Source: a virus (Duplodnaviria; Heunggongvirae; Uroviricota; Caudoviricetes). Taken from it: a stretch of DNA of 4,367 nucleotides. Position numbers and translations under genes: made by a program. Positions 1-4,367 of the stretch are shown here, piece after piece. The stretch is taken from IMG/VR virus record IMGVR_UViG_2711768068_000016, positions 1 through 4,367 of that record, one strand, 5' to 3'. How positions within the stretch are numbered: position 1 is the first letter of the stretch; the number at the start of each line of letters is the position of its first letter. A model generated the notes under the pieces. The model had not been told where the DNA came from. It did not search any database and worked only from the letters and a program-made list of their open reading frames with translations.

Positions 1-1761
1 TTCGTTACGCCGCTTTTTGTTATCCCACAGCAGACGCATCTTTCCTTTTTCCCACTTCTCCACAAGCTCTTCCGCGACCAGTTGCTGCGCCTCTGTCTGC
101 GAAAAAATCTCCGGATCATCAGGAAAACGGATGGCATACGACGTGGCTTCATCCGCAGGAGTGGGATCGGCTTTCATACGGGCATAGAGAATTTCTTTTG
201 CGGTGTCCGTCCCCACTTCACACAGATACACGCCCCGCTGATTGCGGGTTTTCGGCATGGTGATCACCGGCTTGCCATAGACAGATGCGCCTTTTACCGG
301 CAGCACCCGGAAAACACCGTGTTTTTTTGACCTCTGATAGACAATTTCACCATCGATCCCCCCGGTGTCCCAGCAGACACGGGAAATGGTCATTTCGGTT
401 CCGTCTGCATGGCAGTATTTTTTGTTGATCGCCGCATCCACACGTAACAGCGTCTCTTCCTCATCGGGACGGCCCATAATGATGATTTTATCCACCAGAA
501 AGGCTTCCTCTCCCGGTGCCCATCCCCAGACATACATCTCAAAACGGTTTCGCTGCGAGTCAATGCCCGCCGTCAGATAAACCACCCGGGCAGGCACCGC
601 CGCCGTGTAACGCACCACCTTATCCATCAGTACCTGGTGATCGAGTTTTTCGCCCACGGCCTCTTCCCAGGTCTCGCCCAGCGTGGTGTTCACAAAGGTT
701 TTCAGGCCGTTGGGATCTTTCAGTGCATCCAGCCAGTCATAGACTATCTGTATCCAGGTGGTGAACGGACTGTACGCCGTCCAGATATGGAACGTGATGG
801 AGCGCGGCGGCGGAATTTCATCCCCCCGGGCGCTGAAAAACATCAGGCCGTCACGGGTCCACATACCCGTGTTTTCACAGATCCAGCGCCCGTTACTCTG
901 GTCAAGCTCAGACTGATGGATCACGCAGCCATGATGTTCACAGAGGTAGAAAACGCTTTCGGGGCTGTCCTTCTCCCATTTAAGGCCAAAAGGCGTGGAT
1001 TCATCGCCAAATTTCAGATACTGCGCCTCCTCACAGTGCGGGCAGGGCACATAGAAACGCATGAAATGCGCCGACTCGTTGGCCGCTTTTTCGATCTGGC
1101 AGGTACCTTTGATTTTAGGCGTCGAGCCGCGAATGGATTTTGGCCATACAGAGCCCTCAATACGCTTATCCCCCAGCAGGGTTGGCGAGCCCTCTTTTTC
1201 GACATCCGGCTCGAACGAGGAAAGCTCGTCATAGCAGACCACGTCCACGGATTTTTCACGGTAGTTTTTGGCGGCTGCACCGCCCAGGCACCAGAAACCG
1301 ACGCCCGATGAAAAGCGTTTCAGCGTGAGAGTATTGTCACGATGTTTACGACCCAGCCATGGGGAAAGGTCTTTCAGGCATGGCACGTTCCGAATCGTCG
1401 CCTCCACGTGAGACTTCATAAAATCTTCAGCGGCAGAATCCGTGGGCTGAAAAAGCAGACTGTTTCGGGATTTATGCTCAATAAAATACCCGGCGACTCC
1501 CAGCAACATCTTTGTATAGCCAACACGGGCAGATTTAATCAGATTAACAGTGCGGATCTGATCATTCCCCATACTGTTCATGATGGCGATCTGGAACGGC
1601 AGCGTTTTCCATTCTCCCTCACCATATGAGGATTCTTTCGGCAGATAATAATACTGGTCAGCCCATTCAACTGCCGTCATCGGTACAACCCTGACCAGAG
1701 GCTGCAGCGCAACCGAAACGGCGGCCACCATATTATTCAGTTGTTGCTCTGATATATTCAT
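1..1761 (-). CDS. A: Phage terminase large subunit (lambda gpA-like), N-terminal ~587 codons; C-terminus lies beyond window position 1
   Basis: The minus-strand frame is open from ATG 1761-1759 to the window edge with no stop; the ORF track lists no closed ORF here, consistent with the stop lying outside the window. By-eye translation starts MNISEQQLNNMVAAVSVALQPLVRVVPMTAVEWADQYYYLPKESSYGEGEWKTLPFQIAIMNSMGNDQIRTVNLIKSARVGYTKMLLGV and ends LVEKWEKGKMRLLWDNKKRRNE at position 1. This is colinear with my recollection of lambda gpA (MNISNSQVNRLRHF...TAVEWADANYYLPKESAYQEGRWETLPFQRAIMNAMG...KSARVGYSKMLLGV...KKRRNEALDCF). Walker-A-like KSARVGYT and Walker-B-like VVCYDE motifs are present. Plus-strand ORFs at 82-1629 are antisense shadows of this gene. 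Confidence 0.93.
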   Translation of the reverse strand, partial: MNISEQQLNNMVAAVSVALQPLVRVVPMTAVEWADQYYYLPKESSYGEGEWKTLPFQIAIMNSMGNDQIRTVNLIKSARVGYTKMLLGVAGYFIEHKSRNSLLFQPTDSAAEDFMKSHVEATIRNVPCLKDLSPWLGRKHRDNTLTLKRFSSGVGFWCLGGAAAKNYREKSVDVVCYDELSSFEPDVEKEGSPTLLGDKRIEGSVWPKSIRGSTPKIKGTCQIEKAANESAHFMRFYVPCPHCEEAQYLKFGDESTPFGLKWEKDSPESVFYLCEHHGCVIHQSELDQSNGRWICENTGMWTRDGLMFFSARGDEIPPPRSITFHIWTAYSPFTTWIQIVYDWLDALKDPNGLKTFVNTTLGETWEEAVGEKLDHQVLMDKVVRYTAAVPARVVYLTAGIDSQRNRFEMYVWGWAPGEEAFLVDKIIIMGRPDEEETLLRVDAAINKKYCHADGTEMTISRVCWDTGGIDGEIVYQRSKKHGVFRVLPVKGASVYGKPVITMPKTRNQRGVYLCEVGTDTAKEILYARMKADPTPADEATSYAIRFPDDPEIFSQTEAQQLVAEELVEKWEKGKMRLLWDNKKRRNE

Positions 1762-2239
1762 CCAGCAAATCCGGTAATTTATCCCCTGCCCGCGCACACT
1801 GATTTGCGCCCTTTGCAATAAGGGTTTTCAGATGGTCAATATGACGTGGCGTTAAATCCGGGAACTGTCGCTGCATGGATAACGGAATGGAATCAAGCGT
1901 ACTGGACAATGCCATCGCCAGTTTGCTGAGGGCGAAAACGCAGAAGTCTGAATCGATGAGCTTACCTTCGGTTACCTGATTTTTAAGTTTTTGAGCTACA
2001 GCCTGTTCTTCTGTCAGTTCAGCTCTGGCCCGAAGCAGCCTTTCCTCCAGTTCTCCCCCGTCATCAGGTGTTCTCTGATTGTGTTGTCGCCGCTCGCGAT
2101 CTATCTCCAGTACAGTTTTAACGTCATATAAAACTTCCCTCCCCCGACGTTCAACAGGAGGAACGCCCCATTTATCAAATGCCTGAACAGAGATACCGAT
2201 GGAGGAGGCCATATCACTTTTATTCAATAAAAAGGCCAT
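1733..2239 (-). CDS. nu1: Phage terminase small subunit (lambda Nu1-like DNA-packaging protein)
   Basis: Track ORF 1733-2344 (minus) translates to ...GREVLYD...AVAQKLKNQ...DFCVFALSKLAMALSSTLDSIPLSMQRQFPDLTPRHIDHLKTLIAKG...DLLDEYIRATTE, matching recalled lambda Nu1 (NEVLYD...AQELKN...AFCTFVLSRIAGEIASILDGLPLSVQRRFPELENRHVDFLKRDIIKA...GLLSEYIEQSG). Start placed at ATG 2239-2237 (MAFLLNKSDMASSIG...) because GGAGAGGAG lies immediately upstream and it aligns with the lambda N-terminus MEVNKKQLADIFG. In-frame ATGs at 2257 and 2344 are alternatives, but the 2344 extension would read through the cosB repeats. Stop TAA at 1735-1733. Confidence 0.88.
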   Translation of the reverse strand: MAFLLNKSDMASSIGISVQAFDKWGVPPVERRGREVLYDVKTVLEIDRERRQHNQRTPDDGGELEERLLRARAELTEEQAVAQKLKNQVTEGKLIDSDFCVFALSKLAMALSSTLDSIPLSMQRQFPDLTPRHIDHLKTLIAKGANQCARAGDKLPDLLDEYIRATTE

Positions 2240-2271
2240 CTCCTCTCCATAAGTCATCGATAAAAAGCGAA

Positions 2272-2280
2272 ACAACAACC
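2272..2280 (+). repeat. cosB R-like element copy 1 (ACAACAACC), nearest the Nu1 start
   Basis: Exact 9-mer; extended match AAACAACAACC at 2270-2280, shared with copy 3. Confidence 0.55.
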
Positions 2281-2349
2281 ATGTGTTTTTGCAAAACCAT
2301 TTGATATCATTGATATTTTTCGCATTGACGACATCAAAACACATCGTAA

Positions 2350-2358
2350 GGTTGTTGT
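2350..2358 (-). repeat. cosB R-like element copy 2 (GGTTGTTGT on plus strand, i.e. ACAACAACC inverted)
   Basis: Exact reverse complement of the 9-mer, lying between the two direct copies. Confidence 0.55.
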
Positions 2359-2408
2359 ATTTATTTTATTTTCACCTTACTTATCAATTAGATATACCAA
2401 ACAATTAA

Positions 2409-2417
2409 ACAACAACC
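2409..2417 (+). repeat. cosB R-like element copy 3 (ACAACAACC), nearest cosN
   Basis: Exact 9-mer; extended match AAACAACAACC at 2407-2417. It lies about 40 nt from cosN, comparable to lambda R3. Confidence 0.55.
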
Positions 2418-2455
2418 ACCCCCTCAAAAAATCTCATAAATAGTGAAAACGCGCG

Positions 2456-2467
2456 AGGTCGCCGCCC
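2456..2467. other. cosN core: 12-nt cohesive-end sequence AGGTCGCCGCCC (reverse complement of the lambda left-end overhang GGGCGGCGACCT)
   Basis: Exact 12-mer seen in sequence. The flank toward Nu1 (rev-comp CGCGCGTTTTCACTATTTATGAGATTTTTT) closely resembles the recalled lambda left end (CGCGGGTTTTCGCTATTTATGAAAATTTT). The flank on the other side (2468-2660, cgtaaccggtcggatcgccggaaaggacccg...) closely resembles the recalled lambda right end (CGTAACCTGTCGGATCACCGGAAAGGACCCG...). The site lies at the expected position immediately upstream of Nu1. Confidence 0.85.
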
Positions 2468-2660
2468 CGTAACCGGTCGGATCGCCGGAAAGGACCCGCA
2501 AAATGATAATAATTATCATCTACATGTCACAACGTGCATCTACGCCATCAAACCACGTCAAATAATCAATTATGACGCAGGTATCGTATTAATTGATCTG
2601 CATCAAATTAACGTAAAAGCAACTTCAGATAATACAAATCAGCAACACTGAATATGGGGC
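2468..2660. other. Lambda right-end-like non-coding DNA adjacent to cosN (expected to contain cosQ)
   Basis: By recollection, about 90 percent nucleotide identity to the lambda right-terminal about 200 bp (…GATAATGATTATCATCTACATATCACAACGTGCG…CAAATAATCAATTATGACGCAGGTATCGTATTAATTGATCTGCATCAACTTAACG…). No ORF present. Confidence 0.7.
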
Positions 2661-2666
2661 AACATT

Positions 2667-2891
2667 ATGTCATCAAAGAACAGAACCCGCAGAACAACAA
2701 CCCGCAACATCCGATTTCCAAACCAGATGATTGAACAAATTAACATCGCTCTTGATCTGAAAGGTTCAGGAAATTTTTCAGCGTGGGTTATTGAAGCCTG
2801 CAGAAGAAGATTAATTAATGAAAAATATTCTCAATTTGTACCCAACAAAGACAAACACGACCAGAGCACCTGTTCAGACAGGTTTACTTAA
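2667..2891 (+). CDS. ylcI: Small DUF3950 / YlcI-YnfO family protein (lambda orf-64 homolog), putative ribbon-helix-helix DNA-binding protein
   Basis: 74-aa ORF MSSKNRTRRTTTRNIRFPNQMIEQINIALDLKGSGNFSAWVIEACRRRL... The first ~50 residues are nearly identical to the recalled lambda right-end ORF / E. coli YlcI (MSTKNRTRRTTTRNIRFPNQMIEQINIALEQKGSGNFSAWVIEACRRRL...). The pattern, a short beta-strand followed by two helices, is RHH-like. Stop TAA at 2889-2891. Confidence 0.8.
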   Translation: MSSKNRTRRTTTRNIRFPNQMIEQINIALDLKGSGNFSAWVIEACRRRLINEKYSQFVPNKDKHDQSTCSDRFT

Positions 2892-2908
2892 ACGACTTAT
2901 ATATGACA

Positions 2909-2937
2909 CAAAAAGCGACCACTAAAGTCGCTTTTTC
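2909..2937. terminator. Putative bidirectional Rho-independent terminator between the convergent ylcI-like and PerC-like genes
   Basis: Hairpin AAAAAGCGAC-cactaaa-GTCGCTTTTT: GC core stem GCGAC/GTCGC at 2915-2919 and 2927-2931, A-tract 2910-2914 on one side and T-tract 2932-2936 on the other, so it reads as stem plus U-tract in both directions. It sits 18 nt after the plus-strand gene stop and 36 nt after the minus-strand gene stop. Confidence 0.5.
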
Positions 2938-2972
2938 TTATGGTAACAGGCAATAACGCTCTCAGATATTTT

Positions 2973-3287
2973 TTAGCATTTTTTTGACCGCGCGTTTCCG
3001 GACGTATTCTGTTCTCCTGTCCCTTTATATCGTCGGAATACCCGCCGCTCTTCAAATCCCATTCCCAACTCAGAATGTAGTCTGTTGACCGCTTGTTTTA
3101 TTTCGGTCAGGTTCACCGGTGAAACCGGAGTCCGGCGCGCCTTACGCAAACACTCTGCTCGTTTCTGTGCCGCCACTTTTCTTTTCTGGTCATCACTTAG
3201 CTGTACCATCACTTTTGCCCATCGTTCAGCTGCTCTCCGGTACAGTCCTTTTTTCTCCAGACATTCTGCCAGGTGATCATGTAGCAT
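2973..3287 (-). CDS. PerC-family transcriptional regulator (Pch/YfdN-like prophage moron)
   Basis: 104-aa ORF MLHDHLAECLEKKGLYRRAAERWAKVMVQLSDDQKRKVAAQKRAECLRKARR... carrying the LExKGLYRRAAxRW signature I associate with the PerC family (EPEC PerC, O157 Pch proteins, K-12 YfdN). Good RBS: GGAGG 6 nt upstream of ATG 3287. Stop TAA at 2975-2973. Confidence 0.82.
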   Translation of the reverse strand: MLHDHLAECLEKKGLYRRAAERWAKVMVQLSDDQKRKVAAQKRAECLRKARRTPVSPVNLTEIKQAVNRLHSELGMGFEERRVFRRYKGTGEQNTSGNARSKKC

Positions 3288-3750
3288 AAGTAACCTCCGT
3301 TTATCTACAGACTGCCATCCTGAATTTACCGTCCTTAATAAGACAACAATAAAAAACTAATTATATAAAAACAATAAAAATAATATACAAAAAAACTAAA
3401 CAACAAAGAAAAGCAAATCATATCTGGCATTTTAATTGAAAGAGCAATTACCGAACAAAAGACGCTGACTATATACTCAAAACCAAACAACAATTCTGCC
3501 AATCAGGTATCATGGCAACACACGGAATTACCATGTTTTTGCCTTCTCTGCCCATACAATACGGGCATATACTTCATACTCTATTGTAATATTTCTATCC
3601 ATGCGCCCCACTCCATTTACCTGTAAATAATATTCAAAATATTTATCACAGAAATCGTTTTTGGCCATGAACTGAGCACACTATAAAGTCCGGAACTGAC
3701 TCTTTGTTAAATTACCTTAACGTTACCAGTAACACCTTCATAACAAAACA
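3288..3750 (-). promoter_or_regulatory. AT-rich non-coding island: presumed promoter/long leader of the PerC-like gene and region downstream of the Rz stop
   Basis: About 460 bp with no ORF of 60 codons or more in any frame. Extremely A-rich on the plus strand (e.g. 3340-3420 aataaaaaactaattatataaaaacaataaaaataatatacaaaaaaactaaacaacaaagaaaag). GC content is far below the flanking genes. No specific -35/-10 could be assigned with confidence. Confidence 0.4.
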
Positions 3751-4224
3751 TCACGGTATACACTGGGTACGGATATATTCCTGTGCTCCTTCCAGTTGCT
3801 TCTGCATTGCCATCAGCCGTTCTCTGAGGATGAAATAATCCCGTTCAGCGGCTTCTGCCAGTCGGGGACCGGTTGCATTATCCACGCCGGAGGTGATGGG
3901 GGCTTTACGCAAGGAGCCTGGACAGTTGGCGTTGATGCGCAGGCGCTTACGACCAGCGGCAACATCAGCACGCAGAGTTTCATTTTCAGCTCTCGCATCG
4001 GCTAATTCCCTCGAGTATCTGGCATCAAGTGCAGCAACATCACGCTGGCGCTGCTGCATATCAGTAATGGTTGCATTTGCCAGCTCCAGCTCACTGACTT
4101 TTTTATCGCGCTGCTCTTTGTAGGTTATGGCGTTATCGCGGTAATGATTCAGCCCCAGACTAAGCGCACCACAGACCACCAGCAGAATAACGGTAAACGC
4201 GGAAAGCATTCGGTTTATGCTCAC
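3751..4224 (-). CDS. rz: Rz i-spanin (inner-membrane spanin subunit), lambda Rz-like
   Basis: 157-aa ORF MSINRMLSAFTVILLVVCGALSLGLNHYRDNAITYKEQRDK...DVAALDARYSRELADARAENETLRADVAAGRKRL...SGVDNATGPRLAEAAERDYFILRERLMAMQKQLEGAQEYIRTQC, colinear with recalled lambda Rz (…AVNHYRDNAITYKAQRDKN…DVAALDAKYTKELADAKAENDALRDDVAAGRRRL…ASGVDNAASPRLADTAERDYFTLRERLITMQKQLEGTQKYINEQCR). N-terminal TM helix present. GTG start at 4224 overlaps the stop of the upstream ORF (GTGA), as ATGA does in lambda R/Rz. Confidence 0.93.
   Translation of the reverse strand: MSINRMLSAFTVILLVVCGALSLGLNHYRDNAITYKEQRDKKVSELELANATITDMQQRQRDVAALDARYSRELADARAENETLRADVAAGRKRLRINANCPGSLRKAPITSGVDNATGPRLAEAAERDYFILRERLMAMQKQLEGAQEYIRTQCIP
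3813..3998 (-). CDS. rz1: Rz1 o-spanin (outer-membrane lipoprotein spanin subunit), embedded out of frame within Rz
   Basis: 61-aa ORF MRELKMKLCVLMLPLVVSACASTPTVQAPCVKPPSPPAWIMQPVPDWQKPLNGIISSSENG: signal peptide with lipobox (VVSAC), proline-rich mature region. Matches recalled lambda Rz1 (MLKLKMMLCVMMLPLVVVGCTSK…CVKPPPPPAWIMQPPPDWQTPLNGIISPSERG). Entirely nested in the Rz gene in a different frame. Confidence 0.9.
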   Translation of the reverse strand: MRELKMKLCVLMLPLVVSACASTPTVQAPCVKPPSPPAWIMQPVPDWQKPLNGIISSSENG

Positions 4225-4367
4225 CCCACCAGCCCTGCCGAAGTCAACGCCATCCAGGCCATGGAAAGAAAAAGAGCAACCAGCATTAGTGAAAATGAAA
4301 TGCCGACAAGTACACAGAGGCTCTTCACCAGCGTTATGAGTTTATCTGATATCATTAGCCACCCCAT
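4221..4367 (-). CDS. Partial ORF encoding a hydrophobic, probably membrane-spanning C-terminus (48 codons visible; start at or beyond the window edge); unclassified lysis-cassette member
   Basis: Minus-strand frame from the window edge: MGWLMISDKLITLVKSLCVLVGISFSLMLVALFLSMAWMALTSAGLVG, ending at TGA 4223-4221, which overlaps the Rz GTG start. The ATG at 4367-4365 is in frame but the ORF may extend beyond the window. The sequence is not lambda R-like (lambda R ends ...GGTVREIDV). Confidence 0.45.
   Translation of the reverse strand: MGWLMISDKLITLVKSLCVLVGISFSLMLVALFLSMAWMALTSAGLVG

What the first reader, a model, noticed from the sequence alone, without database searches (positions are those of the whole stretch)
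2180..2344. Nu1 homolog has a diverged N-terminal DNA-binding region and an ambiguous start that interleaves with cosB
The C-terminal two thirds of the small terminase subunit align well with lambda Nu1, but the N-terminal winged-helix region (MAFLLNKSDMASSIGISVQAFDKWGVPPV versus lambda MEVNKKQLADIFGASIRTIQNWQEQGMPV) is much more divergent, in parallel with the altered cosB repeats. The longest in-frame ORF (start 2344) would translate through two of the repeat copies; the RBS-supported start is ATG 2239. An automatic gene call taking the longest ORF would be wrong here.
Basis: partly seen in the sequence, partly recalled or inferred. Interest (0 to 1): 0.4.

Follow-up and report, generated by a model that had tools for sequence, protein, structure and literature searches.

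The report
N15-type small terminase, ordinary start
This is the start of a lambda-like prophage's small terminase gene, whose DNA-binding head and matching packaging-site repeats are of the already described phage N15/"Monarch" type; the true start is ATG 2239 and the longer reading frame is an annotation trap, so the finding is ordinary.

Summary
On the minus strand the window carries a lambdoid packaging region. It runs cosQ, cosN (GGGCGGCGACCT), a three-part cosB (R3, an IHF-like site, inverted R2, R1), then TerS (2239→1733) and TerL.

- Only this codon has a Shine-Dalgarno sequence.
- Pfam and about 45 homologues align from here.
- A diverged relative loses ATG 2344, breaks the frame, and keeps a start codon at the homologous position.
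- RefSeq annotates 168 aa. The 203-aa miscall does exist in public databases.

Two details are wrong:
- The N-terminus is not much more diverged from lambda Nu1 than the C-terminus (33–40% against 43% identity). The linker is the poorly conserved part.
- The long ORF crosses one repeat (R1), not two.

The better description is a mosaic. Residues 1–45 are 80% identical to phage N15 gp1, with an identical recognition helix, and the GGTTGTTGTTT repeats match R3 of N15. Residues 76–168 are 89% identical to a Nu1 that carries an unrelated N-terminus.

This combination, N15 specificity with a lambda-style three-part cosB, was described by Feiss et al. (2015) as the "Monarch" prophage group. It is already known and of low interest.

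The parts
2491..2497 (-). cosQ-like heptamer GGGTCCT, 24–30 bp upstream of the top-strand nick
   Evidence: Sequence read. The flanking 134 bp are 90–96% identical to lambda-like phage cos regions. Calling it cosQ rests on its position by analogy with lambda (my own knowledge) and on the statement in PMC4669245 that cosQ is highly conserved.
2456..2467 (-). cosN cohesive-end sequence GGGCGGCGACCT (cos bp 1–12), identical to lambda and phage 21
   Evidence: The phage 21 record annotates the same 12 bases as the cohesive end.
2407..2417 (-). cosB R3 core GGTTGTTGTTT (cos bp 51–61), the N15-type TerS binding site
   Evidence: Exact match. N15 R3 (GAGGTTGTTGTTTAATC, N15 bp 48–60) has the same core one bp nearer to cosN. 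R3 of N15 was defined by scanning mutagenesis (PMC4669245; PMC9026076).
2382..2394 (+). IHF-like site TATCAATTAGATA between R3 and R2 (cos bp 74–86), presumed I1
   Evidence: One mismatch to WATCAANNNNTTR. It has the same cos coordinates (74–86) as the I1 annotated in phage 21. The pattern itself is not enriched in the window (6 found, 5.4 expected), so only the position supports it.
2350..2360 (+). cosB R2 core GGTTGTTGTAT, inverted relative to R3 and R1 (cos bp 108–118)
   Evidence: 1 mismatch, opposite strand. Phage 21 R2 is annotated at bp 107–122 in opposite orientation. Klebsiella and Salmonella relatives have the same position.
2270..2280 (-). cosB R1 core GGTTGTTGTTT (cos bp 188–198), 30 bp upstream of the TerS start
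   Evidence: Exact match. It is conserved in the 82%-identical relative A35 and in Klebsiella and Salmonella loci.
2240..2344 (-). Non-coding 3' part of cosB that happens to be open in the TerS frame (35 codons from ATG 2344); it contains R1 and gives the spurious 203-aa ORF
   Evidence: There is no SD before ATG 2344, and GC is 34% against 47% in the CDS. In strain A35 the ATG is ATC, indels of −10, −1, −1 and +1 break the frame, and an in-frame TGA appears. Klebsiella and Salmonella have an in-frame TGA at −84, and N15 has a TGA 3 codons upstream. Substitutions here show no third-position bias, unlike the CDS.
2240..2248 (-). Shine-Dalgarno sequence GGAGAGGAG of TerS
   Evidence: −7.9 kcal/mol. 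A GGAGG-like SD sits at the same place in A35, Klebsiella, Salmonella, Hafnia and N15.
1733..2239 (-). TerS (Nu1 family) coding sequence, 168 aa plus stop
   Evidence: PF07471 at 77 bits, with profile position 4 falling on residue 6. It is identical to RefSeq WP_001405844.1 as annotated by PGAP. Homologues are 166–169 aa and all begin M-x-x-L-L-N-K.
2072..2239 (-). N-terminal winged helix-turn-helix DNA-binding domain (residues 1–56), N15 type; recognition helix SVQAFDKW
   Evidence: The AlphaFold model has pLDDT 83–88 over residues 1–50, with elements E4-6, H7-14, H18-24, E30-32, E35-39, H40-56. The best PDB matches are TerS DNA-binding domains 7lwr, 7lw0 and 6hn7_B (TM 0.77, rmsd 1.6 Å) and 1j9i (lambda gpNu1), at probability 0.99–1.00. 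It is 35/44 identical to N15 gp1.
1..1761 (-). TerL (gpA family), N-terminal 586 aa; overlaps the TerS 3' end by 29 nt and runs off the window
   Evidence: GpA_ATPase and GpA_nuclease domains. PGAP places the start 478 nt after the TerS start. It is 92–93% identical in DNA to phage 21 gene 2 from window ~1612 downward.

Best explanation
The finding sits on the junction between the packaging site and the small terminase gene of a lambda-like prophage of Escherichia coli.

Shown:
- Reading the minus strand, the order is cosQ, cosN, then a three-part cosB: R3, an IHF-like site, an inverted R2 and R1. A strong Shine-Dalgarno sequence and ATG 2239 follow.
- ATG 2239 opens a 168-aa Nu1-family TerS whose 3' end overlaps TerL.
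- The 105 nt upstream (2344–2240) are non-coding cosB DNA that happens to stay open in frame. The 203-aa ORF is therefore a gene-calling artefact.
- The protein is a mosaic. Its N-terminal winged-helix domain (about residues 1–50) is the phage N15 type, and the three cosB repeats match N15's R3. Its C-terminal oligomerisation and TerL-binding part belongs to a different lineage, shared with PhiR12_1 and distantly with lambda and 21.

Inferred from the lambda and N15 literature:
- Dimeric TerS wHTH domains bind R3 and the inverted R2 across an IHF-induced bend.
- This anchors TerL to nick cosN, about 50 bp away.
- R1 is an accessory site.

This is the 'Monarch-group' arrangement already described by Feiss and co-workers: N15 packaging specificity with a lambda-style complex cosB.
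For: Start codon:
- Only ATG 2239 has an SD.
- The Pfam Nu1 profile aligns from residue 6.
- 45 or more homologues of 166–169 aa share the N-terminus MAxLLNKSDMA.
- In the 82%-identical relative A35, ATG 2344 is lost and the frame is broken, while the homologous start (GTG) and its SD persist.
- In-frame stops lie at −84 in Klebsiella and Salmonella and at −9 in N15.
- Substitutions are biased to the third position in the CDS (for example 3/3/29) but not in the extension.
- PGAP aa in six of seven loci examined.

Specificity module:
- Residues 1–45 are 35/44 identical to N15, against 17/43 to lambda, 11/43 to 21 and 8/41 to PhiR12_1.
- Residues 76–168 are 83/93 identical to PhiR12_1, against 38/93 to N15 (Fisher p = 2e-5 and 3e-15).
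- The sliding DNA identity shows the same breakpoints.

Repeats and cosB layout:
- 4 matches against 0.14 expected.
- R3 lies at cos bp 51–61, against N15 R3 at 48–60.
- R2 is inverted, at the same position as phage 21 R2, and the IHF-like site has the same coordinates as 21's I1.
- No rR2 copy lies inside the gene.

Fold: wHTH, with the best matches to TerS DNA-binding domains including lambda gpNu1 1j9i.

Literature: PMC4669245 describes the Monarch group with exactly these features, and functional lambda–N15 chimeric TerS proteins.
Against: - There is no experimental datum for this particular element. DNA binding, IHF bending and the translation start are all inferred.
- The Monarch sequence itself was not available for a direct comparison (ref. 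58, PMC4461450, is not held).
- The IHF consensus match is no better than chance on sequence alone.
- The R2–R1 spacing is 80 bp, against about 43 bp in phage 21, so the higher-order geometry may differ from lambda's.
- PGAP chose Met10 in one relative, and a 159-aa form is in RefSeq. Automated evidence is therefore not unanimous on Met1 against Met10.
- Sequence-only matches to solved TerS DNA-binding domains are marginal (E 0.2–0.6).
Confidence: 0.9

Rival explanations
1. The 203-aa ORF from ATG 2344 is the real TerS. It would carry a 35-residue N-terminal extension encoded across cosB R1.
For: It is the longest ORF and starts with ATG. It stays open in seven closely related E. coli loci. 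The 203-aa form is deposited in NCBI, ENA and Logan records on hundreds of contigs.
Against: - It has no SD (+1.6 kcal/mol) and lies in AT-rich sequence.
- ATG 2344 is lost and the frame broken in strain A35.
- In-frame stops occur in the Klebsiella, Salmonella, Hafnia, Pantoea and N15 relatives.
- Amino-acid change is faster here than in the CDS, with no third-position bias.
- Pfam and structural homology start at residue 36–41 of this form.
- PGAP never uses it in the loci examined.
Confidence: 0.03
2. Translation starts at Met10 (ATG 2212), giving a 159-aa protein, as PGAP annotates in one O103:H2 strain and as deposited for E. albertii 'gp1'.
For: PGAP call in L009. The 159-aa sequence is in RefSeq as WP_000168519.1. 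Met10 is invariant in the family.
Against: - It has no SD (−1.6 kcal/mol).
- Residues 5–9 (LNKSD) are ≥90% conserved in 45 or more homologues and align with lambda Nu1 residues 3–7.
- The predicted strand 4–6 and the beginning of helix 7–14 would be lost.
- Six of seven PGAP calls use Met1.
Confidence: 0.05
3. The N-terminal domain reached its present form by gradual divergence in place from a lambda-like Nu1, co-evolving with its cosB repeats, rather than by acquisition of an N15-type module.
For: All these DNA-binding domains share one fold and ultimately one ancestor.
Against: - There is a sharp identity discontinuity inside one gene: 80% to N15 in residues 1–45 but 41% in residues 76–168, and the reverse pattern against PhiR12_1.
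- The same DNA-binding domain, ≥90% conserved, is joined to several different C-terminal lineages in Klebsiella, Salmonella, Hafnia, Pantoea and Enterobacter.
Confidence: 0.07

Closest known systems
'Monarch'-group prophages (Feiss et al. 2015, Virology 482:260; PLoS One 10:e0141934 = PMC4669245)
   Same: All of the following were found here:
- an N15-type TerS recognition helix;
- R sites matching R3 of N15;
- a lambda-style three-part cosB (R3, IHF site, inverted R2, R1);
- no rR2 inside the gene.
   Different: Monarch's own sequence could not be retrieved, so identity to it is untested. The papers' text does not give the R2–R1 spacing, which is 80 bp here.
Phage N15 gp1 (TerS) and cosB-N15
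   Same: - Residues 1–45 are 80% identical, including an identical helix GISVQAFDKW.
- The same GGTTGTTGTTT R3 core lies at nearly the same distance from cosN.
- The length is the same (168 aa), and so are the SD and start arrangement.
   Different: - N15 has a single R3 plus a remote inverted rR2 inside gene 1, with its start at bp 89. Here there are three R sites, an IHF-like site, no rR2, and a start at bp 229.
- The C-terminal two thirds are only 41% identical.
- N15's cohesive end differs from lambda's at two positions, whereas here it is identical to lambda's (PMC4669245).
Phage lambda gpNu1 and cosB-lambda (PDB 1J9I)
   Same: - Same Pfam family and the same wHTH fold.
- Same cos layout (R3-I1-R2-R1, then SD and start).
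- Same cohesive end, and a TerS/TerL gene overlap.
   Different: - Overall identity is 36%, and the recognition helix is SVQAFDKW against SIRTIQNW.
- The wing region is 3–5 residues shorter.
- The R sequences are unrelated (GGTTGTTGTTT against lambda's CGTTTCCGTTCT region).
- The start lies at bp 229 against 191.
Phage 21 gp1 and cosB-21
   Same: R3, I1 and R2 occupy the same cos coordinates (50–65, 74–86, 107–122). TerL is 92–93% identical in DNA over most of its length.
   Different: TerS is only 30% identical, the R sequences differ, and R1 lies at bp 150–166 in phage 21 against 188–198 here.
Escherichia phage PhiR12_1 Nu1 (XSB41620.1)
   Same: Residues 76–168 are 89% identical and the TerL beyond is 90–100% identical. 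This is the same TerS C-terminal/TerL lineage.
   Different: The N-terminal domain is unrelated (MATQTEVARHLSLTDRQLRRLQKLPGAP). Its cosB carries different repeats (CCGGACATG, three copies).
Engineered lambda-N15 hy4 chimeric terminase (PMC4669245)
   Same: [quoted passage not shown] This is an experimental analogue of the natural mosaic seen here.
   Different: It is a laboratory construct with the simple N15 cosB and a lambda C-terminal part.

Membership tests
Lambda-like TerS (Pfam PF07471, Phage_Nu1) | Profile match above the curated gathering score | tested here: met
   77.2 bits against a cut-off of 30; residues 6–149 match profile positions 4–163.
Lambda-like TerS (Pfam PF07471, Phage_Nu1) | N-terminal winged helix-turn-helix DNA-binding domain of the gpNu1/MerR-like type | tested here: met
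   Predicted model with pLDDT about 85 over residues 1–50. Top PDB matches are TerS DNA-binding domains 7lwr, 7lw0, 6hn7_B and 1j9i, with TM 0.65–0.77 and probability ≥0.99. This is a prediction, not a solved structure.
Lambda-like TerS (Pfam PF07471, Phage_Nu1) | Gene lies immediately downstream of cos and overlaps a gpA-family TerL gene | tested here: met
   cosN at 2456–2467, TerS at 2239–1733, TerL ATG at 1761 with GpA_ATPase and GpA_nuclease domains.
N15 packaging-specificity group | Recognition helix identical or near-identical to TerS-N15 | tested here: met
   GISVQAFDKW is identical in the window and N15. Residues 1–29 are 26/29 identical.
N15 packaging-specificity group | R3 matching R3-N15 at about cos bp 48–60 | tested here: met
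   GGTTGTTGTTTAAT lies at cos bp 51–64, against N15 bp 50–63.
N15 packaging-specificity group | TerS actually binds these sites and packages N15-specific DNA | not testable with these tools
   This needs EMSA, footprinting or helper-packaging assays.
Monarch subgroup (complex cosB with N15 specificity) | Three R sequences, with R2 inverted relative to R3 and R1 | tested here: met
   R3 at 2407–2417 (−), R2 at 2350–2360 (+), R1 at 2270–2280 (−); 0 of 200 shuffles reach this count.
Monarch subgroup (complex cosB with N15 specificity) | [quoted passage not shown] | tested here: inconclusive
   TATCAATTAGATA has 1 mismatch to the consensus and lies at the same coordinates as phage 21 I1. The consensus is no more frequent than chance in the window, and binding was not tested.
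Monarch subgroup (complex cosB with N15 specificity) | Absence of the remote rR2 site inside the TerS gene | tested here: met
   There is no R-core match at ≤1 mismatch within 1733–2239. The position equivalent to N15 rR2 reads CAACACAATCAGAG. For contrast, a Pantoea relative has rR2 at +159.
Monarch subgroup (complex cosB with N15 specificity) | Sequence similarity to the Monarch prophage itself | not testable with these tools
   No Monarch sequence or accession appears in the held papers.

The most novel reading that the evidence does not exclude
Two features of the Monarch-type leader might be functional rather than incidental.

1. An mRNA hairpin pairs the Shine-Dalgarno sequence and ATG 2239 with codons 10–13 (AUGGCCUCCUCC). 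Its MFE is −22.3 kcal/mol with z = −2.3, and it is partly kept in relatives. It could throttle TerS translation.

2. The 80-bp R2–R1 spacer is conserved in E. coli, Klebsiella and Salmonella, against about 43 bp in phage 21, and contains a second IHF-like site. It could imply a cosB nucleoprotein geometry different from lambda's.

Neither is excluded, and neither is well supported.
Probability: 0.1. Interest if true: 0.3.

Novelty: already known. Interest (0 to 1): 0.12.

Why it matters
It matters little for biology. The window is another copy of a described packaging-specificity class, present in about 246 of 5,426 complete E. coli genomes.

There are two practical points:
- Three different N-termini for this one protein circulate in public databases: 203, 168 and 159 aa. 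Anyone modelling or expressing this TerS should use the 168-aa form.
- The locus is a clean natural example of modular exchange. A cosB-plus-DNA-binding-domain cassette moves independently of the TerL-binding half of TerS, which fits the engineered lambda/21/N15 chimeras in the literature.

Tried and rejected
- **Fold search with the full-length model.** It gave only weak, helix-dominated hits; the best were MerR-like CbpM, NmlR and SoxR at E 0.05–1.7. I replaced it with a model of residues 1–62 alone.
- **Sequence search against solved structures.** It found lambda-type TerS DNA-binding domains only at E 0.2–0.6, too weak to use alone.
- **The primary Virology 2015 paper defining Monarch** (PMC4461450) is not held, and the PLoS One paper gives no accession.
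- **IHF consensus scan.** It found 6 sites against 5.4 expected, so I used only the positional coincidence with phage 21 I1.
- **A fourth R-like copy at 2692–2702.** It lies 225 bp upstream of cosN inside the DUF3950 ORF. I considered it as an R4 analogue, but it has 1 mismatch, its location differs from lambda's R4 as I remember it, and I did not check its conservation. I do not claim it.
- **SD-sequestering hairpin.** The consensus fold over 7 relatives has a covariation term of only −0.51, so it is not claimed as a structure.
- **Promoter and terminator scan of 2150–3000.** It found nothing above chance.
- **ATG 2257 (174-aa form).** It has no SD, the exact sequence is absent from 15 billion proteins, and the codon is not conserved as a start in Klebsiella or Salmonella. 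Rejected.

Full report
**What is in the window**

Read on the minus strand, the 4.4-kb window is the lysis-to-packaging junction of a lambda-like prophage.
- Rz/Rz1 lies at 3751–4224.
- A PerC-family ORF lies at 2973–3287.
- A DUF3950 (YlcI/YnfO) ORF lies on the other strand at 2667–2891.
- The cos site follows, then a Nu1-family small terminase (TerS) and a gpA-family large terminase (TerL) that runs off the end.
- The cohesive-end sequence GGGCGGCGACCT is at 2467–2456 and is identical to that of lambda and phage 21. GGGTCCT lies 24–30 bp upstream, where lambda's cosQ is.
- The nearest complete phages are the PhiR12 series and phage 21, but only for TerL and the lysis genes.
- The cosB-plus-TerS segment is found at ≥80% coverage in 246 of 5,426 complete E. 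coli genomes.

**Checking the observation**

The coordinates and sequences are correct.
- A 203-aa ORF opens at ATG 2344.
- An in-frame ATG at 2239 is preceded by GGAGAGGAG (2248–2240).
- Both quoted peptides match the translation and lambda Nu1.

Two statements do not hold.

First, against lambda Nu1 the N-terminus is not much more diverged than the C-terminus.
- Residues 1–29 are 9/27 identical and residues 1–45 are 17/43 identical.
- Residues 76–168 are 40/92 identical. Fisher p = 0.38 and 0.71.
- BLASTP aligns residues 5–163 in one piece at 36%.
- The poorly conserved part is the linker, residues 46–75 (4/29).

Second, the long ORF crosses one repeat, not two.
- The R cores lie at 2407–2417 (R3), 2350–2360 (R2, opposite strand) and 2270–2280 (R1).
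- ATG 2344 lies 3' of R2.

**The start codon**

Every line of evidence I could compute points to ATG 2239.
- **Ribosome binding.** Only this codon has anti-SD complementarity: −7.9 kcal/mol, against +1.6 for 2344, +1.5 for 2257 and −1.6 for 2212.
- **Family profile.** The Pfam Nu1 profile begins (position 4) at residue 6 of the 168-aa form.
- **Homologues.** Some 45 full-length homologues from Escherichia, Salmonella, Klebsiella, Hafnia, Pantoea, Enterobacter and others are 166–169 aa. They share the N-terminus M-x-x-L-L-N-K-S-D-M-A.
- **Strain A35.** In an 82%-identical relative, ATG 2344 is ATC. Indels of −10, −1, −1 and +1 break the frame and an in-frame TGA appears. The R cores, the SD (GGAGGGG) and a start codon (GTG) at the homologous position are kept.
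- **More distant relatives.** Klebsiella and Salmonella have an in-frame TGA at −84, Hafnia at −6, Pantoea at −12 and N15 at −9.
- **Substitution pattern.** Among close relatives the CDS shows third-position bias (3/3/29, 1/0/10, 0/0/4). The 105-nt extension does not (2/1/1, 2/2/5, 1/1/0) and changes amino acids faster.
- **Composition.** GC is 34% in the extension against 47% in the CDS.
- **Existing annotation.** RefSeq/PGAP calls the 168-aa protein (WP_001405844.1 and relatives) in six of seven loci and Met10 in one.
- **Public databases.** The exact 203-aa sequence and near-identical 203-aa entries (for example AKA91169.1 and EFI90075.1, on 372 contigs) exist beside the 168-aa form (≥1000 contigs) and a 159-aa form.

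**What the N-terminus really is**

It is not a drifted lambda domain. It is the phage N15 type.
- Residues 1–45 are 35/44 identical to N15 gp1, and the helix GISVQAFDKW is identical.
- Residues 76–168 are only 38/93 identical to N15.
- Those same residues are 83/93 identical to PhiR12_1 Nu1, whose N-terminus is unrelated at 8/41 (Fisher p = 2e-5 and 3e-15).
- Sliding DNA identity shows the same breakpoints. It also shows a third switch, to phage-21-like sequence, a little inside TerL.
- A model of residues 1–62 (pLDDT about 85 over residues 1–50) has the β-α-α-wing-α layout.
- Its best PDB matches are TerS DNA-binding domains: 7lwr, 7lw0, 6hn7_B (TM 0.77, 1.6 Å) and lambda gpNu1 1j9i. MerR-like wHTH proteins follow.

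**The repeats**

GGTTGTTGTTT occurs four times at ≤1 mismatch, against 0.14 expected.
- R3 sits at cos bp 51–61. N15's experimentally defined R3 (bp 48–60) has the same core one base closer to cosN.
- R2 is inverted at bp 108–118, where phage 21's R2 is annotated.
- An IHF-like sequence occupies bp 74–86, exactly the coordinates of 21's I1. The consensus match alone is no better than chance.
- R1 is at bp 188–198, 30 bp before the start.
- No rR2 copy lies in the gene.
- The same R3/R2/R1 offsets recur in Klebsiella and Salmonella prophages. A Pantoea relative instead has the simple N15 layout, with R3 at −39 and rR2 at +159.

**Comparison with what is known**

Feiss et al. (PMC4669245) describe two subgroups of N15-specificity phages.
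- One is N15 and relatives, with a single R3 plus rR2.
- The other is a group 'exemplified by Monarch'. It has identical recognition helices and matching R3, but a lambda-like three-part cosB with an IHF site and no rR2.

Every listed feature that I could test is met here. IHF binding and direct identity to Monarch could not be tested.

The same paper shows that chimeric TerS proteins, with the N15 cosB and 5' gene end on a lambda backbone, are functional. A natural mosaic is therefore unsurprising.

**Mechanism**

This is inferred from lambda and N15 work, not shown here.
- Dimeric wHTH domains of TerS dock on R3 and the inverted R2 across an IHF bend.
- This positions TerL to nick cosN.
- R1 is accessory.
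- The TerS C-terminal part pairs with its cognate TerL N-terminus. This is consistent with that segment travelling with the TerL 5' end in the mosaic.

**Verdict**

The finding is real but ordinary. It is a known specificity class, correctly annotated in RefSeq, with one quantitative claim and one detail wrong. Residual curiosities are noted but weak: an SD-sequestering hairpin, the long R2–R1 spacer, and a fourth R-like copy.

Noticed in passing
window 2190–2262 (− strand): A predicted mRNA hairpin pairs the TerS Shine-Dalgarno sequence and start codon with codons 10–13 (AUGGCCUCCUCC). MFE is −22.3 kcal/mol with z = −2.3, and 1 of 200 shuffles folds as well. A consensus fold over 7 relatives keeps 15 pairs, but the covariation term is only −0.51. 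It could attenuate TerS translation, or it could be a by-product of the Ala-Ser-Ser codons.
   Followed up: partly
window 2270–2360; L012, L013, L008: The R2-to-R1 spacing is 80 bp here and in Klebsiella and Salmonella relatives, and 68 bp in E. coli A35, against about 43 bp in phage 21. A second IHF-like sequence, TATCAAATGGTTT, lies in this spacer at 2294–2306, but it is poorly conserved in the Klebsiella and Salmonella loci by eye.
   Followed up: partly
window 2692–2702 (− strand): A fourth R-like core, GGTTGTTGTTC (1 mismatch), lies 225 bp upstream of cosN, inside the DUF3950/YlcI-family ORF on the other strand. I did not check whether it is conserved.
   Followed up: no
L001 (PhiR12_1) 2500–2625 and 2665–2750: PhiR12_1 shares the TerS C-terminal half and TerL with the window. 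Its N-terminal domain is different (MATQTEVARHLSLTDRQLRRLQKLPGAP), and its cosB has three copies of CCGGACATG / CATGTCCGG. These resemble, but differ by one base from, phage 21's CCGACATG repeats. This may be a further packaging specificity. The same domain type appears in 'prophage Qin Nu1-like' proteins (P0060).
   Followed up: partly
window 1–1761 vs phage 21 and PhiR12_1: There is a mosaic breakpoint inside TerL. The first 70–500 bp of TerL, together with the TerS 3' half, follow PhiR12_1 (86–100% identity per 60-bp bin). Phage 21 reaches ≥95% only from about cos bp 1200. This is consistent with the TerS C-terminus and TerL N-terminus being inherited as an interacting pair.
   Followed up: partly
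L009 (E. coli O103:H2) 858–1337; protein cluster: PGAP annotates the same gene from Met10 (159–160 aa) in one strain, although the upstream ATG and SD are intact. The 90%-identity cluster holding the 203-aa form also contains proteins named Ail/Lom outer-membrane protein. This looks like a clustering or naming artefact.
   Followed up: no
window 2667–2891 (+), 2973–3287 (−): Between Rz and cos lie a DUF3950/YlcI-YnfO family ORF (E 1.8e-18) and a PerC-family transcriptional activator homologue (E 5e-44). These are accessory ('moron'-like) genes in the position where lambda carries bor and neighbouring small genes.
   Followed up: no

Follow-up and report, generated by a model that had tools for sequence, protein, structure and literature searches.

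Positions 2240 to 2660 of the DNA analyzed here, a 4,367-nucleotide stretch of a caudoviricete virus record that we refer to as the window, very probably constitute the cos site of a lambda-like Escherichia prophage belonging to the N15/Monarch class of packaging specificity. This assignment is based on the sequences, positions, and conservation of the cos elements and on their association with a particular type of DNA-binding domain in the small terminase subunit (TerS). The specificity is the known N15 type, and a tripartite N15-type cosB was, according to its published descriptors, already described in 2015, so the site is nothing new in kind.

The analysis of open reading frames (ORFs) together with a Pfam scan identified the window as a lambdoid late-region junction with the phage map on the minus strand. 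It covers only 4.4 kb of the prophage. Phage positions are given as 2468 minus the window coordinate. The order on the minus strand is cosQ, cosN, R3, an IHF-like site, an inverted R2, R1, TerS, and TerL. The individual features are as follows.

1..1761, minus strand: TerL gene of the gpA type; first 587 codons, truncated by the window edge
1733..2239, minus strand: TerS gene of the Nu1 family, 168 amino acids (Pfam Phage_Nu1)
2240-2666: noncoding stretch
2272..2280, minus strand: putative R1, GGTTGTTGT; phage positions 188-196, lying 32 bp ahead of the start codon of TerS
2350..2358: putative R2, reading ACAACAACC on the phage strand, opposite to R3 and R1; phage positions 110-118
2382..2394, plus strand: IHF-like site (I1 candidate), TATCAATTAGATA; phage positions 74-86
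2405..2420, minus strand: putative R3, with its core GGTTGTTGT at 2409-2417; phage positions of the core, 51-59
2433..2445, minus strand: conserved spacer block between cosN and R3, CACTATTTATGAG; phage positions 23-35
2456..2467, minus strand: cosN, with the 12-nt cohesive end GGGCGGCGACCT, identical to that of lambda; phage positions 1-12
2468..2660, minus strand: lambda-like right chromosome end, which includes cosQ
2491..2497, minus strand: cosQ, GGGTCCT, the packaging-termination subsite
2667-2891, plus strand: DUF3950 (YlcI/YnfO) gene (Pfam scan)
3287-2973: PerC-family gene (Pfam scan)
4224-3751: Rz gene, with a candidate embedded Rz1

Both terminase genes were recognized by their Pfam profiles. 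TerS scored 77 bits against Phage_Nu1 (cut-off, 30), and TerL scored 187 bits against GpA_ATPase and 212 bits against GpA_nuclease, both above the respective cut-offs, with zero internal stop codons in its 587 visible codons. TerL overlaps the 3' end of TerS by 29 nt, and the same overlap is annotated in L003, a relative from an O111 strain (L numbers designate the loci that were compared). The TerS start codon at 2239 (phage position 229) agrees with the RefSeq annotation of relatives and with the N terminus of N15 gp1, and its ATG is preceded by the ribosome-binding site GGAGAGGAG. For these same reasons, namely, homology to N15 gp1, the RefSeq relatives, and the ribosome-binding site, a 203-amino-acid ORF starting at 2344 was rejected as TerS; this longer frame would overrun R1. 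Two 41-amino-acid ORFs within cosB were taken as spurious.

The initial annotation of this DNA had reported an exact lambda cohesive end at 2456 to 2467, and this was confirmed: GGGCGGCGACCT has a single exact match in the window, with none expected from shuffled sequences, and the flanks of cosN are identical to those of lambda from position -7 (before cosN) through +16. Its estimate that the right-end side is about 90 percent lambda-like also proved accurate, with a measured identity of 91.9% to lambda over 2427 to 2660; the identity to phage 434 over 2468 to 2660 was 96.9%. The cosQ heptamer is located 23 nt from the cohesive end, matches the annotated cosQ of phage 434 in both sequence and distance, and is kept in an alignment of divergent relatives. 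Across cosN and the adjoining spacer, the segment 2427 to 2470 is approximately 91% identical to lambda, and the segment 2421 to 2467 is approximately 90% identical to phage 21. The spacer block, in the form CGCTATTTAyGAG, is kept as far away as in relatives from Pseudomonas and Halomonas. The view that the window contains a complete lambda-type cos is thus upheld, since cosQ, cosN, cosB, and the adjoining genes for a Nu1-family TerS and a gpA-family TerL are all present. Together, 2491-2497, 2456-2467, cosB, and the terminase genes make up what is expected of a lambda-like cos, and nicking at this site is predicted.

The three 9-mer copies on which the cosB assignment had been based, at 2272-2280 (+), 2350-2358 (-), and 2409-2417 (+), were all found exactly. 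In total, ACAACAACC occurs in 4 exact copies in the window, compared with 0.05 expected, and 0 of 200 shuffles reached four. The fourth copy (2694-2702) was excluded from cos, as it is part of the coding sequence of the DUF3950 gene; we consider it unrelated to cosB because the DUF3950 gene of phage 434 has it too. Phage 434 is a lambda relative with another TerS specificity, and its DUF3950 copy of ACAACAACC overlaps an annotated CII-consensus site. The claim that the cosB side is distinct from that of lambda was likewise correct, since isolated phages in the collection match at most approximately 40 bp past cosN. We propose R3 as the critical TerS binding site. The cores start at phage positions 51, 110 (inverted), and 188 in the window, at 53, 114 (inverted), and 155 in lambda (CGTTTCC), and at 53, 112 (inverted), and 153 in phage 21. 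The repeats had been described as lying at lambda-equivalent spacings; this applies to R3 and R2, given core starts of 51 and 110 versus 53 and 114, but not to R1, which is displaced outward by approximately 35 bp relative to lambda and phage 21, with an R2-to-R1 distance of 78 bp in the window versus 41 bp in lambda. Judged by position, the elements would form a tripartite R3-I1-R2-R1 cosB followed by TerS, in which R1 is displaced by approximately 35 bp.

The relatives differ in how they retain these elements. R2 is exact and at the same position in L009, L017, L013, and L014, and one-mismatch or variant copies are present 56 to 59 bp from R3 in L016, L020, L021, and L010. R1 is exact in L003, L008, L009, L013, L014, and L017, and in 7 of the 7 tripartite sequences examined; it occupies variable positions (176 in L009) and is lacking in L016, L020, and L021. 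Its distance from R2 is thus both odd and variable, and the role of R1 is the least secure among the cosB elements. As for the candidate I1, TATCAATTAGATA is one mismatch away from WATCAANNNNTTR (listed as TATCTAATTGATA in phage coordinates), sits in AT-rich DNA, and shares the coordinates 74-86 with the annotated I1 of phage 21. The segment TTGATAAG is retained in the 79%-identical relative L009 and is weaker in L017 and L016. We assigned I1 by its position, because IHF-like matches were not enriched window-wide (6 found versus 5.4 expected). Additional IHF-like ATATCAA repeats are found in the added 35 bp (2294-2320).

An internal cos had been taken to imply a prophage or a circular replicative form, and the gene content agrees with this, since the DNA runs uninterrupted across cos from TerL and TerS on one side to the DUF3950, PerC, and Rz genes on the other. 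E. coli chromosomes and a contig of E. albertii contain the same arrangement. The gene order is shared with O111 strains (96.9% identity over 4185 bp), and the TerS protein is 100% identical to those of E. albertii NBRC 107761 and Escherichia sp. None of the retrieved loci was identical to the window, the best reaching 96.5 to 97.5%. At least 80% of the segment 2200-2470 is present in approximately 246 complete E. coli genomes. Searches of the isolated-phage collection by megablast (2240-2660) and blastn (1700-2470) retrieved no phage with the cosB of the window; the matches were limited to cosN and the right end or to TerS in its C-terminal half.

Lambdoid prophages in pathogenic E. coli are often defective. 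Signs of decay are apparent among the relatives: R3 is degraded in those from O111 strains (GAGTTGTTGT), TerS/TerL is a pseudogene in L009, and an IS insertion is located nearby in L003. The window may accordingly hold a fossil cos in a defective prophage whose own terminase no longer cuts or packages it, so that at most a phage of N15 specificity would do so in trans. Such decay, the large number of lambdoid prophages in these E. coli genomes (as many as 15 matching places in one), and the lack of an isolated phage with this cosB in the collection are compatible with this explanation, which we nevertheless consider unlikely, as (i) TerS has its full length and does not differ from the E. albertii and Escherichia sp. 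proteins (100% identity), (ii) the 587 visible TerL codons are open and both gpA domains are present, and (iii) every cos subsite is intact in the window, R3 included. A loss of function would in any case concern the activity of the site and not its identity, and is compatible with the N15/Monarch classification.

The N15 classification is derived from the DNA-binding domain of TerS and from R3. A distant blastn search matched the 5' part of the TerS gene with gene 1 of phage N15. The window TerS and N15 gp1 are 48% identical overall and share 35 of the first 45 residues, and both contain GISVQAFDKWGV, which spans the predicted recognition helix (ISVQAFDKW in the window TerS; helix boundaries follow published work and the homology to lambda Nu1). 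The identity to the TerS of phage 21 is only 30%, and sequence matches of the domain to solved lambda-type Nu1 structures were marginal (E = 0.2-0.6). The TerS DNA-binding domain of N15 is a dimer according to the literature. The left end of N15 reads ...GACATGAGGTTGTTGTTTAATC..., with GGTTGTTGT at 50-58, and the 14-mer GGTTGTTGTTTAAT is common to N15 and the window at the same distance from cosN within 1 bp. Packaging of N15 requires bp 48-59, and block mutations of bp 48-53 and 54-59 define R3-N15 (PMC4669245). These base pairs are GAGGTTGTTGTT in N15, and phage positions 48-59 of the window are GGTGGTTGTTGT, with the core offset by 1 bp. The identical recognition-helix segment and the R3 match at the position of lambda R3 thus point to membership in the N15 class.

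These data modify the suggestion that the phage has its own small-terminase specificity. Its cosB and DNA-binding domain are indeed different, but the specificity is not private, corresponding instead to that known for N15. The analogy drawn with the lambda-phage 21 pair is also imperfect: lambda and 21 exclude one another's DNA, but lambda DNA is packaged by N15-type terminase (PMC4669245), so the N15/lambda specificity is asymmetric and not mutually exclusive.

We then surveyed one genome per species using peptide patterns drawn from four aligned TerS proteins; upstream DNA was not used for selection. Conservation of the 9-mer was evident among the 36 independently retrieved loci, 30 of which contained the exact GGTTGTTGT no more than 400 bp upstream of TerS, on the coding strand (approximately 0.05 loci expected). 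The loci were from Escherichia, Trabulsiella, Erwinia, Aeromonas, Pseudomonas, Halomonas, Marinobacter, and others, Enterobacterales included. In most of them the motif is 39 to 43 bp ahead of the start codon, as in N15. In the Pseudomonas phages MD8 and F10, it is at 51 and 52, respectively, in records that, by alignment with N15, apparently begin at the left cos end or no more than 1 nt away from it, and an exact inverted copy is present at 251 and 252, respectively, inside the TerS gene, like N15 rR2. A tblastn search of the phages with the TerS DNA-binding domain retrieved only N15-like and Pseudomonas/Alteromonas phages, and the matches checked (N15, MStein-2023a, MD8, and F10) have a simple cosB layout. 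The exact tripartite spacing of the window (-178, -119 inverted, and -41 from the ATG) was found in E. albertii, Escherichia sp., and L017, a contig binned as Aeromonadaceae whose cohesive end differs in sequence and whose spacers have diverged, with unchanged 9-mers. In L009, an E. coli relative that is 79% identical over cosB, the three 9-mers are preserved, with R1 displaced by 12 bp. A bipartite form, with R3 and an inverted R2 56 to 59 bp away and without R1, was found at three loci, two of them from Pluralibacter and Pseudocitrobacter. GGTTGTTGT paired with ISVQAFDKW occurs in simple, bipartite, and tripartite grades of cosB, and appears to represent a very old, nearly invariant packaging code that extends from Escherichia to Pseudomonas, Halomonas, and Marinobacter. 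In the literature consulted, such a series is described only for N15, five prophages, and four Monarch-like prophages.

A rival explanation is that the window functions with an N15-like simple cosB: TerS would use R3 only, R2 and R1 would be vestigial copies or could be dispensed with, and a hairpin of R3 and R2 bent by IHF would not form. A single R3 approximately 40 bp ahead of TerS suffices in N15 and in most relatives (approximately 25 of 36 loci), the remote rR2 of N15 is nonessential, and R1 of lambda is only accessory (PMC4669245); in the window itself, the IHF match is not significant, and R1 is variable in position among the relatives and missing from L016, L020, and L021. Set against this is the inverted R2, which is kept 56 to 59 bp from R3 in L009, L017, L020, L021, and L010 despite diverged spacers or a different cosN, a retention that argues for selection on R2, and R1, which is exact in all 7 tripartite sequences examined. 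We therefore regard a functionally simple cosB as quite improbable.

The 9-mer and the TerS domain not only co-occur but also co-vary. Loci whose TerS has the helix VSATAFDKW or VGVTAFDKW (E. coli satellite elements, Superficieibacter, and Kosakonia) contain GGTGGTGGT at the R3 position and ACACC(A/C)ACC at R2, replacing GGTTGTTGT and ACAACAACC. In PhiR12_1, the C-terminal, TerL-binding half of TerS is shared with the window at approximately 85% nucleotide identity, and it is accompanied by another DNA-binding domain and by three CATGTCCGG repeats in cosB, which illustrates a modular exchange of cosB jointly with the DNA-binding domain. That the ACAACAACC copies are chance low-complexity repeats, or operators for another protein such as a late-gene or terminase regulator, as their simple trinucleotide-like composition and the fourth copy in an unrelated coding region (overlapping a CII-consensus site in 434) might suggest, is scarcely credible in view of the shuffling result (0 of 200 with four copies), the presence of the motif in 30 of 36 independent loci, its tracking of the cosN distance (50 to 52 bp) in N15, MD8, F10, and the window, the genetic requirement for its position in N15 packaging, and its co-variation with the TerS helix.

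Comparison with known cos systems places the window closest to the Monarch group of prophages, the layout of which was reportedly described by Feiss et al. in 2015 (Virology 482:260). In its published descriptors, this group has N15-type R sites in the lambda-like arrangement R3-I1-R2-R1 without a remote rR2, a TerS helix identical to that of N15, an inverted R2, an IHF site between R3 and R2, a 12-nt lambda-like cohesive end, a conserved cosQ, and a strong R3-N15 match (PLoS One 10:e0141934, PMC4669245). All of these published features are seen in the window, including the three N15-type R sites, the inversion of R2, and the IHF-like site between R3 and R2, a layout that L009, L013, L014, and L017 also keep; this likeness is to a verbal description and not to an aligned sequence. 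As in Monarch, no rR2-like copy with at most one mismatch was found inside the window TerS gene (1733-2239), where a copy of this type would be detected because N15 rR2 differs from the core by one base. Compared by description only, there is no demonstrable difference between the window and the Monarch group, and we infer identity with this group from the published descriptors.

The other systems share some of these features with the window and differ in others. (i) N15 has a similar R3 core position (50 versus 51 in the window), GGTTGTTGTTTAAT, the TerS helix, and the conserved spacer block. However, its cosB consists of R3 alone with TerS starting at bp 89, a remote inverted rR2 is located within gene 1, an IHF site is lacking, and its cohesive end differs from that of lambda at 2 of 12 positions, whereas in the window cosB is R3-I1-R2-R1, TerS begins at bp 229, rR2 is lacking, and the cohesive end is that of lambda. 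(ii) Lambda has an identical cosN, a right end that is approximately 92% identical, including cosQ, and approximately 91% identity over the first 40 bp after cosN, as well as the R3-I1-R2(inverted)-R1 logic, a gpA-type TerL, and a Nu1-family TerS. Its R core is CGTTTCC versus GGTTGTTGT in the window, and the likeness of the TerS DNA-binding domains is barely detectable. (iii) Phage 21 resembles the window in cosN and in its tripartite layout, with an annotated R3 at 50-65, I1 at 74-86, and an inverted R2 at 107-122, but has the R core C(A/G)TGTCGG and R1 at 150-166. (iv) The Rpp-dependent cos of Gram-negative PICIs has a lambda-like cosQ and cosN and a non-lambda element at approximately bp 48-65 (PMC9026076). 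Rpp reads this element, which is one R3-like site, and lambda-type TerS and TerL genes do not follow, whereas in the window the repeats are tripartite and a full terminase operon follows cos.

The favored assignment as an N15/Monarch-class cos leads to the following model. During lytic growth, winged helix-turn-helix dimers of TerS would bind the GGTTGTTGT cores, with R3 centered 55 bp from the left end. IHF may bend the DNA at the I1-like site (74-86), which would allow the inverted R2 (110-118) to fold onto R3, and R1 (188-196) would serve as an accessory site. The resulting complex would anchor the gpA-type TerL, which is predicted to introduce two cosN nicks 12 bp apart, generating lambda-identical cohesive ends. 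Packaging would then run leftward in window coordinates, through TerS and then TerL, and cosQ (2491-2497) together with cosN would direct the terminating cut at the next cos. In this model, TerS binding to R2 and R1, bending by IHF, and the activity of the window copy are inferred. The distance of approximately 78 bp between R1 and R2, together with the ATATCAA repeats, could reflect an initiation complex unlike that of lambda, for example, with a second bend or a larger TerS wrap. We consider this reading, together with that of a very old GGTTGTTGT/ISVQAFDKW packaging code, rather unlikely.

The segment 2240-2660 would thereby gain a definite and ordinary function as the packaging site of a lambdoid prophage, and its assignment as cos fixes the orientation of the phage map and the chromosome ends. 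Prophages with such a cos are common in pathogenic E. coli (O111 and O103) and are also present in E. albertii. The class shares the cohesive ends of lambda, and its terminase, as tested for N15, can also package lambda-type DNA. This is relevant to the question of which prophages and satellites residing in the same host can be mobilized together.

The pairing of the repeat GGTTGTTGT with the ISVQAFDKW helix of the terminase small subunit (TerS) was found to extend well beyond enterobacteria, reaching Pseudomonas, Halomonas, Aeromonas and Marinobacter (comparison loci L018 to L047; phages MD8 and F10). In the Pseudomonas phages MD8 (L051:1-300) and F10 (L052:1-300), an exact inverted copy of GGTTGTTGT is present 200 bp downstream, within the TerS gene, where N15 has its proposed rR2, the remote inverted R copy inside that gene. 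A different combination was observed in PhiR12_1 (L001:2017-2215), an induced ECOR phage with a chimeric TerS, in which the C-terminal half is similar to that of the window and the N-terminal DNA-binding domain is different; its cosB contains three CATGTCCGG repeats. The CATGTCCGG repeats may represent a further packaging specificity, related to that of phage 21.

Variation was also detected among relatives of the window. (i) A contig binned as an Aeromonadaceae metagenome-assembled genome (L017) has the tripartite cosB and the spacing of the window but a different putative cohesive end (GGGTGCGTATAC), indicating that cosB and cosN assort independently. (ii) Among full-length relatives, those closest to the window, such as the prophage of E. 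coli O111 strain RM9131 (L003), carry at phage positions 49 to 58 of cos an R3 that lacks one G (GAGTTGTTGT, a 1-bp deletion), whereas neither R2 nor R1 is damaged. In L003, an IS1203 is located 3.5 kb away, and the deletion together with the nearby insertion sequence may reflect a decay of packaging ability. (iii) The spacer between R2 and R1 contains in the window an additional ~35 bp that displace R1 outward with respect to lambda. Within this segment lie a short direct repeat, ATATCAATGATATCAAATGG (2294-2320), and an IHF-like match (2294-2306), and positions 2294 to 2320 could form a second bending site. In the E. coli relative L009, the counterpart of this stretch is mostly deleted or diverged, leaving only a partial ATCA remnant.

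Three further features of the window, located outside its cosB, are the following:

2694-2702, fourth exact copy of ACAACAACC, in the DUF3950 (YlcI/YnfO) gene, coding for part of RTTTR
2973-3287, minus strand, PerC-family (Pch-like) gene for a transcriptional activator, with cos on one side and the lysis genes on the other
3813-3998, minus strand, ORF of 61 aa within Rz, read in a different frame, with a lipoprotein-type signal sequence (LVVSAC)

The fourth copy of ACAACAACC is unrelated to cosB; phage 434 has the same sequence, and an overlapping CII-consensus site is annotated in its record. A segment of ~190 bp (3330-3520) ahead of the PerC-family gene is very AT-rich. The gene looks like a virulence-regulator cargo gene, and prophages of the window's type occur in E. 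albertii and E. coli O111/O103, which are attaching-and-effacing pathogen groups. The 61-aa ORF is the predicted Rz1, the expected spanin partner of Rz.

An integrated element of ~11 kb adjoining tRNA-Pro was observed in E. coli SYNB1934, a Nissle derivative (L053:11500-22600), and in O157 strain 7784 (see also L010, L011 and L012). Along with an integrase, a P4-family primase and SSB, it codes for a major capsid protein, a head decoration protein and a TerS of 180 aa. The TerS gene lies between two complete cos sites, each made up of cosQ and a lambda cosN, that are inverted relative to each other and separated by ~880 bp. Upstream of TerS, the cos repeats are N15-like variants (GGTGGTGGT/ACACCAACC); those of the second cos differ between strains, being 21-like (CATGTCGG) in one and of a different type (CAGATCC) in another. 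The presence of two cos sites with different repeat sets around TerS suggests that the element is a satellite, potentially packaged by terminases of two specificities.

Follow-up and report, generated by a model that had tools for sequence, protein, structure and literature searches.

The short YlcI/YnfO-family gene beside cos in the DNA analysed here (the window, 4,367 nt in its entirety) very probably spans a standing lambdoid module boundary, in which two conserved arms enclose interchangeable cassettes, each made up of the gene's own C-terminal tail plus cargo. The junction inside the gene is a fixed, family-wide feature of lambdoid phages and is neither specific to the window nor recent. 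It is established that lambdoid phages have sharp mosaic boundaries and moron slots in the stretch from the lysis genes to cos, and that EHEC prophages carry pch genes; the placement of the boundary within a gene is the only mildly unusual feature. The locus is a clean and well-delimited case of accessory-gene swapping in lambda-like prophages.

The window covers the lysis-to-packaging joint of a lambda-like prophage, reversed relative to the lambda map. Its features are as follows.

1 to about 1760, minus strand: large terminase.
1733-2344, minus strand: Nu1-type small terminase.
2427-2809: cos-proximal conserved block (cosN, cosQ side, intergenic DNA and YlcI core), the left homology arm of the cargo slot.
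2456-2467, minus strand: cosN cohesive end, AGGTCGCCGCCC on the plus strand, read from the sequence and aligned with the lambda cos region.
2667-2891, plus strand: YlcI/YnfO-family (DUF3950) ORF of 74 aa from the ORF list (PF13132; phrog_949), divergent from Nu1 and convergent with PerC.
2667-2813, plus strand: conserved core of the YlcI/YnfO ORF, codons 1-49, with 46 of 49 residues the same as in lambda.
2801-2826: junction zone, codons 46-54, holding the pairwise change-points between tail types.
2814-2891, plus strand: variable C-terminal tail, INEKYSQFVPNKDKHDQSTCSDRFT plus stop, inherited with the PerC cassette and predicted to be disordered.
About 2810-3757: cargo cassette ("PerC island") of about 950 bp, comprising YlcI tail, hairpin, PerC, AT-rich spacer and 46-aa ORF.
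2910-2936: perfect 10-bp inverted repeat AAAAAGCGAC-N7-GTCGCTTTTT between the convergent ylcI-like and perC genes (repeat search, 100% complementary).
2973-3287, minus strand: PerC-family regulator of 104 aa, the cargo gene (Pfam PF06069, E=5.4e-44).
3528-3668, minus strand: 46-aa ORF of unknown function, phrog_2157 (E=2.3e-37 over its full length).
3751-4224, minus strand: Rz i-spanin (Pfam Phage_lysis, E=1.3e-46), a conserved block forming the right homology arm.
3813-3998: Rz1, embedded in Rz.

The ATG of the YlcI/YnfO ORF lies 200 nt from cosN, with Nu1 on the opposite strand, and the gap between the convergent ylcI-like and perC genes measures 81 nt (2892-2972). The cosN sequence is the reverse complement of GGGCGGCGACCT, the lambda cohesive-end sequence, and the match of phage DE3 to the window carries a 'cos site' annotation beneath it. 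A scan of the whole window against Rfam returned zero matches at E<=0.1. A consensus promoter scan of 2350-3760 returned only two sites, both at 2503-2532, and found no sigma-70-like site upstream of the YlcI/YnfO ORF on the plus strand.

The 74-aa reading frame at 2667-2891, with the tail quoted for it in the earlier note (INEKYSQFVPNKDKHDQSTCSDRFT), was recovered exactly. Its Pfam score for DUF3950 (PF13132, residues 21-49) is 66.6 bits with E=1.8e-18, where the curated gathering cut-off stands at 25 bits; it matches phrog_949 at E=1.7e-31, and RefSeq labels the identical locus 'YlcI/YnfO family protein'. The setting is the one typical of DUF3950, a small ORF at the lambdoid packaging genes, divergent from the small terminase gene, and the same layout of ORF, cos and Nu1 is found in lambda, 434, Qin and O157 prophages. 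The lambda homologue is likewise as the earlier note had it: in a recent lambda record it has 64 codons, lies about 200 nt from cos, ends in the quoted tail TSEKRAYTSIKSDEE and is identical to the window's protein at the 46 N-terminal residues already given. Its label 'orf-64' is mistaken, however, as lambda orf-64 is lambdap73, which lies between Q and S and whose product, MKRGGAYYRFRLVGHF..., is unrelated to the DUF3950 ORF. Lambdap73 and the lambda DUF3950 ORF have a length of 64 codons in common and nothing else. No functional study of YlcI, YnfO or DUF3950 was found in a literature search.

To call the left part of the gene nearly lambda-identical, as had been done, overstates the likeness, for the DNA is about 90% identical and synonymous divergence in the core is considerable. 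Between the two cores there are 15 synonymous and 4 non-synonymous changes (dS 0.69, dN 0.036, dN/dS about 0.05), and the core is under strong purifying selection. The tail, said to bear no resemblance to that of lambda, is indeed mostly different, but residues 50-53 (INEK in the window, TSEK in lambda) are still alike. A reading of the window's tail as a frame-shifted lambda tail was tried and rejected, because the tail DNA itself cannot be aligned with lambda's. The lambda ORF and its K-12 counterpart YlcI (DLP12) agree with the window's gene in the PF13132 domain, in position and orientation about 200 nt from cosN, in divergence from Nu1/nohD, and at about 90% DNA identity from cos to codon 46. 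They differ in the TSEKRAYTSIKSDEE tail (64 aa in total, against a 25-residue INEK tail in the window), in the downstream cargo, which is ybcW/ybcV/bor and not PerC, and in cosB and Nu1, which left of 2427 are of another type than the window's. YnfO of Qin (E. coli K-12) shares the family and the place beside nohA, and its core protein is that of lambda. It differs from the window's gene in a 28-residue tail, whose DNA shows only 0.38 identity past codon 46 in a change-point fit, and in its cargo of ydfO, gnsB, ynfN and cspI.

Nucleotide alignment to lambda and to prophage loci, suggested in the earlier note as a check, confirmed the drop in identity and mapped it inside the gene. Identity to lambda is 85-94% over 2427-2801, 58% over 2802-2813 and thereafter about 42%, which is background; a two-state change-point fit against lambda gives 0.90 on the left, 0.31 on the right and a break at 2801. 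Taken together, the comparisons of the window with lambda, 434 and Qin fall from about 0.87-0.90 to 0.24-0.38 at 2801-2814. The left block 2427-2809 is common to lambda, 434, Qin, DLP12-type and many E. coli prophages at 89-100% identity, and the blastn matches to lambda, 434, Qin and three E. coli prophage alleles (L053, L055 and L057) start at about 2421-2468 and end at 2801-2814.

The three prophage alleles are the most telling. Within the gene, L053 and L055 agree with the window at 98-99% as far as nt 2809 and L057 at 99% as far as 2802; past these points (2809/2810 and 2802/2803, respectively) identity is 26-31% and the sequences cannot be aligned. Between related phages, near-identity thus gives way abruptly to unalignable DNA at the junction. 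With their window-type cores the three alleles encode proteins of 61 aa (L053), 66 aa (L055) and 60 aa (L057), and L055 has a TonB_C-like ORF downstream of the core where L053 and L057 have small ORFs, none of them related to PerC. Pairwise change-points were placed among 11 representative loci with seven tail types (the core copies total 9,462), and 49 of 50 clear right breaks lie 135-160 nt into the gene, counted from the ATG, i.e. within codons 46-54 or window positions 2801-2826. The single exception is the pair lambda and 434, which have a common tail and break past the stop codon. The exact break varies with tail type (2802, 2809, 2812-2814 or 2821-2826). Lambda and Qin have identical core proteins, with two synonymous differences only, and diverge at the same junction. 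The protein database repeats this picture: the family has a constant core of 49 residues, to which many unrelated tails, 1-40 residues long, are attached, and the more distant Tatumella homologues are tail-less, ending at residue 51.

A scenario without any recombination, in which a fast-evolving disordered C-terminus diverged in place while selection held the folded core, has several observations on its side. The pattern x-[S/T/N]-[E/D]-[K/R] at residues 50-53 is kept across most tail types, whose first four residues are patterned alike (TSEK, CSEK, INEK, ITEK, STER, STDA). The window's tail shows a marginal likeness to that of Qin YnfO (NEK....NKDKHD versus SEK....NKEKSD, shuffle p about 0.004, uncorrected for 11 comparisons) and to that of L058 (p about 0.003, likewise uncorrected for 11 comparisons); over the whole tail homology test, p ranged from 0.003 to 0.05 before correction for 11 comparisons. 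L058, whose protein of 74 aa is as long as the window's, is diverged along its whole length (core about 84%), and the low dN/dS of the core goes with an apparently relaxed tail. The scenario can by no means accommodate cores that are 98-99% identical, synonymous sites included, and yet carry unalignable tails and downstream genes, with the switch completed within a few nucleotides. Neither does it account for an identical tail behind cores separated by a dS of 0.2, nor for downstream genes that are wholly different (PerC, the TonB_C-like ORF, ydfO/gnsB/cspI or ybcW/ybcV/bor). In-place divergence may apply to old pairs such as INEK versus ITEK or CSEK; for the junction described here it does not, and as a general account it is improbable. 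As for the pattern at residues 50-53, it would mark where helix 2 ends, or could be left over from an ancestral tail, and judging from these likenesses some tails may be old, diverged relatives of one tail rather than unrelated DNA.

The combinations of cores and tails argue for exchange. The DLKG core is joined to four different tails (INEK, STER, STDA and TKKA), and the INEK tail is combined with two or more core alleles and with two packaging modules. In one of these, the L052 locus, the INEK tail and PerC are identical to the window's, seven codons of the core are different (dS 0.21), and in place of the lambda-type cos/Nu1 there is an upstream module of HNH endonuclease and HK97-type terminase; the ylcI-PerC unit stands beside such an HNH/HK97-type terminase module in 258 genomes. 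One core type with four tails and one tail with at least two cores form a pattern that tree-like divergence in place cannot explain. The proposal that a recombination breakpoint lies within the gene, at the left edge of the PerC island, is therefore supported both by the alleles and by their discordant combinations. It had also been proposed that conservation of the tail in many homologs would count against a breakpoint. Formally the tail is conserved in just this way, at the 1,869 places described below, but these copies represent one module and not independent homologues, and the test is badly posed.

Traces of exchange are also visible upstream of the junction. Phage 434 has 1 mismatch over 2468-2606 (about 99% identity, closer than lambda upstream) and is about 89% identical from 2607 onward, and the L062 allele has lambda's codon states at codons 3-20 and the window's from codon 33. 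Both patterns are footprints of homologous crossovers inside the left arm.

On the other side of the cargo, homology returns. In comparisons with L053, L055, L057 and 434 it stops at 2809-2814 and resumes at 3758-3876, in the last Rz codons or just past them, and on the Rz side the homology to other prophages resumes at 3758-3773; the last 1-2 Rz residues vary among loci. The variable segment is thus flanked by conserved arms, 2427-2809 and 3758 onward, and the cargo between the arms is unrelated to the window's in L053, L055, L057, Qin and lambda. In 200-nt windows, GC content is 27-39% over 3200-3800, with the minimum of 27% in the spacer, against 48-56% in Rz. The 46-aa ORF is present at 95-100% in all six fetched PerC loci searched by tblastn (L005, L052, L060, L061, L062 and L064), and the same search found it in no fetched locus without PerC.

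Another reading is that the PerC cassette might be a mobile element that inserts site-specifically at the YlcI 3' end through an att-like junction. The cassette is compact and AT-rich, and the breaks of seven tail types cluster within about 25 nt, as an insertion site would have it. Such clustering is, however, expected anyway if selection removes joins that damage the core. The exact break differs among tail types, a repeat search detected no direct or inverted repeats at either edge of the cassette, and the ORF list and the Pfam and phrog searches contained no integrase or transposase within it. Site-specific insertion is extremely improbable on this evidence.

The inverted repeat at 2910-2936, 3' of PerC, is flanked by A5 and T5 runs and folds as RNA at -11.2 kcal/mol on the plus strand (z=-3.1) and at -15.9 kcal/mol on the minus strand (z=-2.9). 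It is a candidate bidirectional intrinsic terminator, although a consensus terminator scan did not call this hairpin.

The tail is poorly ordered in the AF2 model (pLDDT about 50 for residues 51-74), and the INEK tail variants among the alleles compared, S67R, Y54H and S55A, are all non-synonymous. This apparently weak constraint could suggest that the tail is an artefact, either a frameshifted or decayed lambda-type pseudogene or a meaningless chance extension of the ORF. The protein database does hold many frameshifted family variants, mostly resembling error-prone reads of lambda control DNA, and one protein (P0008, tail INENILNLYPTKTNTTRAP) resembles a frameshifted version of the INEK tail. 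Against an artefact, the tail DNA shows no homology to lambda's tail at the nucleotide level, whichever frame is taken, and the 74-codon frame is intact in every full-length allele fetched (the window, L002, L005, L052, L060, L061 and L062). In addition, the segment recurs at 1,869 places with at least 95% identity, and RefSeq annotates an intact CDS and no pseudogene. We give this explanation next to no chance.

The fold of the core would bear on where a join can be tolerated. The AF2 monomer (mean pLDDT 62) is helical over residues 19-31 and 39-55 and extended over residues 1-18, and no strand is assigned in it; the strand of a ribbon-helix-helix (RHH) domain forms only in the dimer. Profile searches against the PDB gave two plausible matches only, the CopG-family entry 9kkd (E=1.1) and the RHH protein CdbA (6sbw, E=1.1), both below significance. 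Also below significance were an hhalign comparison with an Arc alignment (pairwise E=9e-4, probability 23%; the Arc sequence used was checked against PDB entry 1arq) and the match of one DUF3950 member to Pfam RHH_6 (E=0.092). The CopG, CdbA, Arc and RHH_6 matches all fall in one register. With P22 Arc, the N-x-R-[FW]-P motif (N-I-R-F-P in YlcI), a helix, a G-turn and a second helix align in register with the DUF3950 core, although Pfam keeps DUF3950 as a family of unknown function, separate from the Arc/Mnt/CopG repressors. In a Foldseek search of the PDB, the low-confidence AF2 model had no match below E=7. It is a reasoned guess from profile matches and model that the YlcI core is probably an RHH domain.

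We propose the following course of events for the module boundary. Each cassette would first have been joined by non-homologous recombination, replacing the last 15-30 or so YlcI codons. The folded and selected part of the protein would end at about Leu49-Lys53, the end of helix 2 of the probable RHH domain, and the end of YlcI would be replaceable because the remainder is disordered and weakly constrained. Joins that truncated the protein before about Leu49 would have been lost and later ones tolerated, so that each cassette would have fixed its own short read-through tail; we infer that the tail is dispensable. Later movement between prophages would have proceeded by ordinary homologous crossovers within the two conserved arms, and such crossovers would place one tail-plus-cargo unit behind different core alleles and packaging modules.

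In the mosaic model of Hendrix and Casjens, boundaries lie at gene or domain edges, moron or cargo genes occupy slots, and exchange runs via flanking homology. The locus resembles this model in its sharp transitions, in the AT-rich accessory gene with a hairpin between Rz and cos, and in the flanking homology. It departs from the model in the place of the boundary, which cuts a gene a few codons before its 3' end instead of falling between genes, the cassette supplying the C-terminus.

Neither the core nor the cassette is rare. Among 5,426 complete E. coli genomes, 4,171 carry the core segment (2667-2809), at 9,462 places in all, and 673 carry the tail segment (2802-2975), at 1,869 places that all show 95% identity or more; about one fifth of the gene copies in E. 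coli carry the INEK tail. In a spread sample of 30 tail-segment hits, 29 cover both YlcI/YnfO and PerC, and the remaining one is a degraded plasmid copy with an NleH pseudogene in place of the tail. A scan of one genome per species yielded usable loci in Escherichia, Shigella, Rouxiella and Tatumella only, and outside Enterobacterales most matches represent contamination with lambda control DNA.

Practically the window's own sequence is found in E. coli O157:H7 EC4115 (WP_001303940.1 with WP_001302717.1), which is 99.5% identical over 2427-3350 and differs in one residue of the gene, S67R. Its annotated series (terminase small subunit, YlcI/YnfO, PerC regulator, lysis protein) runs in the order Nu1, cos, ylcI, perC, Rz as in the window, and the YlcI/YnfO-PerC loci of O157:H7 and other EHEC/EPEC prophages show no substantive difference from the window. 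Hundreds of RefSeq genomes already contain the sequence and annotate the YlcI/YnfO protein as intact, and the boundary is of a known kind; a literature search found no paper describing this particular one.

RefSeq names the cargo gene 'PerC family transcriptional regulator' in O157:H7 EC4115, EDL933 and others. In O157:H7, pch members of the PerC/Pch family regulate the LEE virulence island. The cargo PerC is probably a Pch-type protein of EHEC prophages. O157:H7 carries three group-1 pch genes, pchA, pchB and pchC, PerC homologues on which full expression of the LEE depends (PMC6265319). The median of three copies of the tail segment per genome is consistent with this trio.

The tail might also have a role of its own, either as a cassette-specific functional adaptor that retunes an RHH DNA-binding core, or with convergent ylcI transcription acting through the hairpin to modulate PerC/Pch. 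The near-constant linkage of tail and PerC, the convergent 81-nt gap and the occurrences of the family in satellites and fusions are compatible with this reading, and if it were true, YlcI-INEK would act in EHEC as a partner of PerC/Pch expression, or as its regulator, specific to this cassette. We regard it as very unlikely.

For annotators the module boundary means that different C-termini of YlcI/YnfO should not be read as separate families or as frameshifts, and a catalogue of what E. coli prophages carry between Rz and cos can be anchored on the YlcI core and Rz. Of the complete E. coli genomes, 77% have the YlcI/YnfO family, for whose function, so far not known, the probable RHH fold offers a starting hypothesis. 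DUF3950 also occurs in phage satellites and as fusions to a DNA-binding segment of the small terminase; in one such protein (P0188) it is fused to a Terminase_2 fragment, inside an integrase-plus-primase element.

On its right, the cargo slot is bounded by the extreme 3' end of Rz (window 3751-3775). Homology between the window and the other loci resumes at 3758-3773, and the Rz C-termini agree up to the final one or two residues (CIP, CIN, CLK or CR in the window, the comparison locus L003 and the E. coli prophages L053, L055 and L057, which carry other cargo). On either side, therefore, the slot is closed by the 3' end of a conserved gene, and the two genes converge. Two small reading frames, one within the PerC cassette and one beyond Rz, have family matches:

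3528-3668, minus strand: 46-aa ORF (MAKNDFCDKYFEYYLQVNGVGRMDRNITIEYEVYARIVWAEKAKTW), full-length match to phrog_2157 (E=2e-37)
4221-4367, minus strand: 48-aa hydrophobic ORF, match to phrog_4906 (E=4e-28)

The 46-aa ORF was found at 95-100% identity in all PerC loci fetched, and the RefSeq records inspected show no annotated gene there. The 48-aa ORF overlaps the start of Rz and has its own start exactly at the window end; in E. coli O157:H7 EC4115 it is annotated, between an antirepressor-like gene and Rz, as a hypothetical protein some 48 aa long. A further copy of the cassette resides on a plasmid:

L064 1568-2392: degraded PerC cassette copy on plasmid pOkiPb01711_1 (65.7 kb)

Here the YlcI gene has been replaced, up to about window position 2896, by an NleH pseudogene and IS fragments, and later rearrangement can thus part PerC from the tail.

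On the packaging side, our comparison reveals another mosaic boundary, roughly 30 nt left of cosN (window about 1680-2427). No DNA similarity to lambda was detectable in the cosB/Nu1 segment of the window, and similarity picks up again in terminase A at ~70% identity. The Nu1 type of the window is common to the prophage L057 and the PerC locus L060 (90-93%). This pattern is consistent with cosB and Nu1 having been swapped together as a specificity pair. Only one sigma-70-like consensus match was found in the region 2350-3760:

2503-2532, minus strand: GTGACA-16-TATCAT, 10/12 consensus positions

It lies on the cosQ side, pointing at cos and Nu1, in the stretch of the cos block with the highest conservation, where identity to phage 434 is 100%; the match may well have arisen by chance.

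In two distant members of the DUF3950 family (proteins P0188 and P0212) the core is fused to a fragment matching Terminase_2, i.e. a small terminase. One of these fusions sits between a primase and an integrase (locus L065, 3001-3390), an arrangement characteristic of phage satellites, and YlcI/YnfO proteins have been reported in capsid-forming PICIs of Enterobacter (PMC13612085). These occurrences give a possible hint that the family is linked to DNA packaging.

Lambda itself has two mutually unrelated 64-codon ORFs, whose names are readily mixed up. They occupy L063 903-1097 and L001 1741-1935 (both lambda loci):

canonical orf-64 (lambdap73), between Q and S
cos-adjacent DUF3950 ORF, labelled merely "hypothetical protein" in a recent lambda record

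The right end of lambda is also matched by contigs, many of them ~3.5 kb long, in species-representative genome assemblies of unrelated organisms, including Kitasatospora, Cohnella, Pedobacter, Polaromonas and a Nanosynbacter MAG (among loci L010-L050, e.g. L014, L016, L023, L030 and L038). Identity to lambda was 98.5-100% in all 12 such contigs checked. These matches look like contaminating lambda DNA used as a sequencing control, which probably also accounts for many unusual protein-database entries for "YlcI" with frameshifted tails.

Follow-up and report, generated by a model that had tools for sequence, protein, structure and literature searches.

The locus considered here raises a simple question: what does a lambdoid phage carry between its lysis genes and its cohesive end site, where lambda has other cargo, and what would the product do? 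The window, by which we mean the whole 4,367-nucleotide stretch of viral DNA that was analysed, reads on its minus strand from the end of a lambdoid late operon, across cos, and into the packaging genes. The order in that direction is a 48-aa ORF, Rz/Rz1, a 463 bp spacer, a pch gene, a hairpin, a convergent 74-aa ORF, cosN, Nu1, and terL. Taken as a whole, the locus is explained best, and with high confidence, as pchB, carried as late-operon cargo of lambdoid prophages in LEE-positive E. coli, located between Rz/Rz1 and cos, and acting to de-silence ler.

On the lysis side the cargo is bounded by the Rz spanin gene (3751..4224, minus strand; Pfam Phage_lysis, E=1.3e-46), which has 81.6% nucleotide identity to lambda Rz and within which Rz1 is embedded (3813-3998, minus strand; Pfam Rz1, E=4.1e-19). 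A strongly hydrophobic 48-aa ORF, MGWLMISDKLITLVKSLCVLVGISFSLMLVALFLSMAWMALTSAGLVG, at 4221-4367 on the minus strand overlaps the program-called start of Rz by 4 nt, and its ATG is exactly the right end of the window; its equivalent in Sakai, ECs_5730, is annotated as a hypothetical protein, and it is possible that it encodes a small membrane protein of the lysis cassette. On the cos side the boundary is a 74-aa gene of the YlcI/YnfO family (DUF3950) at 2667..2891 on the plus strand (Pfam DUF3950, E=1.8e-18; NCBIfam YlcI_YnfO_N), which adjoins cos and converges on pch in every cassette examined. The cosN cohesive end, GGGCGGCGACCT, is found by exact string match at 2456..2467 on the minus strand (2467->2456). 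Beyond it is a Nu1-type small terminase subunit gene (1733..2239, minus strand; Pfam Phage_Nu1, E=2.9e-21, residues 41-184), whose start is probably at M36 of the program-called ORF; RefSeq annotation at the equivalent place gives a 168-aa small terminase subunit. The large terminase subunit gene extends from an ATG at 1761 to the left end of the window as a 587-aa open frame on the minus strand that runs off the edge.

Comparison with lambda (NC_001416) delimits the exchanged segment. Window positions 3773-4155 align to lambda Rz (46027-46408) at 81.6%, and positions 2468-2814 align to the lambda right end (48502-48156) at 89.6%, this right-end homology ending at 2468, beside cosN. Window 2815-3772 (958 bp) therefore stands in place of the 1,747 bp of lambda 46409-48155, between the conserved Rz and orf-64. 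The initial annotation had placed the cargo where lambda has bor and lambdap78, which is correct, and the lambda segment holds lambdap79 too; it had also named the right-end orf-64 as the far boundary, and this boundary is real, the 74-aa ORF at 2667-2891 being identical at 48 of 53 residues (91%) to a 64-aa ORF on the lambda complementary strand. (The latter, orf-64 at complement 48303-48109, 64 codons, has no annotation in RefSeq NC_001416.) The lambda bor segment and pch occupy the same slot between Rz/Rz1 and orf-64/cos, but the cargo differs, with no blastn similarity between window 2815-3772 and lambda 46409-48155, and the two genes are oppositely oriented: transcription of bor opposes the late operon, and that of pch follows it.

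There are several features of this segment that are typical of morons. First, it is extra DNA between genes, and the same interval is differently filled in lambda. Second, its base composition is distinctive, with 33% G+C in the spacer and 36% in the downstream intergenic region versus 53% in both Rz and terL (the window as a whole is 47.3% G+C and the pch coding sequence 49.2%). Third, pch has a predicted terminator of its own, a hairpin at 2910..2936 (AAAAAGCGAC-TTTAGTG-GTCGCTTTTT, with an A-run and a T-run; not assigned to either strand) situated between the convergent pch and ylcI-like genes. The hairpin begins 37 nt past the pch stop codon and is invariant in all six aligned cassettes, and folding of 2895-2975 gives an 11-bp stem in both the minimum free energy and centroid structures (-17.3 kcal/mol, z = -2.1). 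A consensus terminator scan does not detect the hairpin at 2910-2936, the likely reason being that the stem continues into the T-run.

The cargo gene begins with an ATG and lies at 2973..3287 on the minus strand, with KKGLYRRAAERW at residues 12-23 of its 104-aa product. It had been singled out as PerC-like from the letters alone, and the Pfam PerC profile (PF06069) agrees, scoring 148.8 bits against a cut-off of 22.6 (E=5.4e-44) with residues 1-89 matched full-length to profile positions 1-89 of 90. Nucleotide comparisons permit a closer assignment. The coding sequence is identical at 315 of 315 nt to Sakai pchB (ECs_2182, prophage Sp11) and at 314 of 315 nt to Sakai pchA (ECs_1091, Sp4), the sole change in the latter being at nt 16 and giving L6V; the protein is identical to PchA at 103 of 104 residues. 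The genes pchA, pchB and pchC differ solely at nt 16, 172, and 183 (PMC5931665), and these positions are C, G and C in the window, matching pchB, versus G, G and C in pchA. Both the length of 104 aa and the near-identity to Sakai PchA and PchB are those of a group-1 Pch protein. Judged by its sequence and family match, the flagged gene is pchB and so belongs to group 1 of the pch genes (pchA/B/C), which are nearly identical to one another and encode PerC-family regulators. Annotation of the Sakai genome is in agreement, listing 'pchB, PchABC family transcriptional regulator' and 'pchA', each in Rz-pch order, and the exact 104-aa protein is present on at least 1000 contigs, where it is named a 'PchABC family' or 'PerC family transcriptional regulator'.

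The protein has the small size and helical character of the PerC family: a single-sequence AF2 model has five helices, with a pLDDT of 50.5 at which the model is usable for secondary structure alone. A PDB sequence search with the Pch protein finds no relative, the top match being a designed TPR protein at E=1.6. The ANR (AraC negative regulator) family, NCBIfam NF033650, was considered and set aside, its match to residues 7-47 falling below threshold (13.6 bits versus a cut-off of 32; E=0.046). Neither the sub-threshold ANR match nor the weak designed-TPR match is significant, and both are consistent with a helical-hairpin protein. ANR proteins are reported to interact with H-NS-like proteins, and a distant relationship between Pch and ANR would be interesting if true.

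The arrangement Rz/Rz1 – pch – ylcI-like gene – cos – Nu1 – terL is that of lambdoid prophages, and is found in Sakai Sp11 and in O111 strain 11128. The similarity to Sp11, where a small-terminase gene is located directly beyond pchB, is especially close: window 2427-4367, which takes in everything from cos and the ylcI-like gene through the hairpin, the pch coding sequence and the spacer to Rz/Rz1 and the small ORF preceding Rz, is 99.6% identical. The synteny with O157 prophages that had been suggested as a check is thus present, with Rz followed by pch as here. The packaging and head genes to the left of 2427, in contrast, are not Sp11-like in this comparison; there is a sharp mosaic junction at 2427, and the left side, with Nu1 and the large terminase, has no megablast alignment to the Sp11 packaging region. 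Because the resemblance to Sp11 stops left of cos, the window comes from a different mosaic phage with the same cassette. In Sp4, pchA is also placed after Rz, with the terminator and the distal upstream region in common, but a T-rich stretch of about 115 bp is present as another allele and the ylcI-like side is broken up by IS629.

Identification of the gene changes what can be said of its role. The initial annotation regarded the function of this particular homolog as unknown, which does not hold, as the coding sequence is that of a published activator of ler/LEE1. Its more general proposal, that PerC/Pch-type proteins encoded on prophages activate the LEE via ler, is well founded in the literature (PMC5931665, PMC4764244, PMC4456613), and the ler-reporter experiment that it recommended has in effect already been published for the identical PchB: with a ler::lacZ fusion in MG1655 delta-yfdN, PchB gives 12,513 Miller units, the top value among the five Pch proteins, versus 1,577 for the vector (PMC5931665). 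Without the group-1 Pch proteins, neither ler/LEE expression nor adherence reaches its full level, according to the account of Iyoda and Watanabe (2004) given in the papers that cite it (PMC6265319, PMC4456613), and pchA/B/C act as master switches for colonisation by EHEC, the LEE type III secretion system being barely expressed in their absence. Activation of LEE1 by Pch is fully dependent on silencing by H-NS/StpA/Hha/YdgT (Fukui et al., PMC4764244), and Pch lowers H-NS binding at LEE1 both in vivo and in a reconstituted complex in vitro (PMC4764244). No contact of Pch with H-NS or Ler was observed, and competitive DNA binding was therefore proposed (PMC4764244). This biochemical work was performed with PchA, which differs from the window protein at the single residue noted above.

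Regulation of the group-1 genes has also been described. LrhA activates both pchA and pchB, and Lrp/butyrate acts via pchA (PMC4456613); there is NtrC/sigma-S input to pchA (PMC10714755); and the sRNA DicF opens a structure pairing the Shine-Dalgarno (SD) and anti-SD sequences in the pchA leader, activating translation (PMC7873438, PMC7769764). Exposure to SOS-inducing SMX-TM for 12 h raises group-1 pch transcripts approximately 4- to 11-fold (PMC5931665). The gene, its prophage location, its target, the anti-H-NS mechanism, and several upstream regulators are thus already known, and pchB is among the best-studied prophage-encoded virulence regulators. RefSeq already annotates a pch gene in hundreds of genomes, and recognizing pch helps in annotation and risk assessment while adding no new biology; a phage in whose sequence it is found is capable of contributing to virulence regulation or of transferring it. 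Both the family and the genomic context were correctly read by the initial annotation from sequence alone.

The mechanism that we favor can be outlined as follows. In the published work on the identical protein or the one differing by a single residue, Pch is small and helical and binds DNA that is AT-rich and coated with H-NS, at the LEE1 (ler) promoter as well as at many other horizontally acquired loci, where it displaces H-NS/StpA/Hha or prevents their binding and so de-silences ler. Ler then opens the remainder of the LEE type III secretion island, for which Pch serves as a co-activator. In a lysogen, pch would be transcribed from a promoter of its own within the 463 bp AT-rich spacer, and its orientation and the published SOS response suggest that after induction it may also be read through from the phage late promoter.

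Two other systems invite comparison. Ler, which is a LEE1-encoded H-NS paralogue, is like Pch an anti-silencer: it frees virulence genes gained by horizontal transfer from repression by H-NS (PMC4764244). The two are unrelated in sequence, however, Ler showing homology to the DNA-binding domain of H-NS, whereas no similarity to known DNA-binding proteins can be detected in Pch. PerC of the EPEC pEAF plasmid, encoded in the perABC operon, belongs to the same Pfam family as Pch and has the same target promoter at LEE1/ler, but over residues 2-88 its identity is no more than about 45-48%; it is also shorter, lacking the C-terminal tail, and is carried on a plasmid rather than a prophage. Loss of perC leaves LEE expression in EPEC unchanged, and it is solely under specific growth conditions that this expression depends on PerC (PMC4764244).

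An alternative is that the gene is pchB by sequence but that this particular phage or its host lacks a LEE target, with the product acting as a general modulator of loci under H-NS silencing or of others (curli/csgD, biofilm, acid resistance), or with the gene being functionally idle cargo in transit. We regard this as improbable, although it fares better than the other alternatives considered below. It gains some plausibility from the head-gene side of the window, which is a different mosaic from Sp11, and from near-identical cassettes in strains from a monkey and an echidna, which were compared by cassette only. The distribution of the cassette, however, argues otherwise: among the matches listed, its carriers are overwhelmingly of the LEE-positive serogroups O157:H7, O111, O103, O145, and O55:H7. 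In addition, the csgA and biofilm effects reported for PchA were ler-dependent.

The 1.4-kb cassette region is covered to at least 80% in 671 of 5,426 complete E. coli genomes, and the 463 bp spacer is present in 673 of the 5,426, at 1,880 places with a median of three per genome (coverage of the spacer was at least 80% in every matching record). The best matches to the window as a whole among complete RefSeq E. coli genomes are at 95-97%. At three further loci the order Rz – spacer – pch – ylcI-like gene is unchanged and the modules beside it, endolysin or terminase/HNH, differ. Among 50,697 GenBank phage records, a single one has a Pch relative at E≤1e-5, an unannotated 1,570-bp fragment from O157:H7 ATCC 43895, and it seems that lambdoid phages with pch are known almost exclusively in the prophage state.

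The initial annotation noted about 460 bp of very AT-rich DNA preceding the gene, and the spacer from the Rz stop codon at 3751 to the pch ATG at 3287 (3288..3750, minus strand) is indeed 463 bp with 33.0% G+C, falling to 30.0% in the proximal 233 bp and 28% in the lowest 200-bp window (3301-3500); it presumably contains the promoter, regulator sites and 5′ leader of pch. Closest to the gene is a Shine-Dalgarno sequence, GGAGG (3294..3298, read 3298->3294 on the minus strand), 6 nt before the ATG, which is invariant in six of the six cassettes aligned while the adjoining bases vary. Next is a variable T-rich stretch of about 115 bp (~3330..3445, minus strand), recognized from the alignments as a set of discrete alleles: a pchB-type in the window, Sp11, and O111, a pchA-type in Sp4, O55:H7, and strain A1, and a third version in strain A25, with both flanks nearly invariant. 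Finally, the approximately 300 bp closest to Rz (~3446-3750) are almost invariant across the six cassettes. This upstream region is the only part of the locus lacking an earlier description in the literature reached. We suggest tentatively, and with the odds clearly against it, that the T-rich alleles are the physical basis of the published LrhA 'differential regulation of PchA and PchB', and, separately, that the approximately 300 bp beside Rz constitute an undescribed regulatory element; weaker still is a second reading, in which the window derives from an intact, transmissible pchB phage with a head module unlike that of Sp11.

The upstream region also bears on whether pch is an independent moron at all, or is essentially a late-operon gene made mainly upon induction by Q-antiterminated read-through past Rz. 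Several observations are compatible with the second arrangement. The gene is inside the late transcription unit and has the orientation of Rz and Nu1, and late-promoter read-through is proposed because of this shared orientation; a consensus sigma-70 scan of 3288-3750 finds no promoter-like site; and group-1 pch transcripts rise after SOS induction, as noted above. Nonetheless, we consider read-through unlikely to be the main mode of expression. First, pchA and pchB respond to LrhA, and pchA responds to Lrp/butyrate and NtrC as well. Second, pchA and pchB are needed for LEE expression in uninduced cultures. Third, a conserved 463 bp AT-rich upstream region together with a dedicated terminator hairpin is typical of an autonomous cassette. 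A candidate promoter element for pch is a perfect TATAAT at 3365->3360, one of the candidates from a relaxed promoter scan, which is confined to the pchB-type allele. Transcription from its own promoter and late read-through are not mutually exclusive, and the reading of pchB as a cargo gene with its own promoter accommodates both.

The spacer contains two small ORFs, one of 46 aa (MAKNDFCDKYFEYYLQVNGVGRMDRNITIEYEVYARIVWAEKAKTW; 3528-3668, minus strand) and one of 55 aa (3335-3502). Neither matches a Pfam or NCBIfam family, and among the matches listed RefSeq has no annotated feature beneath the spacer; the initial description of the replaced segment as containing a single gene is a fair one on these grounds. 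They were considered as genes and rejected, having neither family matches nor a Shine-Dalgarno sequence and showing only non-synonymous substitutions, and the 46-aa ORF is probably not a gene. That the conserved spacer beside Rz encodes a micro-protein in this ORF, or a small RNA, in addition to pch regulatory DNA is very unlikely, for while the 46-aa ORF is intact in six of six cassettes and the Rz-side DNA is nearly unchanged even in strain A25 with its diverged pch coding sequence, no Shine-Dalgarno sequence is visible before its ATG, all three of its variable codons are non-synonymous (R/H, Y/N, W/R), an Rfam scan of the whole window (E≤1) finds no known RNA family in the spacer or elsewhere, and the conservation is about what would be expected from recent common descent of the cassette. 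An Rfam lncRNA match at 2716-2821 is spurious (16.6 bits versus 45).

The SD/anti-SD sequestration published for the pchA leader is not clearly reproduced by predictions for the leader in the window. Partition-function folds over 25 combinations of transcript ends give a probability of 0.29-0.70 that the Shine-Dalgarno sequence is unpaired, depending on context, with partial pairing to +25..+29; with ends at -80 and +150 it is more open than in 97% of shuffled-CDS controls. A search for DicF in a 50-kb piece of Sp11 found none. A copy is present in Sakai Sp4 (L002:5733-5784, minus strand; Rfam RF00039, 76.9 bits), and is predicted to form a long, loose duplex with pch mRNA at +48 that is only marginally better than those of shuffled DicF, 3 of 200 shuffles equalling it. 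As Sp4 also bears pchA, this copy places the regulator and its target on a single element.

Follow-up and report, generated by a model that had tools for sequence, protein, structure and literature searches.

An AT-rich gap between Rz and a PerC-family gene very probably acts as the cis-regulatory region of pchB in a lambdoid EHEC prophage

The AT-rich gap that separates the Rz gene from a PerC-family gene in the prophage DNA studied here very probably controls, in cis, a pch gene of the pchB type. This gene belongs to a moron-like cassette that a lambdoid prophage of enterohaemorrhagic Escherichia coli (EHEC) carries between Rz and cos. The gap is the pchB promoter and upstream control region that has been studied before and represents no new element. 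Pch, a homologue of PerC, activates the LEE1/ler promoter, and pchB serves EHEC as a switch, located on a prophage, for its attachment machinery. In the following, the window refers to the whole stretch of 4,367 nucleotides that was analysed (positions 1 to 4,367 of IMG/VR record IMGVR_UViG_2711768068_000016), while the tract refers to the intergenic gap of 463 bp at 3288-3750, i.e., from the Rz stop codon to the ATG of the PerC-family gene in the list of open reading frames (ORFs). Table 1 collects the features and their coordinates.

Table 1. Features of the tract and its surroundings in window coordinates.
Feature	Position	Strand	Evidence
Rz spanin gene, with Rz1 embedded at 3813-3998	3751..4224	-	ORF list; Pfam Phage_lysis, E 1e-46
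Distal part, cassette-specific spacer, ~36% GC, no strong start	3451..3750	-	homology, diversity, Cappable-seq
46-codon ORF, phrog_2157	3528..3668	-	PHROG E 2e-37
T-rich region upstream of the promoters (A-rich on plus strand)	3375..3450	-	composition; UP-element-like
P1 -35 hexamer TTGTTT	3369..3374	-	PWM scan; kept in all four alleles (TTGTCT in strain A25)
Perfect TATAAT inside the P1 spacer	3360..3365	-	PWM top match TTGTAT-19-TATAAT
P2 transcription start (T heading a T-run), 69-nt 5' UTR	3356	-	Cappable-seq TSS 1912636
P1 -10 hexamer TATTGT, 17-nt spacer, AT-rich discriminator TGTCTT	3346..3351	-	invariant in 8/8 aligned copies
P1 transcription start (A), 52-nt 5' UTR	3339	-	Cappable-seq TSS 1912653
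5' untranslated leader, Shine-Dalgarno GGAGG at 3298-3294	3288..3338	-	sequence read
pchB-type PerC-family regulator gene, 104 aa, WP_001302717.1	2973..3287	-	Pfam PerC (PF06069), E 5.4e-44, residues 1-89
Anti-SD segment inside the CDS, overlapping DicF-complementary ACCAGAA	3184..3203	-	MFE fold
Hairpin between convergent pch and ylcI, A-run and T-run flanks	2912..2938		fold: 11-bp stem, AAAAAGCGACU/GGUCGCUUUUU

A preceding sequence-only reading had described 3288-3750 as an AT-rich, strand-asymmetric tract. This description stands, and the coordinates are exact since the Rz stop codon occupies 3751-3753 (minus strand) and the PerC-family ORF starts at 3287. The tract shows a GC content of 33.0% (A 39.7%, AT skew +0.19, GC skew -0.36) compared to 49% for the pch coding sequence (CDS), 53% for both Rz and the large terminase gene, and 47% for the window. 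The composition is uneven, i.e., the extreme A-skew is restricted to a core at 3331-3500 (GC 25.9%, A 53.5%, AT skew +0.44), which holds all A-runs of 5-7 bases (3351-3356, 3367-3371, 3376-3380, 3389-3395), while 3501-3750 has 36% GC and an AT skew of about zero. The excess of C over G is present along the entire tract. The 170-bp stretch of lowest GC content in the window falls into the tract (24.7% at 3321), compared to a mean of 49.0% (sd 7.0%) for stretches outside of it. With regard to AT skew, the core value of 0.44 is high relative to the outside mean of -0.006 (sd 0.17), the maximum of the window being located elsewhere (0.51 at 4150). On its upstream side the tract adjoins Rz, the last lysis gene, whose homologue is annotated as 'lysis protein' in homologous records, and late-operon transcription would come into the tract from this side.

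The assignment to pchB is based on identity in sequence and position. Over the CDS, pch matches Sakai pchB at 100% identity, and its product shares the protein accession of EDL933_RS10075. The promoter block and the leader likewise agree fully with Sakai pchB (100%), the distal part to 99.3%; compared with EDL933 pchB, 2 of the 463 tract positions are mismatched. Sakai pchB (ECs_2182, prophage Sp11) and EDL933_RS10075 are found at the same place after Rz/Rz1, encode the same protein, and the same starts apply to them, whereas their packaging module past cos differs from that of the window (terminase about 69% identical, with a mosaic junction near 2427).

The tract is present in 673 of 5426 complete E. 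coli genomes, at full length every time, and the pchB-type promoter block in 533 genomes. A PerC-family gene adjoins the tract in every copy examined, and pch is also carried by all full-length IMG/VR loci (87/87). The gene order Rz/Rz1 - tract - pch is common to the O103, O55, O157, A25 and plasmid copies, and the best matches to the whole tract come from O103:H2, O26 and related non-O157 EHEC strains. A search of the INPHARED phages gave a single match, an unannotated 3-kb amplicon record, and a search of genome contigs with the Pch protein returned two loci only, one from E. albertii and one from an Escherichia sp.

An empty site supports the earlier suggestion that this regulatory DNA of a virulence regulator was acquired horizontally. 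The comparison with a pch-less EDL933 prophage (2328369-2329426) places the limits of the cassette at 2802 and 3760, and homology to that prophage ends at 3761, i.e., a moron-like cassette is lacking in an otherwise homologous prophage. Morons, as reportedly described by Juhala et al. in 2000, are additional genes, each with a promoter and a terminator of its own, inserted between conserved phage genes. The pch cassette resembles them in that it sits between the late genes Rz and ylcI/cos, is an insertion missing from a related prophage, has its own promoters (with starts seen by Cappable-seq), a terminator hairpin and an AT-rich promoter region, and is expressed in the lysogen. It differs from them in its location at the Rz-cos junction instead of the PR' site used by stx and the anti-sRNAs, and in a further 300 bp of DNA, apparently without function, ahead of its promoter. 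Judging from its predicted fold, the hairpin likely acts as a bidirectional intrinsic terminator that ends the pch transcription unit; the consensus terminator scan does not list it.

To place transcription starts, we used the published Cappable-seq data of EDL933 (PMC10469882, supplement 6) and mapped them base for base onto the window. These data stem from a strain other than the host of the window, with identical promoter and leader sequence, and the multicopy nature of the pch loci can distort the assignment of reads. For EDL933_RS10075, i.e., the pchB copy, two starts are reported (1912653 and 1912636), both present in all conditions including plain LB (PMC10469882). They are the starts of P1 and P2 and lie 17 nt apart. 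TSS 1912653 had been predicted from the pchA copy beforehand and was then found in the published list. For the pchA copy, the main start is 1271063, with read scores of 164-2240, and the minor ones are 1271048 and 1271038 (PMC10469882). In the Cappable-seq table that covers 1912200-1912599, none of the TSSs listed for the pchB copy falls into that stretch; orphan or antisense starts may still exist in the distal part of this copy. Two weak starts of the pchA copy, each seen in one condition, correspond to about 3713 (minus strand, sense) and about 3293 (plus strand, antisense) of the window.

With starts 52 and 69 nt upstream of the ATG, P1 and P2 give a short leader. The long leader that had been proposed is thus contradicted in both copies, the 5' UTRs of the pchA copy measuring 53, 38 and 28 nt, while the promoter cluster proposed for the tract does exist in the form of two constitutive starts. 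A single promoter near 3287 with no other transcripts had been named as the outcome that would speak against the sequence-only reading. The observed picture comes close to it, i.e., all strong starts are found less than 70 nt from the ATG, and what remains beyond them in the pchA copy are the two weak single-condition starts.

The -10 hexamer of P1 is located 6 nt upstream of the mapped start and is unchanged despite a diverged spacer. In the PWM scan, P1 ranks third among 3164 minus-strand hexamer pairs, with several other candidates scoring about equally. A strict sigma-70 consensus scan gave no match in 2850-3900, and P1 is weak by consensus. The perfect TATAAT in the P1 spacer is found in the pchB-type allele only and is missing from the pchA, pchC and A25 alleles. 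It is likely the -10 element of P2. This assignment is uncertain, given that the start comes as close as 4 nt behind TATAAT and coincides with a T of a T-run.

Upstream of the promoters, the T-run and TTTTTGT at 3395-3389 are kept in all alleles. We infer that 3375-3450 is a platform for the binding of regulators and nucleoid proteins. Targeting of the tract by H-NS had been proposed from its AT-richness, and H-NS binding is plausible from composition, the tract having the low G+C content of xenogeneic DNA (tract 33%, core 26%, window 47%). PMC4764244 makes a general statement on this subject. A stronger version of this view takes the tract primarily as an H-NS nucleation and silencing platform joined to a structured leader of several hundred nt, such that most control of pch would occur by de-silencing and at the RNA level. 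A GC content of 26-33%, far below that of the flanks, agrees with this, as does the wealth of promoter-like sites in AT-rich DNA, several of which score about as well as P1. We nevertheless consider it unlikely. Its long-leader half is already refuted by the leader of 52-69 nt. With regard to silencing, the H-NS nucleation motif TCGATAAATT is not enriched at up to 2 mismatches (9 matches in the window compared to 5.7 expected), and the 2 matches inside the tract are neither of them better than 2 mismatches. No IHF core site was found. A wedge-model estimate gives a curvature of 11-15 degrees per 30 bp for the tract, above the 8-11 of the genes and no higher than the 15-17 around cos and the pch terminator, and the A-tracts, irregularly spaced by 16, 9, 13 and 20 bp, show no clear helical phasing. 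The promoters are also not tightly silenced, since the pchA start is strong (164-2240) and the pchB starts are present in all conditions.

The published start mapping places both promoters next to the gene; therefore, we see no long leader, hidden small RNA or hidden gene in the tract. For a small RNA or cis-antisense RNA, e.g., an A/C-rich plus-strand sponge of GcvB-like G/U-rich seeds or an Hfq ARN binder, the sequence basis would be the many ACAACAA and ARN-type repeats on the plus strand at 3340-3500 (direct repeats D1-D3). These lie in DNA of low complexity, which commonly yields such matches by chance. EHEC prophages carry many small RNAs, e.g., AgvB, AsxR and HnrS (PMC4104026, PMC13502914), but those known come from the PR' moron site or from different prophages; the weak antisense start near 3293 in the pchA copy was detected in a single condition. 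An Rfam search of the whole window (E<=1) gave no match in the tract and one spurious lncRNA match outside of it, neither strand of the tract contains an intrinsic terminator, and 0 of 64 Sakai Hfq-CRAC peaks fall into 1183680-1184144, i.e., the pchA tract. The small RNA that had been suggested is thus not borne out, and we regard such a transcript as extremely improbable. The Hfq-CRAC peaks listed for Sp11 and Sp14 likewise fall outside the pch tract. AgvB, AsxR, HnrS/EcOnc10-12 and Pas were rejected as occupants of the tract, having no Hfq-CRAC peak coordinates within a pch tract, and the papers on Pas and HnrS make no link to pch. With regard to coding potential, the statement that the tract holds no credible ORF stands insofar as the records listed, out of 688 E. 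coli records with the tract, show no PGAP annotation in it; it does not account for the 46-codon ORF at 3668..3528, which was once annotated. It is very improbable that a real 46-aa protein is made from the distal part, be it via the late transcript or via the weak start near 3713. The frame is open in 52 of 54 variants (disrupted in the other 2), the PHROG family exists, the ORF was annotated in RefSeq in 2017 as EDL933_RS29835, and the weak TSS of the pchA copy lies 45 nt upstream. Against these points, the PGAP call has since been dropped and is gone from the current RefSeq, that TSS appears in 1 of 8 conditions with a read score of 2.9, and a Shine-Dalgarno sequence is lacking. The polymorphic sites are distributed as 7/5/3 over codon positions 1/2/3, a count of low statistical power given very similar sequences, and the replacements are radical (G>E, R>G, Y>N, G>V, W>R), so that selection on the frame is not apparent. 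Variants elsewhere are truncated to 30-31 aa (31 aa in E. albertii) or frameshifted to 54-59 aa. A search of 5.8 billion proteins returned near-identical E. coli and E. albertii matches only, Pfam and NCBIfam gave no match, and phrog_2157 is a family of unknown function. The ORF is thus probably not a functional gene. A 25-codon ORF at 3512-3589 (plus strand), which had also been mentioned, has no match among the protein families of Pfam, NCBIfam and PHROGs.

Across 54 variants, nucleotide diversity amounts to 0.012-0.027 in the distal part and 0.005 in the pch CDS compared to 0.15 in 3375-3450. The distal 300 bp thus appear to drift about neutrally, roughly at the rate of silent sites and with no detectable function of their own. 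When compared to shuffled sequences, the distal part folds with z = -3.0 on the minus strand and z = -1.8 on the plus strand. Its origin as a perB remnant from perABC was rejected, as homology to plasmid perC starts only at 3315.

Taking the tract as the pchB control region, we compared it to the pch paralogues. Sakai pchA (ECs_1091) and pchC (ECs_2737) show the same architecture, i.e., Rz, about 463 bp and pch. Relative to the window, their CDS are 99.4-99.7% and their distal parts 96-98% identical, and they share the -35 and -10 hexamers of P1 as well as the +1 context ATTAAGG. The main TSS of pchA is at the position equivalent to P1, with a 53-nt UTR. In contrast, about 29-30% of the columns differ in their promoter block (3330-3447, 118 bp), which also contains indels. 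For 3375-3450, the pchB type shares 64-69% identity with the types of pchA and pchC, compared to 96-99.7% in the flanks. Neither pchA nor pchC has the TATAAT of P2, and pchA uses minor starts with UTRs of 38 and 28 nt instead. According to papers that cite it, Honda 2009 reports that LrhA regulates pchA and pchB differentially. The promoter block is the sole part that differs sharply among pchA, pchB and pchC, which would fit the reported differential regulation.

More distant relatives share less of the region. The homology to plasmid perC and to other pch-like genes of Escherichia starts at 3315, 3313 and 3370, the E. albertii homologue sharing sequence from window position 3370 downstream only. 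The perC gene of the EPEC EAF plasmid (perABC) is a homologous LEE1/ler activator of the PerC family. Its DNA is about 80% alike from 28 nt before the ATG through the SD region and most of the CDS. It differs in being the third gene of an operon with no AT-rich promoter tract of its own, and it has nothing in common with the window upstream of 3315.

Based on these data, we propose the following regulation. Two sigma-70-type promoters, set close together where the tract meets the gene, drive pch transcription in a lysogen, as the mapped starts show. The T-rich coding-strand DNA of 3375-3450 (about -40 to -110), which would not be transcribed from P1 or P2, is probably a UP-like, regulator-binding stretch and may also undergo silencing by nucleoid proteins. 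According to three papers (PMC4456613, PMC13012123, PMC7279287), LrhA is a direct activator of pchA and pchB, Lrp/butyrate acts on the pchA promoter, and ppGpp-DksA is an input to pch. LrhA, Lrp/butyrate and ppGpp-DksA would all work through 3375-3450, and the AT-rich discriminators of P1 and P2 would fit a positive control by ppGpp/DksA. Binding sites of LrhA, Lrp and H-NS were not located in the sequence.

On prophage induction, Q-antiterminated late transcription would read through from Rz across the tract into pch because no terminator separates the two genes; the terminator scan lists no terminator-like site in 2850-3900 on either strand. Reports that group 1 pch genes are induced by the SOS response would agree with such late read-through. 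Translation would then be gated downstream of the tract, i.e., by sequestration of the SD through an anti-SD inside the CDS, to be relieved by DicF. The DicF/anti-SD model of pch translation control is taken from PMC7769764 and PMC9438474. The MFE fold pairs 3298-3283 with 3188-3202, and the 5' end of DicF (UUCUGGU) is complementary to 3190-3184. The duplex energy of full-length DicF with the mRNA is marginally better than that of shuffled sequences (p = 0.05), and our reading is instead based on the local seed of 7 bp together with the pairing in the MFE fold.

The comparison also allows for an evolutionary reading. It is possible, if somewhat doubtful, that the block of about 118 bp at 3330-3447 is kept as a few deeply diverged regulatory alleles (pchA, pchB, pchC and A25 types) while its flanks are homogenised by gene conversion among prophages. 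If true, the activator copies of EHEC would differ almost only in their promoters, which would have been selected to integrate different signals, and the conserved distal spacer would act as the upstream homology arm for swaps of the promoter block between prophages.

Overall, the layout of the pchB region can be given at base resolution, with two promoters close to the gene, a leader of short length, a T-rich platform upstream that is not transcribed and a distal spacer that looks functionless. It also cautions that AT-rich gaps before virulence regulators should not be read as long leaders when no TSS data are at hand. The difference between the paralogues is almost exclusively found in the 118-bp block, which makes it a target for dissecting the responses to LrhA, butyrate, nitrogen status and the stringent response. 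The time at which the pathogen attaches to the gut depends largely on how and when pch is turned on.

The AT-rich gap at 3288-3750 (the tract) is the already known regulatory region of pchB, one of the paralogous PerC-homologue (pch) genes of EHEC prophages. Alleles were assigned by alignment to the three named pch genes of O157:H7 Sakai. On this basis the window carries the pchB allele, i.e., promoter block, leader (5' UTR) and CDS are 100% identical to Sakai pchB (ECs_2182), with 99.3% identity in the tract's distal part (3451-3750). The encoded protein is WP_001302717.1, the accession also of EDL933_RS10075, and between the window and EDL933 the pchB tracts show only 2 mismatches in 463 positions, both in the distal part. 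The tract is found in 673 of 5426 complete E. coli genomes (median of 3 copies per genome), always at full length, with Rz on one side and a PerC-family gene on the other in every copy examined.

In minus-strand orientation, the window corresponds to the terminal part of a lambdoid prophage's late region, and the tract is the exact 463-bp gap from the Rz stop codon to the PerC-family ATG. A sister prophage of EDL933 has Rz followed by ylcI without pch, and its homology to the window ends at 3761 (Rz end) and restarts at 2801 (inside ylcI). The tract in its entirety is thus part of a moron-like cassette carrying pch (2802-3760), as opposed to the phage backbone. Upstream DNA in common with plasmid perC-like genes begins only at 3315, with another Escherichia species at 3313 and with the E. 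albertii homologue at 3370; the upstream region of the latter is different in sequence and equally AT-rich. Judged from such alignments, the common core of PerC-family loci is the promoter-proximal segment plus leader and gene.

Features of the window (P1 and P2 are the two pchB promoters)
Feature	Position	Strand	Remark
Rz	4224..3751	minus	ORFs and Pfam
Rz1	3998..3813	minus	embedded in Rz
Tract	3288-3750		between Rz and PerC-family gene
P1	-35 3374-3369; -10 3351-3346	minus	TTGTTT, 17-nt spacer, TATTGT, 6-nt AT-rich discriminator
P2	TATAAT 3365-3360; start 3356	minus	perfect TATAAT, exclusive to pchB allele; tentative -10
PerC-family gene	3287..2973	minus	104 aa
YlcI/YnfO (DUF3950) gene	2667-2891	plus	convergent to pch
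Lambda-like cosN sequence	2456-2467		AGGTCGCCGCCC
Nu1-like small terminase	2344..1733	minus	large terminase next

The pch-less sister prophage holds an unrelated, partly GC-rich 362-bp filler between ylcI and Rz (L014 38598-38960; EDL933 2328597-2328959), which suggests that the Rz-ylcI junction is a general site for variable inserts. Compared with the EDL933 pchB prophage, the window is 99.6% identical over 2427-4292 and only ~69% identical in the terminase genes (2-1678), placing a mosaic junction at 2427, adjoining cos. Other genomes have HNH-terS-terL modules, IS elements or nleH/espS next to the same pch cassette. A single site of the window matches the sigma-70 consensus (GTGACA-16-TATCAT, 2503-2530, minus); it lies between ylcI and cos and faces the terminase genes. 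The Cappable-seq start 1913351 of the EDL933 ylcI/ynfO orthologue (DUF3950 protein) corresponds to window 2641 on the plus strand, 7 nt past a GATAAT -10.

The AT-rich, strand-asymmetric character of the tract, as well as its coordinates, hold exactly as the sequence-only reading had given them, with the qualification that "extreme" fits only about 170 bp. The whole tract has 33.0% G+C, 39.7% A on the plus strand, an AT skew of +0.19 and a GC skew of -0.36, compared to 49-53% G+C in pch CDS, Rz and large terminase. Its extreme part is 3331-3500 (25.9% G+C, 53.5% A, AT skew +0.44), which contains all A-runs of 5-7 bases, while 3501-3750 has 36% G+C and no AT skew. The window-wide minimum of G+C per 170 bp (24.7%) lies inside the tract; stretches outside average 49.0% (sd 7.0%). 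Besides being A-rich, the plus strand of 3288-3750 has 22.5% C vs 10.6% G, such that antisense RNA of the tract would resemble a Rho-utilisation site and sense RNA would be G-rich. This composition may help to suppress antisense transcription from the tract's many promoter-like sites.

Transcription starts were taken from published EDL933 Cappable-seq data for eight conditions (PMC10469882), where the pch loci are multicopy, which can distort read assignment. For pchA (CDS 1270696..1271010, minus), start 1271063 is listed in all conditions with read scores of 164-2240, next to minor starts at 1271048 and 1271038 (PMC10469882); the respective leaders measure 53, 38 and 28 nt. From the pchA alignment we predicted a pchB start 52 nt before the ATG, and the table then gave exactly 1912653. 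For pchB (CDS 1912705..1913019), 1912653 and 1912636 are both present in all conditions (PMC10469882) and map base for base to 3339 (A) and 3356 (a T heading a T-run) on the minus strand. The long leader proposed earlier is thus contradicted, since these starts leave pchB leaders of only 52 or 69 nt. A minus-strand PWM scan puts P1 3rd among 3164 hexamer pairs. Its hexamers and +1 context are kept in all four allele types across a fully diverged spacer, which argues for a real promoter by classical signature. For P2 the -10 assignment is tentative because the start is merely 4 nt past TATAAT. Within the distal 400 bp of the pchB copy there is no start among those listed in the one covering Cappable-seq table; for the pchA copy, two weak starts are given, each in one condition, namely a sense start with a read score of 2.9 (window ~3713) and an antisense start (window ~3293). 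With a cassette absent from the sister prophage and two mapped starts, the earlier view is borne out that the tract is regulatory DNA of horizontal origin and holds a cluster of promoters.

The stretch 3375-3450, extremely T-rich on the coding strand, lies upstream of P1 and P2 at about -40 to -110, i.e., outside their transcripts, where it would act as an UP-element-like, regulator-binding stretch. Nakanishi et al. in 2006 reportedly described ppGpp and DksA as direct activators, with which the AT-rich discriminators of P1 and P2 are compatible. No binding sites for LrhA, Lrp or ppGpp/DksA-type inputs were located in the window sequence. Reviews and later papers describe LrhA as direct activator of pchA and pchB, the pchA promoter as activated by Lrp with butyrate, and NtrC as working via LrhA (PMC4456613, PMC13012123, PMC7279287).

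H-NS binding, also proposed earlier, is plausible given the AT-richness, and Fukui et al. describe a general association of H-NS with the known virulence genes that Sakai phage-like elements carry (PMC4764244). Specific support is not seen at this locus. The H-NS nucleation motif is not enriched (9 matches vs 5.7 expected in the window, 2 of them in the tract), no IHF core site was found, and the A-tracts of the tract show no helical phasing. Wedge-model curvature of the tract is 11-15 degrees per 30 bp, and cos and the likely pch terminator are at least as high. Tight silencing is argued against, since in eight of eight conditions the pchA start shows strong usage, and the pchB starts are likewise seen in all, plain LB included.

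Other functions considered for the tract were a small RNA and small ORFs. The former finds no support: an Rfam search gave no match within the tract, neither strand of it has terminator-like sites, and 0/64 Hfq-CRAC peaks (Sakai) fall into the pchA tract (1183680-1184144) or adjoining pchB/pchC. The prophage sRNAs already known map either to the PR' moron site or to other prophages (PMC4104026, PMC13502914). The minus-strand RNA of 3441-3760 has a predicted fold of higher stability than that of shuffled sequences (-86.6 vs -73.4 kcal/mol, z = -3.0), including a predicted 7-bp hairpin GCCCGUA-UUG-UAUGGGC.

That the tract is without a credible ORF agrees with the annotation, as no NCBI-pipeline gene occurs there in the listed records of 688 complete E. 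coli records; the suggested 25-codon ORF has no protein-family match. The sole ORF ever annotated in the tract has 46 codons (3668..3528, minus; phrog_2157, former EDL933_RS29835) and no Shine-Dalgarno (SD) sequence. A search of 5.8 billion proteins finds no relatives beyond near-identical sequences from Escherichia, among them a 31-aa truncation (E. albertii) and frameshifted 54-59-aa forms. For variation we used 101 IMG/VR loci, of which 87 are full length, all with pch, and yield 55 unique variants; adding the window sequence and removing two variants with aberrant upstream context leaves 54. Among these, the 46-codon ORF has 7/5/3 polymorphic sites at codon positions 1/2/3, a test of low power given that all copies are very similar, with radical replacements and two disrupted copies. 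A functional small protein is thus very improbable. The distal part as a whole shows no sign of constraint, i.e., it is not more conserved than silent sites (~11% polymorphic sites vs ~5% at pch third codon positions).

No terminator was found between Rz and pch, and upon prophage induction, Q-antiterminated late transcription would continue from Rz across the tract and into pch, in line with the SOS induction reported for group 1 pch genes. Located 3' of pch at 2912-2938, and common to pch and ylcI, is an 11-bp hairpin with A- and T-runs on its sides. In the predicted P1-transcript fold, SD and AUG (3298-3283) pair with CDS 3188-3202, 86-100 nt into the CDS, and ACCAGAA (3190-3184) is the complement of UUCUGGU, the DicF 5' end (sequence from EDL933 dicF, L116 4288-4339, Rfam 75 bits). 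The predicted pairing and complementarity reproduce a published model, in which DicF binds an anti-SD within the CDS and frees the ribosome-binding site (PMC7769764, PMC9438474). This control is positioned outside the tract.

The feature we single out is the promoter block, a discrete and hypervariable segment whose flanks are homogenised. Nucleotide diversity among the 54 sequences is 0.005 in the pch CDS, 0.012-0.027 in the distal part and 0.04 in the leader, compared to 0.12 in the core promoter and 0.15 in the T-rich block. When comparing the window with Sakai pchA, Sakai pchC and the allele of strain A25 (L007, L013 and L002), 29-42% of the columns differ within the 118-bp block 3330-3447, which spans both promoters plus the T-rich DNA upstream of them. 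For the flanks (distal tract, Rz end, pch CDS) this holds for only 1.4-5.9% (Fisher p 1e-20 to 1e-24 vs block). The pchB-type block occurs in 533/5426 genomes, usually in single copy, a count that misses pchA- and pchC-type blocks since all blastn matches have at least 95% identity. Given the divergence of block vs flanks, the pch paralogues are near-identical genes with sharply different promoters, consistent with the title of Honda et al. 2009, which names "differential regulation of PchA and PchB".

Follow-up and report, generated by a model that had tools for sequence, protein, structure and literature searches.

The gene whose stop codon overlaps the start of Rz is the endolysin R in phage lambda; the R protein has ...REIDV at its C-terminus, and an ATGA combines the R stop with the ATG of Rz. 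In the window (the whole stretch of 4,367 nt analysed here, positions 1 to 4,367 of the caudovirus record IMGVR_UViG_2711768068_000016), the gene abutting Rz ends instead in a strongly hydrophobic segment, which raises the question of what this gene is. The sequence-only reading, whose comparison with lambda is accurate, took its 48 codons for the C-terminal part of a gene leaving the window. The 4-nt GTGA overlap that it described is real (TGA at 4223-4221, GTG at 4224-4222), and this GTG opens a 157-codon Rz frame. The two junctions share the 4-nt stop/start overlap and the conserved next codon AGC, whereas the upstream gene is a soluble endolysin in lambda and encodes a predicted membrane protein of 44-48 residues here. 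Translation of the minus strand from 4367 to 4221 (ATG GGG TGG ... GTG GGG TGA) gives MGWLMISDKLITLVKSLCVLVGISFSLMLVALFLSMAWMALTSAGLVG followed by the stop, the same peptide as quoted before, which begins with MGWLMISDKL and ends with SAGLVG. We refer to the copy in the window as orf48 and to the gene across its loci as orf4x (Table 1).

Table 1. Coordinates of orf48, its parts and the adjoining spanin genes in the window.
Feature	Position	Strand	Remarks
orf48, long form, 48 aa (window-edge ATG to TGA)	4221..4367	-	WP_000539795.1; PHROG 4906, profile positions 2-49/49
Conserved core gene, 44 aa (MISDKL...), from the second ATG (4355-4353)	4221..4355	-	Predicted start, common to all contexts
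Variable N-terminal extension MGWL, from the 3' end of the Ant module	4356..4367	-	ATG overlaps Ant stop (TGATG)
Predicted transmembrane core, residues 17-38, LCVLVGISFSLMLVALFLSMAW	4254..4319	-	Never charged; KD 2.57; AlphaFold helix
GTGA junction, orf48 stop overlapping Rz GTG start; mosaic recombination joint	4221..4224	-	
Rz i-spanin, 157 aa from GTG	3751..4224	-	PF03245, E=1.3e-46; phrog_13
Rz1 o-spanin lipoprotein, inside Rz in another frame	3813..3998	-	PF06085, E=4.1e-19; phrog_3198

The frame of orf48 was followed upstream in EHEC prophage DNA that is 99.9% identical. An in-frame TGA is located 12 codons 5' of the orf48 ATG, and the ORF could be lengthened upstream by one TTG codon only. 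Because the frame is closed upstream, it belongs to no larger protein: the 48 codons are the whole ORF, the window does not cut a larger gene, and orf48 is a complete, stand-alone gene of 44-48 residues. An interruption of the frame just upstream was the counter-observation that the sequence-only reading had itself proposed, and the TGA supplies it. The window-edge ATG overlaps the stop of an upstream antirepressor gene, Ant, of which only the last base of the stop codon lies inside the window, and Ant ends there in a different frame. As for the endolysin, whose location had been left to be checked, it is a separate SAR-type lysozyme gene (PF00959) that ends 840 nt (0.84 kb) upstream of orf48, with the 189-aa Ant gene standing between the two. 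The holin of the extended cassette is a P21-type pinholin (PF04971, E=7.3e-33) 1.8 kb upstream.

Comparison with the PHROG HMMs placed orf48 in phrog_4906 over residues 1-48 (E=3.9e-28), and a divergent member of the family, from locus L092, matched the same profile (E=1.9e-19). The gene is thus already catalogued, and nothing sets orf48 apart from this, its own family; function is not assigned in PHROG 4906, for which there is no Pfam or NCBIfam model, and RefSeq lists the identical 48-aa product of EHEC genomes as 'hypothetical protein'. Of 5,426 complete genomes of E. coli, 1,746 contain its DNA, in 4,652 copies altogether and up to 11 per genome, and so do 276 phage records. Searches of Pfam, NCBIfam and PADLOC with orf48 gave no match to a characterised protein, and none of the PADLOC defence models matched at E<=0.1. 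A profile search that covered 1.84 billion representative proteins gave 29 matches in all, each a member of the own family or a fragment of one. Among GTDB species representatives the sole match was a 328-bp contig of 'Xanthomonas pisi', which is most likely E. coli phage contamination. In this way, no relatives were detected beyond the narrow family itself. The accessible literature on the accession, the PHROG numbers, the sequence string and the lysis cassettes of Stx phages does not mention orf48.

Comparison among loci identifies the ATG at 4355, the second of the two, as the conserved start, which would give a protein of 44 residues. The homology between contexts restarts at positions 6008-6016 of locus L001, equivalent to 4360-4352 of the window, and the first four to five codons of the long form are part of the Ant module. 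The first ATG is unusable in L082 (TAG) and L009 (frameshift), all divergent family members start with MSD or MSG, and in loci without Ant a GGAGGA is found 7 nt upstream of the ATG of MSDKL. orf4x carries a canonical ribosome-binding site (RBS) wherever no gene abuts it. It is closely coupled to its neighbours, overlapping Ant as TGATG and the following gene as GTGA, or leaving a downstream gap of <=10 nt.

The hydrophobic, helix-like character noted earlier is borne out. All 33 residues from S16 to G48 are without charge, and the best 19-residue window has a mean Kyte-Doolittle value of 2.57, the highest in the cassette, above those of the Rz anchor (2.41), the pinholin (1.83) and the SAR domain (1.67). 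AlphaFold modelled a single helix over residues 2-43 (pLDDT 88.9). The C-terminal residues 39-48 (MALTSAGLVG) are uncharged in the window, and most alleles carry a single R39. On these predictions, orf48 is most likely a bitopic, single-helix inner-membrane protein. It would insert stably in the inner membrane, and K9 and K15 weakly favour an N-in/C-out orientation.

The main selection test used 35 alleles from 163 loci, with 201 nucleotide changes. The frame of orf4x is intact in 162 of the 163 loci and stays open in spite of the 201 changes (P(no stop) = 0.0024), dN/dS is 0.31 in this frame and 0.97 and 1.26 in the other two, and variable sites are distributed over the three codon positions as 25/18/34. 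Furthermore, the 22-residue core never gains D, E, K, R or P in any of the 35 alleles, a result matched in none of 10,000 simulations (P < 1e-4), and only one polar replacement was observed in the core against 18.7 expected. Purifying selection therefore keeps an uncharged, very hydrophobic helix of 22 residues and not the exact residues. An earlier and smaller test with 12 alleles had given a weak signal (dN/dS 0.50, codon-position counts 16/12/17). When all allele pairs of the first 82 loci were pooled, dN/dS was 0.50 for orf48 and 0.08, 0.11 and 0.16 for holin, lysozyme and Ant; the value of 0.31 comes from a larger locus set and a different summation. The constraint on residue identity in orf48 is thus loose compared with its cassette neighbours, which counts against the explanation that we favour below.

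All 163 loci lie within a lysis cassette and none was found elsewhere in a prophage, and the position is always between the endolysin and the last gene of the cassette. The neighbours vary. The endolysins belong to three unrelated types (SAR lysozyme, GH108 and M15), the holin is a P21 pinholin or a set of Phage_holin_8 with a 3-TM holin (Phage_holin_3_7), and the gene after orf4x is Rz/Rz1 or a small lipoprotein gene. At the Rz junction, the RefSeq annotation begins Rz further downstream, at an ATG (window position 4209) that is replaced by ATT in locus L065. The GTG is favoured as the start since L065 lacks this ATG and since ATGAGCA in lambda parallels GTGAGCA here, which suggests that the RefSeq start for this allele lies too far downstream. 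The G-rich last codons of orf4x (GGG CTG GTG GGG / GGT GGA) appear to double as the RBS of the downstream gene. The methylase insert of L068 falls exactly at the GTGA junction, and a 40-aa PHROG 3246-like ORF begins there as well. No similarity between orf48 and the N-terminal transmembrane domain of Rz, as a duplication remnant might show, was visible by eye. A type I toxin of the small hydrophobic Hok, Ldr or TisB kind would be marked by its own promoter and by an antisense RNA regulator in cis or in trans; here a search that detects described families only found no Rfam family within L001 3600-7500, and a scan for consensus elements found no promoter-like site on the coding strand.

Taken together, the explanation that we favour, with modest confidence, is that orf48 is a complete and translated gene for a bitopic inner-membrane protein of 44-48 residues, a member of PHROG 4906 that is constantly present in the lysis cassettes of Stx-type lambdoid prophages of E. 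coli, with an accessory role late in infection. Most likely, it serves as an accessory of a generic kind in the inner membrane and is produced late, alongside the lysis proteins. It would be transcribed only within the Q-antiterminated late transcript, because a crude consensus search found no promoter-like site for orf4x on the coding strand. It would act at the membrane as a non-essential factor. Since orf4x accompanies endolysins of three unrelated types and two holin sets that are likewise unrelated, its target is probably not one particular phage lysis protein but the membrane of the host, or some host factor, in general, for example in tuning lysis timing or membrane energisation. Lambda lyses without orf48, and phage 21 is not known to need it either; thus orf48 cannot be a core lysis component. 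The sequence-only reading offered a holin or antiholin, a membrane-anchored lysis factor and an unrelated small membrane protein inserted in the lysis operon; of these, the last is the one supported, now as a stand-alone gene, and orf48 is neither the holin nor the tail of an endolysin.

Two described systems come close to such an accessory role. The releasin gp25 of phage Mu (DUF2730/PF10805) is an accessory membrane protein of 99 aa, 73 of which form an anionic cytoplasmic domain, and it helps to release the SAR endolysin (PMC9239132). Like orf48 it is a small non-holin accessory with a single transmembrane domain, N-terminal in gp25, and its gene is adjacent to those of the spanins and only a few genes away from that of a SAR endolysin. 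In contrast, orf48 is essentially helix only, at 44-48 aa, and has no PF10805 match, and orf4x also accompanies soluble GH108 and M15 endolysins, which need no release. The lysis cassette of phage 21 and Stx phages consists of the S21 pinholin, the R21 SAR endolysin and Rz/Rz1, with no gene between R and Rz (PMC8136144). The cassette studied here has the same parts (PF04971 holin, PF00959 SAR-type lysozyme, PF03245 Rz and PF06085 Rz1) but holds Ant and orf48, or elsewhere PHROG 1115 and orf4x, between R and Rz. The small ORF goes unmentioned in a published Stx-phage comparison.

The presence of a gene in a lysis cassette is no proof that it takes part in lysis: the same slot carries two types of Ant and a Dam-like methylase. 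An unlikely alternative is that orf4x is moron-type cargo unrelated to lysis, which benefits the lysogen or the phage (superinfection exclusion, membrane-stress tolerance or interference with other phages) and stands between R and Rz only because this is an insertion hot spot. The interval indeed holds clear non-lysis cargo (P22_AR_N Ant, KilAC-type Ant and the Dam-like methylase). orf4x often adjoins a second small membrane protein, PHROG 1115, and the two travel together between cassettes that are unrelated (82.5% nucleotide identity), with a terminator-like hairpin at their upstream boundary; at one locus a PHROG 7528 lipoprotein gene follows Rz, at the position of bor in lambda. However, the coding strand offers no promoter-like site for expression in the lysogen, orf4x is translationally coupled to late lysis genes, the defence models are unmatched, and not one of the 163 loci lies outside a lysis cassette.

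It is unlikely, though considered here, that orf4x marks an undescribed class of lysis component, a minimal single-helix protein that would act on the envelope independently of the type of holin, endolysin and spanin. In such a class it would often be accompanied by two further small proteins, PHROG 1115 in the membrane and the lipoprotein PHROG 7528, and in phiP27/Stx2e-type phages, which have no recognisable Rz/Rz1-like spanin, the three together could carry out the last step of envelope disruption.

That the peptide is incidental, with the ORF serving as a translational-coupling leader that brings ribosomes to the GTGA/SD region and its DNA as a recombination linker, is decidedly unlikely. 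This would fit the 3' end, which is nearly invariant across contexts, the SD-like G runs 0-10 nt before the next start, the weak GTG overlapping the stop at which Rz of this type starts, and the mosaic breakpoints, which fall at the 5' end of orf4x, inside the ORF and at GTGA. Nevertheless, the core that stays free of charge and proline through 201 changes, the near absence of polar replacements and the frame-specific dN/dS all indicate selection on the peptide, and contexts without Ant provide a strong RBS of its own.

An unrecognised envelope-disruption or spanin-like set, formed with PHROG 1115 and the PHROG 7528 lipoprotein, redundant beside Rz/Rz1 and functional in phiP27/Stx2e-type phages without a recognisable spanin, is improbable. 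In about 42 loci and one complete Stx2e prophage, these three small genes directly follow the endolysin and so fill the spanin position, and a search that ran up to the terminase genes found neither a homologue of Rz/Rz1 nor a PHROG spanin there. The periplasmic parts are far too short to bridge the periplasm (about 10 residues in orf4x and about 30 in the mature lipoprotein), the window has Rz/Rz1 but neither PHROG 1115 nor the lipoprotein, and L151 has Rz in addition to the lipoprotein. orf48 itself has no soluble domain, where an i-spanin has a long periplasmic coiled coil after its N-terminal transmembrane domain, no match to a PHROG or Pfam spanin and no lipobox such as o- and u-spanins carry (its sole Cys, in K-S-L-C, is within the helix), and Rz/Rz1 are separate genes downstream.

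Still more improbable is a rearranged cassette in which orf48 would be the holin, or an antiholin dedicated to one holin. In favour of this, the gene lies in a lysis cassette and codes for a small membrane protein, its pair of in-frame ATGs, spaced by four codons, resembles a dual start, and a holin family, phrog_13249, was matched weakly (E=0.029, not significant, and the only such PHROG match). Yet a bona fide P21-type holin gene is already present, no Pfam holin family matches at E<=1, and the highly charged hydrophilic C-terminal domain that typically follows the last transmembrane domain of holins is missing. The two ATGs are no conserved start pair either: the first lies within the Ant module, is missing from 72 of the 163 loci and in L009 and L082 is followed by a frameshift or a stop, and the extension MGWL adds no charge. 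Lambda S107, S21-71, T4 RI, P1 LydB and P2 LysA are non-essential, membrane-associated modulators in lysis cassettes, each specific to its own holin. orf4x, unlike these, is common to cassettes with unrelated holins and endolysins, and its occurrence with Phage_holin_8 and Phage_holin_3_7 argues against a specific TMD-TMD interaction, so the antiholin proposed earlier is unlikely; no sequence similarity to these proteins was detected, LysA, LydB and RI being set apart by description only.

Finally, it is practically excluded that orf48 forms the C-terminus of something larger, whether an endolysin or an Ant anchored in the membrane: the frame is open up to the window edge, and Ant is joined to the helix in rare deletion or frameshift variants, the only fusions (P0029, P0001 and P0008, one member each), but the upstream TGA separates the frame from any muralytic domain, the lysozyme ends far upstream, Ant is in another frame, and 72 of the 163 loci begin directly at MSDKL with their own RBS or another upstream neighbour. 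A larger gene cut by the window edge is excluded by the extended sequence. The 33-nt open overlap was inspected for a programmed -1 frameshift from Ant into the helix, and no canonical slippery heptamer (X XXY YYZ) was seen in the proper register.

In Stx phages the lysis cassette governs when and how efficiently the cell lyses, and hence the release of Shiga toxin and phage; its accepted parts list comprises the pinholin, the SAR endolysin and Rz/Rz1. The present analysis adds a further conserved and selected membrane-protein gene within most of these cassettes, one that occurs in roughly one in three complete E. coli genomes and that annotation routinely skips or labels 'hypothetical'. If orf4x does not modulate lysis, it represents a clean case of small-protein cargo and a mosaic joint in the evolution of lambdoid phages. 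If it does, it is an addition to a well-studied paradigm, and were it to represent an undescribed class of lysis component, it would also alter the kinetics of toxin release in the cassettes that control the release of Shiga toxin.

The 48-aa ORF abutting Rz (orf48) is a stand-alone gene under selection, which encodes a single-helix membrane protein and is embedded in and coupled to the late lysis genes. Its product gives a full-length match to PHROG 4906 (function unknown; E = 3.9e-28), and no match was found in Pfam, NCBIfam or PADLOC. The sequence-only reading had described the ORF correctly, as the translation of 4367-4221 with a GTG/TGA overlap with Rz (the TGA at 4223-4221 shares bases with the GTG), and its comparison with lambda, where R ends in …REIDV and overlaps the Rz start as ATGA, was also accurate. 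Its view that the gene runs off the window was not borne out. Over its final 668 bases the window shares 99.9% identity with prophages of many EHEC genomes. In that DNA a TGA 12 codons 5' of the ATG closes the frame, the sole extra candidate start being a TTG one codon before this ATG, which refutes the reading as part of a larger protein. Because of this TGA and the overlap of the ATG with the stop of the antirepressor-type gene Ant (TGATG), the whole of orf48 lies inside the window and is no tail of an endolysin or larger protein. In the Escherichia coli Xuzhou21 prophage (L001), which extends the same DNA, the order is P21-type class II holin (PF04971), YdfR/DUF1327, lysozyme with a SAR-like N-terminus (PF00959), a 270-nt gap, Ant, the 48-aa ORF (WP_000539795.1, "hypothetical protein"), Rz/Rz1, a PerC-family gene and terminase. 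The upstream extension proposed by the sequence-only reading meets the lysozyme as a separate gene, with Ant and the gap in between. According to the L001 annotation, the window 3' of Rz holds a 46-aa ORF, the PerC-family regulator, an oppositely oriented YlcI/YnfO-family gene and the small and large terminase subunit genes. An antisense 40-aa ORF within orf48 (4217-4339, plus strand) has no independent support.

Coordinates of orf48, its relatives' neighbours and associated features (window positions unless a locus is named)
Feature	Position	Strand	Details
orf48	4367-4221	minus	ATG…TGA; MGWLMISDKLITLVKSLCVLVGISFSLMLVALFLSMAWMALTSAGLVG
Rz	GTG at 4224-4222	minus	157-codon frame; PF03245, E = 1.3e-46; phrog_13
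Rz1	3998-3813	minus	PF06085; embedded in Rz
Features 3' of Rz	2973-3287, 3528-3668, 1735-2280	minus	
Feature 3' of Rz	2667-2891	plus	
Ant, 189 aa	L001 5432-6001, directly beyond window 4367		P22_AR_N + ORF11CD3; between SAR lysozyme and orf48
KilAC-type Ant	L078 2208-2903		same slot as P22-type Ant
Dam-like methylase	L068 3271-4038		between orf48 and Rz
PHROG 1115/4493/3246 family, 60 aa	L081 2783-2998; L092 3301-3483; L166 7052-7234		C-terminal TMD
PHROG 7528, 60-aa lipobox protein	L092 3641-3823; L166 7392-7574; phiP27 (L163) about 3452-3690		
Terminator-like hairpin	L081 2750-2782; L092 about 3228-3268		endolysin/PHROG 1115 interval; AAAACCCCG…CGGGGTTTT, symmetric, then T-rich tail

Comparison across the family (orf4x) pointed to a shared start codon. 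In loci without a preceding Ant, the core ORF opens with MSDKL… and has GGAGGA 7 nt 5' of the ATG, which is replaced by AAGGGG in another context. The first ATG of orf48 is followed by TAG in L082 and is out of frame in L009, homology between contexts restarts at L001 6008-6016 (window 4360-4352), and even the most divergent relatives open with MSD or MSG. For these reasons the second ATG (4355-4353), giving 44 aa, is taken as the universal start; the five codons at the front of orf48 (MGWLM), with the window-edge ATG among them, belong to the Ant module as its 3' end. The orf4x stop either overlaps the next start as GTGA, with the Rz type of the window and with a 40-aa PHROG 3246-like ORF in L068, or lies 5-8 nt before it, and the G-rich final codons look like a Shine-Dalgarno sequence for the downstream gene. 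RefSeq starts the Rz allele of the window at the ATG at 4209 (152 aa). Read from the GTG, Rz begins MSINR…, paralleling MSR… in lambda; because L065 has ATT in place of the RefSeq ATG and lambda ATGAGCA corresponds to GTGAGCA in the window, the overlapping GTG is favoured, and the annotated start is probably too far downstream.

Selection was analyzed in 163 loci with orf4x (35 distinct nucleotide alleles), 162 of which have an intact frame. Summed over the 201 nucleotide changes of a minimum spanning tree, dN/dS is 0.31 in the orf4x frame vs 0.97 and 1.26 in the remaining two sense frames, and variable sites at codon positions 1, 2 and 3 number 25, 18 and 34. When the same number of changes was placed randomly, the frame stayed open in just 0.24% of simulations, and residues 17-38 remained without new D, E, K, R or P in 0 of 10,000; strongly polar replacements in the core numbered 1 (18.7 expected). 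A smaller first data set gave a weaker signal in the same direction. Its pooled allele pairs yielded dN/dS of 0.08 for holin, 0.11 for lysozyme and 0.16 for Ant, and the constraint on residue identity in orf4x is clearly looser in that set, so selection maintains a hydrophobic helix rather than any particular surface. YdfR/DUF1327 (L001 4230-4577, between holin and lysozyme) shows dN/dS of ~0.9 (6 alleles) with even codon-position variation, and is, unlike its neighbours (0.08-0.16), either relaxed or diversifying.

The AlphaFold model of orf48 is a single continuous helix (residues 2-43, mean pLDDT 88.9). The mean KD hydropathy of the orf4x core, 2.6-2.9, is the highest of the cassette (SAR domain 1.7, pinholin 1.8, Rz anchor 2.4), so it is a stable anchor, unlike a SAR-type segment that can be released. 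The protein would insert into the inner membrane late in infection; an N-in/C-out topology is weakly favoured by K9 and K15, but R39, which most alleles also carry, makes this tentative.

Among 5,426 complete E. coli genomes, 1,746 contain the core DNA, with 4,652 copies in total and as many as 11 in one genome; it also occurs in 276 phage records, nearly all from Stx-converting or related E. coli/Shigella phages, where it is mostly unannotated or "hypothetical". A word-indexed protein search returned E. coli entries only, and a profile search of 1.84 billion representative proteins gave only 29 matches, all orf4x. The 185,579 species-representative genomes yielded a single match, to a contig of just 328 bp assigned to 'Xanthomonas pisi DSM 18956' (L082, NZ_JPLE01000251.1); it carries the Ant 3' end and orf4x and is presumably contaminating E. 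coli phage DNA.

Five architectures surround the gene. Pinholin–(YdfR)–SAR lysozyme precedes either Ant–orf4x–Rz/Rz1 (~85 loci) or PHROG 1115–orf4x–Rz/Rz1 (~22 loci); a KilAC-type Ant replaces the P22-type in ~3 loci, and a PHROG 3246-like mini-ORF with a Dam-like methylase is inserted precisely at the GTGA junction in ~5. A divergent 44-aa subfamily occupies ~42 loci ordered Phage_holin_8–3-TM holin–soluble GH108 endolysin–PHROG 1115–orf4x–PHROG 7528 lipoprotein; a complete Stx2e prophage shares this arrangement but uses an M15 peptidase for its endolysin, and no spanin can be recognised there ahead of the terminase genes. Thus everything around orf4x is exchanged, while it stays constant between the endolysin and the final gene of the cassette. 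No promoter-like site was found on the coding strand, so the gene is most simply taken to be expressed from the late transcript.

A second small membrane protein, of PHROG 1115/4493/3246 (conserved motif PVTDDISRA), usually lies directly 5' of orf4x and travels with it between unrelated lysis cassettes, the pair retaining 82.5% DNA identity between two unrelated cassette types; a 40-aa relative lies 3' of orf48 in L068. Upstream of the pair, both types carry a terminator-like hairpin whose stem sequences differ while pairing is kept, which may be a module boundary or a bidirectional terminator read through by Q-modified polymerase. PHROG 7528 (lipobox FFLVGC, mature part ~30 aa with 3 Cys) follows the 44-aa form in phiP27/Stx2e-type cassettes, where no recognisable Rz/Rz1-type spanin was found from endolysin to terminase genes, and follows Rz in L151. 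In the STEC409 Stx2e prophage (L166), a first-cassette remnant (4609-5173; class II holin and YdfR, without lysozyme) directly precedes a second, complete cassette (5590-7574; holin_8, 3-TM holin, M15 endolysin), and the anti-adapter gene iraM adjoins stx2. The L001 Ant, which is placed within the late lysis operon, matches only positions 7-210 of 317 of the phrog_524 Ant profile. Two adjacent tblastn segments for Ant or lysozyme in the Ant region of L136, L146, L002 and L035 suggest that some prophages have copies with frameshifts or partial duplications.

The endolysin that accompanies orf4x is of three types (SAR lysozyme, GH108, M15), and both the holin set and the downstream gene come in two kinds. 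This makes a partner-specific role unlikely, be it as antiholin of a single holin, releasin of a SAR endolysin or Rz cofactor. Our best guess is a generic membrane-level accessory in lysis. It cannot be essential, since lambda lacks it; phage 21 is not known to carry it either. The Ant types and the Dam-like methylase mark the R-Rz interval as a cargo hot spot, and a rival reading, that orf4x is itself non-lysis cargo there, fits these neighbours and its module-like mobility. That it belongs to a so far unrecognised trio resembling spanins is an interesting but weak idea, since the periplasmic portions are much too short to span the periplasm. The selection for hydrophobicity contradicts a role as coupling leader or recombination linker. 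A holin or antiholin, which the sequence-only reading had considered, is unlikely: orf48 lacks the defining features of holins and dual-start antiholins, as it does those of endolysins, spanins and the Mu releasin (PMC9239132).

The existence of orf48 is not new, as it is already catalogued (PHROG 4906, RefSeq); a published comparison of Stx-phage lytic cassettes lists holin, endolysin and Rz/Rz1 only (PMC8136144). Lysis cassettes carry small accessory membrane proteins as a general class, and orf48 is best placed there, as an uncharacterised variant. No surprising mechanism is in evidence for orf4x, which is common, conserved, medically adjacent through Stx release, and easy to test.
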